A stretch of DNA of 64,000 nucleotides from Candidatus Hydrogenedentota bacterium (GCA_026415215.1 JAOAHN010000026.1:9326-73325); one strand, 5' to 3'. Shown: positions 1-64,000, counted from the first letter of the stretch. Made by a program: numbers and translations. The notes: generated by a model not told the origin, from the sequence alone.

Positions 1-1265
1 GCTACACTTATTATTGTTGCGGTAAATCTGTCCATTCTCATTCGAGATAACTCCTGGAGTTGATACCTTGCCAATCTTGTGGCTGTGTCAAGTGTTGTAA
101 GAATAAATGAGTTAACAGCAAGCAGTCCCATCGATTTCCCTAAATCTGGGTTTATATTGAGTAGCCCCGCAAACTTAGCGAAGCCCTCACCAAACACTAC
201 TAAAGGTCCTTCTTTAGGAACCGACCCAGCAAGCATGACACAGCTCAAGGCTACTATAGCTACAAAACCCTCCAATAGCATTCCCCCATACCCAATAACC
301 TTTGCATCAGTCTCACAACGAAGTTGTTTTGAGGTAGTCCCACTCGCCACCATACAGTGAAAACCTGAGACTGCTCCACAAGCAACCGTGACGAAGAGAA
401 CAGGCCACAAATATGTAAGTTTGTCAGGAAAGAATGTAGTAAACACAGGAAGTTTCACTTCGAAAGAAGCACCTCCCAAGAGTATCCCAATAGCTCCAAC
501 GATTACTGAAAAATACAAAAGGAAGGACGCAAGATAATCCCTCGGTTGGAGTAGAAGCCAAACAGGCAGTACTGAAGCCAGAAGGATATAGATACTCAAA
601 ATAATCCTCCAACTCTCCATAGACAGACTAAAACTTCTCTGGATAATTTCATTCTTACCAAAATAGACGGCAAGAAGAACTATAGGTATCGCTACTAATG
701 AAGAATACAGCAAAGAAAACTGAAATCTGTAAACCACCAATCCGAAAATTAAAGCAAGAAAAATGTAAAGTGTACCTGAAAAGGCAACTGCAGAGTCCTG
801 AGCAAAAGTATCAGCCGACAATTGTAAAAATACTGCGATAACTAAAATTAAAGCTAACCAGGTAAAACATAAGAATAGAATCTTAGCTCGTTCACTCACC
901 CAATTCCCTACAACTTCACCGATTGAAAGCCCTTTATGCCTTACCGAAGCCACGATCGAGCCAAAATCATGAACACCTCCTGCAAACACAGAGCCCACCA
1001 CAACCCATAAATATACTGGTAGCCATCCAAACAGTCCCCCTGCTGCTATCGGTCCAACTATAGGACCCGCACCCGCTATAGATGCAAAGTGATGCCCTAA
1101 TAACACCGCAGGGTGTGCAGGGCAATAGTCTATTCCGTCATAGAGCTCTTCAGCAGGAGTTTTGGCCCTCTTATCAAGGTTAAACTTCTTGCTTAAATAA
1201 CCACCATAGGTAAAATATGCTATCAAAAATACTATCCCGGCTATTAATGTAATTGCTAAAATCAT
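1..1265 (-). CDS. cstA: Carbon starvation protein A family peptide/pyruvate transporter (3' end runs off the window)
   Basis: Absent from the ORF track. Hand translation from ATG at 1265 gives MILAITLIAGIVFLIAYFTYGGYLSKKF...HHFASIAGAGPIVGPI...GGVHDFGS...SVLPVWLLLQPRDYL, the hallmark CstA motifs. Frame checked open to about nt 480. GAGGG RBS-like sequence upstream. Confidence 0.93.
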   Translation of the reverse strand, partial: MILAITLIAGIVFLIAYFTYGGYLSKKFNLDKRAKTPAEELYDGIDYCPAHPAVLLGHHFASIAGAGPIVGPIAAGGLFGWLPVYLWVVVGSVFAGGVHDFGSIVASVRHKGLSIGEVVGNWVSERAKILFLCFTWLALILVIAVFLQLSADTFAQDSAVAFSGTLYIFLALIFGLVVYRFQFSLLYSSLVAIPIVLLAVYFGKNEIIQRSFSLSMESWRIILSIYILLASVLPVWLLLQPRDYLASFLLYFSVIVGAIGILLGGASFEVKLPVFTTFFPDKLTYLWPVLFVTVACGAVSGFHCMVASGTTSKQLRCETDAKVIGYGGMLLEGFVAIVALSCVMLAGSVPKEGPLVVFGEGFAKFAGLLNINPDLGKSMGLLAVNSFILTTLDTATRLARYQLQELSRMRMDRFTATIISV

Positions 1266-1340
1266 ACTTGCTAACCCTCTTTTTAGACAGGATTTATATC
1301 GCCATAGCATCAGTAATTATAAATTATACATCCACTCTAT

Positions 1341-1370
1341 ATATAACAGAATATAACAGACAGATATAAC
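1341..1370 (-). promoter_or_regulatory. 10-bp direct repeat (ATATAACAGA x2 plus a partial third copy) in the cstA / carbonic anhydrase divergent promoter region
   Basis: Sequence atataacaga-atataacaga-cagatataac. On the minus strand it overlaps the expected -35 position of a TATAAT at 1323-1328. Confidence 0.45.
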
Positions 1371-1448
1371 TATAAAATCTGCTCACCTCAGAAATAATTT
1401 ATTCTCACGCTTTGTTAATTTACTGAAAATAAATAGGAGGCTTTCAAA

Positions 1449-2027
1449 ATGAGCAATACATTAAAAGAAGTTCTTGCATCAAATAAAAAATATTCAGAAA
1501 ATTTTACTAAGGGGTCACTTTCTTTACCTCCTGCGAGAAAGTTTGCAATCCTAACTTGCATGGATGCAAGACTTGATCCTGCTAAATTCGCTGGACTAAA
1601 CGAAGGAGATGCACATGTGATAAGAAATGCAGGTGGTCGTGCAAGTGACGACGCAATAAGGTCTCTCGTTATATCTCATAAATTACTTGGAACTCAGGAA
1701 TGGTTTGTCATCCATCACACTGATTGTGGTATGCAACTATTTACGAACGAGATAATGGGTAATCTACTGTTTGAGACACTCGATACATCTGAGTTTGACG
1801 GTAAAAACTGGAGAAATCCCAACGCTAAAGGTGGTTCCATCGAAGGTAAATTTATCAACTGGCTTACATTTGCTAATCTTGAGCAGAGCGTAGTAGATGA
1901 TGTATCAAGACTGAGGTATCACCCGTTAGTACCACCTTACATCCCAATTTATGGCTTTATATATGATGTTAGAACAGGTAAACTAATTGAAGTTCCCAAA
2001 GCAATGGAAATCGGTAAACCCCGCTAA
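1449..2027 (+). CDS. Beta-class carbonic anhydrase
   Basis: Zn-ligand motifs [15 protein letters not shown] and HHTDCG; GFIYDVRTG near the C-terminus; AGGAGG RBS. Confidence 0.93.
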
Positions 2028-2177
2028 ATTTATCAATTACATCTACATCCTAATTTCATCCTTCAAATTAATTCCATCCCTCAGAAAGGGAAGCAGTTAA
2101 TTTTCTATTTATTTCTGAATTGCCCTCCGATGTATAATTTATTACCATATAATTCTTAACTTTGGAGGGTAAAGGCG

Positions 2178-2768
2178 GTGAGCAACTTATTTACAATTAA
2201 GGAAGAGTTAATAGAGCTGAAAGGAAATACTTCTTCTTTAATAGTAGTGGATATGCAGAACGACTTTGCTCATCCTAATGGAGTTTTATTTTGCCCAAAC
2301 TCTACAACAATTATTCAGCCGATAAAAAATCTACTGATTAAAGCAAGGGAGAAGAATGCTAAGATAATTTACACAAAGGATACCCATTATCAAGATGACC
2401 CTGTAGAGTTCCCAATATGGGGGAAACATGTTATTAAAGGTGAGTGGGGATGGGAAATTATAGATGAACTCAAACCCGAAACAAATGACATGATAATAGA
2501 AAAACTCAGATATGACGCATTTTTTGGTACACCACTGGACCATGTTCTTAGAACACATGGAATTAAAAATCTCGTAATTACTGGAACTGTAGCAAACATT
2601 TGTGTGCTCCATACAGTATCCAGTGCAAAACTACATAACTACAATGTAATAGTACCCGTAGATGCTATATCAGCCATAACAGATTTTGACTACCAGCTAT
2701 CTTTACGCCAAATGGATTTTCTCTACAAGGTATTACTGACAAAAGAAAAATTTGTAATCTTTGATTGA
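2178..2768 (+). CDS. Isochorismatase/nicotinamidase-family cysteine hydrolase
   Basis: VVDMQNDF, EKLRYDAF and TGTVANICV (Asp-Lys-Cys triad); GTG start with GGAGG upstream. Confidence 0.88.
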   Translation: MSNLFTIKEELIELKGNTSSLIVVDMQNDFAHPNGVLFCPNSTTIIQPIKNLLIKAREKNAKIIYTKDTHYQDDPVEFPIWGKHVIKGEWGWEIIDELKPETNDMIIEKLRYDAFFGTPLDHVLRTHGIKNLVITGTVANICVLHTVSSAKLHNYNVIVPVDAISAITDFDYQLSLRQMDFLYKVLLTKEKFVIFD

Positions 2769-2812
2769 CATAGACAAAAATAAAGAAAAACGAATCAGGA
2801 CTTAATAATTCT

Positions 2813-3892
2813 ATGAATGAATCAACACCATTCAACCAAAATGATACATTTGAGTTATTTATTATCTTTTCGATTATTAGCTTTGTAATTTCGCTTCCTT
2901 TTATAGGTGGTTGTCTAAAGCCTATGGAGGTTACACCAAAGACTCTCCACTTCAGCGAGGGAGAAGACTTGAAATTCATTGAGATCTACCAAAAACCACT
3001 CTATGACCGTAAAATCGCATTTTCTGTGAAAACTAGCACTCCTTGGATTGAACTAACACCTACCGAGGGAATCTTAGGAAAAGATGACAGAGTAAAAGTT
3101 CAAGTTTACCTAAATAGAAACTTCCCACAAATCAAGAAAGATGAATACCCAACTTATGCCACTGCTGAAATAGTAGTATCTTCATATTTCCAAAATGAAA
3201 AGGTAATTGCAACCACCGCTCCCAATTACTATACTGAGATATTTGAAGGAGATGTAGACCTTTCAAACAAATCCCTTATATTTTCTCCTAACAAGAGCAT
3301 AAGCTTTTACGGACTAGATGTAAAAGAGATTACTGAGTTCCCAAATGAATTTTCCGAAGAAGAAAGAATATCCTTCACTCAAGAGAATATATATGAGTAT
3401 ACCCTTGAAGAGACACAAACCATAAATTTTTATGACAAAGGATACAAAAAACTATACATATCAGGCTACGGGTGGATAGGTATCGGTGAACCTAAAAAAT
3501 CCCCTCAACCCACTGAAGTACTGATTCCTTGTGGCGCCAATTCGAAAGTTCTACAAAATACCCGTAATAAAAATGCAGAGACCTGGGATAGAATGATTTC
3601 CTACCACTTTTCTACTCCTAACATAACAGCGTTTCCCGTGGATGTTTCTAAAGGAGGGAAAGTATATCTAAGAAAACAACAGAATAAAATCGTTATTACA
3701 TATTTAGAAGTGCCCACATCAGCAGACCCACAAAAAAATAACAGTTTTCAGGTAGAGATATACTTTATGGGAAAAATTACGCTTAATTATCTCACTGTAG
3801 ATTCAAGTGCAATCGGCATTGTAGGTTTATCTTATGGCACAGGTAAATTAATAGTTCCAGGGGGATTTGTAGAGTCAGACCTCGTCCAGTAA
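2813..3892 (+). CDS. Putative lipoprotein with BACON-like and nidogen(NIDO)-like beta domains
   Basis: Hydrophobic N-terminus ending FIGGC (lipobox-like). SVKTSTPWIELTPTEG resembles a BACON repeat. ISGYGWIGIG...VITYLEVP...NSFQVEIY...ITLNY resembles NIDO-type domains. Confidence 0.45.
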   Translation: MNESTPFNQNDTFELFIIFSIISFVISLPFIGGCLKPMEVTPKTLHFSEGEDLKFIEIYQKPLYDRKIAFSVKTSTPWIELTPTEGILGKDDRVKVQVYLNRNFPQIKKDEYPTYATAEIVVSSYFQNEKVIATTAPNYYTEIFEGDVDLSNKSLIFSPNKSISFYGLDVKEITEFPNEFSEEERISFTQENIYEYTLEETQTINFYDKGYKKLYISGYGWIGIGEPKKSPQPTEVLIPCGANSKVLQNTRNKNAETWDRMISYHFSTPNITAFPVDVSKGGKVYLRKQQNKIVITYLEVPTSADPQKNNSFQVEIYFMGKITLNYLTVDSSAIGIVGLSYGTGKLIVPGGFVESDLVQ

Positions 3893-3923
3893 AAGGGCTG
3901 TAAATTCAACATACGCAAAGAAA

Positions 3924-6440
3924 ATGTCATCAACGGAAAATAAAGCTCATAGAAAAACACTATCTTGGATATTTTTAATAATTATCCTAATCGTAGGTCT
4001 ATCCTTAAGAATAGCCTACCTTCATGAAATCTCGAAAGAACCGTGGTTTCAGTGCCCATTGTATGACCCATTATATAACCACTACTGGGCAAAAGGAATT
4101 GCCACTGGAGACTGGGATCTGCCCGCTACAGTCAACGATCCCGAAATAAGATATACACCACACGGTAGACCTCCCGGATATCCATATATTTTAGCAGTAA
4201 CATATTTTGTATTCGGCGTTAACCCTATCACACCGAGAATCATTCAGTATATATTAGGCTTAATAAACATTCTCCTCATATGGTGGATACTTCATAAATA
4301 TTTAAAAAATAGAGTAATAGCAATTCTGGGGACTTTTGTATTCGCCACCTATTGGGGAAATATATACTTTGAATCTCTACTCAGCTACCCTGTATATGTA
4401 ATCTTCTTTATCTTAATATGGTTAATCCTGCTCTTAAAATGGAGAGAAAAAAGTTACGACATATTATATCTTTCTTTCTCTGGGATAGTTTTGGGAATTA
4501 TCATTCTGTTCAGACCTAATGCAATTCTACTTGTATCGCTATATTACATCTTGCTTGCAAAAGAGAAAACGGCAAAGAAAATTAAGAAAATAATCGCTAC
4601 TTCATTCCTACTGTTATGTTGTATTTCCCTTCCCTTAATACCCAGCTTCATAAGAAACTACATAGTCGCACAAGATTTTGTTTTTGTATCTTCATACGGC
4701 GGACTTAACTTCTATGTAGGCAATCATCCCGACTCTAACGGTGCTGAACCTCGCATACCCGAACTTCAGAGATGGATAGGAACTACCGAGTGGTCGTGTT
4801 TCGACTATCCATCAATAGTAAGGGGATTAGCAAAAGACCTCGGAAAAGATTACATCTCTTTCTCCGAAGCTAATAGATTCTTCTACCGAAAATCTATTTC
4901 AAATATCGTCTCTAATCCTAAAAGTTGGCTAAAGCTTACACTGAAAAAAGTCCTCCTTTTTTGGGGACCAATAGAAATAACCAATGATACTGTTCCTGAA
5001 TTAGACAGAGAAAATTCAAAAATCCTTTCAAAACTTCCAAAGTTCTCCATTTTTTCCTCAATCTTTTTTGCTTCTATTGTTTACATTCTATTTTCAGTTA
5101 TTCTCAAAAGGAATTTCTCAGCTCAACTACCATTTATAGTAAGCCTATCTGTTTTAGTAACAATCACCTATTTTTTATCGGTATTGCCATTTTTTGTAGC
5201 GGGAAGGTATAGAATGCCTATAATTCCTTTCATATTAATTGTGGACTTATGGTTCATTTCCGAACTATGGAGAAATTTATCTGAAAAGCGGATAAGTTCC
5301 ATAACGATTCAATCCGCACTATTAATTGTTTCCGCTTTAATAACAAATATCAACTTTACAGGCTATCAACCTTCAAAATCAGTATGGCATTTCCGCCAAG
5401 GAACTTCTGCTTTGCTATGTCAAAACTACAATCGCGCAGTGGAAGAATTCAAAATGTCATTAAAATACGACCCGGAGAATATCTTCGCAAAGATAAATTA
5501 TGCAATAGCCACGGAAAAAATTGGGAGACCTACAGAGGCAATATTTATTCTAACAGATAACTTCCAGAGGAAACTGAACACTTCAGAAGAGTTAAACGCA
5601 CTGGGATATCTGTTTGAACGAATCGGGGACATCAGCAAAGCACAAAAGTATTATGCTAACGCAATTGTGAATAACTTTCACTACACTTTAGCCCATTCTA
5701 ATATAGCGAGGATCTTCGCATTGAAACACGATTACATTGATGCCAGAAGACATCTTGAGATAGTGGTATCTCACCAACCTTATAATTTCTATGCCCATTT
5801 TCAACTTGCGAAACTTTACGAATCATTATCAGATTACAATTCAGCTATCAAACATTACAAAATATGTTTGAAAATAAACCCTACTTCAGAAGTGTGTTGG
5901 AATAATATAGGGTGGATCTATGCGGAACTCGGTAACTACACTTCTGCATTAACCGCTTATATAGAATCTATACGACTAAATCCGAATTATTCGCTTGCTT
6001 ACATTAACTTAGCAAACTTACACATAAAAATGGGCAATCCTCAAAAAGCAGAGACTACATTAAAAAATCTGTTATCCCGGGAAACTTACAACTGCGAAGC
6101 ATTAGTACTACTTAGCAACTTATACTTATTTAAAGGAGATTTAGTAAAATCATATCTTACACTTACTAATGCATTGCCATTCTGTGGTGAACATCCGAAA
6201 GTATTGAATAACTTAGGCACAATACTATGGAGGTATTACGAGAATCCCGATGCTCTGGTAATGTGGCTAAATTCAATTGCTATAGACCCAAAAATTATAG
6301 AAGCATATACTAACCTTGCTGACTTTTATGAATTTTATGGAGACTGTAAAACTGCAATAGAATACTTGTTATTAGGCTTAATAAAATCCAACGACATTTC
6401 TTTTCAATCAATATTAAATGGTTTTCTATGTTATGAATGA
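3924..6440 (+). CDS. GT-C fold (ArnT/PMT-like, GT39/83) membrane glycosyltransferase with C-terminal TPR array
   Basis: Multi-TM N-terminal half with PPGYPY, GRYRMP and NFYVGN motifs; C-terminal TPR repeats (e.g. CWNNIGWIY, AYINLANL, VLNNLG). Confidence 0.8.
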   Translation: MSSTENKAHRKTLSWIFLIIILIVGLSLRIAYLHEISKEPWFQCPLYDPLYNHYWAKGIATGDWDLPATVNDPEIRYTPHGRPPGYPYILAVTYFVFGVNPITPRIIQYILGLINILLIWWILHKYLKNRVIAILGTFVFATYWGNIYFESLLSYPVYVIFFILIWLILLLKWREKSYDILYLSFSGIVLGIIILFRPNAILLVSLYYILLAKEKTAKKIKKIIATSFLLLCCISLPLIPSFIRNYIVAQDFVFVSSYGGLNFYVGNHPDSNGAEPRIPELQRWIGTTEWSCFDYPSIVRGLAKDLGKDYISFSEANRFFYRKSISNIVSNPKSWLKLTLKKVLLFWGPIEITNDTVPELDRENSKILSKLPKFSIFSSIFFASIVYILFSVILKRNFSAQLPFIVSLSVLVTITYFLSVLPFFVAGRYRMPIIPFILIVDLWFISELWRNLSEKRISSITIQSALLIVSALITNINFTGYQPSKSVWHFRQGTSALLCQNYNRAVEEFKMSLKYDPENIFAKINYAIATEKIGRPTEAIFILTDNFQRKLNTSEELNALGYLFERIGDISKAQKYYANAIVNNFHYTLAHSNIARIFALKHDYIDARRHLEIVVSHQPYNFYAHFQLAKLYESLSDYNSAIKHYKICLKINPTSEVCWNNIGWIYAELGNYTSALTAYIESIRLNPNYSLAYINLANLHIKMGNPQKAETTLKNLLSRETYNCEALVLLSNLYLFKGDLVKSYLTLTNALPFCGEHPKVLNNLGTILWRYYENPDALVMWLNSIAIDPKIIEAYTNLADFYEFYGDCKTAIEYLLLGLIKSNDISFQSILNGFLCYE

Positions 6441-6527
6441 ATTTTCAAATTGAGAACTAACAAAAGCCAAATTATATAATCAACATTTGCAAAGTTATTT
6501 ATAACTCAAATTTAGGAGTAGTAGAGT

Positions 6528-8711
6528 ATGGGTATAAAAGAACACCAAGAGAGTAGAAGATGGGCTTTCGAAGCATTAGACTCCCTTAATAAATTCACTG
6601 ACGACCCAGAATTTGAAGGAGAACTGGAAACAATAAAAAATCAGATTTATGCCAAAAAGAACGAACTCAGGGACGGTAAATACAGAGTAGTATTTTTGGG
6701 TGAATTTAATGTAGGCAAGACTACACTTATAAATGCTTTTCTTACCGATACATACCTTCCTATGGTATTAGAGGAGTGTACCGCAAAAGTTACTCATGTA
6801 CTAAAAGGCAACTCTATGCAGTTAATTCTGCGCTCTCAAAAACCTATACACCCTGAGAAAATTCAAGTATTGAAGGAATTTCTCAACTATGCAGGGATAG
6901 AAGCTAACATAGAGCCAGATTCATCCCATAACTACTGGGTTATTAAATACCAGCACAACTATCCAGAGGACCTTAATCGAACCCTTAATGCAATAGTTAC
7001 ACTCTCTGCGGACGAAGAATTCCCAAAGTTAAAAGCGCTAAGGGAAGAGGTAGAAGAGGTAATCGTTCTTGTGCCAGAAGCGGGGATAGAAGAAGATGTA
7101 GCGTTCGTTGACTCGCCCGGAGTGCATAGCATTACTGAGACACACAGAAAAATTACTGAGGATATAATCCCAAATTGCCACCTCGTAGTATGTCTACTGG
7201 ACAGCCAAAACGCCGGGAATGAACATAACAGAGATTTCATAATAAAATTAGTGAAAGAAAGACAAAGAAAAGTATTCTTCGTAATTAACAAATGTGATCA
7301 GCTTAATCCAGATGAGATAGACCCTGAGTTTAGAAGAGGTCCAGCCAAGGACTTATTCAGATGTATAGATGGAATAGTAGAAAATCCTGAGATATTTTTC
7401 GTCTCCGCTCTATATGCACTCTCTGCAAATCAATTGAGAAAAGGTTCCATCACAATCCAAGACTTGGACAAAAATGAAAAAATCCATATCCCATATACAC
7501 TGAGATTACAAATTGAAAACTCTTCAAACCCTGCAGAAGCAATCGCAGATTACCTTATCCAACGAAGTAAATTCTATGAATTTAAAGAAAGACTTTTCGA
7601 CTACCTATACCATGAAAATAGGGAAGGAGCTGTATTATCTTCAGTTTCCAGATTCATCAAAGACACAGCACTCAAGTTCGCAAAACCAATAGAGGTAAAA
7701 ATAAAACTGGCACAACAAAACCCTAAACTTGAGAGATTAAAAAAAGAGAGGAAAAGACTCCAAGATCTAATAGACGAGTACTCCAGGTTCCTGAACGATC
7801 TCTTGGATAAACTTAACAAAATTACGGGTGGTGGGGAAGTAGCCGGAGAAAAGTATGATTCTTATGACAGTATTATTGAGAAATGCTTTTCAAGACAGGC
7901 AATCGAAAATGAAATATTTAAACCTATAAGAGAATGGTTATGCACCGGGGATAATCTTAAAATTGCTCGCAAGAATAAATACCTTCCCCTTCAAGAACAG
8001 TTCGGAATCACCCTTGACAAATTCCTACAGAAGGTGGATGCTGAAATAAACAGTATCCTTGAGAAAAACGAATCATATATCATTCGAGAAATCAATTCTC
8101 GAGGATTTAACTTCTCTTTCAAAGACTTACCCAAGGTATCACTAACAAGGGGTGCAATTGTAGCAATAGATGCAAGCTTGGCTCTTTCATACTTCCTATT
8201 CTTTATAATAGGAGGTATATTAGGTGGGCTTACAGGTGCCATTATTGGCGAGGGTTTTCTAAGTTCTTTTTCGTGGGCAGATTTCCTGAACATGGCAGTT
8301 CCGGATTATTCCCATCTCTCCGCTGTAATATTGGGGATCTTAGGGTCAATTTCAGGTGCTATCATAGGCATCTCTTCCAGAGCACTCGGAGGAGATGAAA
8401 TCAGAAGAGAAAAACTCCTTGAAAAAATAAGCGCATATATAGAAGAAATCCTTATAAAAGGTCTCAAGGAAAACCTAAAAGAAACTTTGCAAAGGCACAA
8501 AGAAGAGGTAGCTTTACAAATCAAGAAACATTTTGACGAAATTAACATTAACCTTCACCAGCAAATCCAGAAAATTTTGGCAGAGGAAGAACATTTAGAA
8601 CAAATACAGAAAGAAACAATTACAAGGTTAGAAACCAAACTTAATAGTCTACTCAATATTGCAAACAAAGCAACTGAGATTATGGAATCTACTTTTAGAA
8701 TCCCATCATAA
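6528..8711 (+). CDS. Bacterial dynamin-like GTPase (BDLP)
   Basis: G1 GEFNVGKT, G2 ECTA, G3 DSPG and G4 NKCD; long helical stalk; Gly-rich hydrophobic hairpin near residues 555-620. Confidence 0.85.
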   Translation: MGIKEHQESRRWAFEALDSLNKFTDDPEFEGELETIKNQIYAKKNELRDGKYRVVFLGEFNVGKTTLINAFLTDTYLPMVLEECTAKVTHVLKGNSMQLILRSQKPIHPEKIQVLKEFLNYAGIEANIEPDSSHNYWVIKYQHNYPEDLNRTLNAIVTLSADEEFPKLKALREEVEEVIVLVPEAGIEEDVAFVDSPGVHSITETHRKITEDIIPNCHLVVCLLDSQNAGNEHNRDFIIKLVKERQRKVFFVINKCDQLNPDEIDPEFRRGPAKDLFRCIDGIVENPEIFFVSALYALSANQLRKGSITIQDLDKNEKIHIPYTLRLQIENSSNPAEAIADYLIQRSKFYEFKERLFDYLYHENREGAVLSSVSRFIKDTALKFAKPIEVKIKLAQQNPKLERLKKERKRLQDLIDEYSRFLNDLLDKLNKITGGGEVAGEKYDSYDSIIEKCFSRQAIENEIFKPIREWLCTGDNLKIARKNKYLPLQEQFGITLDKFLQKVDAEINSILEKNESYIIREINSRGFNFSFKDLPKVSLTRGAIVAIDASLALSYFLFFIIGGILGGLTGAIIGEGFLSSFSWADFLNMAVPDYSHLSAVILGILGSISGAIIGISSRALGGDEIRREKLLEKISAYIEEILIKGLKENLKETLQRHKEEVALQIKKHFDEININLHQQIQKILAEEEHLEQIQKETITRLETKLNSLLNIANKATEIMESTFRIPS

Positions 8712-8723
8712 AAAGGCATAAAT

Positions 8724-9725
8724 ATGCTATATAATTACCTTGGAAATTCAGAGATCAGGGTTTCAGCAATCTCTTTCGGAGCTTGGCAAATTGGTGACCC
8801 ATCTTTTTGGGGAGAAAATGATGAAAAAGAAGCTGAAAAAGCGGTAAAGTTCGCTATAGATATGGGTGTAAATTTATTCGATACCGCTGAAATGTACGGT
8901 TCGGGAGAATCGGAGAAAAAATTAGGAAAATTCATAGGAAGAGAAAACAGAGAAAAGATATTAATAGCAACAAAAGTAAGTCCACAAAACTGCGAACCAT
9001 CTAAGTTAAAAAACTCCTGCGAAGAAAGTCTTAGAAGGCTTGGCACAGACTATATAGATATATATCAAGTTCACTGGCCCCCGAGAGAAGTCGCTTTTGC
9101 AGATGTTTACTTAGTAATGGAAAAACTTCAGAAAGAAGGTAAAATTCGGTATATAGGGCTATCTAATTTCGGGCAAGAGGATCTTCGAGAATGGATTGAA
9201 TCGGGTGGGAAAGCAGTATCTAACCAAATTGGTTACAATCTACTATTCCGTTCCCCAGAGTATAAAATTATACCAAGCTGTATAAAGCACAAAATTGGTA
9301 TCTTGGTATACATGCCACTTATGCAAGGACTACTAACTGGGAAATGGGAAAAAATCGAAGATATTCCAATGCTTAGGAGAAGAACAAGACATTTTTCTAA
9401 AATTAGGCCTGGAACACGCCACGGCGAAAGCGGTTGTGAAATGTTAACAATGGAAACTGTCCAAGCAATCAAAGCCCTGTCAGAGCACCTTGAAATTCCT
9501 ATGTCTACCTTAAGCATCGCATGGCTTATATGGCAAAGGGGAATTTCATCTATTATAGTGGGATGTAGATCAATAGAACAGCTTAAAAACAACATCGACT
9601 CTGTAGAAATGAAGTTAGACCCAGAAATACTCGCTCTACTTAATGAAATTACCTATCCACTAAAAAAATATATGGGGGAAAACTCTGATATGTGGGAAAA
9701 TGAAAAAAACTCAAGAATCAGATAA
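8724..9725 (+). CDS. Aldo/keto reductase
   Basis: FDTAEMYG, IATKV, DIYQVHWP, IGLSNF and PLMQGLLTGK motifs. Confidence 0.92.
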   Translation: MLYNYLGNSEIRVSAISFGAWQIGDPSFWGENDEKEAEKAVKFAIDMGVNLFDTAEMYGSGESEKKLGKFIGRENREKILIATKVSPQNCEPSKLKNSCEESLRRLGTDYIDIYQVHWPPREVAFADVYLVMEKLQKEGKIRYIGLSNFGQEDLREWIESGGKAVSNQIGYNLLFRSPEYKIIPSCIKHKIGILVYMPLMQGLLTGKWEKIEDIPMLRRRTRHFSKIRPGTRHGESGCEMLTMETVQAIKALSEHLEIPMSTLSIAWLIWQRGISSIIVGCRSIEQLKNNIDSVEMKLDPEILALLNEITYPLKKYMGENSDMWENEKNSRIR

Positions 9726-9764
9726 TAAACACTTGACGAAGTTCTTTTGCTTTTTCAAAAAATG

Positions 9765-10781
9765 CTATAACTTCTCTCCCCATCTTGCCTTCTTTGATTG
9801 TTCTTCCAACCATCTGCATTGAAAAGCCAGTCTCTCTATCCACTGTGAAGGAGTATATCCAGCTACATTTGGATTATTTTTAGATTGGTAAGATACAGTG
9901 GTTATATGTTTTACTCCCACCGCGTAGAATAGTGCTACTAACTCCGCGTAGGAAAGTTCTCTCCTTTTCTCATAGTGCTCGAGAAGAAGCAATGTCCTCA
10001 TTCTGAGTTTCTCTTCATTTACACTTGTCCGAATACACAGATTAGACATCGCATATGAAATATCCTCAAGGTAACAACCAAGGCCTGCAAACTCAAGGTC
10101 TATAATAGCCACTAACTTCTCACCAGAAAACAATAAATTTGCTCCGTGCCAATCACCATGGATTAACCCTACTTCGAACAGAGACCTTTTCTCTATAGAA
10201 AGTTCTTGAACTGATCTTTGGATAAACTCTACCAGGTACCTATAGTGAGGTAAAAGAGTAGATTCATCCTTTTCCTGGCGAGCAAGGTTATAAAAGTGCA
10301 AGAATACATCCTTGGGAACCTCACTAAAACGCCACATATTTACATCGCGAGGAGGAGCAGGCAAGCCATAACAAACCTTATGAAACTTACCAAGAGCTTT
10401 AGCAGAAATAACCAATGTATTATGGGTTAGAACCATAGGCTCGCCCCTAACAAACTCTTGAAGTTCGAGAATCCAGTCATCTACTTCTACATATCCCTTA
10501 CCCGATTTTGCTCGCTGAATCCTTGCTACAGGTAAGCCATTAGCCAATAAGTGGTCTGACAATCTATGCTGAAAATTCAACGAGTCTATAACCTTCAACT
10601 CTCTTGCGTAGGTCTTAGCTAAAAATGTGCCTTTTGAAGTTTCAACTATCATCTTGCGATGTCTGCGTTGATGAGCACCCTCTACCGGTCGAGGAAGACC
10701 AACCTCGCCAAGGTCATAATTCTTCCTGATAACATCTGCTATTATTTCCAGCCCTTGCAACTGCGTCGTCATGGGTTCCAC
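9765..10781 (-). CDS. APH/choline-kinase-like phosphotransferase (homoserine kinase type II-like)
   Basis: Brenner motif IHGDWHGANLLF and IIDLEFA. Confidence 0.8.
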   Translation of the reverse strand: MEPMTTQLQGLEIIADVIRKNYDLGEVGLPRPVEGAHQRRHRKMIVETSKGTFLAKTYARELKVIDSLNFQHRLSDHLLANGLPVARIQRAKSGKGYVEVDDWILELQEFVRGEPMVLTHNTLVISAKALGKFHKVCYGLPAPPRDVNMWRFSEVPKDVFLHFYNLARQEKDESTLLPHYRYLVEFIQRSVQELSIEKRSLFEVGLIHGDWHGANLLFSGEKLVAIIDLEFAGLGCYLEDISYAMSNLCIRTSVNEEKLRMRTLLLLEHYEKRRELSYAELVALFYAVGVKHITTVSYQSKNNPNVAGYTPSQWIERLAFQCRWLEEQSKKARWGEKL

Positions 10782-10864
10782 ACTTCCGAATATACTGGTT
10801 TAATAATACTAAAAAGATACATCAAAATTAAATATTTATTAAATATTTGTCTCAGTTTACGATA

Positions 10865-11782
10865 CTACGAAGCAAAACTTTGAATATGTGGTCGCCAAAA
10901 CTCAACAGAGTTCTTTAAGTCTTGAATCACCATCTTATCATAGGGGTTTCTTTCTCTGTGACTAATCTCCAATACAAGAGATAACTCTTCATATTGAGAT
11001 TCTTTAATAACCGAAAGGATCTTTTCCGGTTTAATTTTTCCTCTCTCATTGTATTCCTTAGTGAATGGATAATGTCCCCCTTTATCTAACAGACTCTGCT
11101 TAAGATGTATAACCCTAATATCTCTATTAAAAATCTTGATCCATACCTCTGGATTTGTATCATCCGGATTTTCAGAAGTAATATCCCCATGGTCAACATC
11201 GTAGCAAATTTTCATAGGGATAGCGAAACCCTCCGCACAATTAGACTGTATAAACATCGTTGAAGTTATAGTTTCTCCAATCTCTCTTCCAACAGACATT
11301 GGCTCCCACAAAAGGAACTTAAGCCCAATTTCATGACCATATTCCGAAAGTTCTTGCCATCCCTCAATGCCCTTTTCCAACCTTAATCTTCTAATTTGCG
11401 CGTTTTCCCAATCTCTGATGGTCATTATTCCAAAATGACTACCAGCACCTATAGCACCAAGAGTCACGGACATCTCAAAGAACTTCTTAAACCACTCAAT
11501 CCAAATTTTCCTTATCTCATCGTTAGGATGCAATAGATGATTCACTCGTGTGAACTGAGATGTAAATGTAGTTTCAATTTCTACTCCTCTCTTATCGCAC
11601 TCATTCCTAATTTTCTCTACCCCTTTTTTCACTATATAATCAGGATACCAAGGATTTAACAAATCAGCAGTAAATTGAACCATATTTAATCCCAACTCGT
11701 CTGCTACTATACTAACCCAATCATCAGGCTCCACAAATCTGTTAATTGCAAAACCAGTGTTGATACCAAACTTAAGTTTCAT
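10865..11782 (-). CDS. eryC: TIM-barrel sugar-phosphate epimerase, EryC-like (D-erythrulose-1-phosphate 3-epimerase family)
   Basis: Motifs matching Brucella EryC as I recall it: INRFVEPDD, RVNHLLHP, WEPMSVGREIGET, DVDHGDITSENPDD, HLKQSLLDKGGHYPFT and LEISHRER. Confidence 0.75.
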   Translation of the reverse strand: MKLKFGINTGFAINRFVEPDDWVSIVADELGLNMVQFTADLLNPWYPDYIVKKGVEKIRNECDKRGVEIETTFTSQFTRVNHLLHPNDEIRKIWIEWFKKFFEMSVTLGAIGAGSHFGIMTIRDWENAQIRRLRLEKGIEGWQELSEYGHEIGLKFLLWEPMSVGREIGETITSTMFIQSNCAEGFAIPMKICYDVDHGDITSENPDDTNPEVWIKIFNRDIRVIHLKQSLLDKGGHYPFTKEYNERGKIKPEKILSVIKESQYEELSLVLEISHRERNPYDKMVIQDLKNSVEFWRPHIQSFAS

Positions 11783-11791
11783 AATTCTCCC

Positions 11792-12316
11792 TTAATCAAA
11801 CTCCAATACATATATATCCTTTAAGTTTCTATACATGTTATTAAAGTCCATCCCATAACCGACCACGAATCTATCCTCAACCTCAAAGCCTACATAATCT
11901 GCATTTATATGGGTAACGGTTTGAGATTTAATCTTCTTCAAGAGAACACACAAACGAATCATTTGCGGTCCTTGGGTACACAGCCAATTTAGAATAAAAG
12001 AGGTAGTCTTTCCAGTATCAAGAATATCCTCTATCAATAATACTTTTTTACCAGAAATGTTATCTGTAGGTAAGTACTGCACTTCAATCTCCCCACTACT
12101 ACTATTCCCTCTATAACTACACACCTTAAAAAAGTCCACTGAAGAAACCGGTGGAAGACTTTTAAGCAAGTCCGAGGCAAAAAACATCGCACCTTTAAGA
12201 ACAATTATTACTTGAAGATTATCAGAACTTATTTCAGAGGAAATCTGAAAAGCTAATTCCTGCACTCTTTTTTGTATAGAATTATAAGTAATTAATGGTG
12301 GCTCTCGCAATTGCAT
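11792..12316 (-). CDS. hpt: Hypoxanthine phosphoribosyltransferase
   Basis: VLKGAMFF, LIEDILDTGKT and FVVGYGMDF; located directly after tilS. Confidence 0.95.
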   Translation of the reverse strand: MQLREPPLITYNSIQKRVQELAFQISSEISSDNLQVIIVLKGAMFFASDLLKSLPPVSSVDFFKVCSYRGNSSSGEIEVQYLPTDNISGKKVLLIEDILDTGKTTSFILNWLCTQGPQMIRLCVLLKKIKSQTVTHINADYVGFEVEDRFVVGYGMDFNNMYRNLKDIYVLEFD

Positions 12317-13677
12317 GGAACTACCTCTATTTCAAGAACTCTTCTGGTAAATGGAGTAACCACTCCTATCATTGTCGGAATATAGCCCACAACCCAAATT
12401 ATTCCTCTCTGAGTAAACAATAAAGGAACTTTCTCCCTTTCTGGTAAGGGCACACCCAAGTCGATAAAGTAGTCGCTAAGCTTCTTTTGCGAATTCATTC
12501 CCAAGGGGACAATCCTATCCCCATTTTCCCGTGTTCTAACCCAAACGCCGTCTGCCAAAGCATCTGCATCAAAAACTTGTAAATAAGGCTTACAATAAGA
12601 TTTCCAATCATAATTTACCGGTAACATAGCTATCCGAGCGTTAAAGTGGTAACCAAGAGCGCATGTTACACCCGGAACTTTCAATCGAATAGCAGGTGAT
12701 GAGTTCTTGATACTATCTTGGGGAATAAATTCGGTCCACTCTTTTCCATTGTAAAGTAAAATGCCTTGACCCAAGTCAAACTTTTGTCCAGTAGCACCTG
12801 TGAGTATAAACTTTGAAGCAGAAATAATTCGATCGTATGTACATTCTATCCCTCTCTTCTGAAGAATCATCGCCAAGCATCTTCTGCGAATTGCTTCATG
12901 ATACTCAGCAAATCTTACTCTCGAAATTTTTCGGTCTACATAGATATGTTGAATTGCTCCTTCAGTAACTTTTGAAATGAACTCATTCTCACATTGTTGT
13001 AATTCTACAAGATGTAATATCGCCTCTCTAATCTTCTGGTTATATATCCTCAACTCTGGTATCAAAGAATTCCTAATCTTATTCCTGAAGTAATCCATTT
13101 TATAATTTGAAGAATCAACTCTCCATACAATACCTCTGTCAGAAAGCCAATTCTCTATCATTCCCTTCGTGCAATAGTATAATGGCCTTATTACCCTTAT
13201 ACCTTCCTCGACTCTTACAATAGGTATTCCAGTAAGACCTAAAGGGGTAGTTCCCCGTATTAATCTCATCAACACCGTTTCCACTTGGTCATCCGCGTGA
13301 TGTCCTGTTGCGAGCACTTCACAGTTTCGAGCTCGAGCAGTTTCAAAAAGAAACTTATAACGAACCTCCCGAGCGTATTCTTCAAAAGAGCGCTTCAACT
13401 GAATGGCCTCCTCCTCCACAGGTTTTGACTTCAAGTGAAAAGGTAAACCCAATTTCTTTGCAAGATCTCTTACAAATTCAGCATCTTTCTTGCTCTCGCC
13501 TTTGCGAGTCTGATGATCAAAATGAGCAACTTCAAGGTTATATCCCAAATCAAACAGAGCATATAGCAATGCTACGGAATCCGCACCTCCAGAGACTGCA
13601 ACAAGCACCTTTTCATCAGGAGAAATCAGATCAAAATCCGTAATAACTTTTTTAACTAAAGCTAACATCATACGCAT
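12292..13677 (-). CDS. tilS: tRNA(Ile)-lysidine synthetase
   Basis: PP-loop AVSGGADS, TGHHADDQVET, RPL and RNKIR, plus the C-terminal TilS_C region (KKLSDYFID..VP). Confidence 0.96.
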   Translation of the reverse strand: MRMMLALVKKVITDFDLISPDEKVLVAVSGGADSVALLYALFDLGYNLEVAHFDHQTRKGESKKDAEFVRDLAKKLGLPFHLKSKPVEEEAIQLKRSFEEYAREVRYKFLFETARARNCEVLATGHHADDQVETVLMRLIRGTTPLGLTGIPIVRVEEGIRVIRPLYYCTKGMIENWLSDRGIVWRVDSSNYKMDYFRNKIRNSLIPELRIYNQKIREAILHLVELQQCENEFISKVTEGAIQHIYVDRKISRVRFAEYHEAIRRRCLAMILQKRGIECTYDRIISASKFILTGATGQKFDLGQGILLYNGKEWTEFIPQDSIKNSSPAIRLKVPGVTCALGYHFNARIAMLPVNYDWKSYCKPYLQVFDADALADGVWVRTRENGDRIVPLGMNSQKKLSDYFIDLGVPLPEREKVPLLFTQRGIIWVVGYIPTMIGVVTPFTRRVLEIEVVPCNCESHH

Positions 13678-13792
13678 TCGTTATTAGTTCTGAAAAAAAC
13701 CGAGCTCAAATACACACAGAATTGAGCTACAAGAGAAGACAACTTTAATTTATCTCAGGTTATATCTTATTATACTTTAAACGCCTGAAAGA

Positions 13793-14809
13793 TTGTATCT
13801 TATGAATGAAAAAGAGGACCTTCAGCTCCCAAAAGATAAGATGAGGCTTTGTCCAATCTGCAGAATGCCTATAAGTGTTTGGGCTATAAGATGCAGATTT
13901 TGTGGAGAAACAGTAGGCAGACCCAAAAAGGAAATGGAAACCTTCACAATAAAAGATTTAGGCGGAGAGACTCCAGCAGAAGGAAGTCTTGTTTCCCAAG
14001 ATGTTTTAGAAGCAATTGAAGAATTTAGAAGAGAACTTCTTGACACTCCCCATGAGGAGCCCCCTCCTTCAATTTGGAATCTGTGGAGAAAAAAAGAAAG
14101 CCAGGTAGATAAATCTACCTCCCTATCCCATTCTTCACACCAGCGGGAAAAAGTATTTGACCCGCTAAAAATAATCTTAGCAATATCAGCTTTAGTCACT
14201 TTATGCATTCTGACTTACTTTATAGTTCCTATAGCCATAAATCGGATTAAGGTTCTTTTTCTTCAACAGCCCTCATATCCAAATGTAGAAAATAAAGCCA
14301 TGATACTACTTGAGAAAAATGCCCCTTGGAAAACAGTTATAGAGGAAGCACTTAATGCATGTGAAATTGCCCCTACTGAAGAAAACAAACGAATTCTCTC
14401 GGAGGTAAGAAACCGATTTATAGTATATGTGAATACGCTACTTACAAATCCTATCTATGACCCGGCCCATTACGGTGAAGCATCAAGGGTAGTTTCCGAA
14501 GTTATGAAAATTGACTATGACCCACAAATTCAAGAATTATATAGAAAAGTAATGGAAGAAATCTCTGCATACAAAATGACAGTAACTCAAATCGATTATC
14601 AAAATAAAAAGGCAGTATTACATCTAAGCAACCCAACATTTGGATTAAAGGAACAAATAGTTACCGAAGGTGATATTGTCCAAGACAGGTTTCTTGTTGT
14701 GCAAATATTACCATCGAGAGTTCGGCTCGAGGATAAAAAAGTTGTAATAGATGGAAAACCAAGAAAGTTATCTGTTGCTCTATTAGGGGAATTAAAATCT
14801 GATATATAG
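13793..14809 (+). CDS. Hypothetical single-TM protein with N-terminal zinc ribbon
   Basis: CPIC-x9-CRFC near the N-terminus, one TM segment (about aa 125-148), and a C-terminal beta-rich segment EGDIVQDRFLVVQILPSRVRL. Start may be ATG 13802. Confidence 0.7.
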   Translation: MYLMNEKEDLQLPKDKMRLCPICRMPISVWAIRCRFCGETVGRPKKEMETFTIKDLGGETPAEGSLVSQDVLEAIEEFRRELLDTPHEEPPPSIWNLWRKKESQVDKSTSLSHSSHQREKVFDPLKIILAISALVTLCILTYFIVPIAINRIKVLFLQQPSYPNVENKAMILLEKNAPWKTVIEEALNACEIAPTEENKRILSEVRNRFIVYVNTLLTNPIYDPAHYGEASRVVSEVMKIDYDPQIQELYRKVMEEISAYKMTVTQIDYQNKKAVLHLSNPTFGLKEQIVTEGDIVQDRFLVVQILPSRVRLEDKKVVIDGKPRKLSVALLGELKSDI

Positions 14810-14814
14810 AAGGA

Positions 14815-15450
14815 TTGCATATGATGAAAAAACACATTTATTTAATCTCTTTTTCTGTTCCTATTCTACTCTTTTATTCTTCCTGTGCAACATTAAAAGA
14901 ATATGTTCCCTGGAGCAACGGAAAATCTGAGCAAGGACAGAAACAAGAAAAATCATCTTTACAAGTCAAAGTCCCCACTAAGGAAGACTACATATCTGAG
15001 TTAAGAAATATAATAGAAAATGAGATTAAGACCGCCTCTACCGCAGATAAAAATAGAATTTACCGCAAAAGACCTTACTATTGGAAAAACTATGCAGTAT
15101 ATGACGAACAAACCCCTAATATTGAGATACAGGAAACTGATAGTAAAGCCAAACCCTATATAGCAAGAGTAAAGTTAAATAAAACTCTATACTACACTCG
15201 GCTTCATAGAAACCGCCGAGATGCTGAAGAGGATGAAAACCTAATAAGAGGTATAGGTACGGAAACCTCGATTTATGAATTAAGAAACGGTAGATGGGTT
15301 AAAATAGGTTCTACATTTATACCAGAAAAAACAGAAAAATATGAAGGCAATCAGTGGGTTGCAGTCAGAGAGGAAGAGGTAGTAAAAGAGCAGAGTCTTG
15401 AAAAACCTAAAGAAGGCTTCTTCAAGCGAATTCGTTCGTGGATATTCTAA
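14815..15450 (+). CDS. Hypothetical lipoprotein
   Basis: Signal peptide with lipobox-like YSSC; co-oriented 5 nt after the previous gene. Confidence 0.65.
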   Translation: MHMMKKHIYLISFSVPILLFYSSCATLKEYVPWSNGKSEQGQKQEKSSLQVKVPTKEDYISELRNIIENEIKTASTADKNRIYRKRPYYWKNYAVYDEQTPNIEIQETDSKAKPYIARVKLNKTLYYTRLHRNRRDAEEDENLIRGIGTETSIYELRNGRWVKIGSTFIPEKTEKYEGNQWVAVREEEVVKEQSLEKPKEGFFKRIRSWIF

Positions 15451-15480
15451 ACCTCATAATTTTTTATCCTTTCATAGAGA

Positions 15481-16779
15481 ATGAATAGAGATTTGGTAAG
15501 AAGTGTATTTTTCTACTCATTAGATCTATTAGTCATTGGTTTAGCAATTCTTTGGGCTTTTTCAGGAACTAAAACTGTGCTTGCGGGAGAAACTGTAATT
15601 AGTAGACTTGCTACAGTCTATGCATTGACACATCACAGAACTTTTTACATCCGAGATTACCCAGGAGTACCCCCTAATCCCTTTGAAGATAAGACTATAG
15701 ACAAAGTGAAAGGCAAAAAAGGTATTATCTCGAGCAAACCTCCTGTGCTCTCTATTATAATGGCTGGAGAATATATTTTACTGAGAAAATTAGGCTTTTC
15801 ATTAGACAACCCTGACCACCTGAAATCCATTGTTAGATTTTACATATTCTCTCTAATCATCCCTCTATATGTAATATCCCTCATAATCACTTGGCTATTT
15901 CTAAAAAAAACTGGGGGAAGTCCTCTCGTTAGAACTGCGACCATAGTATTATTATCTTTTGGGACTCAGTGGTCAGCATTTTCATGCCATTTCACCAATC
16001 ATTTGCCAGGTGGAGCTTTACTCTTAATCTACCTATATTGCCTTTGGAACATTATTCAAGGTAAGAACCCCATATTGTTTGGCCTTTTGAGTGGGATATT
16101 AGCCTCATTAGTATTTACTATAGACTTACCCCTCACAATATTCGTCGTTGGCGGATTCTTATACGCCTTGTGGCTCACCGGTTTTTCAAAACTAATCTGG
16201 GTTCCTATAGGAGCTCTTCCTATATTAGCCTTACACTTTACAGTTATGTTTCACATTACAGGTAACATACTTCCTGTGCAGATAAGCAATAAACCCTTCC
16301 TTTTCGAAGACTCCTATTGGCGACATCCTATAGGCATAGATGCTTTACACCATCCTAAGTGGTTATACGCAGTAAACATTATGGTAGGAGCAAAAGGCTT
16401 ATTTCTTCTTTACCCTGTTCTTATTCTATTCATACTAAACTTTATCCCAAAAATTTGGAGGTCCTATCATAAAGATATAAAAATAGCTCTTTTCGCTTTA
16501 GGGGTTTGCTTTCTATTTCTGAATATCTACTACATCTTCTCTACAAACAATTATGGTGGTATGTCATACGGCTTCAGGTGGCATACTGGAAGCATGCCTA
16601 TTTTAGCATTGGGCACTGTTCCTATACTTGAGAAGTATAAAAAAAATAAAGTTTTCTGGTTGTGTTGGTTTGTCCTATTTCTTATCTCCACTTATTCTAC
16701 CTTTGAATGCAGAGAGAATCCCTGGACTATTGACAATGAGTGGACCACACGACTTATATTTGGTCCCCTTAGCCAATGA
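15481..16779 (+). CDS. Polytopic membrane protein, probable GT-C fold glycosyltransferase
   Basis: About 10 TM segments; SSKPPVLS, FTNH and YGGMSYGFRW resemble ArnT/PMT-like loop motifs. Confidence 0.6.
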   Translation: MNRDLVRSVFFYSLDLLVIGLAILWAFSGTKTVLAGETVISRLATVYALTHHRTFYIRDYPGVPPNPFEDKTIDKVKGKKGIISSKPPVLSIIMAGEYILLRKLGFSLDNPDHLKSIVRFYIFSLIIPLYVISLIITWLFLKKTGGSPLVRTATIVLLSFGTQWSAFSCHFTNHLPGGALLLIYLYCLWNIIQGKNPILFGLLSGILASLVFTIDLPLTIFVVGGFLYALWLTGFSKLIWVPIGALPILALHFTVMFHITGNILPVQISNKPFLFEDSYWRHPIGIDALHHPKWLYAVNIMVGAKGLFLLYPVLILFILNFIPKIWRSYHKDIKIALFALGVCFLFLNIYYIFSTNNYGGMSYGFRWHTGSMPILALGTVPILEKYKKNKVFWLCWFVLFLISTYSTFECRENPWTIDNEWTTRLIFGPLSQ

Positions 16780-16827
16780 CAAGTTAATTTCTCTTCAGAA
16801 ACTTTATGGAGAAGACTTATTAAGACA

Positions 16828-16863
16828 CTTAAAATCTTATTCTTGCTTAAAATCTTATTCTTG
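16828..16863. repeat. Perfect 18-bp tandem duplication (CTTAAAATCTTATTCTTG x2) across the lptD stop codon
   Basis: 16828-16845 is identical to 16846-16863. Confidence 0.95.
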
Positions 16864-19477
16864 TACCTGGGAACGCAGTTAAACTAAACTCGACACTAAT
16901 ATCAGTTCCCCTTTCTCTTTCTGTCCACCTAATACCTAAATCCCAACAGTGTAGATTTCGCCTTATTTCGTAAGTTTGTCTTCTCATATCCCCGTTCTCA
17001 AGGTCATATATATGTTCGAATGCTACTGACCACTTATCACTAATCTTATAGCCTAACCCATAGAGAATGTCTTTATTGAACACATCATCTTCAGTCTCAG
17101 CAAGCATATACCCTATCCTCCCATTGTATTTCCCGCCCATAATAGTATTATCGAAATAAAATAGGCCCAACACTCTTGAATAGTCACCAAAAATTAAATC
17201 GTAATTTCTACTAAATGGATACTCATTCTTATCCCAAAACCATTCTTGCACCTTCTCTCTCAACCTCGAATCTAATCTATGATTATCCAATATCTCATAC
17301 CATTTGATATCTTCACCTACATGTTTCTCAGCCACTAATTGTAAACCATACCATATCCTTGGTCTTATATCTATCTCCAACTCATAATCATCTGACTTAT
17401 GATATTCATTCCAAAAATCATTTCCTTGATAAAATGTTATCCTTGCGATTTGCCACACCTCTTGACTCTCAGCATCTTTACCATAAAAAATATTTTCTAT
17501 TTTTGATTCAATTCTCATCTGACCAGAAACTATATCGAGCGGGTCGAAGTAATATCTATCCTCTATGTTATATGCCGAAGGAGTTCTATATGATAGTGTA
17601 AGCGAGGGCACAATCACATGCTTTACCGACGAGAAGTCAAGAAAACTTCCAAAGACCCTAACCAACCGAGTCTGAAGAGTAACTCCAACCTTTTGGGAAA
17701 TTCCACCTATACCTTCATCTTCATTTACACTCTTAGAATACCAATTAACCTGGGTCTCAGAGAAGGGAGTAATCTTTATAGGTCCCAAAGATCTTAAATC
17801 GTATGTTAGCCTTAGAATGTTAACTGTCCTAAGAGCATCGTATTCATACACTTCACGCCGATTATAACCCGTGAAAGTATCAAAAGATAGATAGAGACTC
17901 TCTGTTAAGGGATGTTCAAGCCAGTGAAATGTAAACTCTGGCAACCTTTCCGTTTCATGAACCCAACCATGAGTTCCTATTCTGGCGGTACCTGTTAGAA
18001 TATATTCAGGCTGTCTATAAGTTACATTCAGAAATGTCCTCGGTTCAGTTCTATCTCGATACTTCTTATAGAAGAAATCTTTATAAAAGTCTTCGTCACT
18101 CCAGTGTTCCAATTGAGATATAAATATTAAATCATCACTTGGCTCGAACCTATGTTTTATGTGAATATAACCTCTGTCTTCGGTGGTATAAAGTCCTTGA
18201 GCTTCACCCTTTGTTCTGTAGAAAAAAGATGTCGGCTCATCCATAAAATCCCATAATATATCTCCCCCAAATCCTACTCCCTCCTCTTCAGTAAGCATTA
18301 TCCTCGGCCCAAGGCTAACATTTCTCCCGAGTTCATGTTGATACCCTACATTTATGTAACCCCCAATACCCGACTCTCTCCCGATGTCAAAATCAAACCC
18401 ACCTAAAGCACTTCCCTCCCCGAACCAGAGTGGAAGAAATAAAGGAGTAGTGACTCTCCCTACTTGGAGACGGAGATACTCTGCTTTCTTAAACTTTGAC
18501 TCCTCTACTTCCAAACTCCTCACTTTTATGCGGTAATGAGGAGGATCCTTATCACAGGTAGTAATCCATACATCCTCAGCAGAGAATGTATCCCGCCCTT
18601 TTATTTCCAACCTACCCGCACGGAAATAGAAAGGACCTATTTGCCCCTTCGCATCCTCAAGATAACCCGTATTTTTCAGCAGATTAAAGTCTATAACGCC
18701 AGCGTAAAAATCACGGAGTGGGTCTTTTATACTCAATTGTTCAGCATAGATCCTACCTGTCGTCAATCTCTTTTTAGCTATTTCTTCTTCAGACATTACA
18801 GGTTTGAAGATTTGGGGATATTTAGATATATCCTCAGCTCCTGGAGTAGTATAGATAATCCTATTTGCCTTTAACTCCGCCTCTTTCTGAGTAATTAAAA
18901 CATTACCTTCAGCCATGATTTCTCCAATATCTTCAGTATAAGTAAACTTATCAGAGCGGAAAAACAACTCTCCAAATTTTAACCTCACACTTCCCTCTAA
19001 TACAGTTTTCCCGGATTCTAACTCTCTCCTCATCCTATCTGCCTGAATATCTTTGAAAGGCTGTCTCCAATCCGGAGGGACAAAGCCTTCTGCTTCAGAG
19101 CCAATCGTCAACGGTTGAGAAAACGCGTCTTTTAGGGAGCGAGGCTTTAAATCTACCATCGGACTTAAAGACGGTTTAGTAGAGATAGGAGCGCGTACCC
19201 TCTCAAGGAGAGGGTATCTCTTTATCACTTTACTCGTGGTTTGGGAACCTTCTTGGGGAGCAACTTTTTCCTCTTTAGATTTTTGGACAGTAAAATTCTT
19301 TCTTACACCATTTTTTACCTTCTTGGATTCTGATTCTCTCTCATTAGATACCGCATTTTTGCTCCCATTTGAGTTCAAATCTACTTCCACAGAGTGTAAA
19401 TCAATTGCAAAAGTAAGGAATAATGTAGAGGCTAAAACTGTAACTAAAAATAATTTAGTGACTCTCAAAAAGCCCAT
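16847..19477 (-). CDS. lptD: LPS-assembly outer-membrane protein LptD (OstA) family
   Basis: Signal peptide; OstA-like beta-jellyroll (AEGNVLI, WITTCDKDPPHY); long amphipathic beta-strand C-terminal region ending in Phe (TRIRF). Confidence 0.8.
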   Translation of the reverse strand: MGFLRVTKLFLVTVLASTLFLTFAIDLHSVEVDLNSNGSKNAVSNERESESKKVKNGVRKNFTVQKSKEEKVAPQEGSQTTSKVIKRYPLLERVRAPISTKPSLSPMVDLKPRSLKDAFSQPLTIGSEAEGFVPPDWRQPFKDIQADRMRRELESGKTVLEGSVRLKFGELFFRSDKFTYTEDIGEIMAEGNVLITQKEAELKANRIIYTTPGAEDISKYPQIFKPVMSEEEIAKKRLTTGRIYAEQLSIKDPLRDFYAGVIDFNLLKNTGYLEDAKGQIGPFYFRAGRLEIKGRDTFSAEDVWITTCDKDPPHYRIKVRSLEVEESKFKKAEYLRLQVGRVTTPLFLPLWFGEGSALGGFDFDIGRESGIGGYINVGYQHELGRNVSLGPRIMLTEEEGVGFGGDILWDFMDEPTSFFYRTKGEAQGLYTTEDRGYIHIKHRFEPSDDLIFISQLEHWSDEDFYKDFFYKKYRDRTEPRTFLNVTYRQPEYILTGTARIGTHGWVHETERLPEFTFHWLEHPLTESLYLSFDTFTGYNRREVYEYDALRTVNILRLTYDLRSLGPIKITPFSETQVNWYSKSVNEDEGIGGISQKVGVTLQTRLVRVFGSFLDFSSVKHVIVPSLTLSYRTPSAYNIEDRYYFDPLDIVSGQMRIESKIENIFYGKDAESQEVWQIARITFYQGNDFWNEYHKSDDYELEIDIRPRIWYGLQLVAEKHVGEDIKWYEILDNHRLDSRLREKVQEWFWDKNEYPFSRNYDLIFGDYSRVLGLFYFDNTIMGGKYNGRIGYMLAETEDDVFNKDILYGLGYKISDKWSVAFEHIYDLENGDMRRQTYEIRRNLHCWDLGIRWTERERGTDISVEFSLTAFPGTRIRF

Positions 19478-19556
19478 TGGGAAATAACCTCACAACAAAT
19501 TCAACATTTACAATTACAATATTTACTCTTGATATGCGCCTGATATATGCTAATAT

Positions 19557-19895
19557 CTACCTATCCGGCAATAAAACCCAAAAAGCAGGTATTCTTTTCT
19601 TCTGAGGCTGAATCTGCTTTACACTATCAGAACTTCCCATGTCTTTTACACTTCTTTCTGTGCCAACATCTTCCTTTAAGGAGGGTACATTTTCTCTTTT
19701 TCCCTCATGCTCTCTTTTGTCCTGTGGGTTCTTAACTTCTGGAGCAGGTTTAGTACCTTTATCCTCCGTCCAAACGGGTTTATTGAATAAAAGGAAACCG
19801 CATAAAAACACCAATACAATTGATAAGATAAAAAATTTCCTCTTTACAAAATTTTCCGGAGCCTTTTCAATGCAAGCTCCACATCTCAAATTCAT
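19557..19895 (-). CDS. Small hypothetical membrane-anchored protein
   Basis: ATGA overlap with the upstream kinase stop; one TM followed by a charged low-complexity tail ending RIPAFWVLLPDR. Confidence 0.55.
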   Translation of the reverse strand: MNLRCGACIEKAPENFVKRKFFILSIVLVFLCGFLLFNKPVWTEDKGTKPAPEVKNPQDKREHEGKRENVPSLKEDVGTERSVKDMGSSDSVKQIQPQKKRIPAFWVLLPDR

Positions 19896-20842
19896 TCTCT
19901 CACTCCTTTATCTCTATCCTCTATGAATTTCAGAACTTGGTCAAGAGATTGAACTCCGTTCGCTCCCCCCATAACTTGAACAGTCAAAGCACCTACCGCA
20001 TTAGCCAAACGAGCACACTCAAATAAGGAATAACCGTAAACATAGCCATACAAAAAGCCTCCACACGCAGCATCACCAGCACCAGTAGTATCTACTACAG
20101 GGACCTTGTATGCAGGCAGACGAATTGTTTCCTCTCCACTCTTCACAAATATACCCAACTCTCCAAGCTTTATTACTGCGACCTCAACACCATAACTTAA
20201 GTAAAAATCCGCTATTTCTTCAGGCTCATCTTTCCCCGTATAATGTTTAGCTTCCTCCCAACTTGAAAACACTATATTGGTAAAATGCAGTGCGGGCTCT
20301 ATGTGAGGTAGCCAGACACCTTTTCCATCAAAACATGTATCTATTGAAGTTTTTACTCCAAGTTCACGAGCCTTTTTAAAAACTCTGCCAATCGGCTCCC
20401 CATCAAGTCGGGGAGTTATAGAACTACCACCCCAGTGAAGAACCTTTGCTTTTGAAATTACATTGAAATCCAAGTCATCCTCACTAACACTTGCATTAGT
20501 CCCTACATGGTGAAGAAAAGTCCTCTCTCCTTGGGAGTTTATCAGAACCACCGTAGCAGATGAGCTATATTCGCTTGTCCTCTTAACCCCACTTACATCC
20601 ACTCCTGTGGATATAAGCACACTTATAATAAAATCCCCAAATTTATCATTCCCTAACTGTCCTATAAACGCTGACTTACCACCTAATTTACTAAACACTG
20701 CTGCAGTTACACCTGCTAACCCTCCAAGATGAATCTCCAATTGTGGAACGAGGGATAGTGTACCCTTTTCAGGGTATCTATCTACAGGCTTCACCATTAC
20801 ATCTGCACAAACTACACCTACTGTAACTAAGTCCACTCCCAT
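19892..20842 (-). CDS. PfkB/ribokinase-family carbohydrate kinase
   Basis: GQLGNDKFG, IKLGELG and the PfkB signature DTTGAGDAACGG. Confidence 0.93.
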   Translation of the reverse strand: MGVDLVTVGVVCADVMVKPVDRYPEKGTLSLVPQLEIHLGGLAGVTAAVFSKLGGKSAFIGQLGNDKFGDFIISVLISTGVDVSGVKRTSEYSSSATVVLINSQGERTFLHHVGTNASVSEDDLDFNVISKAKVLHWGGSSITPRLDGEPIGRVFKKARELGVKTSIDTCFDGKGVWLPHIEPALHFTNIVFSSWEEAKHYTGKDEPEEIADFYLSYGVEVAVIKLGELGIFVKSGEETIRLPAYKVPVVDTTGAGDAACGGFLYGYVYGYSLFECARLANAVGALTVQVMGGANGVQSLDQVLKFIEDRDKGVRE

Positions 20843-21143
20843 AAACTACCCTTTATTTTTTCATGCCCAAGTCCTACTTCAGTATATCAATACTGACCAC
20901 ATTTTTCAAAAAGGAGATTTTAAAATCTCAAAATAGAATCTACACCTCAATTTCTACGCTTGACCATATACAAATACTAAAATTGGAAAATTCCGAACAC
21001 TAATTTGACATAATTGTGTAAACTTTAATAAAATTGCTACCCAGGATCTGGGAAAATAGTTATACCCGCCTGAATAGTATTTCTGAGATTTACTTCCATA
21101 TCGCTCGCTCGGGTATAATCTTATCAGAGAAAGTTCATATGGA

Positions 21144-23090
21144 TTGGGACAGAGTATAGGTATGTTCAACGAGGATTTGAAAAATCTTTTTGAAGATGCT
21201 TTAGGCTTCGCCTCAATTGGTCTTGTCCGATACAAGTTAAATGGTGAGATTACATTTATAGACAAGAACGCACTTAAAATTTTCGAGATAGAAGATATTT
21301 TTCCATCACCTGAAAAGGTAATAGGCAAAAAAATCTCGGATATACAAAAGTATATACTCCCACCAGGTTCAATAAGAAAGAAGATTTTAGAAAATGGCTA
21401 TGTGCGGGCGTTTGAATACCCTCTCGAAACATTAAAAGGAAAGAAAAAGTGGTTCCTCCACCATTCTTACCTTGTGTGGGATGAAAAAAATAACGAAAAT
21501 TGTATTCAGGTAATTCTCCAAGATATAACTGAATTAAAAGAAACAAAGCTTTCTTTAGAATGGGCTATAAACAGGTTTCAAGCCATTGCAAACTCTTCAA
21601 ATGGAATAGCACTTATAAGTTTTGACTCGACCAAGCAAATAGTCCTCTGGAATAATTACGCTGAAATTCTCTACGGAATTGAGAAGAGTAAGGTTTCTAA
21701 ACTTCAAGACCTATCAAAATTTCTAACTTCCGAACAAATAAATAATTTGGAAAAACTCTTAGATAAAATATTCAAAGGCGAACCTCTAACAGAGTTGATG
21801 TGCTGGGTTATTAAAAACAAAAATGGCGAAGAAAAGAGAATTAACTTTACTATTACCCCCGTATATGGAGAGGACTGCGTGCGAGAAGCGTTATGTATAC
21901 AAATAGATACTACTAAGGAATACCTACAAAGACGAGAAATAGAACAACTACAATCTCACTTAGAACATGTAAGAAAATTAGAGAGTATAGGAACACTCGC
22001 AGCGGGGATAGCACATGAGTTTAACAATATCTTAATGGGAATCCTCGGAAATGCAGAGCTTGCTCTTCTCTACGGAGAAAATCTTCCTTCCAAAACTAAA
22101 GATTATCTTCTACAAATTAGAAAATCCACGGAACGCGCTGCCAGATTAACCCGAGAACTTCTAACTTACGCTGGAAAAGAAAAAGAACCCTTTCAAATAC
22201 TTGATTTCGGCGACTTAGTAAAACATACTCTCGAAATACTCATTCCCACTGTTCCAAAGGGAACTTTAATATCTTCTAATATAGAAGAAGGGCTATCACC
22301 AATTGAAGGGACATCTAATCAACTTATGCAATTAGTTACTCATCTATTTAATAATGCTGTAGAATCACTACCAGAATCTGCAGGAAAAATAGAGATTAAG
22401 GTAGGCAGGATTTCTTTATCCAAAGAAGAATTAGGGAAGCTGATTTTTTCCGACCACGCTAATCCAGGGGAATATATTTACTTTTCCATTACTGATACAG
22501 GTACAGGAATAAAAGAAGAACATATATCTAAAATATTCGATCCTTTCTTTTCCACAAAATTTCTTGGCAGGGGACTTGGACTCGCTACAGTAGCGACTAC
22601 GGTGAGGAATCACAAAGGAGCAATCAAGGTGGAAACAGAAGTGGGCAAAGGCTCCACTTTTACAGTATATCTCCCAGTTCTCGCAGTCAGACCTAAACAT
22701 GAAATTGAAAGTTCTAAGGGCTTAATACTCATTATAGACGATGAGCTTGAGATACAAAAGCTCTTATTTAAATCTTTATCTAAGGAAGGATACAAAGTAA
22801 TACAAGCACTAAACGGAATTGAGGGATTAAATCTACTAAACAGCTACGGAAACAAAATAGATTTACTCATATTAGATATTATCCTTCCTGATATAAGTGG
22901 GAATAAAATCCTTGCAGAAGTTAACTCCAAATATCCTGAATTACCTATTCTTATAATTTCTGGATATACAGAGGAGAGCTTAGAAAGTTCTATATCTCAC
23001 CTAAAATATTGGGATTTCATGATGAAACCTTTCTCGATCAGAGAAATTACACAGAAGATTAAAGAATTGTTCAACACAAAGAAATCTTAA
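21144..23090 (+). CDS. Cytoplasmic PAS-PAS hybrid histidine kinase with receiver domain
   Basis: H-box AGIAHEFNN, DTGTG, FSTKFLGRGLGL; REC domain IIDDE...LDIILPD...KPF. Confidence 0.92.
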   Translation: MGQSIGMFNEDLKNLFEDALGFASIGLVRYKLNGEITFIDKNALKIFEIEDIFPSPEKVIGKKISDIQKYILPPGSIRKKILENGYVRAFEYPLETLKGKKKWFLHHSYLVWDEKNNENCIQVILQDITELKETKLSLEWAINRFQAIANSSNGIALISFDSTKQIVLWNNYAEILYGIEKSKVSKLQDLSKFLTSEQINNLEKLLDKIFKGEPLTELMCWVIKNKNGEEKRINFTITPVYGEDCVREALCIQIDTTKEYLQRREIEQLQSHLEHVRKLESIGTLAAGIAHEFNNILMGILGNAELALLYGENLPSKTKDYLLQIRKSTERAARLTRELLTYAGKEKEPFQILDFGDLVKHTLEILIPTVPKGTLISSNIEEGLSPIEGTSNQLMQLVTHLFNNAVESLPESAGKIEIKVGRISLSKEELGKLIFSDHANPGEYIYFSITDTGTGIKEEHISKIFDPFFSTKFLGRGLGLATVATTVRNHKGAIKVETEVGKGSTFTVYLPVLAVRPKHEIESSKGLILIIDDELEIQKLLFKSLSKEGYKVIQALNGIEGLNLLNSYGNKIDLLILDIILPDISGNKILAEVNSKYPELPILIISGYTEESLESSISHLKYWDFMMKPFSIREITQKIKELFNTKKS

Positions 23091-24052
23091 TAACTACCAT
23101 TACAAATCGAAAGTTTCTCCTTCCCTTTCACAATAGCGGTAAGGTATCTATTCACAGGGCACCTAACACCTAACTCTTCCCCTAACCGCCAAATTGCACC
23201 ATTCAGCGCATCTATTTCTGTCCTTCTCCCAAGTTTTAAATCCTCTCGCATACTCGCATAATGCTGTGCAGTTGGAGGAATAAGCTCATTGAAAAGATGC
23301 TTAATGTAACCTTCGGGAGTAGGTATAATCATAGGAACATTCTTACACTTAGCAACCGCATAAAGTTCACATATAACCTCTTCCATGATTTGCACTGTCT
23401 CCTCCGTCTCCAACAGTCTGCCATAGGGAACATCCAAAATCGCAGACAAAGGATTCAATGCAGAATTATAAGCGACCTTCGCCCATATCAAACCCATTAT
23501 ATTCTCATGATAAAATGTAGGAATACCTGCACCATCCATTAGCCTAACTATACTTTTTACCACCTCTTCTTTTGGCCCTCCATCAAACCTTCCAAGTGCG
23601 GTAGGTTCCGCTATCACAGTGACTTGCACAAAACCTGGCTTTATTACTTTGCTCCCAAATATCACCCTTGCAGGAACTGTTCTTTCCATTCCCACATATT
23701 CAGCAATCTTTTCAACATTACCAAGCCCATTCTGATAAGAACAGACAAAAGTATCTTCTCTAAGTATCGGTAAAATGCTTTTAACCGCTACTTCAGTGTC
23801 GTAGGATTTAACTGAGATTACGACCAGGTCAAATTTGCCTTTCCATTCTTCCAAAGGATATGTGGCAATTTCAAAGCCCTTTACATGATGATTTCCCCAA
23901 ATCCCAGAAATAAACAATCCTTCTCTATTAATAGCAGAAACCACTTCTTCCCTCCCCACCAAAGCTACCTCTACACCATACTTTTTCAAAAAACCTCCTA
24001 CTACACATCCCAATGCGCCAGCACCGAAAACCAAAACCCGCATTTGTTTCAC
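23087..24052 (-). CDS. panE: 2-dehydropantoate 2-reductase
   Basis: GAGALG, VKSYD, QNGLGN, KVAYNSALNP and SMREDLKLGRRTEIDALNG. True start is probably ATG 24043. Confidence 0.92.
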   Translation of the reverse strand: MKQMRVLVFGAGALGCVVGGFLKKYGVEVALVGREEVVSAINREGLFISGIWGNHHVKGFEIATYPLEEWKGKFDLVVISVKSYDTEVAVKSILPILREDTFVCSYQNGLGNVEKIAEYVGMERTVPARVIFGSKVIKPGFVQVTVIAEPTALGRFDGGPKEEVVKSIVRLMDGAGIPTFYHENIMGLIWAKVAYNSALNPLSAILDVPYGRLLETEETVQIMEEVICELYAVAKCKNVPMIIPTPEGYIKHLFNELIPPTAQHYASMREDLKLGRRTEIDALNGAIWRLGEELGVRCPVNRYLTAIVKGKEKLSICNGSY

Positions 24053-24087
24053 TTTCTTCTTCTCCTACTCCATCAAAACAAAGTAAT

Positions 24088-26907
24088 TTAATGTATGCTT
24101 TTCCAAAACTGGTCTACTTTATCCAAAACTTCATTGATTATAAAAGGTTTCCTAATTTTAGCGAAAATAATACCCTCATATCTCTTGGGAATTTCCCTCC
24201 CCGCCCATCCACTACATAAAATTATGGGGACTTGAAACCCCTCTCTGCAATACTTATCCAGTAGCTCTTCTATTTTCCCTCGAGGTAAACTTGTATCAAA
24301 TATGACAAGCTTTATCTTAAAACATTCTTCAGACTTCAACACCAAAAGAGCATTCTGAAAATCATTCTCAGATAAAACATGGTAACCACGAGAACTGAGA
24401 ACATTAGAAATAATAGCACCCAGATTAGGCTCATCCTCTATTAATAAAATACACTCTTCCTTTTCACATTGGGATAGAATTCCTTGAACATCTTCCAATT
24501 TTTCATTTAAGTCCCCTCCTCCTGCAGGAGGTAACAATATAATTACTTTTGTTCCTTTATTCTCCTCACTCTCAACCTTTATCGCTCCTCCATGTTTACG
24601 AACTATTCCATAAACTGCAGAAAGCCCTAACCCCCTGCCCAAAAATTTGGTTGTAAAGAATGGGTCAAAAACCCTCGTCAAATTTTCTGAAGATATCCCA
24701 CATCCCGTATCCTCTATTTCTAACCCTATATATCTCCCAGCCGGCAACCCAGTATCATCAGATAAATAAGAAGATAACATCTCCTCGGTGTAAAAATTGG
24801 AAGTTGTTCTTATAACTATCTTTCCAGATTTAGGCTCAATCGCTTCAATAGAATTGGCTACTATACCCAATATCATCTGTCTCAATAAAAGACCGTCCGC
24901 TTCGATCCAGAGAGGAATCTCAGTGGTCTTTATTTCCAAATTTATTTTCCGAGGCACTGTAGCATTCACCAATGGGAAAATCTCTCTTAAAAAACTATTC
25001 AACTCAAGTGGTTTTTTAGCCAAAAAGACTCCTTTACCTGAATACAACATCATTTGTTTGCACAGCTCGGAAGCTTTGTTTATCGCATTTTGAACCTCAT
25101 TAAGATGTTCAAGCAAAGGTAAAGGAATCTCCACTGAAGAATACCCTACCTGTGCCAAATCAAGATGACCCTGCATAACCATTAGAAGATTATTAAAATC
25201 GTGTGCAAGCCCACCTACAAGGTTAGCAAGACTCTCCTTCTTCTGGAGATCCAACATCCTTTCCAACACCTGTTTCCGCTGGGTAATATTTCTCATTAAA
25301 ATTGAAAAACCCGAGATGTGCCCTGATACAGATGTAATCGGTAAAACAGAACACTCCACTATATCTCCAGAAGCCTTTGTCTTTTCGGATAGTTCAAACT
25401 CCACTACTTCAGACTTGGACTCTCTATTTATGACTCTTGAGATAGCAGAAACGAATCTATCTTTATCCTTTTCCATAATGAGGTCAAAGAAGTTTATAGA
25501 ACCTTGAGAAACTCCTTGGCCAACCATCTCGATAGCTGAACTGTTCACAAAATTTATCCTTCCGCTCACATCTATCCTAAAGTACCCCTCAACTAACTGC
25601 TCCACTATACTCCTATATAATTCTTCACTTCTTTGAATCTTTTCGTATGCTAAAACTTCCTCGGTAACATCTCTAATAATGCCGTCATAGCCCACAAATT
25701 TATTATTCTCGTCATATATAAGAACCGGAGTATTTCTAATCCACCTAATCTGTCCATCTTTTCTATAGACCCGGTGTATAATTGGGCTTTGGGGTTCTCC
25801 CCTCATTAGTGCGTTAGCATAATCAATCACCTTTTGTCTATCTTCTTCTACCACCATGTTTAACCACAAATAATGGTCTATATGAAAATCCTCGGGAGTA
25901 TAACCTGTGACACTTTCACACCCCGGTGAATGAGTTGTTTCTACAACCTCCCCATTTTGAACTTTTACATGAAAAACATAATCAGTAACCGCTTCAAGCA
26001 TTCGCTTGTATCTCTGTTCACTTTCCCTCAGCTTCTTCTCAAGCTTAGCCCGCTCATGAATATTCTCACCTATAGAAACTACCCAAACTTTATCCTCCGC
26101 AACTCTTATAGGGACATCTAACCATCTTACATAGATTTCTTCCCCCCGACTATTAAAAATAGGATGGTTCCCCAAATATGGTTCCACCATACGGTATATA
26201 TGTCTTACATACTTCTCAATGGGCTTCTTCCAAGTTTCAGGAACCGCAAACGATATAAAGTCTTTACCCAACAACTCATTAGCAGATATTAGAACCTCCC
26301 TTTCAGAAAACTCATTAACCCCCAAAATCTCCGTTGTATAGTCGGACTTTATCTCCCAAAGAAAATACATCACAGGGGCTTTTTGAAAAATCCTGTTCAA
26401 TGTCTCCTTCAGAAAACTTAAATGAGTTAACTCAGTCTCTTTGAATAATAGAGTTAAATCGCACCATAGCCAGCCGGTAATACACTCCTCTTCCAATTGT
26501 GCTAAAACCCATCCTGAAATCTTCGCAAATCTAATAGAACCCTTAAGTGTCTTAAATTTAATTTTGTTAACTTGAATATGCCCAACTTTTTTCAATGTTT
26601 CCAGATAATCTGAAAACGGAGCATCTAAAGTTATAAAATTCCAGAAGGGAGTTTTTTCCCCAACTTTTAACGACTCAGAATTGCATTCCCACAACCTCAA
26701 AATTCCTTCATTGAATCCTACTATTTCCCCTCTCCCGTTTAGTATCACCACTCCATGACAGGATTGAGAGTTAATCAGCCCAATCCACTCTTCTATCTCA
26801 GATTTTGTCGGAGTATGCGACATAAATTTTATGTTTTTAATAAGGTTTTTTCGGGAATTATTATAAAATCCAAATAATATAATACCATATCCCCAAAAAA
26901 AATTCAC
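24088..26907 (-). CDS. Multi-PAS hybrid histidine kinase with receiver domain
   Basis: Several PAS/PAC repeats (RKDGQIRWIRN), GGLAHDFNN, FTTKFLGRGLGL and a C-terminal REC domain. Confidence 0.92.
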   Translation of the reverse strand: MNFFWGYGIILFGFYNNSRKNLIKNIKFMSHTPTKSEIEEWIGLINSQSCHGVVILNGRGEIVGFNEGILRLWECNSESLKVGEKTPFWNFITLDAPFSDYLETLKKVGHIQVNKIKFKTLKGSIRFAKISGWVLAQLEEECITGWLWCDLTLLFKETELTHLSFLKETLNRIFQKAPVMYFLWEIKSDYTTEILGVNEFSEREVLISANELLGKDFISFAVPETWKKPIEKYVRHIYRMVEPYLGNHPIFNSRGEEIYVRWLDVPIRVAEDKVWVVSIGENIHERAKLEKKLRESEQRYKRMLEAVTDYVFHVKVQNGEVVETTHSPGCESVTGYTPEDFHIDHYLWLNMVVEEDRQKVIDYANALMRGEPQSPIIHRVYRKDGQIRWIRNTPVLIYDENNKFVGYDGIIRDVTEEVLAYEKIQRSEELYRSIVEQLVEGYFRIDVSGRINFVNSSAIEMVGQGVSQGSINFFDLIMEKDKDRFVSAISRVINRESKSEVVEFELSEKTKASGDIVECSVLPITSVSGHISGFSILMRNITQRKQVLERMLDLQKKESLANLVGGLAHDFNNLLMVMQGHLDLAQVGYSSVEIPLPLLEHLNEVQNAINKASELCKQMMLYSGKGVFLAKKPLELNSFLREIFPLVNATVPRKINLEIKTTEIPLWIEADGLLLRQMILGIVANSIEAIEPKSGKIVIRTTSNFYTEEMLSSYLSDDTGLPAGRYIGLEIEDTGCGISSENLTRVFDPFFTTKFLGRGLGLSAVYGIVRKHGGAIKVESEENKGTKVIILLPPAGGGDLNEKLEDVQGILSQCEKEECILLIEDEPNLGAIISNVLSSRGYHVLSENDFQNALLVLKSEECFKIKLVIFDTSLPRGKIEELLDKYCREGFQVPIILCSGWAGREIPKRYEGIIFAKIRKPFIINEVLDKVDQFWKSIH

Positions 26908-26913
26908 ACCTTT

Positions 26914-29900
26914 TCAGGGTTCGATAATTTTCTTAACAGCTTTAATAAGATCAAGCGGATGATATGGTTTCTGAAGAAATCCTGCAGGCTTCCTTTCTAC
27001 AAACTTCTTGGAGATATCGTATTCGGTAAAACCACTACAAATGATAACAGGGATGTCAGGTCTTATTTTGTAAATTTCATTAAAAACTTGGTATCCATCC
27101 ATTTCTGGCATGGTTAAATCTAATATCACCAATGTAAGTTCATTAGCCTTTTCTTTAAATCGCTCAAATGCATCCTTCCCGTTTGTTGCATAAACTACAT
27201 AGAACCCATGCCCTTTTAGAGTTTCTCCTGCCACCTCTAAAACTCCTATCTCGTCATCAGCAACTAAGACCTTTCCGGACCCTTTCCAGTTGGCAAGAAC
27301 TTGGGAATCCTCCTCTTTACGCACAATCTTTCTAACTTCTTCATTCTTTCTAACAACTGGGAAATACACCTTAAAAGAAGACCCTTTCCCCACCTCGCTA
27401 TATACATGAATCGTTCCTCCATGAGCTCTAACGATGCCGAGCACAGATGCCAACCCCAAACCTCTTCCTGTAAACTTGGTTGTAAAAAACGGGTCAAAAA
27501 TCTTCCCTAAATTTTCAGGGGGGATTCCACAACCCGTATCTGATACTTCGAGGCACACATACTCTCCGGGTGAAATCTGCTCAATGAAGTAAGATTTCTT
27601 AATCTGTTCCTCGCTCAAAGTGGTTACCCTTGTGCTTATCATTATCTTCCCTGGATTGTCGCCCAAAGCCTCGGAGGCGTTAATCAAAAGGTTCATCAAA
27701 ACTTGATGTATTTGAGTTGAATCCCCCTGCACAATGGGAAGATTCGGGTCGCAGTTAAACTCAAGTTGAGCCTTCTTAGATATAACAGCAGAAAGTAAGG
27801 GTATCATCTCTTTAACAAGTGTCGTTAGATTTAAAAATTGCTGACTCCTCACTCCCTTACCAGCATAGGCAAGCATTTGATTTGTCAATTCTGCCGCTCT
27901 ATATGCAGATTCCTCTATTCTCTTAACATAGGTGCGAGAGGGAGAGTCTTCAGGAAGTTTAGACAAGGCTAAACCAGCGTTTCCCAATATGCCTACCAGA
28001 ATATTGTTAAAGTCGTGAGCAATCCCACCTGCAAGTATTCCGAGACTCTCGAGCTTTTGAGTATGCAAAAGATGTGCTTCCATTCTCTTACGCTCTTGTT
28101 CAGCTCGTTTCCTGTCCCTGATGTCCCTTGCTATCCCTTGAATACCTATCGGAATACCTTTATCGTAGATTACTCTCGTGCTAACTTCTAAAGGTATCCT
28201 TTCTCCATTTTTAGCTATGACTTCCACTTCATACTTGGTAGGCGGAGAGCCCAAAAGTTTCTGTCTTATCCTCTCTTTTACTTCCTCAAGATACTCAGGT
28301 GCTACTAAATCGTAAACCGTAAGGTTCTCTGCCTCTTCTCGAGTATAACCTGTAATTGTAAGTGCCGCCTTGTTTAGTGAAGTGAACTTCCCCTTTAAAT
28401 CATGCGTATAGACGATATCATTCGCATTCTCGAAAAGCTCACGATATTTCTCTTCTGCCCTTTGCAATGCCTCTATTGCTTGTTTTCTCCATGTAATATC
28501 TCTAAAGAAAAGTAAATAAAATGACCTACTTGCAAGAGTGAAGTGGCCTGCTATTAGCTCTACTGGGAACTTTTCTCCATTCGCATTAATAATTTCACTC
28601 TCTGTGATGTCTCCTGCCCTTAACTCCTCTCCCGATTTTAAACCCTTAATAAATGTATTCCATTCTGGGAGAAACTCTGTTACTTTCCGGTTTAGGATGT
28701 CCTCCTCCGAGTCACCACCCAGTAGTTTTAACCCTCCTTTATTACAGCTAATTATAGTTCCCTGCTCATCTATTGCCAACAAGGCATAAGGAAGCATTCT
28801 CTCTAAAAGTTCATACTGTCTACCCTGCCTTCTCTGGACTTCTTGAACTCTGTACCACGCATATAACCATTTAACTTCTACCGAAAACATCCTTAAAAAA
28901 GTCTCATACTCTTCGAGAAAAACTTCTCTTCTCGTAGTAAAGAACAAAGAGAAACCTATGGGCTTGTCTCCAATGAATATTGGCACTGCAAAAGATTTTA
29001 TAAAGCCCTCCCTGTATAAATCACTCCAAAAGCCTCCTTCAGATGTTATATCTACTTCTATCACATCGTCGGTAGAAAAGATTCTATGGAAGTCCAACTC
29101 TGATAACTCTAATTCGAAGACTTTCTCGAGTATAGCCTTGTCTATTTCAGAATACGCAACAGCAATAGCTCTATTCTTAACCAATTTGTAAATCAACCCA
29201 GCCTCTAAACCAGCTATCTCAATAGCTGTTTTAAGCAAACTTGTAAAAGCTTCTTCCTCAGGAACTCCTTTAGTAACTTCCTCACATATCCATTTAGCTT
29301 GACTTTTAAAATATTTAGAAGATTTAGAAACAAACCTCCACTTAAATTTAGAGGAAATCTCCTGGCCTAACATTAGAAGGGTTTCCTGAGAACCGGTATT
29401 TAACTTTAATGGTAAGCAAGCCCATTGAACCAACAACCTCTCTCCCGACTTAGTTAATATCTCCGATTCAATCGATGACGGAGGCTCCCATACTCCCTCT
29501 CCACCAAAATCTAACATTTGAACTGTCTCGTCTCTAATCTCATCAGGAAGAAACTTCTCCGTCCAATCTTGTCCTACCAGCTCTTCTACATCCCATCCAG
29601 TTATCTTCTTAACATACTCGTTCACAAAAAGGATCTTACCGGCCCTCGAAACCTGAAGCACTACGATGGGCAAACTCTTAATGACACCCATCAGATGAGT
29701 TAAATCTGCACCATAAAAACCGAGAAACTCACGATTACTCTCTAAAACAGGAAACAACAAAAATAAAACAGATTGGTTATTATCTTTATCAAATCTAACT
29801 GCAACTACATAAAATCTCCTTGCTCCCTTCCCATCAAGATTCCTAATTTCCCACACCTGAAACCATGAAAACCTATCAGGATGATACACACTATCTCTAT

Positions 29901-30090
29901 ATGGATACACCACCTCTACAAATTCTAAAATCTTATTCGTAAACTTACGCTTTACACCACCTTCATGAAAACCAATTAGAGTAATAAATCCTTCAGAAAA
30001 TTTCAATAAATTTCCTTCAAGGTCGGTGATAACCCAACACACACTACTTGATTCGAGTATCTTTACTATGTCATCTCTTTTAATTTTCAT
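26914..30090 (-). CDS. PAS-GAF-PAS hybrid histidine kinase with receiver domain
   Basis: PAS repeats, a GAF-like segment ([14 protein letters not shown]), [21 protein letters not shown] and [13 protein letters not shown]...QKPY. Confidence 0.93.
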
Positions 30091-30171
30091 AACTTAATCC
30101 ATTACAGAGACGCAAGTATTTTATTTTTATTTTATATATTTTTGAGAAAGGGAAATACAACTAAAACAATG

Positions 30172-31206
30172 TCATTGATCAAATAAATCTGAGAGAGAAG
30201 GTGGAAAAGTAAACCCGAAATGTTTATAAGCAATTGGTGTGGCAAGCCTTCCCTGGGGAGTCCGTTTCAGAAAACCTATCTGGATAAGATACGGCTCATG
30301 AACTTCTTCAATGGTTTGTTTTTCTTCTCCTATTGCCACTGCAAGAGACGCCAATCCCACAGGTCCGCCTGAAAACTTTTCTATGACCGTCTTCACAAGC
30401 AATCTATCCATTTCATCTAAACCAAGCTCGTCTATTCCAAGCATCTTCAATGCGGAATCTGCAACCTCTAATGTAATTATTCCATTTCCCTTTACTTGTG
30501 CATAATCCCTAACCCGTCTTAGGAGCCTATTTGCTATTCGGGCTGTACCCCTGGAACGCTTTGCTATTTCCAAACTGGCATTTTCTTCAATTTGCACATT
30601 CAGGATTCTCGCTGAGCGTAAAATAATCTTATGGAGCTCCTCTGGGGTGTAAAAATCTAACCTGCAAGTATCACCGAATCTAGCCCTGAGGGGAGGTGTA
30701 AGAAGTCCTGCCCTTGTGGTAGCTCCTATCAGGGTAAATGGTTTAAGTGGCAACTTTATGGAGCGAGCAGTCGGTCCCTTTCCTAACATAATATCTATTT
30801 CAAAATCTTCCATCGCAGAATATAAGATTTCTTCAACTGCTCTGTTCAGACGATGAATCTCGTCAATAAATAGAATATCAAATTCATTTAAGCTCGTAAG
30901 AATAGCCGATAAATCGGCTTGTCTTTCCAACACCGGACCGGATGTCTGATAAATTGCGACTCCCATTTCATGAGCTAATATCCTTGCAAGAGTGGTTTTA
31001 CCTAAACCAGGAGGCCCATAAAATAGAATATGGTCTAAAGGTTCCTTTCTTTGCCTCGCCGCACGAATGGAAATCATCAACTTCTCTTTTACTGACTCCT
31101 GCCCCGGAAAATCTTGGAACCTTTGAGGTCTAATTTGTTCATCAAACTGTTTCTCATCTTCTAAAGGTTCAGGCATTAAAATGTTTTTACCATCATCAAG
31201 TAACAT
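30172..31206 (-). CDS. ruvB: Holliday junction branch migration helicase RuvB
   Basis: [24 protein letters not shown] and [17 protein letters not shown]. Confidence 0.98.
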
Positions 31207-31811
31207 TAAAATCTGCCTCCTTTTATATACACTAACGCCTTTTTTATTAAATCTTCTACGGGCGCACCCTCTCCCAATGCTTTCTTAGCAAAATTAGATG
31301 CTTGCCTTGCCTCAGTACTATTACAACCCATAGCTACCATAGCTAAGTACACCTCATCTTCGTCTTGAGCAACTTCCTTGTGAGGAGAGAGCAGAACTGA
31401 GAGCTCCGCATCTTCACCCATCTTGTTCTTAAACTCTAATACTATACGCTGGCCTAACTTTTTACCCACTCCTGGAGATTTAGCAATCGCCTTATAATCA
31501 TTTTTCTCTACCGCAGAGAGAAAATCAGAAATGGACATAGCCGATAAGATAGACATTGCAACCTTTGGACCAATCCCATTAACTTGAAGCAACTTATTAA
31601 ACAAGATTTTTTGCTCTTCACTCTCAAATCCATATATGTCTATACTACTCTCTCTTAACAAAACAACTACCGGGATTAATATCTCCTGATACATTCTAAA
31701 TTTAGTCATAACCCCTGTAGGCACACTTACTAAGAAACCAACACCATTCACATCAAGCACCATACTTGAATTATCCAATTTAGTAACCACACCCTTTAGA
31801 TAACTGAACAT
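31206..31811 (-). CDS. ruvA: Holliday junction DNA-binding protein RuvA
   Basis: [23 protein letters not shown] and PGVGKK HhH motifs; adjacent to ruvB. Confidence 0.96.
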
Positions 31812-31864
31812 AAAAAGCTAAAACTCCTTTGTTTCTTTAGTATTATAAAATGAAATAATATGTA

Positions 31865-32848
31865 ATGTCTTACTCTACAGCGTCTAATGAAACAACATTA
31901 CCAACCGTTCAATATAGTAACCGTTCAAAAAGGAAAATGTTGATGAAGCAAAAATCATTAATAATTATTGCAGGATTAGTTATTATATACATCATAGTTA
32001 TCGAGAATTTAATTGTTTTCGCACAAGAATCTACTAAAGTATCTCCTGAGGAACCCCAAAGTATCAATACCCAAATTAAGATAACTGAAGCTCAACCAGA
32101 AAGTGATCAAGAAAAACCACAAATAGAGATACATGTAAAAGACAATAAAACACAACAAACTTCAACAGTGTTTTTCCCATCTAATGAGCGACTATTTAAA
32201 GAACTTCAAGAGATAAAAATTACTCTCCAGCAATTACAACAAACTGTAGACTATCTTGTGAACCATGTAATAGCAGACCTCGAGGAAGAGAATCAACAAC
32301 TTAGAGAATCGCTAAGGCTTTACAATATAGCCCCTTCACAAAATTTAGAAAAAGGCACGACAAAGTTTATTCCTGGTATTCGTCAAACTATGCCAGACAA
32401 AATACTCCATTCAGAAGAGACATCCAGCATAGAGGACAATGCCACTCCCCAGGATGCGAAAATAGAATCCTCCCAAGAGTTCTATTTCAGGGTGATAGAA
32501 GAATGGGGAAGAGATCCGGAAGTTCTAAAACAATTAAATAGTTCCGCACCCACAGTAAAGGGAATCGTAGCGGTAGTTCCACCCAACACACCGAGAGAAA
32601 AATTGGAAGAACTTGCTAAAGAGCTTAGAACAAAATATGAGAAATATGACAATATTAACATTGAGGTATTCGATAACGAAGAATCAGCTCGGGCCTTTGC
32701 AGACAGACATGAGAGAGATCCAGAACACAATGTTCTCAGTGTATCCAGGCATAAAGAAAGTGGGAGAGATTTAATTGTAGTGTATGGACTTCCGATTACT
32801 AATACTGAGTCATCAACTGCAAATCCTTCCAATTCACCAAAAGAATAA
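31865..32848 (+). CDS. Hypothetical exported/membrane-anchored protein with a coiled coil
   Basis: Hydrophobic segment after MLMKQK (true start is probably the later ATG), a heptad-rich segment (LQEIKITLQQLQQTV...LEEENQQLRESL) and a C-terminal globular region. Confidence 0.6.
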   Translation: MSYSTASNETTLPTVQYSNRSKRKMLMKQKSLIIIAGLVIIYIIVIENLIVFAQESTKVSPEEPQSINTQIKITEAQPESDQEKPQIEIHVKDNKTQQTSTVFFPSNERLFKELQEIKITLQQLQQTVDYLVNHVIADLEEENQQLRESLRLYNIAPSQNLEKGTTKFIPGIRQTMPDKILHSEETSSIEDNATPQDAKIESSQEFYFRVIEEWGRDPEVLKQLNSSAPTVKGIVAVVPPNTPREKLEELAKELRTKYEKYDNINIEVFDNEESARAFADRHERDPEHNVLSVSRHKESGRDLIVVYGLPITNTESSTANPSNSPKE

Positions 32849-32907
32849 TGGTAATTTTTCGTAGTTAACATATCTGCACTAAAACAAATTTGAAATCCTC
32901 ATTAATT

Positions 32908-32945
32908 TTTTGGTATTACTATTTATAATTTTAGTAATACCAAAA
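32908..32945 (+). promoter_or_regulatory. Perfect 14-bp inverted repeat operator with NikR-type geometry, overlapping a -10 box
   Basis: TTTTGGTATTACTA-[TTTATAATTT]-TAGTAATACCAAAA. The core is GTATTA (32913-18), 16 nt, TAATAC (32935-40), with TATAAT at 32924-29. It ends 31 nt upstream of ATG 32977 (AAGGAG RBS). Confidence 0.7.
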
Positions 32946-32976
32946 TGATTAACTCATCTAAGAAAGGAGATGTACA

Positions 32977-33945
32977 ATGAAAAAACAAGGTTTTACTCTA
33001 ATCGAGTTATTGGTCGTCATAGCTATCATCGGCATCCTCGCAGCAATACTATTGCCTGCCCTTGCCCGTGCGAGAGAAGCGGCTCGAAGATCGAGTTGTC
33101 AAAATAACCTAAAACAATTCGGCATAGTATTCAAAATGTATGCGAATGAAGCAAAAGGCGAGAGATTCCCACCCTTACAACCATTTGCCAATCCTAACGG
33201 GGCTCCTTTATTTGCATCTCCTGACCCAGAAGGCTTATACCCAGAATATCTTACAGATATGAATATTTCTAAATGCCCCTCTGACACTGGAGTAGATGCA
33301 GGTGGGCAATTCGTTGCGGCAAGAATACCAGATGGCTCTTTAGAGGACCATATCAAAGTGGCAGAAGAAAATGGGGACAGGTTAAGCCAAAGATATTTCA
33401 GAGCTGCCATGTTAGGAAGATCCTACTGGTATCATGGATTTGCTATGATGAATGTAGAAGAGTTCTATGGGATTTGGAATGCCACAGGAACTCTTACTCC
33501 GATTGAAATATACCCTCCCAATACAATAATAGGTGTAAATCCTGTTACCGCTCCGGTTCAAAGAAAAAACTTTGATGATGATCTACCTGTTACCACAAAG
33601 TTACCCTGGACTGCAATTCTCGGCAAAGGATTTGCATCCCTAAACACATGCGCTCGGCTAAGAGAAGGTATAGAGAGATTCGCCATAACCGACATAAATA
33701 ATCCCTCTGCTTCCGCAAAAGCTCAAAGCGAAATAGCTATTATGTTCGATACTTTCGGACATCCTGCTCACTCTGCATCTACTGCAGGAGGTGTGGTTTT
33801 TAATCACATGCCCGGTGGTTGTAATGTTCTATACATGGACGGACATGTCGAATTTATAAGATACCCAACAAAATTCCCGATTATATCTGACCAACAAAAC
33901 AATAATGGCATACCGCGCCAAGTAGGACATTTCGGACTGCAATAG
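32977..33945 (+). CDS. DUF1559 (SBP_bac_10) prepilin-type N-terminal cleavage/methylation protein with H-X9-DG motif
   Basis: KKQG|[42 protein letters not shown]; C-terminal [16 protein letters not shown]. Confidence 0.93.
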
Positions 33946-33948
33946 TAT

Positions 33949-34803
33949 ATGCGTCACTTCTTAACTCTCTATATATATCTCCTCTTGTTTTTAGCAGTGC
34001 TGGGATTAGGCGGGAGGGTCTTTTGTGAGAATTCTCCCGCCATCCCAAATTACAAAGTAGCGGTTGGTTCCTCTTCTATATACTCAGCCGTAAAGGAGTT
34101 TGTAGATGCTAAACACATAACAGACATCATAATCCCTCCTGATTTGTGTCCTGGTCACTTCGATTTAAAACCCGGGGATGTAGAAAAGTTCTTAGAGAGC
34201 GACTTGATTATCTTGCACAACTGGCAAAAAGATCTGCCAGCTATAAAAAGCCTTTTAAGAGTTGCCAATCCTAACTCTGAGAAATTAGCTTGGGTTCCAA
34301 TCCAGGGTAGTTGGATGCTCCCCCAGAATTATGTAAAGGGATTAGAGGCAATAAGTAAGCTTTTGATGGAGAAAAAAATCATATCCAAGGAAACAGGTGA
34401 AGAAATATTGGAAAGAAGAAAGAGGGAAATATTAAGGTTTTCTGAAGATATAAAAAATAAAATATCTGCATTAAAACCTGAAAATATTTATGTGATTTCA
34501 TCTTCCTTCCAAAGTGAATTTCTAAGATGGTTGGGGTTCAATGTCGTTGGAGAATATTCAAGGGCAGAGGAGATCACCTTAAAAACCTGGGGTGACCTAT
34601 TGAAAACCGGAAAGGAAAAAGATGTAAAATTAATAGTTGAGAACCTTCAAAGTGGTGAACTTCAAACTGTTAAGGCTCTGGCGAACGACCTAAATGCCAA
34701 ATCAGTGGTATTGTCTAACTTTCCTATGGCCGAAACAGAAGACAAATCTTGGGAAGATAGTGTCCTTCGTAATGTAAATATTATAATTAATGCATTGAGA
34801 TAA
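33949..34803 (+). CDS. Metal ABC transporter substrate-binding protein (ZnuA/TroA fold)
   Basis: Signal peptide and PPDLCPGHFDLKPGD (the DPH-loop equivalent); precedes the ATPase and permease genes. Confidence 0.8.
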   Translation: MRHFLTLYIYLLLFLAVLGLGGRVFCENSPAIPNYKVAVGSSSIYSAVKEFVDAKHITDIIIPPDLCPGHFDLKPGDVEKFLESDLIILHNWQKDLPAIKSLLRVANPNSEKLAWVPIQGSWMLPQNYVKGLEAISKLLMEKKIISKETGEEILERRKREILRFSEDIKNKISALKPENIYVISSSFQSEFLRWLGFNVVGEYSRAEEITLKTWGDLLKTGKEKDVKLIVENLQSGELQTVKALANDLNAKSVVLSNFPMAETEDKSWEDSVLRNVNIIINALR

Positions 34804-34857
34804 GATATCAAAGCTAATAAACAAGCCTTTCCATACAAATTAGAAAGAGTTGACGGC

Positions 34858-35622
34858 GTGGACTCTCCAATAATAGAAATAAAGGATTTAGTAACTACAT
34901 ACTACGGGAATACTGTAATAAAAGGACTTTCTACTAACTTTTATCACAACCAATTTACGGTAATTCTGGGTCCTAACGGTTCTGGGAAAACTACACTATT
35001 GAAATCAATTTTAGGGCTATGCAATATAGCAAGTGGAGAAGTCAAAGTATTTGGAGAAAAAGTCCATAAATGGAAATATAAAATAAGAAGAAGAATAGCG
35101 TATGTATCTCAAGTAGAAAATATTGATCCTCGTTTACCAATCACAATAGAGGAAAGTGTATTGTTAGGGCGAGCTGGTGTAAGAGGTTTAGGAAAACCCT
35201 ATACCAAGAACGATAGAGAATTAGTTACCCAAATACTTGAAAGATTGGGCATAGCACACCTGAGAGAAAAGCCTATTGGAAAAGTCTCCGGAGGAGAGAG
35301 ACAAAAAGCAAGTATAGCAAGAGCCCTTGTTCAGGAAGCTCCCATAATTTTGATGGACGAACCAACAGCATCTTTAGACCCTAACGCTCAGCTTGAGATA
35401 CTATCAATAATTAATAACTTGAAAGAACTCCATAAAAATACAACTATATATGTAACCCATGAATTAGCAGAACTCCCAGAAAAGTGTGACAGAATAATCA
35501 TGTTAAAAGATGGAAACATATGGAGAGATGGTAACCCAGAGGAACTTCTCAATGAAGATTTACTCTTGGAGCTATATGGAGGCTCTGATTTCTGCTGTCG
35601 AGATAGGTTAAAGCATCATTAA
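34858..35622 (+). CDS. Metal ABC transporter ATP-binding protein (ZnuC-like)
   Basis: GPNGSGKT, VSGGERQK, LMDEPT and H-loop VTHE; GTG start. Confidence 0.92.
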   Translation: MDSPIIEIKDLVTTYYGNTVIKGLSTNFYHNQFTVILGPNGSGKTTLLKSILGLCNIASGEVKVFGEKVHKWKYKIRRRIAYVSQVENIDPRLPITIEESVLLGRAGVRGLGKPYTKNDRELVTQILERLGIAHLREKPIGKVSGGERQKASIARALVQEAPIILMDEPTASLDPNAQLEILSIINNLKELHKNTTIYVTHELAELPEKCDRIIMLKDGNIWRDGNPEELLNEDLLLELYGGSDFCCRDRLKHH

Positions 35623-35651
35623 ATTTAGTTAAGAGAGAAAACAAAAATAGA

Positions 35652-36485
35652 GTGTTTAGTTTCTTAGAAATACCAGGGTATCTAATAAAACCATTAACTG
35701 CAGGTTTTTTAACAGGGATTTCCTGCAGTCTTGTGGGTGTATTTATAGTAACTACTCATTTATCTTTCTTAGGTATATGTATTGCTCATTCGGCATTTAC
35801 CGGAGCACTTTTAGGTATCTGGCTAAACTTTAATCCTACCTTAGGCGCTTTAATTTTCAGTCTGATTGCTTCAGCAATAGTCGGTCCCCTTGCAGACAGA
35901 GGTGAACTAAGTCCAGATACTTCTACGGGGATTGTATTTTCTACTATGTTAGGGCTCGCCTTTCTTATAATCGGACTAATCCCAGGTTCTAAGTCATCTG
36001 CTATGAATCTTTTCTGGGGAAATATACTTACTGTCTCATATACAGATATATTACTCCTTGCGATAGTAACAATTTTCCTAATAGGAATTTTTACATTCCT
36101 ATATAAAGAGATTCAGGCAGTCCTATGTCATAGAAATATAGCAATTGCAGTAGGAATTCCATCAGCCTTAATCTTTTACCTAATGCTCATAGCAACTGGT
36201 GTATCGATTGCGGTTTCTCTCCAAACAGTTGGAGGGCTATTAATTTATAGTCTACTTCTCAATCCCTCCGCTTCTGCTTACCAACTCACTTATAAATTCA
36301 AGACCATGATTTTATTATCTATATCATTTGGGGTCATGTCTTGCTGGGGAGGTATATGGGTATCCTACAAATTTAACTTACCAACTGGGGCTTGCATTAT
36401 TCTCACCTCTTCTATCATATTCATATTGTGTTCTATATTCTCTCCTAAAAAAGATAAGAAATTTAAGGATCAAAATAATGATTGA
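35652..36485 (+). CDS. Metal ABC transporter permease (ZnuB/ABC-3 family)
   Basis: SLVGVFIV...IAHSAFTG, LFWGNILTV and VGGLLIYSLLLNP; about 8 TM segments. Confidence 0.92.
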   Translation: MFSFLEIPGYLIKPLTAGFLTGISCSLVGVFIVTTHLSFLGICIAHSAFTGALLGIWLNFNPTLGALIFSLIASAIVGPLADRGELSPDTSTGIVFSTMLGLAFLIIGLIPGSKSSAMNLFWGNILTVSYTDILLLAIVTIFLIGIFTFLYKEIQAVLCHRNIAIAVGIPSALIFYLMLIATGVSIAVSLQTVGGLLIYSLLLNPSASAYQLTYKFKTMILLSISFGVMSCWGGIWVSYKFNLPTGACIILTSSIIFILCSIFSPKKDKKFKDQNND

Positions 36486-37155
36486 TGAAAAATCTAACAA
36501 TAGAGTGGATTTTAATCATCACCAATTAGGAATTATTGATTTCTTTGACAAACATGCTAACCACTGGGAAAACTATACATCCACGGACATTATATCAAGA
36601 GCTGAGAAATTATTGGACCTTGTGACAATTAATACAGGAGATACAGTCTTAGATGTAGGTTGTGGAATAGGGGTTCTTATACCATACTTAACCAAACGGA
36701 TAGGAGAGAAAGGTGTACTTATTGAAGTTGATATATCAAGCAAGATGCTCCAAGTAGGAATGAAAAAAACGCATAGGGAAAACATATACTGGTTAACTGC
36801 GGATGGGCATTTCCTACCGCTAAAGACTGAATCCACAAATGTAGTTATATGTTACGCAGTTTTTCCCCACTTCACAAATAAGGATATAGCAATAAAAGAG
36901 ATATCTCGAGTGTTAAAGCCAGGTGGAATCTTGGGGATTTGCCATTCTCACTCGAGTATTGAAATAAACAAAATTCACAAGAATATAGGTGGCATAGTAG
37001 AAAATCATTGCATACCTGAAATCTCAAAGATTAAAAATTGGTGTGAAAATTCCGGAATGGAAATATCTCATTACCAAGATGGAGAAAACGGTTATCTACT
37101 AATAGCAGTAAAGAAACACCCTTTGGAATTTTTAGAGCCAAATACCGAATCTTAG
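36478..37155 (+). CDS. Class I SAM-dependent methyltransferase
   Basis: VLDVGCGIG, DISSKML, DGHFLPL and VLKPGG. ATG 36478 overlaps the permease stop; the track start at 36328 lies inside the permease. Confidence 0.88.
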   Translation: MIDEKSNNRVDFNHHQLGIIDFFDKHANHWENYTSTDIISRAEKLLDLVTINTGDTVLDVGCGIGVLIPYLTKRIGEKGVLIEVDISSKMLQVGMKKTHRENIYWLTADGHFLPLKTESTNVVICYAVFPHFTNKDIAIKEISRVLKPGGILGICHSHSSIEINKIHKNIGGIVENHCIPEISKIKNWCENSGMEISHYQDGENGYLLIAVKKHPLEFLEPNTES

Positions 37156-37268
37156 AGATTTTCCAAACGCTGTAAATTAAAAACCATCTAAAATAATCAG
37201 AAGTATACTTTTTGATATACTATATGGTCTAAACATTTCCTACCAGTTTATAGCTCGAGGATAACAGT

Positions 37269-38102
37269 ATGAACTACCAAAAAAACCTTTTTGATTTAAC
37301 GGGCAAAGTAGCTGTAGTCACTGGTGGTGCAGGGATTTTAGGAACCGCAATGGTAAAAGGTTTAGCAAACGCGGGTGCCTCCGTTGCCATCGCAGACATG
37401 ATGACAGATAAAGCAGAAGAACTTAAAAAACAGGTTGAAAATTCAGGGGGTAAAGCTCTTGCAGTATTTATGGATGTCTTCAAAAAGGAGACTATCCAAA
37501 CATGTGCAGAGAAAGTTGTAGGCACATGGGGGAAAGTGGACATTCTTGTAAACGCAGTCGGTGGAAATATGAGACAAGTAACTACATCTCCAGAATTGAG
37601 CTTCTTCGATATAAAGCCAGAAGATTTTCAACGGATAATAGACCTGAATCTGTTAGGAGGGGCAATTATACCATCCCAGATTTTTGGCAAAATCATGGTA
37701 TCTAATCCTGATGGGGGCTCTATAATAAATATAGCCTCTATGAATGCCTTTCGACCACTTACAAGAATCCCCGGTTATAGTGCGGCGAAATCTGCAGTGG
37801 TAAATTTCACTCAATGGTTAGCTGTGCACTTCGCTCAAGAATACAATCCTAAGTTAAGAGTAAATGCCATTGCACCGGGATTCTTTCTGACGGAACAAAA
37901 TAGATATCTCTTAATTGATGAACAATCCGGTGAACTTACCCAAAGAGGGAAAACCATAATCGCCCACACTCCGATGGGTAGATTCGGAGAACCAGATGAA
38001 ATTATAGGCGCCCTAATATGGCTTGCAAGTGATGCCTCAAAATTTGTGACTGGAATAGTAATTCCAATAGATGGTGGATTTTCCGCATATTCGGGAGTCT
38101 GA
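37269..38102 (+). CDS. uxuB: SDR oxidoreductase, D-mannonate (fructuronate) oxidoreductase family
   Basis: TGGAGILG, VNAVGGN, YSAAK, VNAIAPGFFLTEQNR and HTPMGRFG, typical of the Bacillus-type SDR UxuB group. Confidence 0.8.
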   Translation: MNYQKNLFDLTGKVAVVTGGAGILGTAMVKGLANAGASVAIADMMTDKAEELKKQVENSGGKALAVFMDVFKKETIQTCAEKVVGTWGKVDILVNAVGGNMRQVTTSPELSFFDIKPEDFQRIIDLNLLGGAIIPSQIFGKIMVSNPDGGSIINIASMNAFRPLTRIPGYSAAKSAVVNFTQWLAVHFAQEYNPKLRVNAIAPGFFLTEQNRYLLIDEQSGELTQRGKTIIAHTPMGRFGEPDEIIGALIWLASDASKFVTGIVIPIDGGFSAYSGV

Positions 38103-38160
38103 CAACTCTAACCATGTTGATAAACTTCTAATTAATCTTGAAAACAAGAAAGGACTAATT

Positions 38161-39054
38161 ATGAGCAGTGGAGTGCAAAAATTACTTAGTCATAAACCCA
38201 GTGCCCCTTTTTTAATCGCAATAGATTCAGATGGATGTGCCTTCGACACAATGGAGCTTAAACACAAAGAATGTTTTATACCCAACACAATAAAATATTG
38301 GGGATTACAACCGATATCCAAATATGCTCGGGAGGCTGCAGAATTTGTAAATCTCTATTCAAAGTGGAGAGGAGCAAACAGATTTCCAGCTTTAGTTAAG
38401 ACATTTGACCTCTTAATGGAATGGGAGAAAGTCAAAAAGAGAAACTTTAAAGTCCCAGAAACGCCAAACTTAAGAAAATGGATTGAAACTGAGACCAAAT
38501 TGGGAAATCCGGCTCTCGAGATTTACTGCAAAGAGCACCCTGATCACGAGGATATGCAAATCACCCTTCAATGGAGCAAAGCAGTAAATAAAAGTGTGGA
38601 AGACATTGTCCAAGGTGGTCTGCCACCATTCCCATATGTTAGAGAATGTTTACAGGCGGTGCAGGGGAAAGGTGATGTAATGGTATGCTCTCAAACACCA
38701 ACCGAAGCATTAATAAGAGAATGGGAAGAACAGGACTTAGCTAAGTATGTCTTTGCTATATGTGGACAAGAAATGGGGACTAAAGCCGAACACATCAAAT
38801 ACGCATCTGAAAATAGGTATGAAAACAACAAAATTCTAATGATAGGGGATGCCTATGGAGACCTAAAAGCAGCAAAAGCAAATAAAGCACTGTTTTATCC
38901 CATAATCCCCGGGAAAGAAGATGAGTCTTGGCAAAGACTGTTTGAAGAAGGATTAGACAGATTCTTTAATGGCAATTATGCCGGAGATTATGAAGAATCA
39001 CTTATCAAAGAACTTGAAAAATATCTTCCTGATACACCTCCCTGGAAAAGATAA
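38161..39054 (+). CDS. HAD-superfamily phosphatase
   Basis: Motif I DSDGC, motif II CSQT, Lys (GTKAEH), motif IV MIGDAYGD; start taken at ATG 38161. Confidence 0.85.
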   Translation: MSSGVQKLLSHKPSAPFLIAIDSDGCAFDTMELKHKECFIPNTIKYWGLQPISKYAREAAEFVNLYSKWRGANRFPALVKTFDLLMEWEKVKKRNFKVPETPNLRKWIETETKLGNPALEIYCKEHPDHEDMQITLQWSKAVNKSVEDIVQGGLPPFPYVRECLQAVQGKGDVMVCSQTPTEALIREWEEQDLAKYVFAICGQEMGTKAEHIKYASENRYENNKILMIGDAYGDLKAAKANKALFYPIIPGKEDESWQRLFEEGLDRFFNGNYAGDYEESLIKELEKYLPDTPPWKR

Positions 39055-39072
39055 AGTTTGATACCGCTTTCT

Positions 39073-40233
39073 ATGTTGATTCTTGCAGACGAAAATATCC
39101 CCTATGTAAAAGAAGCTTTTAGGGAATTCGGAGAAGTTATTACAATCTCTGGGAGAGAAATCACAAGAGAAAATACAAGAGATGCAGATGTTTTACTCGT
39201 CCGTTCAATAACAAAAGTAAATAAAGAGTTACTCGAAGGAAGCAAAGTAAAATTTGTAGGTACCGCTACTATTGGCTTTGACCATATTGATGTCGAATTT
39301 CTAAAAAGAAGTGAAATTAAATTTGCAAGTGCCCCAGGTTCTAATGCAAACAGTGTAGCAGAATATGTAATATCAGGCTTACTATACTTAGAAAAAAATT
39401 TCGGCTACTCCCTAAAATACAAGAAAATAGGCATCCTCGGAGTCGGTAATGTTGGCTCAAAAGTCCTTAAAAAGGTGATTTCTCTGGGTATTATCCCTAT
39501 TCTTTATGACCCGCCCCTTGCGGAAAAAATAGATAAACCTATATTCAATACATTGGAAGAAATTCACGATTGCGACATAATAACTCTCCATGTGCCACTT
39601 GAGAAAGGAGGAAGATATCCAACATACCATATGATAAACTCAGATTTCTTTTACAGTCTAAAAAGAAAAGTAGTGTTTATTAACACTTCCAGAGGTGGAG
39701 TAGTAGCAACAAAATCGTTGATAGAGGCAATAAAAAAAGGAATAGTTACTCACTCTATAGTAGATGTTTGGGAAAATGAACCCAATATCAATTTAGAATT
39801 ACTCAATTTAGTAACTCTTGCTACTCCCCACATCGCGGGATATTCTTTTGATGGCAAAGTCAATGGAACATACCAACTTTACCATGCTTTCTGTCAATAC
39901 ATTGGCAAACAACCAACTTGGGATTTCAAATCCTGTTTACCCACTCCCGATATTAAGCTTATAGATTTAGATACAAACAAACCTTACTGGCTTCATGACT
40001 CAGTCCACAAAATCTATCCAATATTCGAAGACGATAAGAGATTAAGAGAAATTTCAGCAAAATCCGAAGACCAAAGAGGAAAATTTTTTGACCAACTCCG
40101 AAAAAATTACCCTATAAGAAGGGAATTTCACAACACTACAATAAGGTTATCTTCCAAGGATGCTAACTGGGAAATTATAAATGTATTAGAAGGAATAGGG
40201 TTTAAAGTCGCGAGGACTCAGAATAATGCTTAG
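39073..40233 (+). CDS. pdxB: 4-phosphoerythronate dehydrogenase
   Basis: ILADENIPY, LVRSITKVN, GTATIGFDH, APGSNANSVAEY and HIAGYS, plus the C-terminal PdxB dimerisation motif FDQLRKNYPIRREF. Confidence 0.9.
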   Translation: MLILADENIPYVKEAFREFGEVITISGREITRENTRDADVLLVRSITKVNKELLEGSKVKFVGTATIGFDHIDVEFLKRSEIKFASAPGSNANSVAEYVISGLLYLEKNFGYSLKYKKIGILGVGNVGSKVLKKVISLGIIPILYDPPLAEKIDKPIFNTLEEIHDCDIITLHVPLEKGGRYPTYHMINSDFFYSLKRKVVFINTSRGGVVATKSLIEAIKKGIVTHSIVDVWENEPNINLELLNLVTLATPHIAGYSFDGKVNGTYQLYHAFCQYIGKQPTWDFKSCLPTPDIKLIDLDTNKPYWLHDSVHKIYPIFEDDKRLREISAKSEDQRGKFFDQLRKNYPIRREFHNTTIRLSSKDANWEIINVLEGIGFKVARTQNNA

Positions 40234-41485
40234 ATGTGAGGCAACATCAGGTTTTCTAAATTCTCAACAAGTTTACGAGTTCGTTCAAAAAGCGGTGAGC
40301 TGTGCAGATCTAAATGGGAAGAAAGTGGTTATCATAATACCAGACCATACTCGTAGCATGCCGATGCCTATTATGTTTAGAGCTTTGGCGGATGCCCTTC
40401 TACCAATATCTAAAAAAACAGACATAATAATAGCCCTTGGCACACATCCTCCGATGAGCGAAAGCATGATAAACAAACTATTGGGAATATCTGAAAAAGA
40501 AAGGTACGGAAAATACGCTAAAATTAACATATTCAACCATGCTTGGCAAGACCCAAACATCCTATATCCGCTATGCACACTTTCAGAAGAGAAAGTATTT
40601 GAATTTTCTGAAGGCTTACTAAAACAAGAAGTAGTGGTCCAGATAAATCGAAAAATATTTGATTACGATTCCATACTAATAGTAGGTCCAGTGTTCCCAC
40701 ACGAAGTTGTAGGTTTCAGTGGTGGGAATAAATATTTCTTTCCAGGGATTTCCGGTCCTGATTTCCTAAACCTGTTTCATTGGTTAGGTGCCCTTATTAC
40801 CAACATTAAGATAAATGGGGTCAAAAATACTCCAGTTAGAAGGCTCATTGACTACGCAGCTTCAAAGATAGATAGGGAGAAATGGTGCTTCGCATTAAAT
40901 GTAGAACAGGATAAAACAAGAGCTATATACTTTGGAACTCCCGAAGAAGCATGGAGTGAAGCAGTAGACCTCGCCATGAAAACACATATCATTTACAAAC
41001 CACGTACTTACCATTCGGTACTTGCTGAAGCACCCCTAATGTATGATGAAATTTGGACAGCTGGAAAATGTATGTACAAGTTAGAACCAGTTGTAGCTGA
41101 TGGAGGAGAACTAATAATATATGGGCCTCATATAAAAGAAATCAGTTTTACCCACGGTCACTTAATAAGGAAAATAGGCTACCATGTTCGTGATTATTTC
41201 TTAGCTCAAATGGAAAAATTTAAGGATATCCCAGGAGGGATCCTCGCTCACTCAACTCATGTTAAAGGAATAGGAACTTACATAAATGGAGTTGAAAATC
41301 CAAGAGTAAATGTCACTCTTGCTACAAGTATCCCTAAAGAAATATGCGAAGAAGTAAACCTCGGTTATCGAGACCCAACTAAAATAAATATAGATGAGTG
41401 GAAAAATAGAGAGGACGAGGGCATACTTTTCGTGCCCCACGCAGGAGAGATGTTATACAGGGTGAGTCCAATTCCTCCAAATTGA
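40226..41485 (+). CDS. LarA-family (nickel-pincer nucleotide-dependent) 2-hydroxyacid racemase/epimerase
   Basis: PDHTR, ALGTH, PHEVVGFSGGNKYFFPG (catalytic His and cofactor-linked Lys equivalents), FH (Ni-ligand His equivalent) and KCMYK. Confidence 0.87.
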   Translation: MLRCEATSGFLNSQQVYEFVQKAVSCADLNGKKVVIIIPDHTRSMPMPIMFRALADALLPISKKTDIIIALGTHPPMSESMINKLLGISEKERYGKYAKINIFNHAWQDPNILYPLCTLSEEKVFEFSEGLLKQEVVVQINRKIFDYDSILIVGPVFPHEVVGFSGGNKYFFPGISGPDFLNLFHWLGALITNIKINGVKNTPVRRLIDYAASKIDREKWCFALNVEQDKTRAIYFGTPEEAWSEAVDLAMKTHIIYKPRTYHSVLAEAPLMYDEIWTAGKCMYKLEPVVADGGELIIYGPHIKEISFTHGHLIRKIGYHVRDYFLAQMEKFKDIPGGILAHSTHVKGIGTYINGVENPRVNVTLATSIPKEICEEVNLGYRDPTKINIDEWKNREDEGILFVPHAGEMLYRVSPIPPN

Positions 41486-41565
41486 AAGAACCTTTTCTTA
41501 TGCATATTTATTTATAATAAAATATATCTTTTCTAATTCTAATATCACAATATAGGAGGTGTGGA

Positions 41566-50971: not shown

Positions 50972-51874
50972 GTGGAGAATAGCTCCGATAAAAATACCGA
51001 GAACAAAATACCTCTCGAACTTCAAAAAAAATCGGATTTTCTTAACAAACCAAAGAAATTTATTCTATTTTTTACAGGTCCATGGACACTTCGCAATGCC
51101 ATAGAGTGGACATTACTGATAATAGGTATATTGGTGATAAAGGGCTTTCTATTAGACCAGTACCTAATCCCATCGGACTCGATGGAACCCACTCTACATG
51201 GTGGTGGACTCTTTACAGGAGACCGAGTGCTCGTAAATAAATTTATCTATGGGATTAGAATACCCTTCACTACAAAATGGATAATAAAATGGGGAAAACC
51301 CAAGAGATGGGATATTGTCATTTTTAAATCCCCAGAAAAAAAACTATGGCGAGAAAATATAATTAAGAGAGTAGCAGGTTTACCAGGAGAAACAATAACC
51401 ATAAAAAATGGTAAAATCGAAATAAACGGAGAACCATTGGAATCACCTCCCGATCTACCTAAGGGAATTTCCTACTATAATCAAAAAGACCTCCTCTATT
51501 TGTTTTTAACATCTGATGATGAATTTATTAAGAAAACCATCACACGCATATTTGAAAAATATCCATATAGGTATGGTTGCATAGAAACTGATGAGTTTAA
51601 AAAAGTTCCCCCAGGTCATTATTTCGTCTTAGGTGATAATAGCCTCAATAGCATAGACAGTAGGTATTATGGATGGATCCCTGAGAAGGATATAATAGGT
51701 AAGGCATTAGCAGTATGGTGGCCACCAAATAGAATGAAGGATTTTACTGGTTTTTCTTATACTTGGTGGGGTAAGACAATTATCTTAGGATTACCTTTAT
51801 TTCTAATAACTTTATGCCTTTACCTAATAATTAACCAAACCAAGAAAATTAGGAGTAAAGCTGATAATGAGTAA
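50972..51874 (+). CDS. lepB: Signal peptidase I (copy 1)
   Basis: IPSDSMEPTL (catalytic Ser), IIKRVAGLPG (catalytic Lys) and GDNSLNSIDSRYYG; additional C-terminal TM. Confidence 0.92.
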   Translation: MENSSDKNTENKIPLELQKKSDFLNKPKKFILFFTGPWTLRNAIEWTLLIIGILVIKGFLLDQYLIPSDSMEPTLHGGGLFTGDRVLVNKFIYGIRIPFTTKWIIKWGKPKRWDIVIFKSPEKKLWRENIIKRVAGLPGETITIKNGKIEINGEPLESPPDLPKGISYYNQKDLLYLFLTSDDEFIKKTITRIFEKYPYRYGCIETDEFKKVPPGHYFVLGDNSLNSIDSRYYGWIPEKDIIGKALAVWWPPNRMKDFTGFSYTWWGKTIILGLPLFLITLCLYLIINQTKKIRSKADNE

Positions 51875-53270
51875 TATGCCATTATGGAGAGAAAGAGGTA
51901 TTATGGGTATTGTTTTAAGAGCCGGCGGGATTCTCGTAATTCTTGCGGGAGTATACATCATCTACAGAAGCAACAATGCTTATCCAGAGCCTTCAGAACC
52001 TCTATGGTGGACAGGGCTCGTCGTCTTAGTTATCGGGCTTCACATGTTCTTTTTTAGCAACATGGCCAAACATCAAATTTACGAATGGCTCAAGAGCGAG
52101 ACCATTGCATTAGGACTTGCCTTGCTCATACGCTGGCCTATTGCAGAGCCTTACAGAATTCCCTCGAGTTCTATGGAGCCCACACTCCACGGAGACAATA
52201 GATTTGGAAGAGGAGATAGAGTGTTCGTTAACAAGTGGATCTACGGAGTAAGATTTCCATTTCTCAACAAGAGAATTTGGTATGGGAAGAAACCTGAAAG
52301 ATGGGAGATTGTAGTATTCCAGACAGTTGAAAAAAATGCAAGACATAAAACACTCGTTAAAAGAATAGTAGGACTACCCGGAGAAAAAGTCCATATAGCG
52401 GGAGGGAAGATATATATCAATGGAAAACCATTAGAACTACCGCCTGATATGCCTAAAATATACTATACCTCTGTCACGGGGGGATTAGAGGAGATGAAGT
52501 TCGGCATAAGGGAAGAAGATGAGTACTCGCTAATACCGGAAAATCACTATTTTGTTCTCGGTGATAACAGCTCCTTTAGCAGAGACGGGAGATTTTTCGG
52601 ATGGGTCCCAAATGAGCATATTGTGGGAAGGGTATCGTGTATCTGGTGGCCCCCTTCCAGATGGAGGGACTTCACCGGTTTCAGTAAAACATGGTGGTGG
52701 AAAACTTTGTGTACACTCTTAGCAATATTACTTGGGATTAGGCTATTAGTTGGTAGGTCTGTGGTATGGTACAGATGGAACAGCAACAAGTTAAGCCATT
52801 ACTTTGTATCTTTTCTTGAGTATGGACTAAGAGTCCCATTTACAAAAATATGGATTACTAAATGGAAACATCCTTCTCGAGGAGATGTAGTAAGTTATTT
52901 TGTGCCTGATAACATAGATGGGGTCCCCAATGGCACTATTGCTTGTGGAATAGTTGCGGGAATAGAAGGCGATAAGGTTCAAATTCAGAATGGTAAACTA
53001 ATTGTAAACAACGAAGAATTTTCTCATCCCCTTCTTTCCAAATCTACGCTCTCTCCTAATTACACAATAAAAGAAGCAAGTTATGGTTACGCTAAGGACA
53101 AAGGGCATTCTACAGTTCCTCCCGGTTCTATATTTGTAGTGTGGTCCGTAGATGAATCTAATGAATTGAAAATAGACAGTCGCACCTACGGTTGGATAAA
53201 GGTAGAGAATATCTTTGGGAAAGTGAAGGCAGTATGGTGGCCTCCCAAAGATTGGAAGAGGTTTTCATGA
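51867..53270 (+). CDS. lepB: Signal peptidase I (copy 2) with a second, degenerate S26 domain
   Basis: IPSSSMEPTL, LVKRIVGLPG and GDNSSFSRDGR. After a TM comes a second S26-like repeat (RGDVVSY...DSRTYGWI...IFGKV..VWWPP) lacking the Ser/Lys dyad. Confidence 0.9.
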   Translation: MSNMPLWRERGIMGIVLRAGGILVILAGVYIIYRSNNAYPEPSEPLWWTGLVVLVIGLHMFFFSNMAKHQIYEWLKSETIALGLALLIRWPIAEPYRIPSSSMEPTLHGDNRFGRGDRVFVNKWIYGVRFPFLNKRIWYGKKPERWEIVVFQTVEKNARHKTLVKRIVGLPGEKVHIAGGKIYINGKPLELPPDMPKIYYTSVTGGLEEMKFGIREEDEYSLIPENHYFVLGDNSSFSRDGRFFGWVPNEHIVGRVSCIWWPPSRWRDFTGFSKTWWWKTLCTLLAILLGIRLLVGRSVVWYRWNSNKLSHYFVSFLEYGLRVPFTKIWITKWKHPSRGDVVSYFVPDNIDGVPNGTIACGIVAGIEGDKVQIQNGKLIVNNEEFSHPLLSKSTLSPNYTIKEASYGYAKDKGHSTVPPGSIFVVWSVDESNELKIDSRTYGWIKVENIFGKVKAVWWPPKDWKRFS

Positions 53271-53281
53271 AGACTTAAAAA

Positions 53282-54805
53282 TTACAAAACTACCTTATAA
53301 AGATCAGAGTATTTCTCCCTAAGATAATTTATGAAAGGTTGTGAACTGAGAGGCTTATTAGAAACTTTTTCTACTATTTCAACCGCTTTAAATCTTCTAC
53401 CCACTTCAAATATATTTTCTTTCAGCCAATCCTTTATAGGCGCAAAATCTCCTTTCTCAATACACTCATTAAATTCTATCTCGGTTTTAAGTCTCTCAGC
53501 GATTTGAGCGGAAAAAATATTTCCCAAAGCATAACTCGGAAAATATCCAAAACTCCCGTGTGACCAATGAATATCCTGAAGACAGCCTTTAGTATCATCA
53601 GGAGGACATAAACCAAAAATTTCTATGAATAACGAGTTCCACCTATCCGGCACCGAATTTACCGAAATCTTTCCCTCAATTAACTCTCTCTCAATTATAA
53701 ATCTCAGAATGATGTGCAAATTATAGGAACACTCATCGGCTTCTACACGGATAAAGTTTTCCTTTATTCGATTTACCTCCATGTAAATTTCTTCAGGGGT
53801 TATCTCAGCCATTTCTCCAGGAAAGTAATCCGTAAGTAATCCATAAAGATACTTACAGAAACTTAAACTTCTCCCCACGATATTTTCCCAGAATCTTGAC
53901 ATAGCCTCATGAATTCCATAAGAAGGAGCTTGTGCAATCCAAGTCCCTCTATCTTCTAGCTTAAAGCCCTGTTCATACAAAGCATGTCCACACTCATGTA
54001 GCGAGCTATAAATCCCAGAAAAGGGATTCTCTTTAGAAAATCGAGTAGTAATCCTCACATCGAACAAATCAAGATTTGTGGTGAATGGATGGATAGAAAT
54101 ATCCTGCCTCCCAGCATTAAAATCGAATCCTATTTTAGTAAGAAGATTAGTAGATAATTCCTGTTGTTTTTCTGTACTCCATTCCTTCCCTGAGAACTTA
54201 GAATATCTATCTTGCTTATCCAAAAGTGTCTTGTAAATAGAAGTCTGCTTCTCCAAAAGTTCATTGAAAATAGACTCTAACTTTTCTACTGTCACACCTC
54301 TTTCGTAATCTTCTAACAAAGCATTGTAGGGAGAACCAACATACCCTAAATACTCTGCCCTTTCTCTAAGTAGTAGCACCAACTCTTCAAGGTAAGGGGC
54401 AAAAATTAAAAAATTTTTGTTTTTTCGAGCTTCTACCCAGGAATGATAAGCCTTACTCCTCATTTCTGTGAATTTACCAACCCATTTAGAAGGAACTTTT
54501 AATGCTCTCTGAAGATCATACCTTGCTTCCTCTAACATCAAAAATTCGTCATCTGATAATCCTTCCCTTTTCTCAAGGGCTGAGTCTAACTCATCAAGTA
54601 AACACTTATCAGTTTCAAATTCGTGTATGAGTTCTGCCATCACTTTTAGTTGACGAGCTCTACTTTCTGCACCCTTGGGAGGCATAAAAACTTCCTCATC
54701 CCAATGTAACAAAGACAATATTGCCCTTAAGGATAAAATCCTTTGAAGTTTCTCTTTTACACATTCTAACTGATTGTCCATAAACATAAAATCCTCTCTC
54801 TTCAT
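53282..54805 (-). CDS. M32 family thermostable metallocarboxypeptidase
   Basis: HPF, DVRITTR, HECGH, HEAMSRFWEN, IRVEADE and QDIHW..G.FGYFPSY. Confidence 0.95.
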   Translation of the reverse strand: MKREDFMFMDNQLECVKEKLQRILSLRAILSLLHWDEEVFMPPKGAESRARQLKVMAELIHEFETDKCLLDELDSALEKREGLSDDEFLMLEEARYDLQRALKVPSKWVGKFTEMRSKAYHSWVEARKNKNFLIFAPYLEELVLLLRERAEYLGYVGSPYNALLEDYERGVTVEKLESIFNELLEKQTSIYKTLLDKQDRYSKFSGKEWSTEKQQELSTNLLTKIGFDFNAGRQDISIHPFTTNLDLFDVRITTRFSKENPFSGIYSSLHECGHALYEQGFKLEDRGTWIAQAPSYGIHEAMSRFWENIVGRSLSFCKYLYGLLTDYFPGEMAEITPEEIYMEVNRIKENFIRVEADECSYNLHIILRFIIERELIEGKISVNSVPDRWNSLFIEIFGLCPPDDTKGCLQDIHWSHGSFGYFPSYALGNIFSAQIAERLKTEIEFNECIEKGDFAPIKDWLKENIFEVGRRFKAVEIVEKVSNKPLSSQPFINYLREKYSDLYKVVL

Positions 54806-54849
54806 ATTTAAGGTGGGATTATCCCCTCAAATCAAATAACAAGCTTTTT

Positions 54850-56583
54850 CTATTCTTTCTCGTACTTCTCTATCTTCTTTTTAATCTCCTCATTTTTAGG
54901 ATCGAGGAAAAGGGCTCGTTTCCACTCAGCAATCGCCCTCTTCACATCCCCTTTGAGAAGATATGCATCTCCTAAATGGTCTCGGAGAACAGCGTCATCA
55001 GTATCCATTTTATAAATCGCTTTCTTAATGTATGTTATTGCTTCATCTGCATTACCTTTTCTGTAATAAACCCAACCCATGCTGTCAAGATAATACGGAT
55101 TTTCAGGGTCTATCTTTAGTGCCCTTCTAATTAAATTTTCTGCTTCCTCCAATTTTATATTCAAATCTGCGTAAAGGTAACCAAGAAAGTTCAAAATTTC
55201 TCCATTTTCAGGGTCCAATTCTAAACATATTTTAAGGTGTTTCTCAGCATCTTCGTATCTCTTTAATTTTTCATAGCCCATCGCCAGATAGTAATTCACC
55301 CAAAGGTCTTTTTCATAATTTACAAAAGCCTTCTCTAACAGGCCCACTGCATCCTGATACCGTTCCGCAACTAACAGTATCCTACTTCGAATTAAAGATA
55401 TCGTCAAGGATGGCTTAGATTGATCAATCTTATTTAGTCTTTCTGCAAACCAACCAAGGACTATGTTTTCCCCAAAATTATTCCATACTCCACTTATGAA
55501 ATCATTGCATTCCAAATCAAGATTGCCCCCTATATTGTCTAAAGAGGCAATCTCATCTACAGAAACACCTTCCCATACCTCCTTCGCTGAAATTTCTAAT
55601 ACTTTACTCAAAACTGGATACTCAGAAACAGGCAGAAATGACAAAGAAGTTTTACTATCCCCTACCACAGAATAAAAGAAAGATAACAGCAACTTTTGAA
55701 GGGGAGTCAAGTTAGCAAATTTGGCAAGTTTTTTAGCAGAATCTTTCCCTTTCTCAAATTCCCCTAATTGAACATATACTCCCATTAATACTTCCCAGCC
55801 CTTAGGGTCATCGGGTTTTCGAGAAATATATTTCTCTAAATTTTCCTTGGATTTATCTAAAAATTTTTCGTCCAAATATAATAAAGCAAGAATATAGTGA
55901 GCTCTAATCATTCTGGGGTCTAACTGTAGTGCTTTCTCTAAACTTTGTATTGCTAAGCTATTACTTTTTATCCGAGCGTAGGTTAAACCAAGTTGATAAT
56001 GAAGCAGTGCATTATCGGGTCTATTTTGTATCATTCTTTGGTATATCTCTATAGCAGATACAAGGTCATTCGTCTTTTCTTGCAAGTCCAACAATGCTGT
56101 ATATCCAAGAATATCCTCAGGGTTTAATTCAATAGCCTTTTGAAAAGCAGAAACCGCCTCGTCAAACCTCCCTAATCTATGATAGAGTTCCCCTTGAATA
56201 AGATACAGAGAAGGTGAAGGTTCTCTCAGTAATATTTTATCAACGCATCGCAAAGCATCCTCATACCTCTCTGCAATGATATACAACCTAACTAACCTCA
56301 CGAATAACGAACTGGGAATCTCTTCTTCGTCCGCATTCTCTATCGATTTTTCTAACTCTTCTATGGATTTGTTCAAATCTCCTTTGCGATAATAAACTAC
56401 TGATGATAAGTAGTGAGCATAGGATTTTCCCTTTCGCAAATCCTCAGAATTTGCTCCCTCAATAAGAGAAGAATTGGGGGTATGTTCTGCTGTAAAAATC
56501 TTACAACCAGGAAACAACAATACAATTAAAAAGCAGATTTTAACTAACACAAAAGGCCGAAGACCAAAAATTTTATACATCAC
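54850..56583 (-). CDS. TPR-repeat lipoprotein
   Basis: Lipobox-like FPGC and a TPR array with the C-terminal ILNFLGYLYAD...YYLDSMGWVYY...DHLGDAY pattern. Confidence 0.85.
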   Translation of the reverse strand: MMYKIFGLRPFVLVKICFLIVLLFPGCKIFTAEHTPNSSLIEGANSEDLRKGKSYAHYLSSVVYYRKGDLNKSIEELEKSIENADEEEIPSSLFVRLVRLYIIAERYEDALRCVDKILLREPSPSLYLIQGELYHRLGRFDEAVSAFQKAIELNPEDILGYTALLDLQEKTNDLVSAIEIYQRMIQNRPDNALLHYQLGLTYARIKSNSLAIQSLEKALQLDPRMIRAHYILALLYLDEKFLDKSKENLEKYISRKPDDPKGWEVLMGVYVQLGEFEKGKDSAKKLAKFANLTPLQKLLLSFFYSVVGDSKTSLSFLPVSEYPVLSKVLEISAKEVWEGVSVDEIASLDNIGGNLDLECNDFISGVWNNFGENIVLGWFAERLNKIDQSKPSLTISLIRSRILLVAERYQDAVGLLEKAFVNYEKDLWVNYYLAMGYEKLKRYEDAEKHLKICLELDPENGEILNFLGYLYADLNIKLEEAENLIRRALKIDPENPYYLDSMGWVYYRKGNADEAITYIKKAIYKMDTDDAVLRDHLGDAYLLKGDVKRAIAEWKRALFLDPKNEEIKKKIEKYEKE

Positions 56584-57235
56584 TTAAATCTCTCCTGAAT
56601 TTACTCTGGTAAAACAGTTCTCCACAAAAACTCTCAGATAGAGGAGCAAAACTAAATCTGTGGATGGGAGAAGGACCAAGTTTTTCGAGTGCCACTAAAT
56701 GCTCTTTAGTAGCGTAGCCCTTATGTTTTGCAAATCCATAACCAGGATAGATAGCATCCATCTGATTCATAATTCTATCTCTTGTAACCTTAGCTACAAT
56801 ACTCGCTGCTCCAATAGATGCTGATATTCTATCTCCTTTAATTATCCTCCATACCTCACAGGGTAAACCTTCAAGTTTGTATCCATCCACCAATACTAAA
56901 TCAGGTTTCTTCTTCAAATTAAAAACAGCTTCGGTCATTGCCATATAATTAGCCATTTGAATTCCGATTGAATCAATTATACTCGGGGGAACAACTGATA
57001 CCCCAATATCATTTTCCCCGTTTATGAGTATATCAAATAGTTCTTCTCTTTTTCTTACAGAGAGCCTCTTCGAATCATCCAAGCCTTTTATATCTTCTCG
57101 TAAAACAACTGCAGCTGCTACTATAGGTCCTGCTATTGGTCCCCTCCCTGCTTCATCTACTCCCGCAACATAATTAAACCCCCTTGCCCATGCTTTCCTC
57201 TCAAATTCCCACTTTTCCTTCGATGAGAAACTCAT
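56573..57235 (-). CDS. rnhB: Ribonuclease HII
   Basis: GVDEAGRGP, DDSK, VDG, KGD..SASIGAAS and KHKGY. Confidence 0.96.
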   Translation of the reverse strand: MSFSSKEKWEFERKAWARGFNYVAGVDEAGRGPIAGPIVAAAVVLREDIKGLDDSKRLSVRKREELFDILINGENDIGVSVVPPSIIDSIGIQMANYMAMTEAVFNLKKKPDLVLVDGYKLEGLPCEVWRIIKGDRISASIGAASIVAKVTRDRIMNQMDAIYPGYGFAKHKGYATKEHLVALEKLGPSPIHRFSFAPLSESFCGELFYQSKFRRDLSDV

Positions 57236-57308
57236 AGTTCATTAAGATTGCAAAGTTTTATTTATCGTAAGAGAAGGTCTACATATGTTACCTAATAATA
57301 TCACAAAA

Positions 57309-57350
57309 AGTTTAGCGGGGAGGCTTTTTCAGCCTCCCCGCCTCTAAACT
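57309..57350 (-). terminator. Rho-independent terminator downstream of the 57431-58060 gene
   Basis: 11-bp GC-rich stem GCGGGGAGGCT / AGCCTCCCCGC with a 5-nt loop, extendable by AGTTTAG/CTAAACT; T-run follows on the minus strand. Confidence 0.85.
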
Positions 57351-57430
57351 CACTATATACTCTCTAAACTAACTTAGAACCACCATATAACTTGCTAAAT
57401 ACACATCATACACCCAGTGTAAATAAAGCA

Positions 57431-58060
57431 TTATATACCCGGTGGTAATAAATGACCATAAGACAATGTAACTCTACTTCCATTTGGTTCAAATACGGTA
57501 ATAAAGTTGGTATTTGCACCTTGCACATCCTGAGGTCCACCTACCCAACTTATCACCGCAGAACCATTGGTAGCAGTATCTACTACTCCTGCCCATGCAA
57601 TCGGTGTATTGGCATCGGGACTTCTTGGCCTGTCAGGAACCTTCACTGCTTGACTGCCTTCTTGTCCACCAGCCGCTCCTGTGTAATTAACAGTCACCGG
57701 ATTTCCTGTTGCTGGATCTAATTTCACAAAGCTTCCACTTCCCGCAGCTGGACCTGGATCAACCACACATGGACGGAAAGCTAACGCGGACTTAGGAGCA
57801 ATCGTGAATGTGTTGTAAGGAGCCGGAGGACCTAACCATTGACCAGCACCATTATAGTATTCAATGGAGCAAACAAGAGTCGTATCAACATTGCTCTTAA
57901 GGTAGACTAAGTTGGTAGCACCCTGAAGATTCGGAGCTTTGTGTGGCAAACCTGCAGCCGGAGGCGCAGTGTCTGCGAACCATGGTATAGCCAGTGAACT
58001 CGCTAATGCTATACCTGTGCCTACTGCTACTACCATTACTGCGAAACTAATCTTTCTCAT
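57431..58060 (-). CDS. Secreted hypothetical protein (Gly/Ala/Pro-rich, two Cys)
   Basis: Signal peptide MRKISFAVMVVAVGTGIALA|SS; GGAGGT RBS; has its own promoter and terminator. Confidence 0.85.
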   Translation of the reverse strand: MRKISFAVMVVAVGTGIALASSLAIPWFADTAPPAAGLPHKAPNLQGATNLVYLKSNVDTTLVCSIEYYNGAGQWLGPPAPYNTFTIAPKSALAFRPCVVDPGPAAGSGSFVKLDPATGNPVTVNYTGAAGGQEGSQAVKVPDRPRSPDANTPIAWAGVVDTATNGSAVISWVGGPQDVQGANTNFITVFEPNGSRVTLSYGHLLPPGI

Positions 58061-58102
58061 ACTTTACCTCCTATCTGTTAGTAATTTTTTAATCCGCCTC
58101 TA

Positions 58103-58135
58103 CCTACTCTCCATACACCCTGAGTATGGAGTAGG
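58103..58135 (-). other. Stem-loop in the 5' leader of the secreted-protein gene
   Basis: CCTACT(CT)CCATAC-7 nt-GTATGGAGTAGG: 12 bp with a 2-nt bulge, between promoter and RBS. Confidence 0.55.
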
Positions 58136-58162
58136 CTTAAGCTGATTTAATTTTCTAATAAG

Positions 58163-58192
58163 TTTATATCACAAACCAGTTTGAAATGTCAA
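58163..58192 (-). promoter_or_regulatory. Near-consensus sigma70 promoter with extended -10
   Basis: Minus strand TTGACA-N18-TATAAA with TGn immediately before the -10 hexamer. Confidence 0.7.
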
Positions 58193-58404
58193 GTCAAATT
58201 TCAAAAAAATTTTATTCCCGATTTGTATTTATCATTCACGCTTTAATAATTATGAATCCATAGCAATTTTATACCAGAAAACACACCTTCATTAATACAA
58301 CGCATAGCTAAGTTTTTTATTAATATCTCCATATCTCTAAAGATAATGACCCCAAAACTTTTGTTATAATCAAAAACAAATTCTTATCAAGCCACAATAA
58401 TCTT

Positions 58405-59886
58405 ATGAAATTAAGAGCGAAACAAGACATTTCAATCTCTAAACCCAAGCGTACAAGAAGAGATTTTCTCAAATGTACTCTAACAGGGTTATTTCCACTT
58501 ATATTTACACGCAAAACTGATTCAGTAAGTAACAAAGCCAATTTCATAATGATAATTTCAGACGATCTAAATACCACTTTCCTATATGATGAAGAATACT
58601 CTATCTTTAGAAAGCATATTCAAAGGCTTATAAAACCTACTCCTCACTCTATTATATTTCCTAATGCGTTTTGTCAAAATCCTTTGTGCATACCATCCAG
58701 AGCAAGTCTTTTAACAGGTCTTCATTCTTTCTCAAATGGAATATATGAGAATGAAAACATCTGGGATACAAAACCAAATACGATTCCAGAACTCCTTAAA
58801 AATGAAGGTTACTTCACTATAGGATTTGGAAAAATTTTTCATAATGAAACCCAAAAAAAAGAAGTATGGGATATATATGAAGAAGGGAACTATCCTGAAA
58901 TAAAACTCGCCAAAAATAAAATCGGCGTATCAAATCTATTCGACTGGGGTGAGGTATCATTGAAGGAGAATGAGTTCGGAGATTACCATACCATAGAAAA
59001 ATCCTTAGAAGTTATTAAAGATTGTCCAAGACCCTTTTTTCTCGCTATCGGATTGAGGCTCCCACATATGCCTTTATTTGTGCCCAAAGGCTTAAAAGAA
59101 ACTCTCGGCATCTCAAAACTTCCTCTCCCTTTAACTATTGAAAATGACACTGATGATATTTCACCATACGCATTAAATATGTTAAGAAGAAATGACATTA
59201 TAAACATACATGAAGAAATCAAAAGACTAAATCTATGGGAAGAAATTGTTCTCTATTATTTCCTCTCCCTATCCATTTTGAATAACATGATAGATAAATT
59301 AATAAAGGCCATCGAAAATATGAGGCTCCTAAATACTACACACTTGTTATTTATAAGTGATAACGGATGGCACTTAGGAGAAAAAAAACACTGGAGAAAA
59401 TGGACATTATGGAAGGAATCCACAAATGTTCCCTTAGCTATACACCATCCAGAGATTAAGGAAAGTAAAACTATAAACACACCAGTAGGGTTAATAGATA
59501 TATTTCCAACGATAATTGAAATTTGTAATTGTGCACCTCTCCCAAACTTAGAAGGTAAGTCTTTACTCCCTATAATAAATAAGCCTGGTAGTGACGAAAG
59601 AGTGGTAATATCGCAAATAGGCAAAAAAAACTTCTCCTTCAGAACATCCGAGTGGACATATATAGTCTATGAAAACGGAGATGAAGAACTATACAATAGA
59701 AAAACAGACCCTAAAGAATGGACCAATATTATTGCACGAATGGGGAAAAAACATGAGGTAGAAAGTTTAGAGGAAGAAGATGATATAGATAAAATAAGAA
59801 GGCACATACTAAAGAACATAGATAAAAATTTAAAAGAAAAAATTTATCCGCTTCTCCCCATTTCTACTGCAGATTTACTTAAGTAG
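58405..59886 (+). CDS. Tat-exported formylglycine-type sulfatase (S1 family)
   Basis: Twin-Arg TRRDFLK; ISDDLN, CIPSRASLLTG (CxPxR), GFGKIFH, RLPHMP and SDNGWHLGEK. Confidence 0.92.
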   Translation: MKLRAKQDISISKPKRTRRDFLKCTLTGLFPLIFTRKTDSVSNKANFIMIISDDLNTTFLYDEEYSIFRKHIQRLIKPTPHSIIFPNAFCQNPLCIPSRASLLTGLHSFSNGIYENENIWDTKPNTIPELLKNEGYFTIGFGKIFHNETQKKEVWDIYEEGNYPEIKLAKNKIGVSNLFDWGEVSLKENEFGDYHTIEKSLEVIKDCPRPFFLAIGLRLPHMPLFVPKGLKETLGISKLPLPLTIENDTDDISPYALNMLRRNDIINIHEEIKRLNLWEEIVLYYFLSLSILNNMIDKLIKAIENMRLLNTTHLLFISDNGWHLGEKKHWRKWTLWKESTNVPLAIHHPEIKESKTINTPVGLIDIFPTIIEICNCAPLPNLEGKSLLPIINKPGSDERVVISQIGKKNFSFRTSEWTYIVYENGDEELYNRKTDPKEWTNIIARMGKKHEVESLEEEDDIDKIRRHILKNIDKNLKEKIYPLLPISTADLLK

Positions 59887-59901
59887 TCCTCAAATAAAAT
59901 T

Positions 59902-62559
59902 CTAAAAATAACCCATATCCTTTATTTTATCTACCTCCTGCTCTGTTGGACGGTAAGATGGGAGTTCTTCTTTTTTCTTCTCTCTATACATAATAGATAT
60001 TAGGGGAACATTACATTTTTCCACAGGGACCTCCTTATCCACTTCTGAGATTACAACATCACTCTCTAAATCTACGATATGCTTTTCTTTCGGTGTACTA
60101 ATTCCATTCTTAGATAAAAAGACGAAAGGGGAGCTCATCTTTAATTCTAAATATTGAGGCTTATCAACAAAAAAGATATGCATTTTGGTACTTTTCGATG
60201 GCCCATCTTTACTTTTCCCCACCAGTACTTCAACACACGATGGGTTAGACTCCGGACCCTTAGGCCTATAAATCCCTTCTTCTAAGTAATAGAAAATCAC
60301 ATTTGTATCAGCACAAAACGAAAGTTCCAATTCGTTCGGGGCAACGCCTCTTTCTTCATTTTCAAAAACTCCCGAACAACTTAAAACGAACTCGTGAAAA
60401 TTGGCTGAAAATTCTTCGATATATGTCCTCAAAGCCTCTAACATTTTGTTTTGCTCATTCTTCTCTTCAACATCTGCCCCCGATGATGCCTCTATATCAG
60501 CCCCCAAATGAGACACGAAAAACTTAGGATTATCAGGATTAGCAACCGAATAAATTACCTTCCTATTATCCCTAATCAGGGAGTATTCCCTATAACTTGC
60601 ACTTCTTGAAATTATAGTTCGATCTTTCAATTGAACAGGAGAATCACTTAAGAGATCGATAAGAGAAACGCCATCAAAATCTATGGACGAGGGGATATTC
60701 AAATAATTAACAATAGTAGGGACAATATCCTCTAAAATTACCTTAGACTCAACTCTTGTACCCTTAAATTTGCTGTCAGGGAACTTTATTAGTAAAGGCA
60801 CTCTAATCGTATGCTCATATACATCATCATGGGCATATCTATTATGTTCTCCCAGAGATTCTCCGTGGTCTGCTGTAATAATTATCAATGCCTTATCATA
60901 GAGACCTATGTTCCTTAAATAATTTAGAAACTCACCAATATAATAATCTATTTTTGTAACACAGTCATCGTAAGTAGCACTCAAGTATTTATTTTCAATT
61001 GAGCCCAAACTCATCTCTAAAGAGCTCGCCAACCAAGTCAATAAGTTAGGTTTATGAGGGAGACATTCAGCAGATAATTCAGGTGGTCGAAAAGATAAAG
61101 AGGAACTAATCCACTTGTGGTCAGGGCTTTGAGAATCATAAATTTCTACCCCACTATAACCCTTTGCATGCAAATCGAAATTGTGCCAAAAAATAAAAAA
61201 TCTTTCTTCTCCTAAGGGAGTCAAACAATTCTGGAGAAACTCAATAATCACTCTTAATGATTCTCTTATATCGCAATACCCTTGTGGAAGGAAGCCATAA
61301 TTCACTCCATTAGCGAACCCTCTCGAAGGTAAAAACCACCATCTTATTCCCACGAAAGTAGAGGTAACATACCCCTTACCACTAAGCATCTCGAAAAGAG
61401 TATCCACCTGAGGGTGTAGAGATGAATAACGAGTGACACCATGGTTCTCGGGGAAGAGTCCAGTTAACATACTCATGTGAGCCACTGGTGTAAATGTTTG
61501 CGAAGTATAGGCATTTAGAAAAATTACCGCATCCCTGCTGAATTTATCTATCTCGGGACTGGTTAGTAAGTTATAACCATAGGGAATCAATCTATCTGCT
61601 CTTAATGTATCACAAGAAATTAGAACTATAGGGGGAAAACTACCCTCTCCATGCCCCTTACCTCTAAATAACATCGGAGAACCCCACAAACATATAATCC
61701 CATTATCAAAAATATCCCTCTTCTTGAACCTTATTTTTTTATTTACCCCTTTGAATTCGCTTAGACCTATTTTTCTATACCGCCATTTTCCTTCCTCCAA
61801 ACTATTTTTTTCGTCCCTTACAAACCTCCATATTTCTTTGGTGTTTTTCTCATCAATTACTTCAACCGAAAAAAGTAGGTCTCCATTATATGTAAAATTT
61901 TCTAAATTTTCTTTCTTAGTTTTATTCAAAAGATCACGATAATAAAACCAGAATACAAGACTATCTCCTTCTCTTATCTCTTCAACTTCCCAATCTAACT
62001 CCTTCTCCCAATAAGTCCTAAGATAGATATTATCAGCAGTAAACCACCTAAAGTCATTTTTAGGGGATAACACCACTTTTTCAATAGAAGGAACATTTTC
62101 TCCAGAGAAATTTCCCTCGAAAACAATTACAAACTTCTCAGCTATTTCAAATATTGGGAAAGAGATATCATCATTTTTATATAACTCAGTCGCATAAAAA
62201 CATAAATTATCATGCTTTCTTACTTTTTCCCCTTTAACTATCCATCTCTCCGCTCCATTATGTCTATCATTCACCCACCCTATACTCAAATAGACATCTC
62301 CAGCTACATTTTTCGGCACCTGGAAGTAAATCTGAAACCCCTTATACTTATAGATTTCTACTCTTGTGCTCAATTCAAAAACTATTTTCCTCCCCGATAC
62401 ATTTTTGGAAAAAGAGTCCCCCTTATAAGAAATGATAGGAACACTGACCTCTTCACTCAATTCAAAATGTAGCACCTCACATAAAGCGATACTCTCTAAG
62501 CTCAAAAGTATGGCTACTAAAAGAAATTCCCTCAATGCCAATCTCGATGTCCCTTTCAC
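59902..62559 (-). CDS. Secreted multidomain sulfatase-like hydrolase/transferase (alkaline phosphatase superfamily)
   Basis: ISCDTLRAD, TFTPVAHMSMLTG (Thr in place of Cys/Ser-x-P-x-R), FDLH, TADHGE and HDD.YE; C-terminal KDMGY tail; about 300-aa N-terminal beta domain. Confidence 0.85.
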   Translation of the reverse strand: MKGTSRLALREFLLVAILLSLESIALCEVLHFELSEEVSVPIISYKGDSFSKNVSGRKIVFELSTRVEIYKYKGFQIYFQVPKNVAGDVYLSIGWVNDRHNGAERWIVKGEKVRKHDNLCFYATELYKNDDISFPIFEIAEKFVIVFEGNFSGENVPSIEKVVLSPKNDFRWFTADNIYLRTYWEKELDWEVEEIREGDSLVFWFYYRDLLNKTKKENLENFTYNGDLLFSVEVIDEKNTKEIWRFVRDEKNSLEEGKWRYRKIGLSEFKGVNKKIRFKKRDIFDNGIICLWGSPMLFRGKGHGEGSFPPIVLISCDTLRADRLIPYGYNLLTSPEIDKFSRDAVIFLNAYTSQTFTPVAHMSMLTGLFPENHGVTRYSSLHPQVDTLFEMLSGKGYVTSTFVGIRWWFLPSRGFANGVNYGFLPQGYCDIRESLRVIIEFLQNCLTPLGEERFFIFWHNFDLHAKGYSGVEIYDSQSPDHKWISSSLSFRPPELSAECLPHKPNLLTWLASSLEMSLGSIENKYLSATYDDCVTKIDYYIGEFLNYLRNIGLYDKALIIITADHGESLGEHNRYAHDDVYEHTIRVPLLIKFPDSKFKGTRVESKVILEDIVPTIVNYLNIPSSIDFDGVSLIDLLSDSPVQLKDRTIISRSASYREYSLIRDNRKVIYSVANPDNPKFFVSHLGADIEASSGADVEEKNEQNKMLEALRTYIEEFSANFHEFVLSCSGVFENEERGVAPNELELSFCADTNVIFYYLEEGIYRPKGPESNPSCVEVLVGKSKDGPSKSTKMHIFFVDKPQYLELKMSSPFVFLSKNGISTPKEKHIVDLESDVVISEVDKEVPVEKCNVPLISIMYREKKKEELPSYRPTEQEVDKIKDMGYF

Positions 62560-62790
62560 AAACTGTTAATACCCTTCTTTTGCGGATTATACCATACACA
62601 AATAATTTTATAATCTTACACTTCCCTTTCTCACTCACTTAAGATTCTCTCCCTATAGTACCCATCTACATAAAATCTTATACTTTTTACTTTCAACACA
62701 CAAAAACATAAAGGAAATTTTGTCCTCTTATCCAAAACTAATTTTATTCCTTTACAAAGGGCTAAAAGGTTAACTATAAAAATATACTTA

Positions 62791-64000
62791 TCATTTAGAC
62801 ATTATTTCTCTCACTAATTCCCTCAAAGATTCAAAGCGGAAGGGCTTTTGAAGATATCCTGATATTCTGAGAGATTTCATCTGATCTGCATATTCCTCAC
62901 CTGAGTAACCGCTTGTAATTATAAGAGGAAAACTTGGCGAGAGTGCCCGTATTTCCTCGCACACCTCTATTCCGTTTTTATGAGGCATAGTAAGGTCTAT
63001 TAGTGCAAACTTTAAGTGCTCTTTATTTTCATTATACAGAGCTATAGCCTCTTTGCCATCCCTCGCCACAATAACTTCAAAACCTAAATGTTCCAACATT
63101 CTTTGACTTAATGCGGAGACTATCTCTTCATCCTCTGCAAGAAGAACTTTACCGCACCCTCTCCACTCCCTCCCTTCCTGACCCTTGGTGAAACTGGTTT
63201 CTCTCTCCTCTGACCATTCAACTGCAGGGAGAAATATCTTAAATAACGTTCCTTTACCAAGTTCTGAATAAACTTTTATTCCCCCTCCATGACTCTTTAC
63301 TATTCCCATTACAGAAGCCAAACCCAAACCCCTCCCTGTAAACTTTGTAGTGAAAAAAGGTTCAAAGATTCTCCTTATAGTCTCTGGAGCCATCCCACAC
63401 CCATTATCACTAACCTCTAATGTTACATACAAACCCTCCTTCATCTCACCTGGCAAGAACATACTACTAAGATACTTTTCGTCACATATTACTCCCCCCG
63501 TCCTAATAACTATTACTCCACTCCTGTCTCCTATAGCTTCATTCGCATTTATTACGAGATTCATTATTATCTGTGAAATCTGTGTGGAGTCTCCTAAAAT
63601 TAGTGGCACTTCATCTGCAAGATCTGTTTTTATCACGATTTTCTTAGATACCACCGACCTAAGTAACTTCTCCATATCCCTAATCAAATCATTAATTTGT
63701 ACCTTACCGGTCACAAACTTTCTTTTACCAGCGTATATCAACATTTGATTAGCCAACTCTGCTCCTCTTTTTCCAGCAGTAATTAGATCTTGCAAATAGG
63801 AACAAACAGCAGAAGGATCAGAGAGTGCTCGTATAGCTAACTCAGCGTTTCCTATCATAGCCATCAAAATATTATTGAAATCATGCGCTACCCCACCTGC
63901 AAGTGTCTCGAGACTTTGAAATCTCTGCAACTGGTTCAGCCTTTCCTCCATCTTTTTTCGTTCTTTCTCCAATTCCTTCTCCTCTCGAATGTCTATCAAT
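62791..64000 (-). CDS. Hybrid histidine kinase with receiver domain (5' end off window)
   Basis: GGVAHDFNN, DNGCG and [12 protein letters not shown]; REC AEDE...IDLTMP...QKPF. Confidence 0.92.
   Translation of the reverse strand, partial: LIDIREEKELEKERKKMEERLNQLQRFQSLETLAGGVAHDFNNILMAMIGNAELAIRALSDPSAVCSYLQDLITAGKRGAELANQMLIYAGKRKFVTGKVQINDLIRDMEKLLRSVVSKKIVIKTDLADEVPLILGDSTQISQIIMNLVINANEAIGDRSGVIVIRTGGVICDEKYLSSMFLPGEMKEGLYVTLEVSDNGCGMAPETIRRIFEPFFTTKFTGRGLGLASVMGIVKSHGGGIKVYSELGKGTLFKIFLPAVEWSEERETSFTKGQEGREWRGCGKVLLAEDEEIVSALSQRMLEHLGFEVIVARDGKEAIALYNENKEHLKFALIDLTMPHKNGIEVCEEIRALSPSFPLIITSGYSGEEYADQMKSLRISGYLQKPFRFESLRELVREIMSK

What the first reader, a model, noticed from the sequence alone, without database searches (positions are those of the whole stretch)
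32908..32945. Perfect inverted repeat with NikR-operator geometry upstream of the DUF1559-ABC operon
Seen: 14-bp perfect arms around a 10-nt spacer containing TATAAT, with core GTATTA-N16-TAATAC. Established: the E. coli NikR operator is GTATGA-N16-TCATAC and overlaps the -10 of the nickel-uptake operon. Inference: this is a Ni-responsive repressor site, so the downstream ZnuABC-like system imports nickel (or cobalt) rather than zinc. That would fit the Ni-dependent LarA enzyme about 7 kb downstream.
Basis: partly seen in the sequence, partly recalled or inferred. Interest (0 to 1): 0.72.

Follow-up and report, generated by a model that had tools for sequence, protein, structure and literature searches.

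The report
Nickel-repressor operator on a mis-annotated metal importer
The palindrome is very probably the binding site of the nickel sensor NikR, placed on the promoter of an importer that databases call a zinc transporter but that is probably this bacterium's nickel importer.

Summary
Window 32908-32945 is a perfect 14-10-14 inverted repeat, the only one with arms this long in the window.

Its conserved core is GTATTAC-N14-GTAATAC (32913-32940). This has the 7-N13/14-7 layout of published NikR boxes and differs from the delta-proteobacterial box by one symmetric base.

- **Regulator:** the genome (Candidatus Hydrogenedens) has one nikR with all four nickel ligands. I found no Fur/Zur, NiCoT, NikM/CbiM or HupE/UreJ.
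- **Second copy:** the 18-base core occurs twice. The other copy lies upstream of the hoxEFUYH [NiFe]-hydrogenase operon.
- **Conservation:** all 10 genomes of the genus keep both arms unchanged at these two loci while the spacer varies.
- **Promoter:** the left arm is the extended -10 (TGGTATTAC), with a -35 at a fixed distance in 9 of 9 genomes.
- **Sister families:** the same box precedes nikR-nikM, nikM-nikL and nikK-nikM operons. nikR lies inside or beside orthologous DUF1559-ZnuABC operons in three genomes.
- **Distribution:** across 61 genomes this importer and NikM never co-occur (25, 25, 0), and 39 of 40 nikR-positive genomes have exactly one of them.

Nickel-dependent binding and nickel transport remain untested.

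The parts
32908..32945 (.).
32913..32919 (+). Left NikR half-site GTATTAC. Bases 2-7 are also the -10 hexamer TATTAC.
   Evidence: Invariant in 16 of 16 sites of the genus
32934..32940 (+). Right NikR half-site GTAATAC
   Evidence: Invariant in the genus and nearly invariant in other families of the order
32890..32895 (+). -35-like hexamer TTGAAA (TTGACA in the 8 relatives)
   Evidence: It starts exactly 23 nt upstream of the first G of the box in 9 of 9 genomes
32911..32919 (+). Extended -10 element TGGTATTAC, 18 nt after the -35
   Evidence: The simple sigma-70 scan does not call it because the hexamer ends in C.
32963..32969 (+). Ribosome-binding site AAAGGAG, 7 nt before the ATG
32977..33945 (+). 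First gene: DUF1559 / H-X9-DG prepilin-type protein, a NikR-linked ortholog group
   Evidence: Pfam PF07596 and PF07963 and TIGR04294. It is 76-84% identical within the genus and 50-70% across families. The best paralog in this genome is at most 47% identical.
33949..34803 (+). Divergent ZnuA-fold binding protein with an invariant CPGH motif; candidate nickel-binding protein
   Evidence: PF01297 scores only 56.7 bits and there is no NCBIfam hit. Ligands are remodelled. Public name is 'zinc ABC transporter substrate-binding protein'.
34858..35622 (+). ABC ATPase
   Evidence: PF00005
35652..36485 (+). ABC-3 family permease
   Evidence: PF00950, 192.6 bits
36478..37155 (+). SAM-dependent methyltransferase. 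The probable ATG at 36478 overlaps the permease stop. It is the last gene of the operon; role unknown.
   Evidence: PF08241 and PF13649. Syntenic in the genus. A homolog lies next to the same importer in Desulfofundulus.

Best explanation
**What it is.** The element is a NikR operator. One NikR tetramer would place its two ribbon-helix-helix dimers on the half-sites GTATTAC (32913-32919) and GTAATAC (32934-32940). Their centres lie 21 bp, about two helical turns, apart.

**How it would work.** The left half-site coincides with the extended -10 (TGGTATTAC) of the promoter, whose -35 (TTGAAA) lies 18 nt upstream. When nickel fills the H/HxH/C sites of NikR, the protein binds and keeps RNA polymerase off the promoter. 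This shuts down a five-gene operon: DUF1559 pseudopilin-like protein, CPGH-type ZnuA-fold binding protein, ABC ATPase, ABC-3 permease and a methyltransferase.

**What the operon does.** It is most likely the high-affinity nickel importer of Candidatus Hydrogenedens. It would take the place that NikMNQO holds in sister lineages.

**The second box.** An identical box lies about 190-205 nt upstream of hoxEFUYH and ties the NAD-linked [NiFe]-hydrogenase to the same sensor. Whether NikR represses or activates there is open.

**Shown:** the sequence, its conservation, the composition of the regulon, the gene context and the co-occurrence pattern.

**Inferred:** NikR as the binder, repression by nickel, and nickel as the transported substrate.
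For: **Geometry and sequence**
- The 7-N14-7 layout spans 28 bp. It differs by one symmetric transition from the published delta-proteobacterial NikR box GTGTTAC-N13/14-GTAACAC and has the same architecture as the enterobacterial GTATGAT-N13/14-ATCATAC (PMC545781).

**Regulator**
- There is a single nikR at G000 C75:606-1034. It scores 91 bits on PF08753 and 149.9 on NF003381 (cut-off 105). Its best solved relative is P. horikoshii NikR (E 1.7e-33), and all four high-affinity nickel ligands align.

**Regulon in this genome**
- The 18-nt core occurs twice, here and at C63:1375-1402. The second copy lies between hoxEF and ybaB. The hox operon (HoxEF, U, Y, H) is confirmed in a relative and continues on contig C85 of this genome.

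**Footprint in relatives**
- The box is in 10 of 10 genomes of the genus and gives no hits with the reversed control pattern.
- Arms are 100% conserved. Spacer conservation is 0.79 and 0.69 at the two loci. Neighbouring proteins are only about 50% identical.
- The -35 sits at a fixed 23 nt from the box in 9 of 9 genomes.

**Rest of the order**
- Perfect GTAWTAC-N13/14-GTAWTAC boxes lie directly upstream of nikR-nikM (G036), nikM-PDGLE (G013), DUF4198-nikM (G035) and nikM (G030).
- Near-perfect boxes lie upstream of DUF1559-ZnuABC in at least five families.

**Gene context**
- In G047 the order is box, DUF1559, nikR, znuA, znuC, znuB. In G040 and G058 nikR is transcribed divergently from the operon.

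**Distribution across 61 genomes**
- CPGH-ZnuA is in 25, NikM/CbiM in 25, both in 0 (Fisher p = 7e-9).
- 24 of 25 CPGH-ZnuA genomes have nikR, against 16 of 36 others (p = 2e-5).
- 39 of 40 nikR-positive genomes have exactly one of the two importers.

**Own genome**
- No NiCoT, CbiM/NikM, HupE/UreJ or Fur/Zur was found.
- A separate canonical ZnuA has three His and a His-rich loop.
- Nickel demand comes from hox and from LarC with a LarA homolog.

**Another phylum**
- The nickel chaperone gene cooT directly precedes the same importer type in 12 Chloroflexota loci.
Against: - There is no binding, expression or transport data.
- The binding protein keeps only one canonical metal ligand position (His70, inside CPGH). 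Its substrate cannot be read from the sequence. It could be cobalt, a nickel chelate or something else.
- The strict sigma-70 scan does not call the proposed promoter.
- At hox the box is about 130-140 nt upstream of the best proximal promoter-like site. The mode of control there is unclear, and ybaB-fmt on the other side cannot be excluded as the target.
- In the 80 best loci of this importer family across all phyla, no nikR lay within 3.5 kb. I found no NikR-type box in the Chloroflexota or Bacillota loci.
- I could not test for a DtxR/MntR-family regulator in the genome.
- The co-occurrence counts are not corrected for phylogeny.
Confidence: 0.87

Rival explanations
1. The site is a NikR operator, but the transporter imports cobalt, a mixed Ni/Co pool or a metal-chelate complex, not free nickel.
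For: - Three of the four canonical ligand positions are replaced, leaving Cys67 and His70 as the invariant pair.
- A conserved methyltransferase travels with the importer, and in Moorella so do DUF364 'heavy-metal chelation' and Peripla_BP_2 genes. This hints at a modified or chelated substrate.
- The family is common in Dehalococcoidia, which depend on corrinoids.
Against: - In characterised systems NikR regulons consist of nickel-specific genes (my knowledge and PMC545781).
- No cobalamin riboswitch lies upstream in 19 loci.
- The importer is mutually exclusive with NikR-boxed nikM operons.
- cooT, a nickel chaperone gene, is its neighbour in Chloroflexota.
Confidence: 0.2
2. The palindrome is the operator of a different regulator, for example a DtxR/MntR-type protein or the small RHH-Cys4 protein encoded beside the canonical znuA. 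In that case the operon would respond to zinc or manganese.
For: - The importer belongs to the Zn/Mn ABC-3 family.
- A second ribbon-helix-helix protein, whose helix (NRSEFIRNAILHAL) resembles NikR's, is encoded at C45:6883-7215.
- The DtxR family was not tested.
Against: - The same box precedes nikR itself and canonical nikM operons in sister families, and the NiFe-hydrogenase operon here.
- nikR lies inside the orthologous operon in G047.
- The RHH-Cys4 gene sits next to the canonical, His-rich ZnuA.
- No Fur/Zur was found.
Confidence: 0.05
3. The repeat acts as an RNA hairpin, either a terminator of the upstream gene (31865-32848) or a 5'-leader structure, and not as a protein-binding site.
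For: As RNA it folds to -17.6 kcal/mol with z = -7.3. It lies 60 nt after the stop of the upstream gene.
Against: - There is no T-run on either strand and no terminator call.
- The stem is AT-rich.
- In 16 sites the arms are invariant in sequence, with no compensatory changes, while the loop varies.
- In other families the half-sites also occur in direct or swapped arrangement, which cannot pair.
- With the conserved -35/-10, transcription would start inside the repeat.
Confidence: 0.02

Closest known systems
Delta-proteobacterial NikR boxes upstream of nik(MN)QO (Geobacter, Desulfovibrio; Rodionov et al. 2004, PMC545781)
   Same: - The 7-N13/14-7 inverted repeat. The half-site GTGTTAC differs from GTATTAC here by one base.
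- Swapped half-site orientation also occurs there (D. psychrophila) and here (G050).
- A hydrogenase operon was also predicted in that regulon.
   Different: - Position 3 of the half-site is A, not G.
- The regulated importer in this genus is an ABC-3/ZnuA-type system headed by a DUF1559 gene, not an ECF-type NikMNQO.
E. coli NikR and the nikABCDE operator (GTATGA-N16-TCATAC)
   Same: - A 28-bp dyad that overlaps the core promoter of the nickel-uptake operon.
- An RHH tetramer with an H, HxH, C nickel site.
- Repression when nickel is sufficient (the function is inferred here).
   Different: - The inner half-site bases differ (TTAC against TGAT).
- This NikR is closer to the P. horikoshii and H. 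pylori proteins (E 1e-33 and 1e-28) than to the E. coli protein (E 5e-18).
- nikR is not linked to the operon in this genome.
ZnuABC / TroABCD / MntABC cluster A-I metal importers
   Same: ZnuA-fold binding protein, ABC-3 permease and ATPase in one operon.
   Different: - Only the first His ligand is kept, within an invariant CPGH. The other canonical positions read Gly/Ser/Asn, Gln and Asn.
- No Zur was found.
- The operon is NikR-boxed.
- A true His-rich ZnuA is encoded elsewhere in the genome.
H. pylori NikR regulon (ureA, nixA, fecA3, frpB4, ceuE)
   Same: One NikR controls importers, outer-envelope uptake components and a nickel enzyme operon. Sites far upstream of a promoter occur there, as at hox here.
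   Different: The operator consensus and the gene families differ. Here a pilin-like DUF1559 protein, and in one species an Alginate_exp porin, stand where H. pylori has TonB-dependent receptors.

Membership tests
NikR operator (NikR box) | Two 6-7-bp half-sites in dyad symmetry, 13-16 bp apart, 27-28 bp in total | tested here: met
   GTATTAC-N14-GTAATAC, 28 bp. Layout compared with PMC545781.
NikR operator (NikR box) | A nikR gene in the same genome with an RHH domain and intact high-affinity nickel ligands | tested here: met
   One copy at C75:606-1034. PF08753 scores 91 bits and NF003381 149.9 against a cut-off of 105. H, HxH and C align with 2bj1 and 2ca9.
NikR operator (NikR box) | Located at promoters of nickel-uptake or nickel-enzyme genes | tested here: met
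   The second copy is at hoxEFUYH. The same box precedes nikR-nikM, nikM-nikL and nikK-nikM in sister families. In this window it overlaps the -10.
NikR operator (NikR box) | Conserved at orthologous promoters while the flanks and spacer drift | tested here: met
   10 of 10 genomes. Arm conservation is 1.00 against 0.69-0.79 for the spacer.
NikR operator (NikR box) | Nickel-dependent binding of NikR to the site (EMSA or footprint) | not testable with these tools
   This needs purified protein.
ZnuABC-type zinc importer (the public annotation) | Binding protein with three His ligands, usually with a His-rich loop | tested here: not met
   Only His70 is kept. The second and third positions are Gly/Ser and Gln. 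A separate canonical ZnuA with all these features lies at C45:7229-8122.
ZnuABC-type zinc importer (the public annotation) | Control by Zur (Fur family) | tested here: not met
   PF01475 gave no hit in the 94%-complete genome.
Cluster A-I / ABC-3 metal ABC importers (the broad fold family) | ZnuA-fold binding protein, ABC-3 permease and ATPase | tested here: met
   PF01297, PF00950 and PF00005.
Known nickel importers (NikMNQO, NiCoT, HupE/UreJ) | Homology to CbiM/NikM, NicO or HupE_UreJ | tested here: not met
   No PF01891, PF03824 or PF04955 anywhere in the genome. NikABCDE (Opp-type) was not tested.
Intrinsic terminator | GC-rich stem followed by a T-run | tested here: not met
   No terminator call. 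The stem is AT-rich and there is no T-run.

The most novel reading that the evidence does not exclude
The CPGH-type ZnuA/ABC-3 system may be an unrecognised, widespread family of nickel importers. I found 438 loci among GTDB species representatives. They include Hydrogenedentota, Dehalococcoidia and acetogenic or sulfate-reducing Bacillota such as Moorella thermoacetica and Desulfofundulus. In Hydrogenedentota the system would replace NikMNQO.

In that phylum it would work together with a dedicated DUF1559 pilin-like protein that captures or conducts nickel through the cell envelope. That would be the first functional role assigned to a member of this very large family.
Probability: 0.45. Interest if true: 0.78.

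Novelty: new variant of a known kind. Interest (0 to 1): 0.62.

Why it matters
The operator itself is an ordinary kind of element: a new NikR box in a phylum where, as far as I could find, none has been described. What it points to matters more.

- **Annotation.** A transporter family that databases annotate as zinc importers is probably a nickel importer. This would fill a gap: a 2009 survey found no known Ni/Co transporter in the three Planctomycetes genomes it examined (PMC2667541). The family also occurs in acetogens and Dehalococcoidia that depend on nickel enzymes.
- **Metal selectivity.** The binding site keeps one of the four canonical ligand positions and has an invariant Cys-Pro-Gly-His. 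It is a compact test case for how the ZnuA fold changes metal selectivity.
- **DUF1559.** A DUF1559/H-X9-DG pilin-like gene is the first gene behind the NikR box in many lineages, even where the ABC transporter is absent. This gives a concrete, testable handle on a very large protein family of unknown function.

My full-text searches found no paper linking DUF1559 to nickel or NikR to ZnuA-type importers.

Tried and rejected
- **Terminator or RNA hairpin.** Rejected. There is no T-run and no compensatory changes, and non-pairing half-site arrangements occur in relatives.
- **Third genomic match.** GTATTA-N16-TAATAC at C4:2369-2396 is a GC-clamped terminator-like hairpin after a gene, not a box.
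- **Spacer TATAAT as the -10.** Not conserved in relatives. The fixed -35 points to the left arm instead.
- **Simple sigma-70 scan.** It did not call the proposed promoter. It proposed TTAACT-18-TACAAT, which overlaps the start codon, and I disregard that.
- **Riboswitches.** None found upstream of the importer in 19 loci from other phyla (one search failed on size).
- **nikR near the importer across phyla.** No nikR within 3.5 kb in the 80 best loci of the family.
- **NikR-type boxes in Chloroflexota and Bacillota loci.** None found. A different palindrome, TTGCAATTAATTGCA, is enriched there instead.
- **Porin paralog in this genome.** The closest paralog of the boxed G005 porin follows an ammonium transporter gene and has no box.
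- **Solved structures.** The search was almost blind to the binding protein: one hit, E 4.5e-4. I did not run structure prediction because the tools return no coordinates for inspecting a metal site.

Full report
**1. Observation**

Window 32908-32921 (TTTTGGTATTACTA) and 32932-32945 (TAGTAATACCAAAA) are perfectly complementary 14-nt arms around the spacer TTTATAATTT. This is the only perfect inverted repeat with arms of at least 12 nt and a spacer of 3-20 nt in the window. Twenty Markov-1 simulations gave 0-1 per window.

**2. Surroundings**

The repeat lies 60 nt after the stop of an unannotated 327-aa gene and 32 nt before the ATG at 32977. A tight gene string follows:
- a DUF1559/prepilin-type protein (32977-33945);
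- a weakly scoring ZnuA-fold binding protein (33949-34803; PF01297, 56.7 bits);
- an ABC ATPase (34858-35622);
- an ABC-3 permease (35652-36485);
- a SAM methyltransferase whose likely ATG at 36478 overlaps the permease stop.

After a 114-nt gap come genes for an SDR, a HAD hydrolase, a PdxB-like dehydrogenase, a LarA-like protein and a PFK. The whole string is syntenic in the genus.

**3. Organism**

Record titles of contigs that match the relatives by length name Candidatus Hydrogenedens, of the Hydrogenedentota. Examples are AWNW01000023.1 (45,534 bp, matching G002:C23) and JBMFRC010000002.1 (279,092 bp, matching G001:C2).

**4. Regulator**

- The 3.33-Mb, 94%-complete assembly holds one NikR at C75:606-1034. 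It passes the NCBIfam NikR equivalog model (149.9 bits against a cut-off of 105).
- It aligns best with P. horikoshii NikR (E 1.7e-33) and H. pylori NikR.
- The distal His, the HxH pair and the Cys of the square-planar nickel site are all conserved.
- No Fur/Zur-family protein was found.

**5. Motif in the genome**

GTATTACTA-N10-TAGTAATAC occurs exactly twice with no mismatch and never with one mismatch. The second copy, C63:1375-1402, lies between ybaB-fmt and a HoxEF-type gene cut by the contig end. In a relative that operon is HoxEF, HoxU, HoxY, HoxH (PF00374), a group-3d-like NAD-linked [NiFe]-hydrogenase. In this genome the rest of the operon is on contig C85. A weaker 6-N16-6 match on C4 is a GC-clamped hairpin after a gene and is unrelated.

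**6. Conservation**

- GTATTAC-N14-GTAATAC is present in 10 of 10 genomes of the genus, one or two copies each. It is absent from 51 genomes of other genera of the order and gives no hits with the reversed control pattern.
- Nine sites lie upstream of the DUF1559-ZnuA operon and seven in the hox/ybaB intergenic region.
- One further site, in G005, lies in front of an Alginate_exp porin.
- Neighbouring proteins are only about 50% identical. The arms are nevertheless invariant, while the spacer varies (top-base frequency 0.79 and 0.69). This is the footprint of a protein-binding site.

**7. Promoter**

In 9 of 9 genus promoters a TTGA(C/A)A hexamer begins exactly 23 nt before the first G of the box. 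This gives:
- a -35 hexamer (32890-32895 here);
- an 18-nt spacer;
- an extended -10, TGG+TATTAC (32911-32919).

The left half-site is therefore the -10 element, so a bound protein would exclude RNA polymerase. The simple consensus scan does not call this promoter because the hexamer ends in C.

**8. Comparison with known NikR boxes**

Rodionov et al. 2004 (PMC545781) give GTATGAT-N13/14-ATCATAC for enterobacteria and GTGTTAC-N13/14-GTAACAC for delta-proteobacteria. They also report reversed half-sites in D. psychrophila and a hydrogenase operon in the predicted regulon. The box here has the same architecture and differs from the delta-proteobacterial box by one symmetric transition. The half-site GTAWTAC is itself nearly palindromic. 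This explains the swapped arms in G050 and the direct arrangement in G047 and L084.

**9. The rest of the order**

Perfect GTAWTAC-N13/14-GTAWTAC boxes occur in other families. Their contexts are as follows.

| Genome | Genes directly behind the box |
|---|---|
| G036 | nikR, nikM |
| G013 | nikM, PDGLE (nikL), a third gene I read as cbiQ by eye (not scanned against Pfam) |
| G035 | DUF4198 (nikK), nikM |
| G030 | nikM |
| G012, G016, G030 | DUF1559, then a secreted protein (FmdE domain in G016 and G030; His-rich in G012) |
| G039 | a DUF1559 gene |

The box therefore marks canonical nickel-uptake operons and nikR itself. This identifies it as the NikR box of the order.

Orthologous DUF1559-ZnuA-ZnuC-ZnuB modules exist in at least five families. 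They carry tgGTATTAT-N14-GTAATAC upstream: the right arm is nearly invariant and the left arm looks like a -10. In G047 nikR sits inside the operon, in the order DUF1559, nikR, znuA, znuC, znuB. In G040 and G058 nikR is the divergent neighbour.

**10. Distribution**

| Set (61 genomes of the order) | Count |
|---|---|
| With CPGH-type ZnuA | 25 |
| With NikM/CbiM | 25 |
| With both | 0 (Fisher p = 7e-9) |
| CPGH-ZnuA genomes that have nikR | 24 of 25 |
| Other genomes that have nikR | 16 of 36 (p = 2e-5) |
| nikR-positive genomes with exactly one of the two importers | 39 of 40 |

Switches between the two importers occur within families and even within one genus. This is the pattern expected when one importer displaces another that is unrelated in sequence. 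The tests are not corrected for phylogeny.

**11. The importer**

- This genome has no NiCoT, NikM/CbiM or HupE/UreJ.
- It needs nickel for Hox and for LarC with a LarA homolog.
- A separate canonical ZnuA (181 bits, three His, His-rich loop) is on C45.
- The window's binding protein has no NCBIfam hit and almost no similarity to solved structures.
- It keeps only the first canonical ligand His, inside an invariant C67-P-G-H70. The other positions are replaced.
- Public records call it a zinc-binding protein.
- The family is large, with 438 loci among GTDB representatives, in Hydrogenedentota, Chloroflexota, Bacillota acetogens and sulfate reducers. DUF1559 accompanies it only in Hydrogenedentota.
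- In 12 Chloroflexota loci the gene directly upstream is cooT, an accessory gene for nickel insertion into CO dehydrogenase (PMC11247825).

**12. Mechanism, and how sure I am**

- **NikR operator that overlaps the -10 and gives nickel-dependent repression:** about 0.87. This rests on comparative evidence only.
- **Nickel as the transported metal:** about 0.65-0.7.
- **Control at hox:** the box sits a conserved 189-204 nt upstream of hoxEF and well upstream of the best proximal promoter-like site. The sign and mechanism of control are open, and ybaB cannot be excluded as the target.

**13. Rivals**

- **RNA hairpin or terminator:** rejected.
- **Another regulator:** unlikely, given sections 9 and 10. 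The DtxR family was not searched.
- **Cobalt or a chelate as substrate:** this remains possible.

**14. Novelty**

My full-text searches found nothing that links DUF1559 to nickel or NikR to ZnuA-type importers. A 2024 survey of nickel homeostasis genes does not mention Znu or TroA. A 2009 survey found no known Ni/Co transporter in the three Planctomycetes genomes it examined. Earlier notes of this scan describe NikR-DUF1559 and NikR-TroA-type links in other genomes. I treated them as leads only.

Noticed in passing
G000 contig C45:6883-7215, outside the window, directly upstream of the canonical znuA at C45:7229-8122: A 110-aa protein has a ribbon-helix-helix N-terminus (NRSEFIRNAILHAL, like NikR) and a Cys-rich tail (CPICSGTG...CSKCNYRHLSC). 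It heads the true zinc-type znuA operon in a genome where no Fur/Zur was found. It is a candidate non-Fur zinc sensor, and earlier scan notes describe the same family.
   Followed up: partly
window 36478-37155; also L113:2666-3277 (Desulfofundulus thermobenzoicus): A SAM methyltransferase appears translationally coupled to the permease (best NCBIfam hit is the DVU_1556 family, below cut-off). It is conserved in the operon across the genus. A homolog sits next to the same importer type in a Bacillota genome. I cannot explain its role in a metal-uptake operon.
   Followed up: partly
L102, L103, L116, L119, L122, L124-L126, L129, L131, L141, L147 (Chloroflexota), about 150-300 nt upstream of the ZnuA-like gene: A 61-64-aa CooT gene (PF10133, N-terminal MC motif) directly precedes the CPGH-ZnuABC operon. 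Between cooT and znuA lies a different palindrome (TTGCAATTAATTGCA-like, enriched in 15 of 35 loci), presumably the operator of another regulator.
   Followed up: partly
L017:1501-1528 and 1539-3026 (G005:C215): In one Hydrogenedens species a third NikR box (GTATTACTAAAATGTTAATTGGTAATAC) lies about 10-30 nt before an Alginate_exp-type outer-membrane porin gene. This may be a nickel-regulated outer-membrane channel. The closest paralog in G000 follows an ammonium transporter gene and has no box.
   Followed up: partly
L163, L164, L165 (G016:C112, G012:C14, G030:C10): In three other families the NikR box is followed by a DUF1559 gene and then a secreted protein, with no ABC transporter. The secreted protein carries an FmdE domain in G016 and G030. 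In G012 it begins with a His-rich stretch (HPHHSHNDGQGHDHG) and has no Pfam hit.
   Followed up: partly
ZnuA-like orthologs in L035-L042, compared with window 33949-34803: Eight relatives carry a C-terminal CP(T/S/D)C motif (SGFPYxCPxCNSWE). The window's protein reads SNFPMAETEDKSWE at the same place, so this species has lost a possible thiol pair.
   Followed up: no
L003:1186-1375 and the orthologous hox leaders in L005, L007, L011, L014, L016: The roughly 200 nt between the NikR box and hoxEF hold strongly conserved blocks (for example CCTCAATTTATGCATGTGAAAACAT..TTTGCAAAATAATTGAAA) and a proximal promoter-like site (TTGAAA-17-TAAAGT/TATAGT). Further regulators or a structured leader are likely.
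   Followed up: no
L076 and L078 (CAZZMK010000034.1, CAZJTZ010000038.1) and similar records: Several public MAG records titled 'uncultured Nitrospirales/Nitrospiraceae bacterium' carry contigs that correspond to Hydrogenedens-genus genomes of the GTDB set. For example the 24,799-bp contig matches G006:C38. Their submitted taxonomy labels look wrong.
   Followed up: no
L148:1229-3150 (Moorella thermoacetica DSM 21394): Upstream of the CPGH-ZnuABC genes lie a DUF4213/DUF364 'putative heavy-metal chelation' protein and a Peripla_BP_2 binding protein. This hints that the substrate may be handled as a chelate in acetogens.
   Followed up: no

Follow-up and report, generated by a model that had tools for sequence, protein, structure and literature searches.

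A DUF1559 pilin-like protein behind a NikR-type operator in Hydrogenedentota, most likely acting in nickel acquisition

We report that a gene encoding a DUF1559 pilin-like protein opens a metal transporter operon in a Candidatus Hydrogenedentota bacterium, and the account that we favor on balance is that of a nickel-regulated protein, most likely engaged in nickel acquisition. The gene lies in a window of 64,000 nucleotides, the whole stretch of DNA analyzed here (Table 1). The arrangement of the reading frames strongly supports a unit of five genes (DUF1559, binding protein, ATPase, permease, and methyltransferase), of which the DUF1559 gene is the first. Its stop codon is separated by 3 nt from the ATG of the binding protein gene, and no promoter-like or terminator-like site was found on the + strand at this junction; terminator-like matches within the ORFs (6 vs. 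3.4 ± 2.0 by chance) were within chance. Further down, the gaps are 54 nt (binding protein/ATPase) and 29 nt (ATPase/permease), and the last 8 nt of the permease gene are shared with the start of the methyltransferase gene, which extends the operon to five genes. The methyltransferase gene keeps this position within the genus (L067, L080, L081, L083, and L089). A preliminary description of this DNA had placed the DUF1559 gene directly behind an operator, as the first of a set of metal ABC genes and with the binding protein gene next to it. The ORF coordinates and an inverted repeat agree with that placement, and only the fifth gene had to be added. A LarA-type (nickel-pincer) gene follows at 4 kb.

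Table 1. Positions of the features discussed, counted from the first nucleotide of the window
Feature	Position	Strand	Basis
Putative NikR-type operator, perfect 14-nt inverted repeat	32908-32921/32932-32945	.	Sequence; core GTATTAC-N14-GTAATAC at 32913-32940
Shine-Dalgarno AAGGAG of the DUF1559 gene	32964..32969	+	Read from sequence; 7 nt 5' of ATG
DUF1559 / H-X9-DG prepilin-type gene, 322 aa	32977..33945	+	ORF and profile matches
Subfamily-specific insert, ~residues 105-170	33289..33486	+	64 orthologs vs. 24 paralogs of own genome
H-X10-DG-H motif, H277...D288-G289-H290	33805..33846	+	Family signature, not copy-specific
Subfamily-specific C-terminal tail (D305 ... GIPRQVGH318FGLQ)	33889..33942	+	Ortholog/paralog comparison
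ZnuA/TroA-family (cluster A-I) substrate-binding protein gene, 284 aa	33949..34803	+	PF01297, 56.7 bits
ABC transporter ATPase gene	34858..35622	+	PF00005, 113.7 bits
ABC-3 family permease gene	35652..36485	+	PF00950, 192.6 bits
SAM-dependent methyltransferase gene (Methyltransf_11/UbiE-like)	36478..37155	+	Profile match

The importer reaches ZnuABC-type families at family level only (PF01297, PF00950). Its binding protein, the product of the sole ZnuA-family binding protein gene in the genome, missed the equivalog cut-offs of both ZnuA (NF007091, 15.5 bits vs. 268) and MntC (18.4 bits vs. 500). Identity with the zinc importer ZnuABC was rejected, given the missed equivalog score and an operator of NikR type, not Zur type.

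The operator proposed in the preliminary description is real and consists of a perfect inverted repeat, with a TATAAT hexamer (32924-32929) inside its spacer. The published NikR signal reads GTGTTAC-N13/14-GTAACAC (PMC545781). The window's box has the same geometry (two 7-bp half-sites and an N13/14 spacer) and differs in its half-site, GTATTAC in place of GTGTTAC. Besides this copy, only one other was found in the 3.33-Mb genome, which also carries a nikR gene (C75:624-1028). When related prepilin genes were inspected, 31 of 37 had the box upstream, against ~0.6% expected per gene; its distance to the G-F-T codons was 34-82 nt in 30 of the 37 and 140 nt in a 31st. No recognizable box preceded the orthologs L026, L037, L039, L040, and L048. 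In four loci (L032, L042/L079, L069, and L087), nikR itself adjoins the box-bearing DUF1559 gene. From box geometry and gene neighborhood we infer that NikR would bind here, and the DUF1559 gene very probably belongs to both the NikR regulon and the operon. Its assignment to a metal-regulated unit, made in the preliminary description, is in line with the NikR-type box that precedes it.

The position of the box relative to its neighbors was consistent across loci. Where ABC genes are linked, it always lies 5' of the DUF1559 gene and never between DUF1559 and transporter genes, and it also precedes most of 20 examined orthologs that do not adjoin the importer. In L012, L014, L015, and L029, from which DUF1559 is absent, the box stands directly 5' of the binding protein gene. 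These comparisons of gene order strongly support the view that the box travels with the DUF1559 gene, whether the importer is attached or not.

With 27 DUF1559 matches in the genome, some neighborhoods are bound to look suggestive, and one of the ~25 paralogs might simply happen to adjoin a transporter operon. Comparative counts refute such chance adjacency, to which we assign a negligible probability. Across five families, 43 of the 52 Hydrogenedentota genomes that could be judged have the ortholog immediately 5' of the binding protein gene, so that the arrangement is not unique to this genome; the operator moves with the DUF1559 gene; and a search for the box-plus-prepilin pattern across phyla returned 29 loci against ~0.002 expected by chance. 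Throughout Hydrogenedentota, the subfamily is orthologous and mostly single-copy. Within the genus, the DUF1559 protein is the best-conserved product of the operon (78-85% identity; binding protein 45-52%, ATPase 54-57%, permease 73-77% where aligned).

Conservation of the pair is nevertheless incomplete. Importer and DUF1559 ortholog are separate in nine genomes, and many others possess the ortholog without this importer, so a direct handshake with the binding protein is not obligatory. Since importer-less orthologs (53-70% identity) carry the same box, the role of the protein does not depend on this particular importer. The earlier proposal that the protein serves the ABC importer thus needs qualification: the adjacency is conserved, but orthologs that occur without the importer speak against service to it alone.

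The pattern loci include Planctomycetota, among them the cultured Paludisphaera soli, and Armatimonadota in addition to Hydrogenedentota, and all 10 of the 10 clearest matches outside Hydrogenedentota encoded DUF1559. DUF1559 genes at the head of transporter operons, whose frequency the preliminary description had suggested surveying, recur in both of these phyla, there combined with ABC transporters of other classes; some of the loci outside Hydrogenedentota instead have the DUF1559 gene in front of an FmdE-domain protein gene. In L069, the DUF1559 gene heads an operon of Peripla_BP_2, FecCD, and ATPase genes, with a radical-SAM gene between it and the importer genes. In Paludisphaera soli, which has one nikR gene and a single exact box in 8 Mb, it heads an ATPase gene and two ABC-2/DUF3526 permease genes, with no canonical binding protein.

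The other paralogs in the window's genome have different surroundings. Among ten co-directional downstream neighbors examined, none was a transporter. These neighbors were a PASTA protein, a rhamnosidase, MnmA, a lyase-like/FG-GAP protein (rhamnogalacturonan-lyase-like), PdxA, a second FG-GAP protein, a sulfatase, and three proteins without a Pfam match. No riboswitch was found upstream of other paralogs, 20 upstream regions yielding only two tRNAs. Judged by these neighbors, the DUF1559 family is not intrinsically a transporter accessory. The company of rhamnosidase, lyase-like, and sulfatase genes instead of transporters would fit an envelope or adhesion pilin that is co-regulated with nickel status and does not handle the metal, serving for example in attachment to nickel-bearing particles or in envelope remodeling; alternatively, with NikR binding deduced from sequence, the box might answer another metal through a different regulator. 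We judge this quite unlikely, as the partners of the box-linked genes are repeatedly metal-related in three phyla (four ABC transporter types, FmdE-domain proteins, and nikR), and nikR adjoins a box that has the geometry of published NikR sites.

Profile searches agreed with the original designation of the gene product as a prepilin-type DUF1559/H-X9-DG protein. A prepilin-type N-terminus was defined by a short basic leader ending in Gly, F/M at +1, Glu at +5, and a hydrophobic helix. The protein has the leader MKKQG followed by the mature start F6-T-L-I-E10 and scored 36.3 bits with TIGR02532 (cut-off 16.3) and 36.2 bits with PF07963 N_methyl (cut-off 21.2). It also scored above the cut-offs of PF07596/DUF1559, named SBP_bac_10 in Pfam (44.2 bits vs. 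23.3), and of TIGR04294 H-X9-DG (29.0 bits vs. 19), although the motif spacing here is X10, not X9. Assignment to GspG, the major pseudopilin of type II secretion, would call for an equivalog-level match across the whole ~134-aa protein, and TIGR01710 gave 36.3 bits vs. 88.85, over the N-terminal helix only. In a profile search of the PDB, too, the match to type IV pilins and GspG was confined to residues 2-75.

Beyond the helix, the protein is more divergent. The PF07596 alignment covers residues 31-66 on model positions 2-35 of 268, whereas box-linked relatives in Planctomycetota match the full model; by sequence comparison, we regard the globular domain as a divergent, Hydrogenedentota type of DUF1559. 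Pfam and NCBIfam searches gave no match beyond the pilin and H-X9-DG models. A high-confidence AF2 model (pLDDT 87.6, pTM 0.85) had no solved relative for the globular domain when compared with the PDB by Foldseek (best E = 3.1), and the fold therefore offers no hint of ligand binding.

These structural results bear on whether the DUF1559 protein could itself be the primary substrate-binding protein of the importer, anchored by its pilin helix, with the ZnuA-like protein secondary or degenerate. The Pfam name, a 2009 paper that terms the family solute-binding proteins, and the Paludisphaera soli operon without a canonical binding protein would be compatible with such an arrangement, and in Sulfolobus, binding proteins that carry class III signal peptides do serve ABC transporters (PMC3047682). 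We find it quite unlikely here. The AF2 model matched no periplasmic-binding-protein fold in the PDB (no E < 3), the PF07596 match is confined to the first 35 model positions, and the window's operon retains a complete ZnuA-family binding protein with at least the first His ligand position. The permeases of P. soli are moreover ABC-2, a type that is usually part of exporters.

A role in nickel acquisition, which we prefer, has to be weighed against one in secretion. In ~11 loci from three phyla, the box-linked DUF1559 gene is closely followed by a gene for an FmdE-domain protein, at a distance of 13-50 nt in Hydrogenedentota loci of the stand-alone kind. A signal peptide is present in several of these proteins, and those of L038 and L051 have a long His-rich N-terminus. 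The window's genome encodes one prepilin peptidase and six secretins. The DUF1559 protein could thus serve a type II secretion-like machine as its dedicated pseudopilin, binding no nickel itself and, under nickel limitation, exporting the FmdE-domain protein or a small nickelophore, a chelator that the radical-SAM gene of L069 could make. We consider this unlikely. No FmdE homolog was found in the window's genome by tblastn, yet the DUF1559 protein is highly conserved within the genus; a large, highly conserved, subfamily-specific globular domain would be unexpected for a mere piston subunit; and a GspG-level match is missing.

Residues particular to this subfamily emerged from a comparison of 64 orthologs with 24 paralogs of the window's genome. 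The preliminary argument for metal binding had relied on a His/Cys/Asp-rich C-terminus, on the H-X9-DG-H cluster, and on the sequence GHPAH. None of these held up. With 7 His and 4 Cys among its 322 residues, the protein is not His-rich. All 25 motif-bearing paralogs of this genome show the 14-residue motif, so it is nothing specific to the window copy, and the H-X10-DG-H residues are conserved family-wide; the cluster was rejected as a copy-specific metal site. As GHPAH is unconserved in orthologs, neither feature marks the window copy as a metal binder. Conserved residues particular to this copy are found elsewhere. In the insert, D107, R116, H125, D134, R148, W151, H153, E162, Y164, and N168 are kept in orthologs and absent from paralogs. 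Together with H318 of the tail, H125, H153, D107, D134, and E162 are candidate nickel ligands. The earlier suggestion that this locus offers a contextual clue to DUF1559 function stands through the link between nickel box and importer in three phyla, but not through the motif, which is not copy-specific.

Collectively, the regulatory and comparative data point to nickel acquisition as the probable function of the DUF1559 protein. With plentiful nickel, Ni-NikR would occupy the box and block transcription; when nickel is scarce, the operon would be expressed. The prepilin peptidase would cleave after G5, and the hydrophobic N-terminal helix would serve as an inner-membrane anchor or allow entry into a type IV filament or pseudopilus that passes one of the six secretins. 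The ~260-residue globular domain would then take up Ni(II) or a nickel complex, and the nickel would be handed toward any inner-membrane importer that is available, in this case the ZnuA-type ABC system. Direct nickel binding and relay by the protein is a tentative element of this scheme. No TonB-dependent receptor was found in the genome or its genus, so capture outside the inner membrane may fall to the DUF1559 protein.

The arrangement resembles, in part, several known systems. NikR-repressed nik(MN)QO operons with NikK/NikL (Rodionov et al. 2004, PMC545781) also have a 27-28 bp inverted repeat in front of an importer operon, co-encode accessory extracytoplasmic proteins of unknown mechanism, and sometimes adjoin nikR. 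The importer described here is of the ZnuA/ABC-3 class (cluster A-I), in contrast to ECF-type or NikABCDE systems, and its accessory is a prepilin-type DUF1559 protein, absent from the NikR-regulated genes of that paper. ZinT and AztD, metallochaperones of ZnuABC-type systems, are extracytoplasmic, co-regulated with a cluster A-I metal importer, and often encoded beside it; their proposed task is to capture metal and hand it on to the binding protein, the role that we propose here. No relationship in sequence or fold to ZinT or AztD was detected (Pfam, NCBIfam, Foldseek). The DUF1559 protein, with its pilin-type N-terminus, may be carried on a filament or anchored in the membrane where they are soluble, and its control is NikR-type where theirs is by Zur.

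Among filament-related systems, the archaeal bindosome, with its class III (pilin-type) sugar-binding proteins in Sulfolobus (PMC3047682), shares a prepilin-type signal, an ABC importer encoded alongside, and, by analogy, a possible dependence on type IV filament-like processing or assembly. Our host is a diderm bacterium, its DUF1559 protein lacks a binding-protein fold match, and the operon has a canonical binding protein. Modular type IV pilins such as PilB of Streptococcus sanguinis (PMC8179133) join a pilin module to a large functional domain and confer binding activity on the filament, an organization that the DUF1559 protein may share; their domains, however, are recognizable adhesins (vWA) encoded in pilus operons without metal control. 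A related idea is that of the "fishing" fibers of planctomycetes (Boedeker et al. 2017, PMC5394234), pilus-like structures proposed for macromolecule uptake, capturing substrates where TonB-dependent or Sus-type receptors are few or absent. That work concerns polysaccharides and names no fiber subunit, whereas here the regulator links one particular DUF1559 subfamily to a specific small ligand.

No other paralog family of planctomycetes is as large as DUF1559, which has no known function and of which Planctopirus limnophila carries 68 copies, including two essential ones (PMC10632474). DUF1559 proteins also abound in several little-studied phyla. Within the paper library searched, DUF1559 is mentioned in four papers, none of which connects it to metal uptake, and no account of such a link came up for H-X9-DG, for nickel or metal uptake by pseudopilins or type IV pilins, or for FmdE together with NikR. 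In a wider reading, DUF1559/H-X9-DG proteins would be subunits that each capture a specific ligand, in a TonB-independent uptake route on type IV filaments in Planctomycetota, Hydrogenedentota, and their allies, with the NikR-controlled subfamily as the nickel-specific member. The proteins would be a functional stand-in for TonB-dependent receptors; nickel would be delivered to any transporter present (ZnuA/ABC-3, FecCD, or ABC-2), sometimes via a secreted FmdE-domain relay; and paralogs beside the rhamnosidase, sulfatase, or lyase-like protein would capture other substrates. We offer this generalization as speculation and hold it with considerable doubt.

The association of one subfamily, in three phyla, with a nickel repressor site, nickel-type partners, and several importers supplies a candidate ligand for DUF1559, and the cultured carrier Paludisphaera soli JC670 brings simple experiments within reach. 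Should capture by the DUF1559 protein prove true, a "zinc" ABC system would be re-annotated as a nickel importer, and diderm bacteria in which TonB-dependent receptors are few or lacking would be seen to have a way of gathering scarce nutrients.

An earlier claim placed a DUF1559 gene directly behind an operator and just before the binding protein gene of a metal importer (a ZnuA/TroA-family binding protein, an ABC ATPase and an ABC-3 permease), and annotation of the window confirmed it, with 3 nt between the DUF1559 stop codon and the ATG of the next gene. The product matches PF07596 (DUF1559; 44.2 bits against a cut-off of 23.3). It also matches PF07963 and TIGR02532, both for the prepilin N-methylation motif, as well as TIGR04294, which models the H-X9-DG C-terminus (29.0 bits against a cut-off of 19). 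Its N-terminus, the leader MKKQG followed by FTLIELLVV, is a canonical class III signal. A consensus scan of the junction for a promoter or terminator separating the two genes found neither on the + strand; terminator-like matches within ORFs were at chance level (6 seen, 3.4 ± 2.0 expected). A methyltransferase gene stands behind the permease gene here and in no fewer than five further genomes of the genus, and is therefore the fifth gene of the operon. The LarA family uses a nickel-pincer cofactor, and the LarA-type protein encoded downstream is a likely consumer of the imported nickel. Directly upstream of the operator lies a gene whose product matches no Pfam family and has a single hydrophobic segment at its N-terminus; same-genus loci have a similar-sized ORF (287–304 aa) at this position, adjoining ruvA/ruvB-like genes.

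Coordinates of the features discussed (plain numbers, window; C, contigs of the same genome; L, comparison loci from other genomes)
Feature	Position	Strand	Remark
327-aa protein gene	31865-32848		upstream of operator
Perfect 14-nt inverted repeat	32908-32921/32932-32945		upstream of DUF1559 gene
Operator core (box), GTATTAC-N14-GTAATAC	32913-32940		within inverted repeat
TATAAT hexamer	32924-32929		in operator spacer
Ribosome-binding site AAGGAG	7 nt before DUF1559 ATG	+	sequence reading
DUF1559 prepilin-type ORF	32977-33945	+	322 aa; four profile models matched
ZnuA/TroA-family binding protein gene	33949-34803	+	PF01297, 56.7 bits
ABC ATPase gene	34858-35622	+	downstream of binding protein gene
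ABC-3 permease gene	35652-36485	+	downstream of ATPase gene
SAM-dependent methyltransferase gene	36478-37155	+	Methyltransf_11/UbiE-like, 225 aa; 8-nt overlap with permease stop
LarA-type protein gene	40226-41485	+	Lar_N, 73 bits; 4 kb downstream of importer operon
Second exact box	C63:1375-1402		upstream of NuoE/F-like gene
Alpha-L-rhamnosidase gene	C35:77222-78859	as paralog	adjoins paralog
Rhamnogalacturonan-lyase-like/FG-GAP gene	C65:322-1728	as paralog	adjoins paralog
Sulfatase gene	C95:2808-4220	as paralog	adjoins paralog
FG-GAP gene	C93:16254-17531	as paralog	adjoins paralog
FmdE-domain genes after box-linked DUF1559 genes	L033:7024-7731
	L038:5254-5955	-
	L051:2477-3211	-
	L049:2608-3270
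	L078:2760-3284
	L084:2757-3215
	L085:3179-3697
	L094:5638-6765
Planctomycetota MAG operon	L069:2806-8000; JAGHCE010000128.1		nikR, box, DUF1559, radical-SAM, Peripla_BP_2, FecCD, ABC ATPase
Chthonomonadales locus	L084		box, DUF1559, FmdE, unknown, ABC ATPase
Planctomycetota loci	L078, L085, L094		box, DUF1559, FmdE
Paludisphaera soli JC670 operon (cultured planctomycete)	L093/L097; L097:2951-7685, NZ_JAALJI010000017.1		box, DUF1559, ABC ATPase, two ABC-2/DUF3526 permeases

Homologs of the binding protein (E ≤ 1e-10) are present in 55 of the 135 phylum genomes. Adjacency, counted from the positions of these homologs and of DUF1559 orthologs together with 30 fetched loci, is not unique to the window's genome: a DUF1559 ortholog immediately precedes the binding protein gene, on the same strand, in 43 of the 55, drawn from five GTDB families, and elsewhere in nine, while in three the contigs end too early to decide. 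The DUF1559 protein is the best-conserved operon product, with 78–85% identity within the genus (binding protein 45–52%, ATPase 54–57%, permease 73–77% over the aligned part) and 57–73% across families versus 28–35% for the binding protein. Because ortholog identity stays this high while the closest same-genome paralogs reach just 39–51%, the protein represents an orthologous subfamily of its own, which is strongly constrained and mostly single-copy.

The box has the architecture of the delta-proteobacterial NikR signal, a 27–28 bp inverted repeat GTGTTAC-N13/14-GTAACAC (PMC545781), and differs from that consensus at one position per half-site. The window's genome has one NikR gene, and nikR adjoins a DUF1559 gene with a box in two loci from Hydrogenedentota (divergently in L032, downstream in L042) and two from Planctomycetota (L069, L087); NikR is thus the probable ligand of the box. 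At ABC-linked loci the box always precedes the DUF1559 gene and never separates it from the binding protein gene. At ABC loci lacking a DUF1559 gene but with enough upstream DNA, it lies (1–2 mismatches) immediately before the binding protein gene in four of six (L012, L014, L015, L029). Twenty fetched orthologs do not adjoin the importer, being unlinked from it or from importer-less genomes, and most have the same box just upstream. With all loci pooled, the box (≤2 mismatches) precedes 31 of 37 prepilin genes, for an estimated chance rate of ~0.6% per gene; from its end to the Gly-Phe-Thr codons there are 34–82 nt in 30 genes and 140 nt in one. These comparisons show that the operator travels with the DUF1559 gene, and that this gene belongs to the core of a NikR-type regulon and in most cases opens the importer operon. 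The only other exact box of the window's genome has on one side a NuoE/F-like (hydrogenase diaphorase-type) gene, truncated where the contig ends, and on the other a ybaB-like gene; NikR control of an Fe-only hydrogenase in Desulfovibrio desulfuricans was predicted by Rodionov 2004 (PMC545781).

The composite pattern GTATTAC-N13/14-GTAAYAC-N34-64-GGNTTYACNYTNATHGARYT was scanned over 185,579 species genomes. It returned 29 loci, where ~0.002 were estimated by chance: 17 of Hydrogenedentota type, 11 from Planctomycetota and one from Chthonomonadales (Armatimonadota). Chance adjacency of gene and importer is excluded by this count and by the 43 genomes. Four of the 17 are labelled otherwise (e.g. 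Nitrospirales, Nitrospiraceae), with proteins 68–84% identical to the window protein; the public MAG records L081, L090 and L091 bear such labels, which look wrong unless the bins are mixed, and L081 has the entire operon in the same order. Ten of the 12 non-Hydrogenedentota prepilin proteins were scanned, and all ten match PF07596 (nine above cut-off, six over the full model). Metal transporter operons that begin with a DUF1559 gene are thus a recurrent theme, with four or more arrangements of the transporter genes, including in Planctomycetota. The rival reading here is co-regulation of the DUF1559 gene without nickel handling; the gene contexts outside the phylum again point to metal handling. 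The radical-SAM protein of L069 carries a BATS domain, and its gene, sitting in a nickel-regulated chelate-type importer operon, might encode the maker of a nickel-binding small molecule. The P. soli operon has no canonical binding protein; in this 8-Mb genome, with one nikR gene, the exact box is single, at this operon, and a backwards control pattern gave zero matches. A further rival, modelled on the archaeal bindosome, would make the DUF1559 protein itself the primary binding protein.

FmdE-domain (PF02663) genes lie directly behind NikR-box-linked DUF1559 genes in three phyla. At six stand-alone Hydrogenedentota loci the FmdE-domain gene is next, 13–50 nt downstream, and encodes 210–245 aa, several products having a signal peptide; at a seventh (L077) the DUF1559 ORF is shortened and the FmdE-domain gene follows ~540 nt behind it. 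The proteins of L038 and L051 have a long, strongly His-rich N-terminus (e.g. HPHHSHNDGQGHDHGE). FmdE-domain proteins may serve as a periplasmic nickel relay or scavenger; a literature search found no nickel link for the family, and no FmdE-domain gene was found in the window's genome.

The preliminary description had also read the H-X9-DG-H cluster and a GHPAH stretch as metal marks of this copy, and neither held. GHPAH is not conserved among orthologs. HxPGGxNVLY[ML]DGH or a close variant occurs in all 25 own-genome paralogs that carry the motif, and paralogs conserve H277, D288 and H290 to the same degree as orthologs do; the motif is therefore no mark of the window copy, whose 322 residues include 7 His and 4 Cys. 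Residues separating orthologs from paralogs fall in an insert at ~105–170 (D107, R116, H125, D134, R148, W151, H153, E162, Y164, N168) and a C-terminal tail (D305, R314, H318), and are candidate ligand-binding residues. An AlphaFold2 model (pLDDT 87.6, pTM 0.85) had no relative among solved structures by Foldseek (best E = 3.1), and a PDB profile search matched residues 2–75 only, to type IV pilins and GspG. A third rival casts the protein as a secretion piston for a nickel-scavenging factor.

The window's genome (phylum Hydrogenedentota; 3.33 Mb, 38% GC, 93.6% complete) holds 27 DUF1559 matches, one prepilin peptidase gene and six secretin genes; a first-pass search gave tens of candidate DUF1559-like matches (18–160) per phylum genome. 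TonB-dependent receptors (barrel PF00593) are absent from this genome, from 10 of 10 genomes of the genus and from 92 of the 135 in the phylum. Ten co-directional downstream neighbours of paralogs include no transporter: they encode a PASTA-domain protein, an alpha-L-rhamnosidase, MnmA, a rhamnogalacturonan-lyase-like/FG-GAP protein, PdxA, a second FG-GAP protein, a sulfatase and three proteins without Pfam match. The rhamnosidase, lyase-like, sulfatase and FG-GAP neighbours hint at a pairing of individual paralogs with distinct functions in glycan processing. No riboswitch was found in 20 paralog leader regions, and the nickel-linked copy is alone in this genome in having a recognisable sensor.

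We propose that Ni-NikR would occlude the -10 region as long as nickel suffices. Once nickel becomes scarce, the DUF1559 protein would be made and cut after G5 by prepilin peptidase, then remain anchored in the inner membrane or become part of a pseudopilus or type IV filament passing a secretin; its conserved globular domain would capture nickel, as Ni(II) or in a complex, and hand it on toward the importer. The closest known counterparts are nickel importers that NikR represses and that have accessory periplasmic proteins (PMC545781), chaperones of the ZinT/AztD type that serve ZnuABC-like importers, the archaeal bindosome (PMC3047682), modular pilins (PMC8179133) and the planctomycete "fishing fibre" hypothesis (PMC5394234). 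Within the paper collection searched, those naming DUF1559 describe it as a family of unknown function and make no link to metal uptake, and searches that paired pseudopilins or pilins with uptake of nickel or metals gave no relevant paper.

The original interpretation is supported in part: the motif argument falls, and the regulatory and syntenic link of this subfamily to nickel, as read from genome comparison, is strong and broad; we hypothesise a biochemical role for the protein in nickel capture. Since it outranks all transporter components in conservation and keeps its box without this importer, we think that it recognises something invariant, a ligand and an assembly machine, and not a particular binding protein. 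Paludisphaera soli JC670 offers an experimentally tractable counterpart of the window operon.
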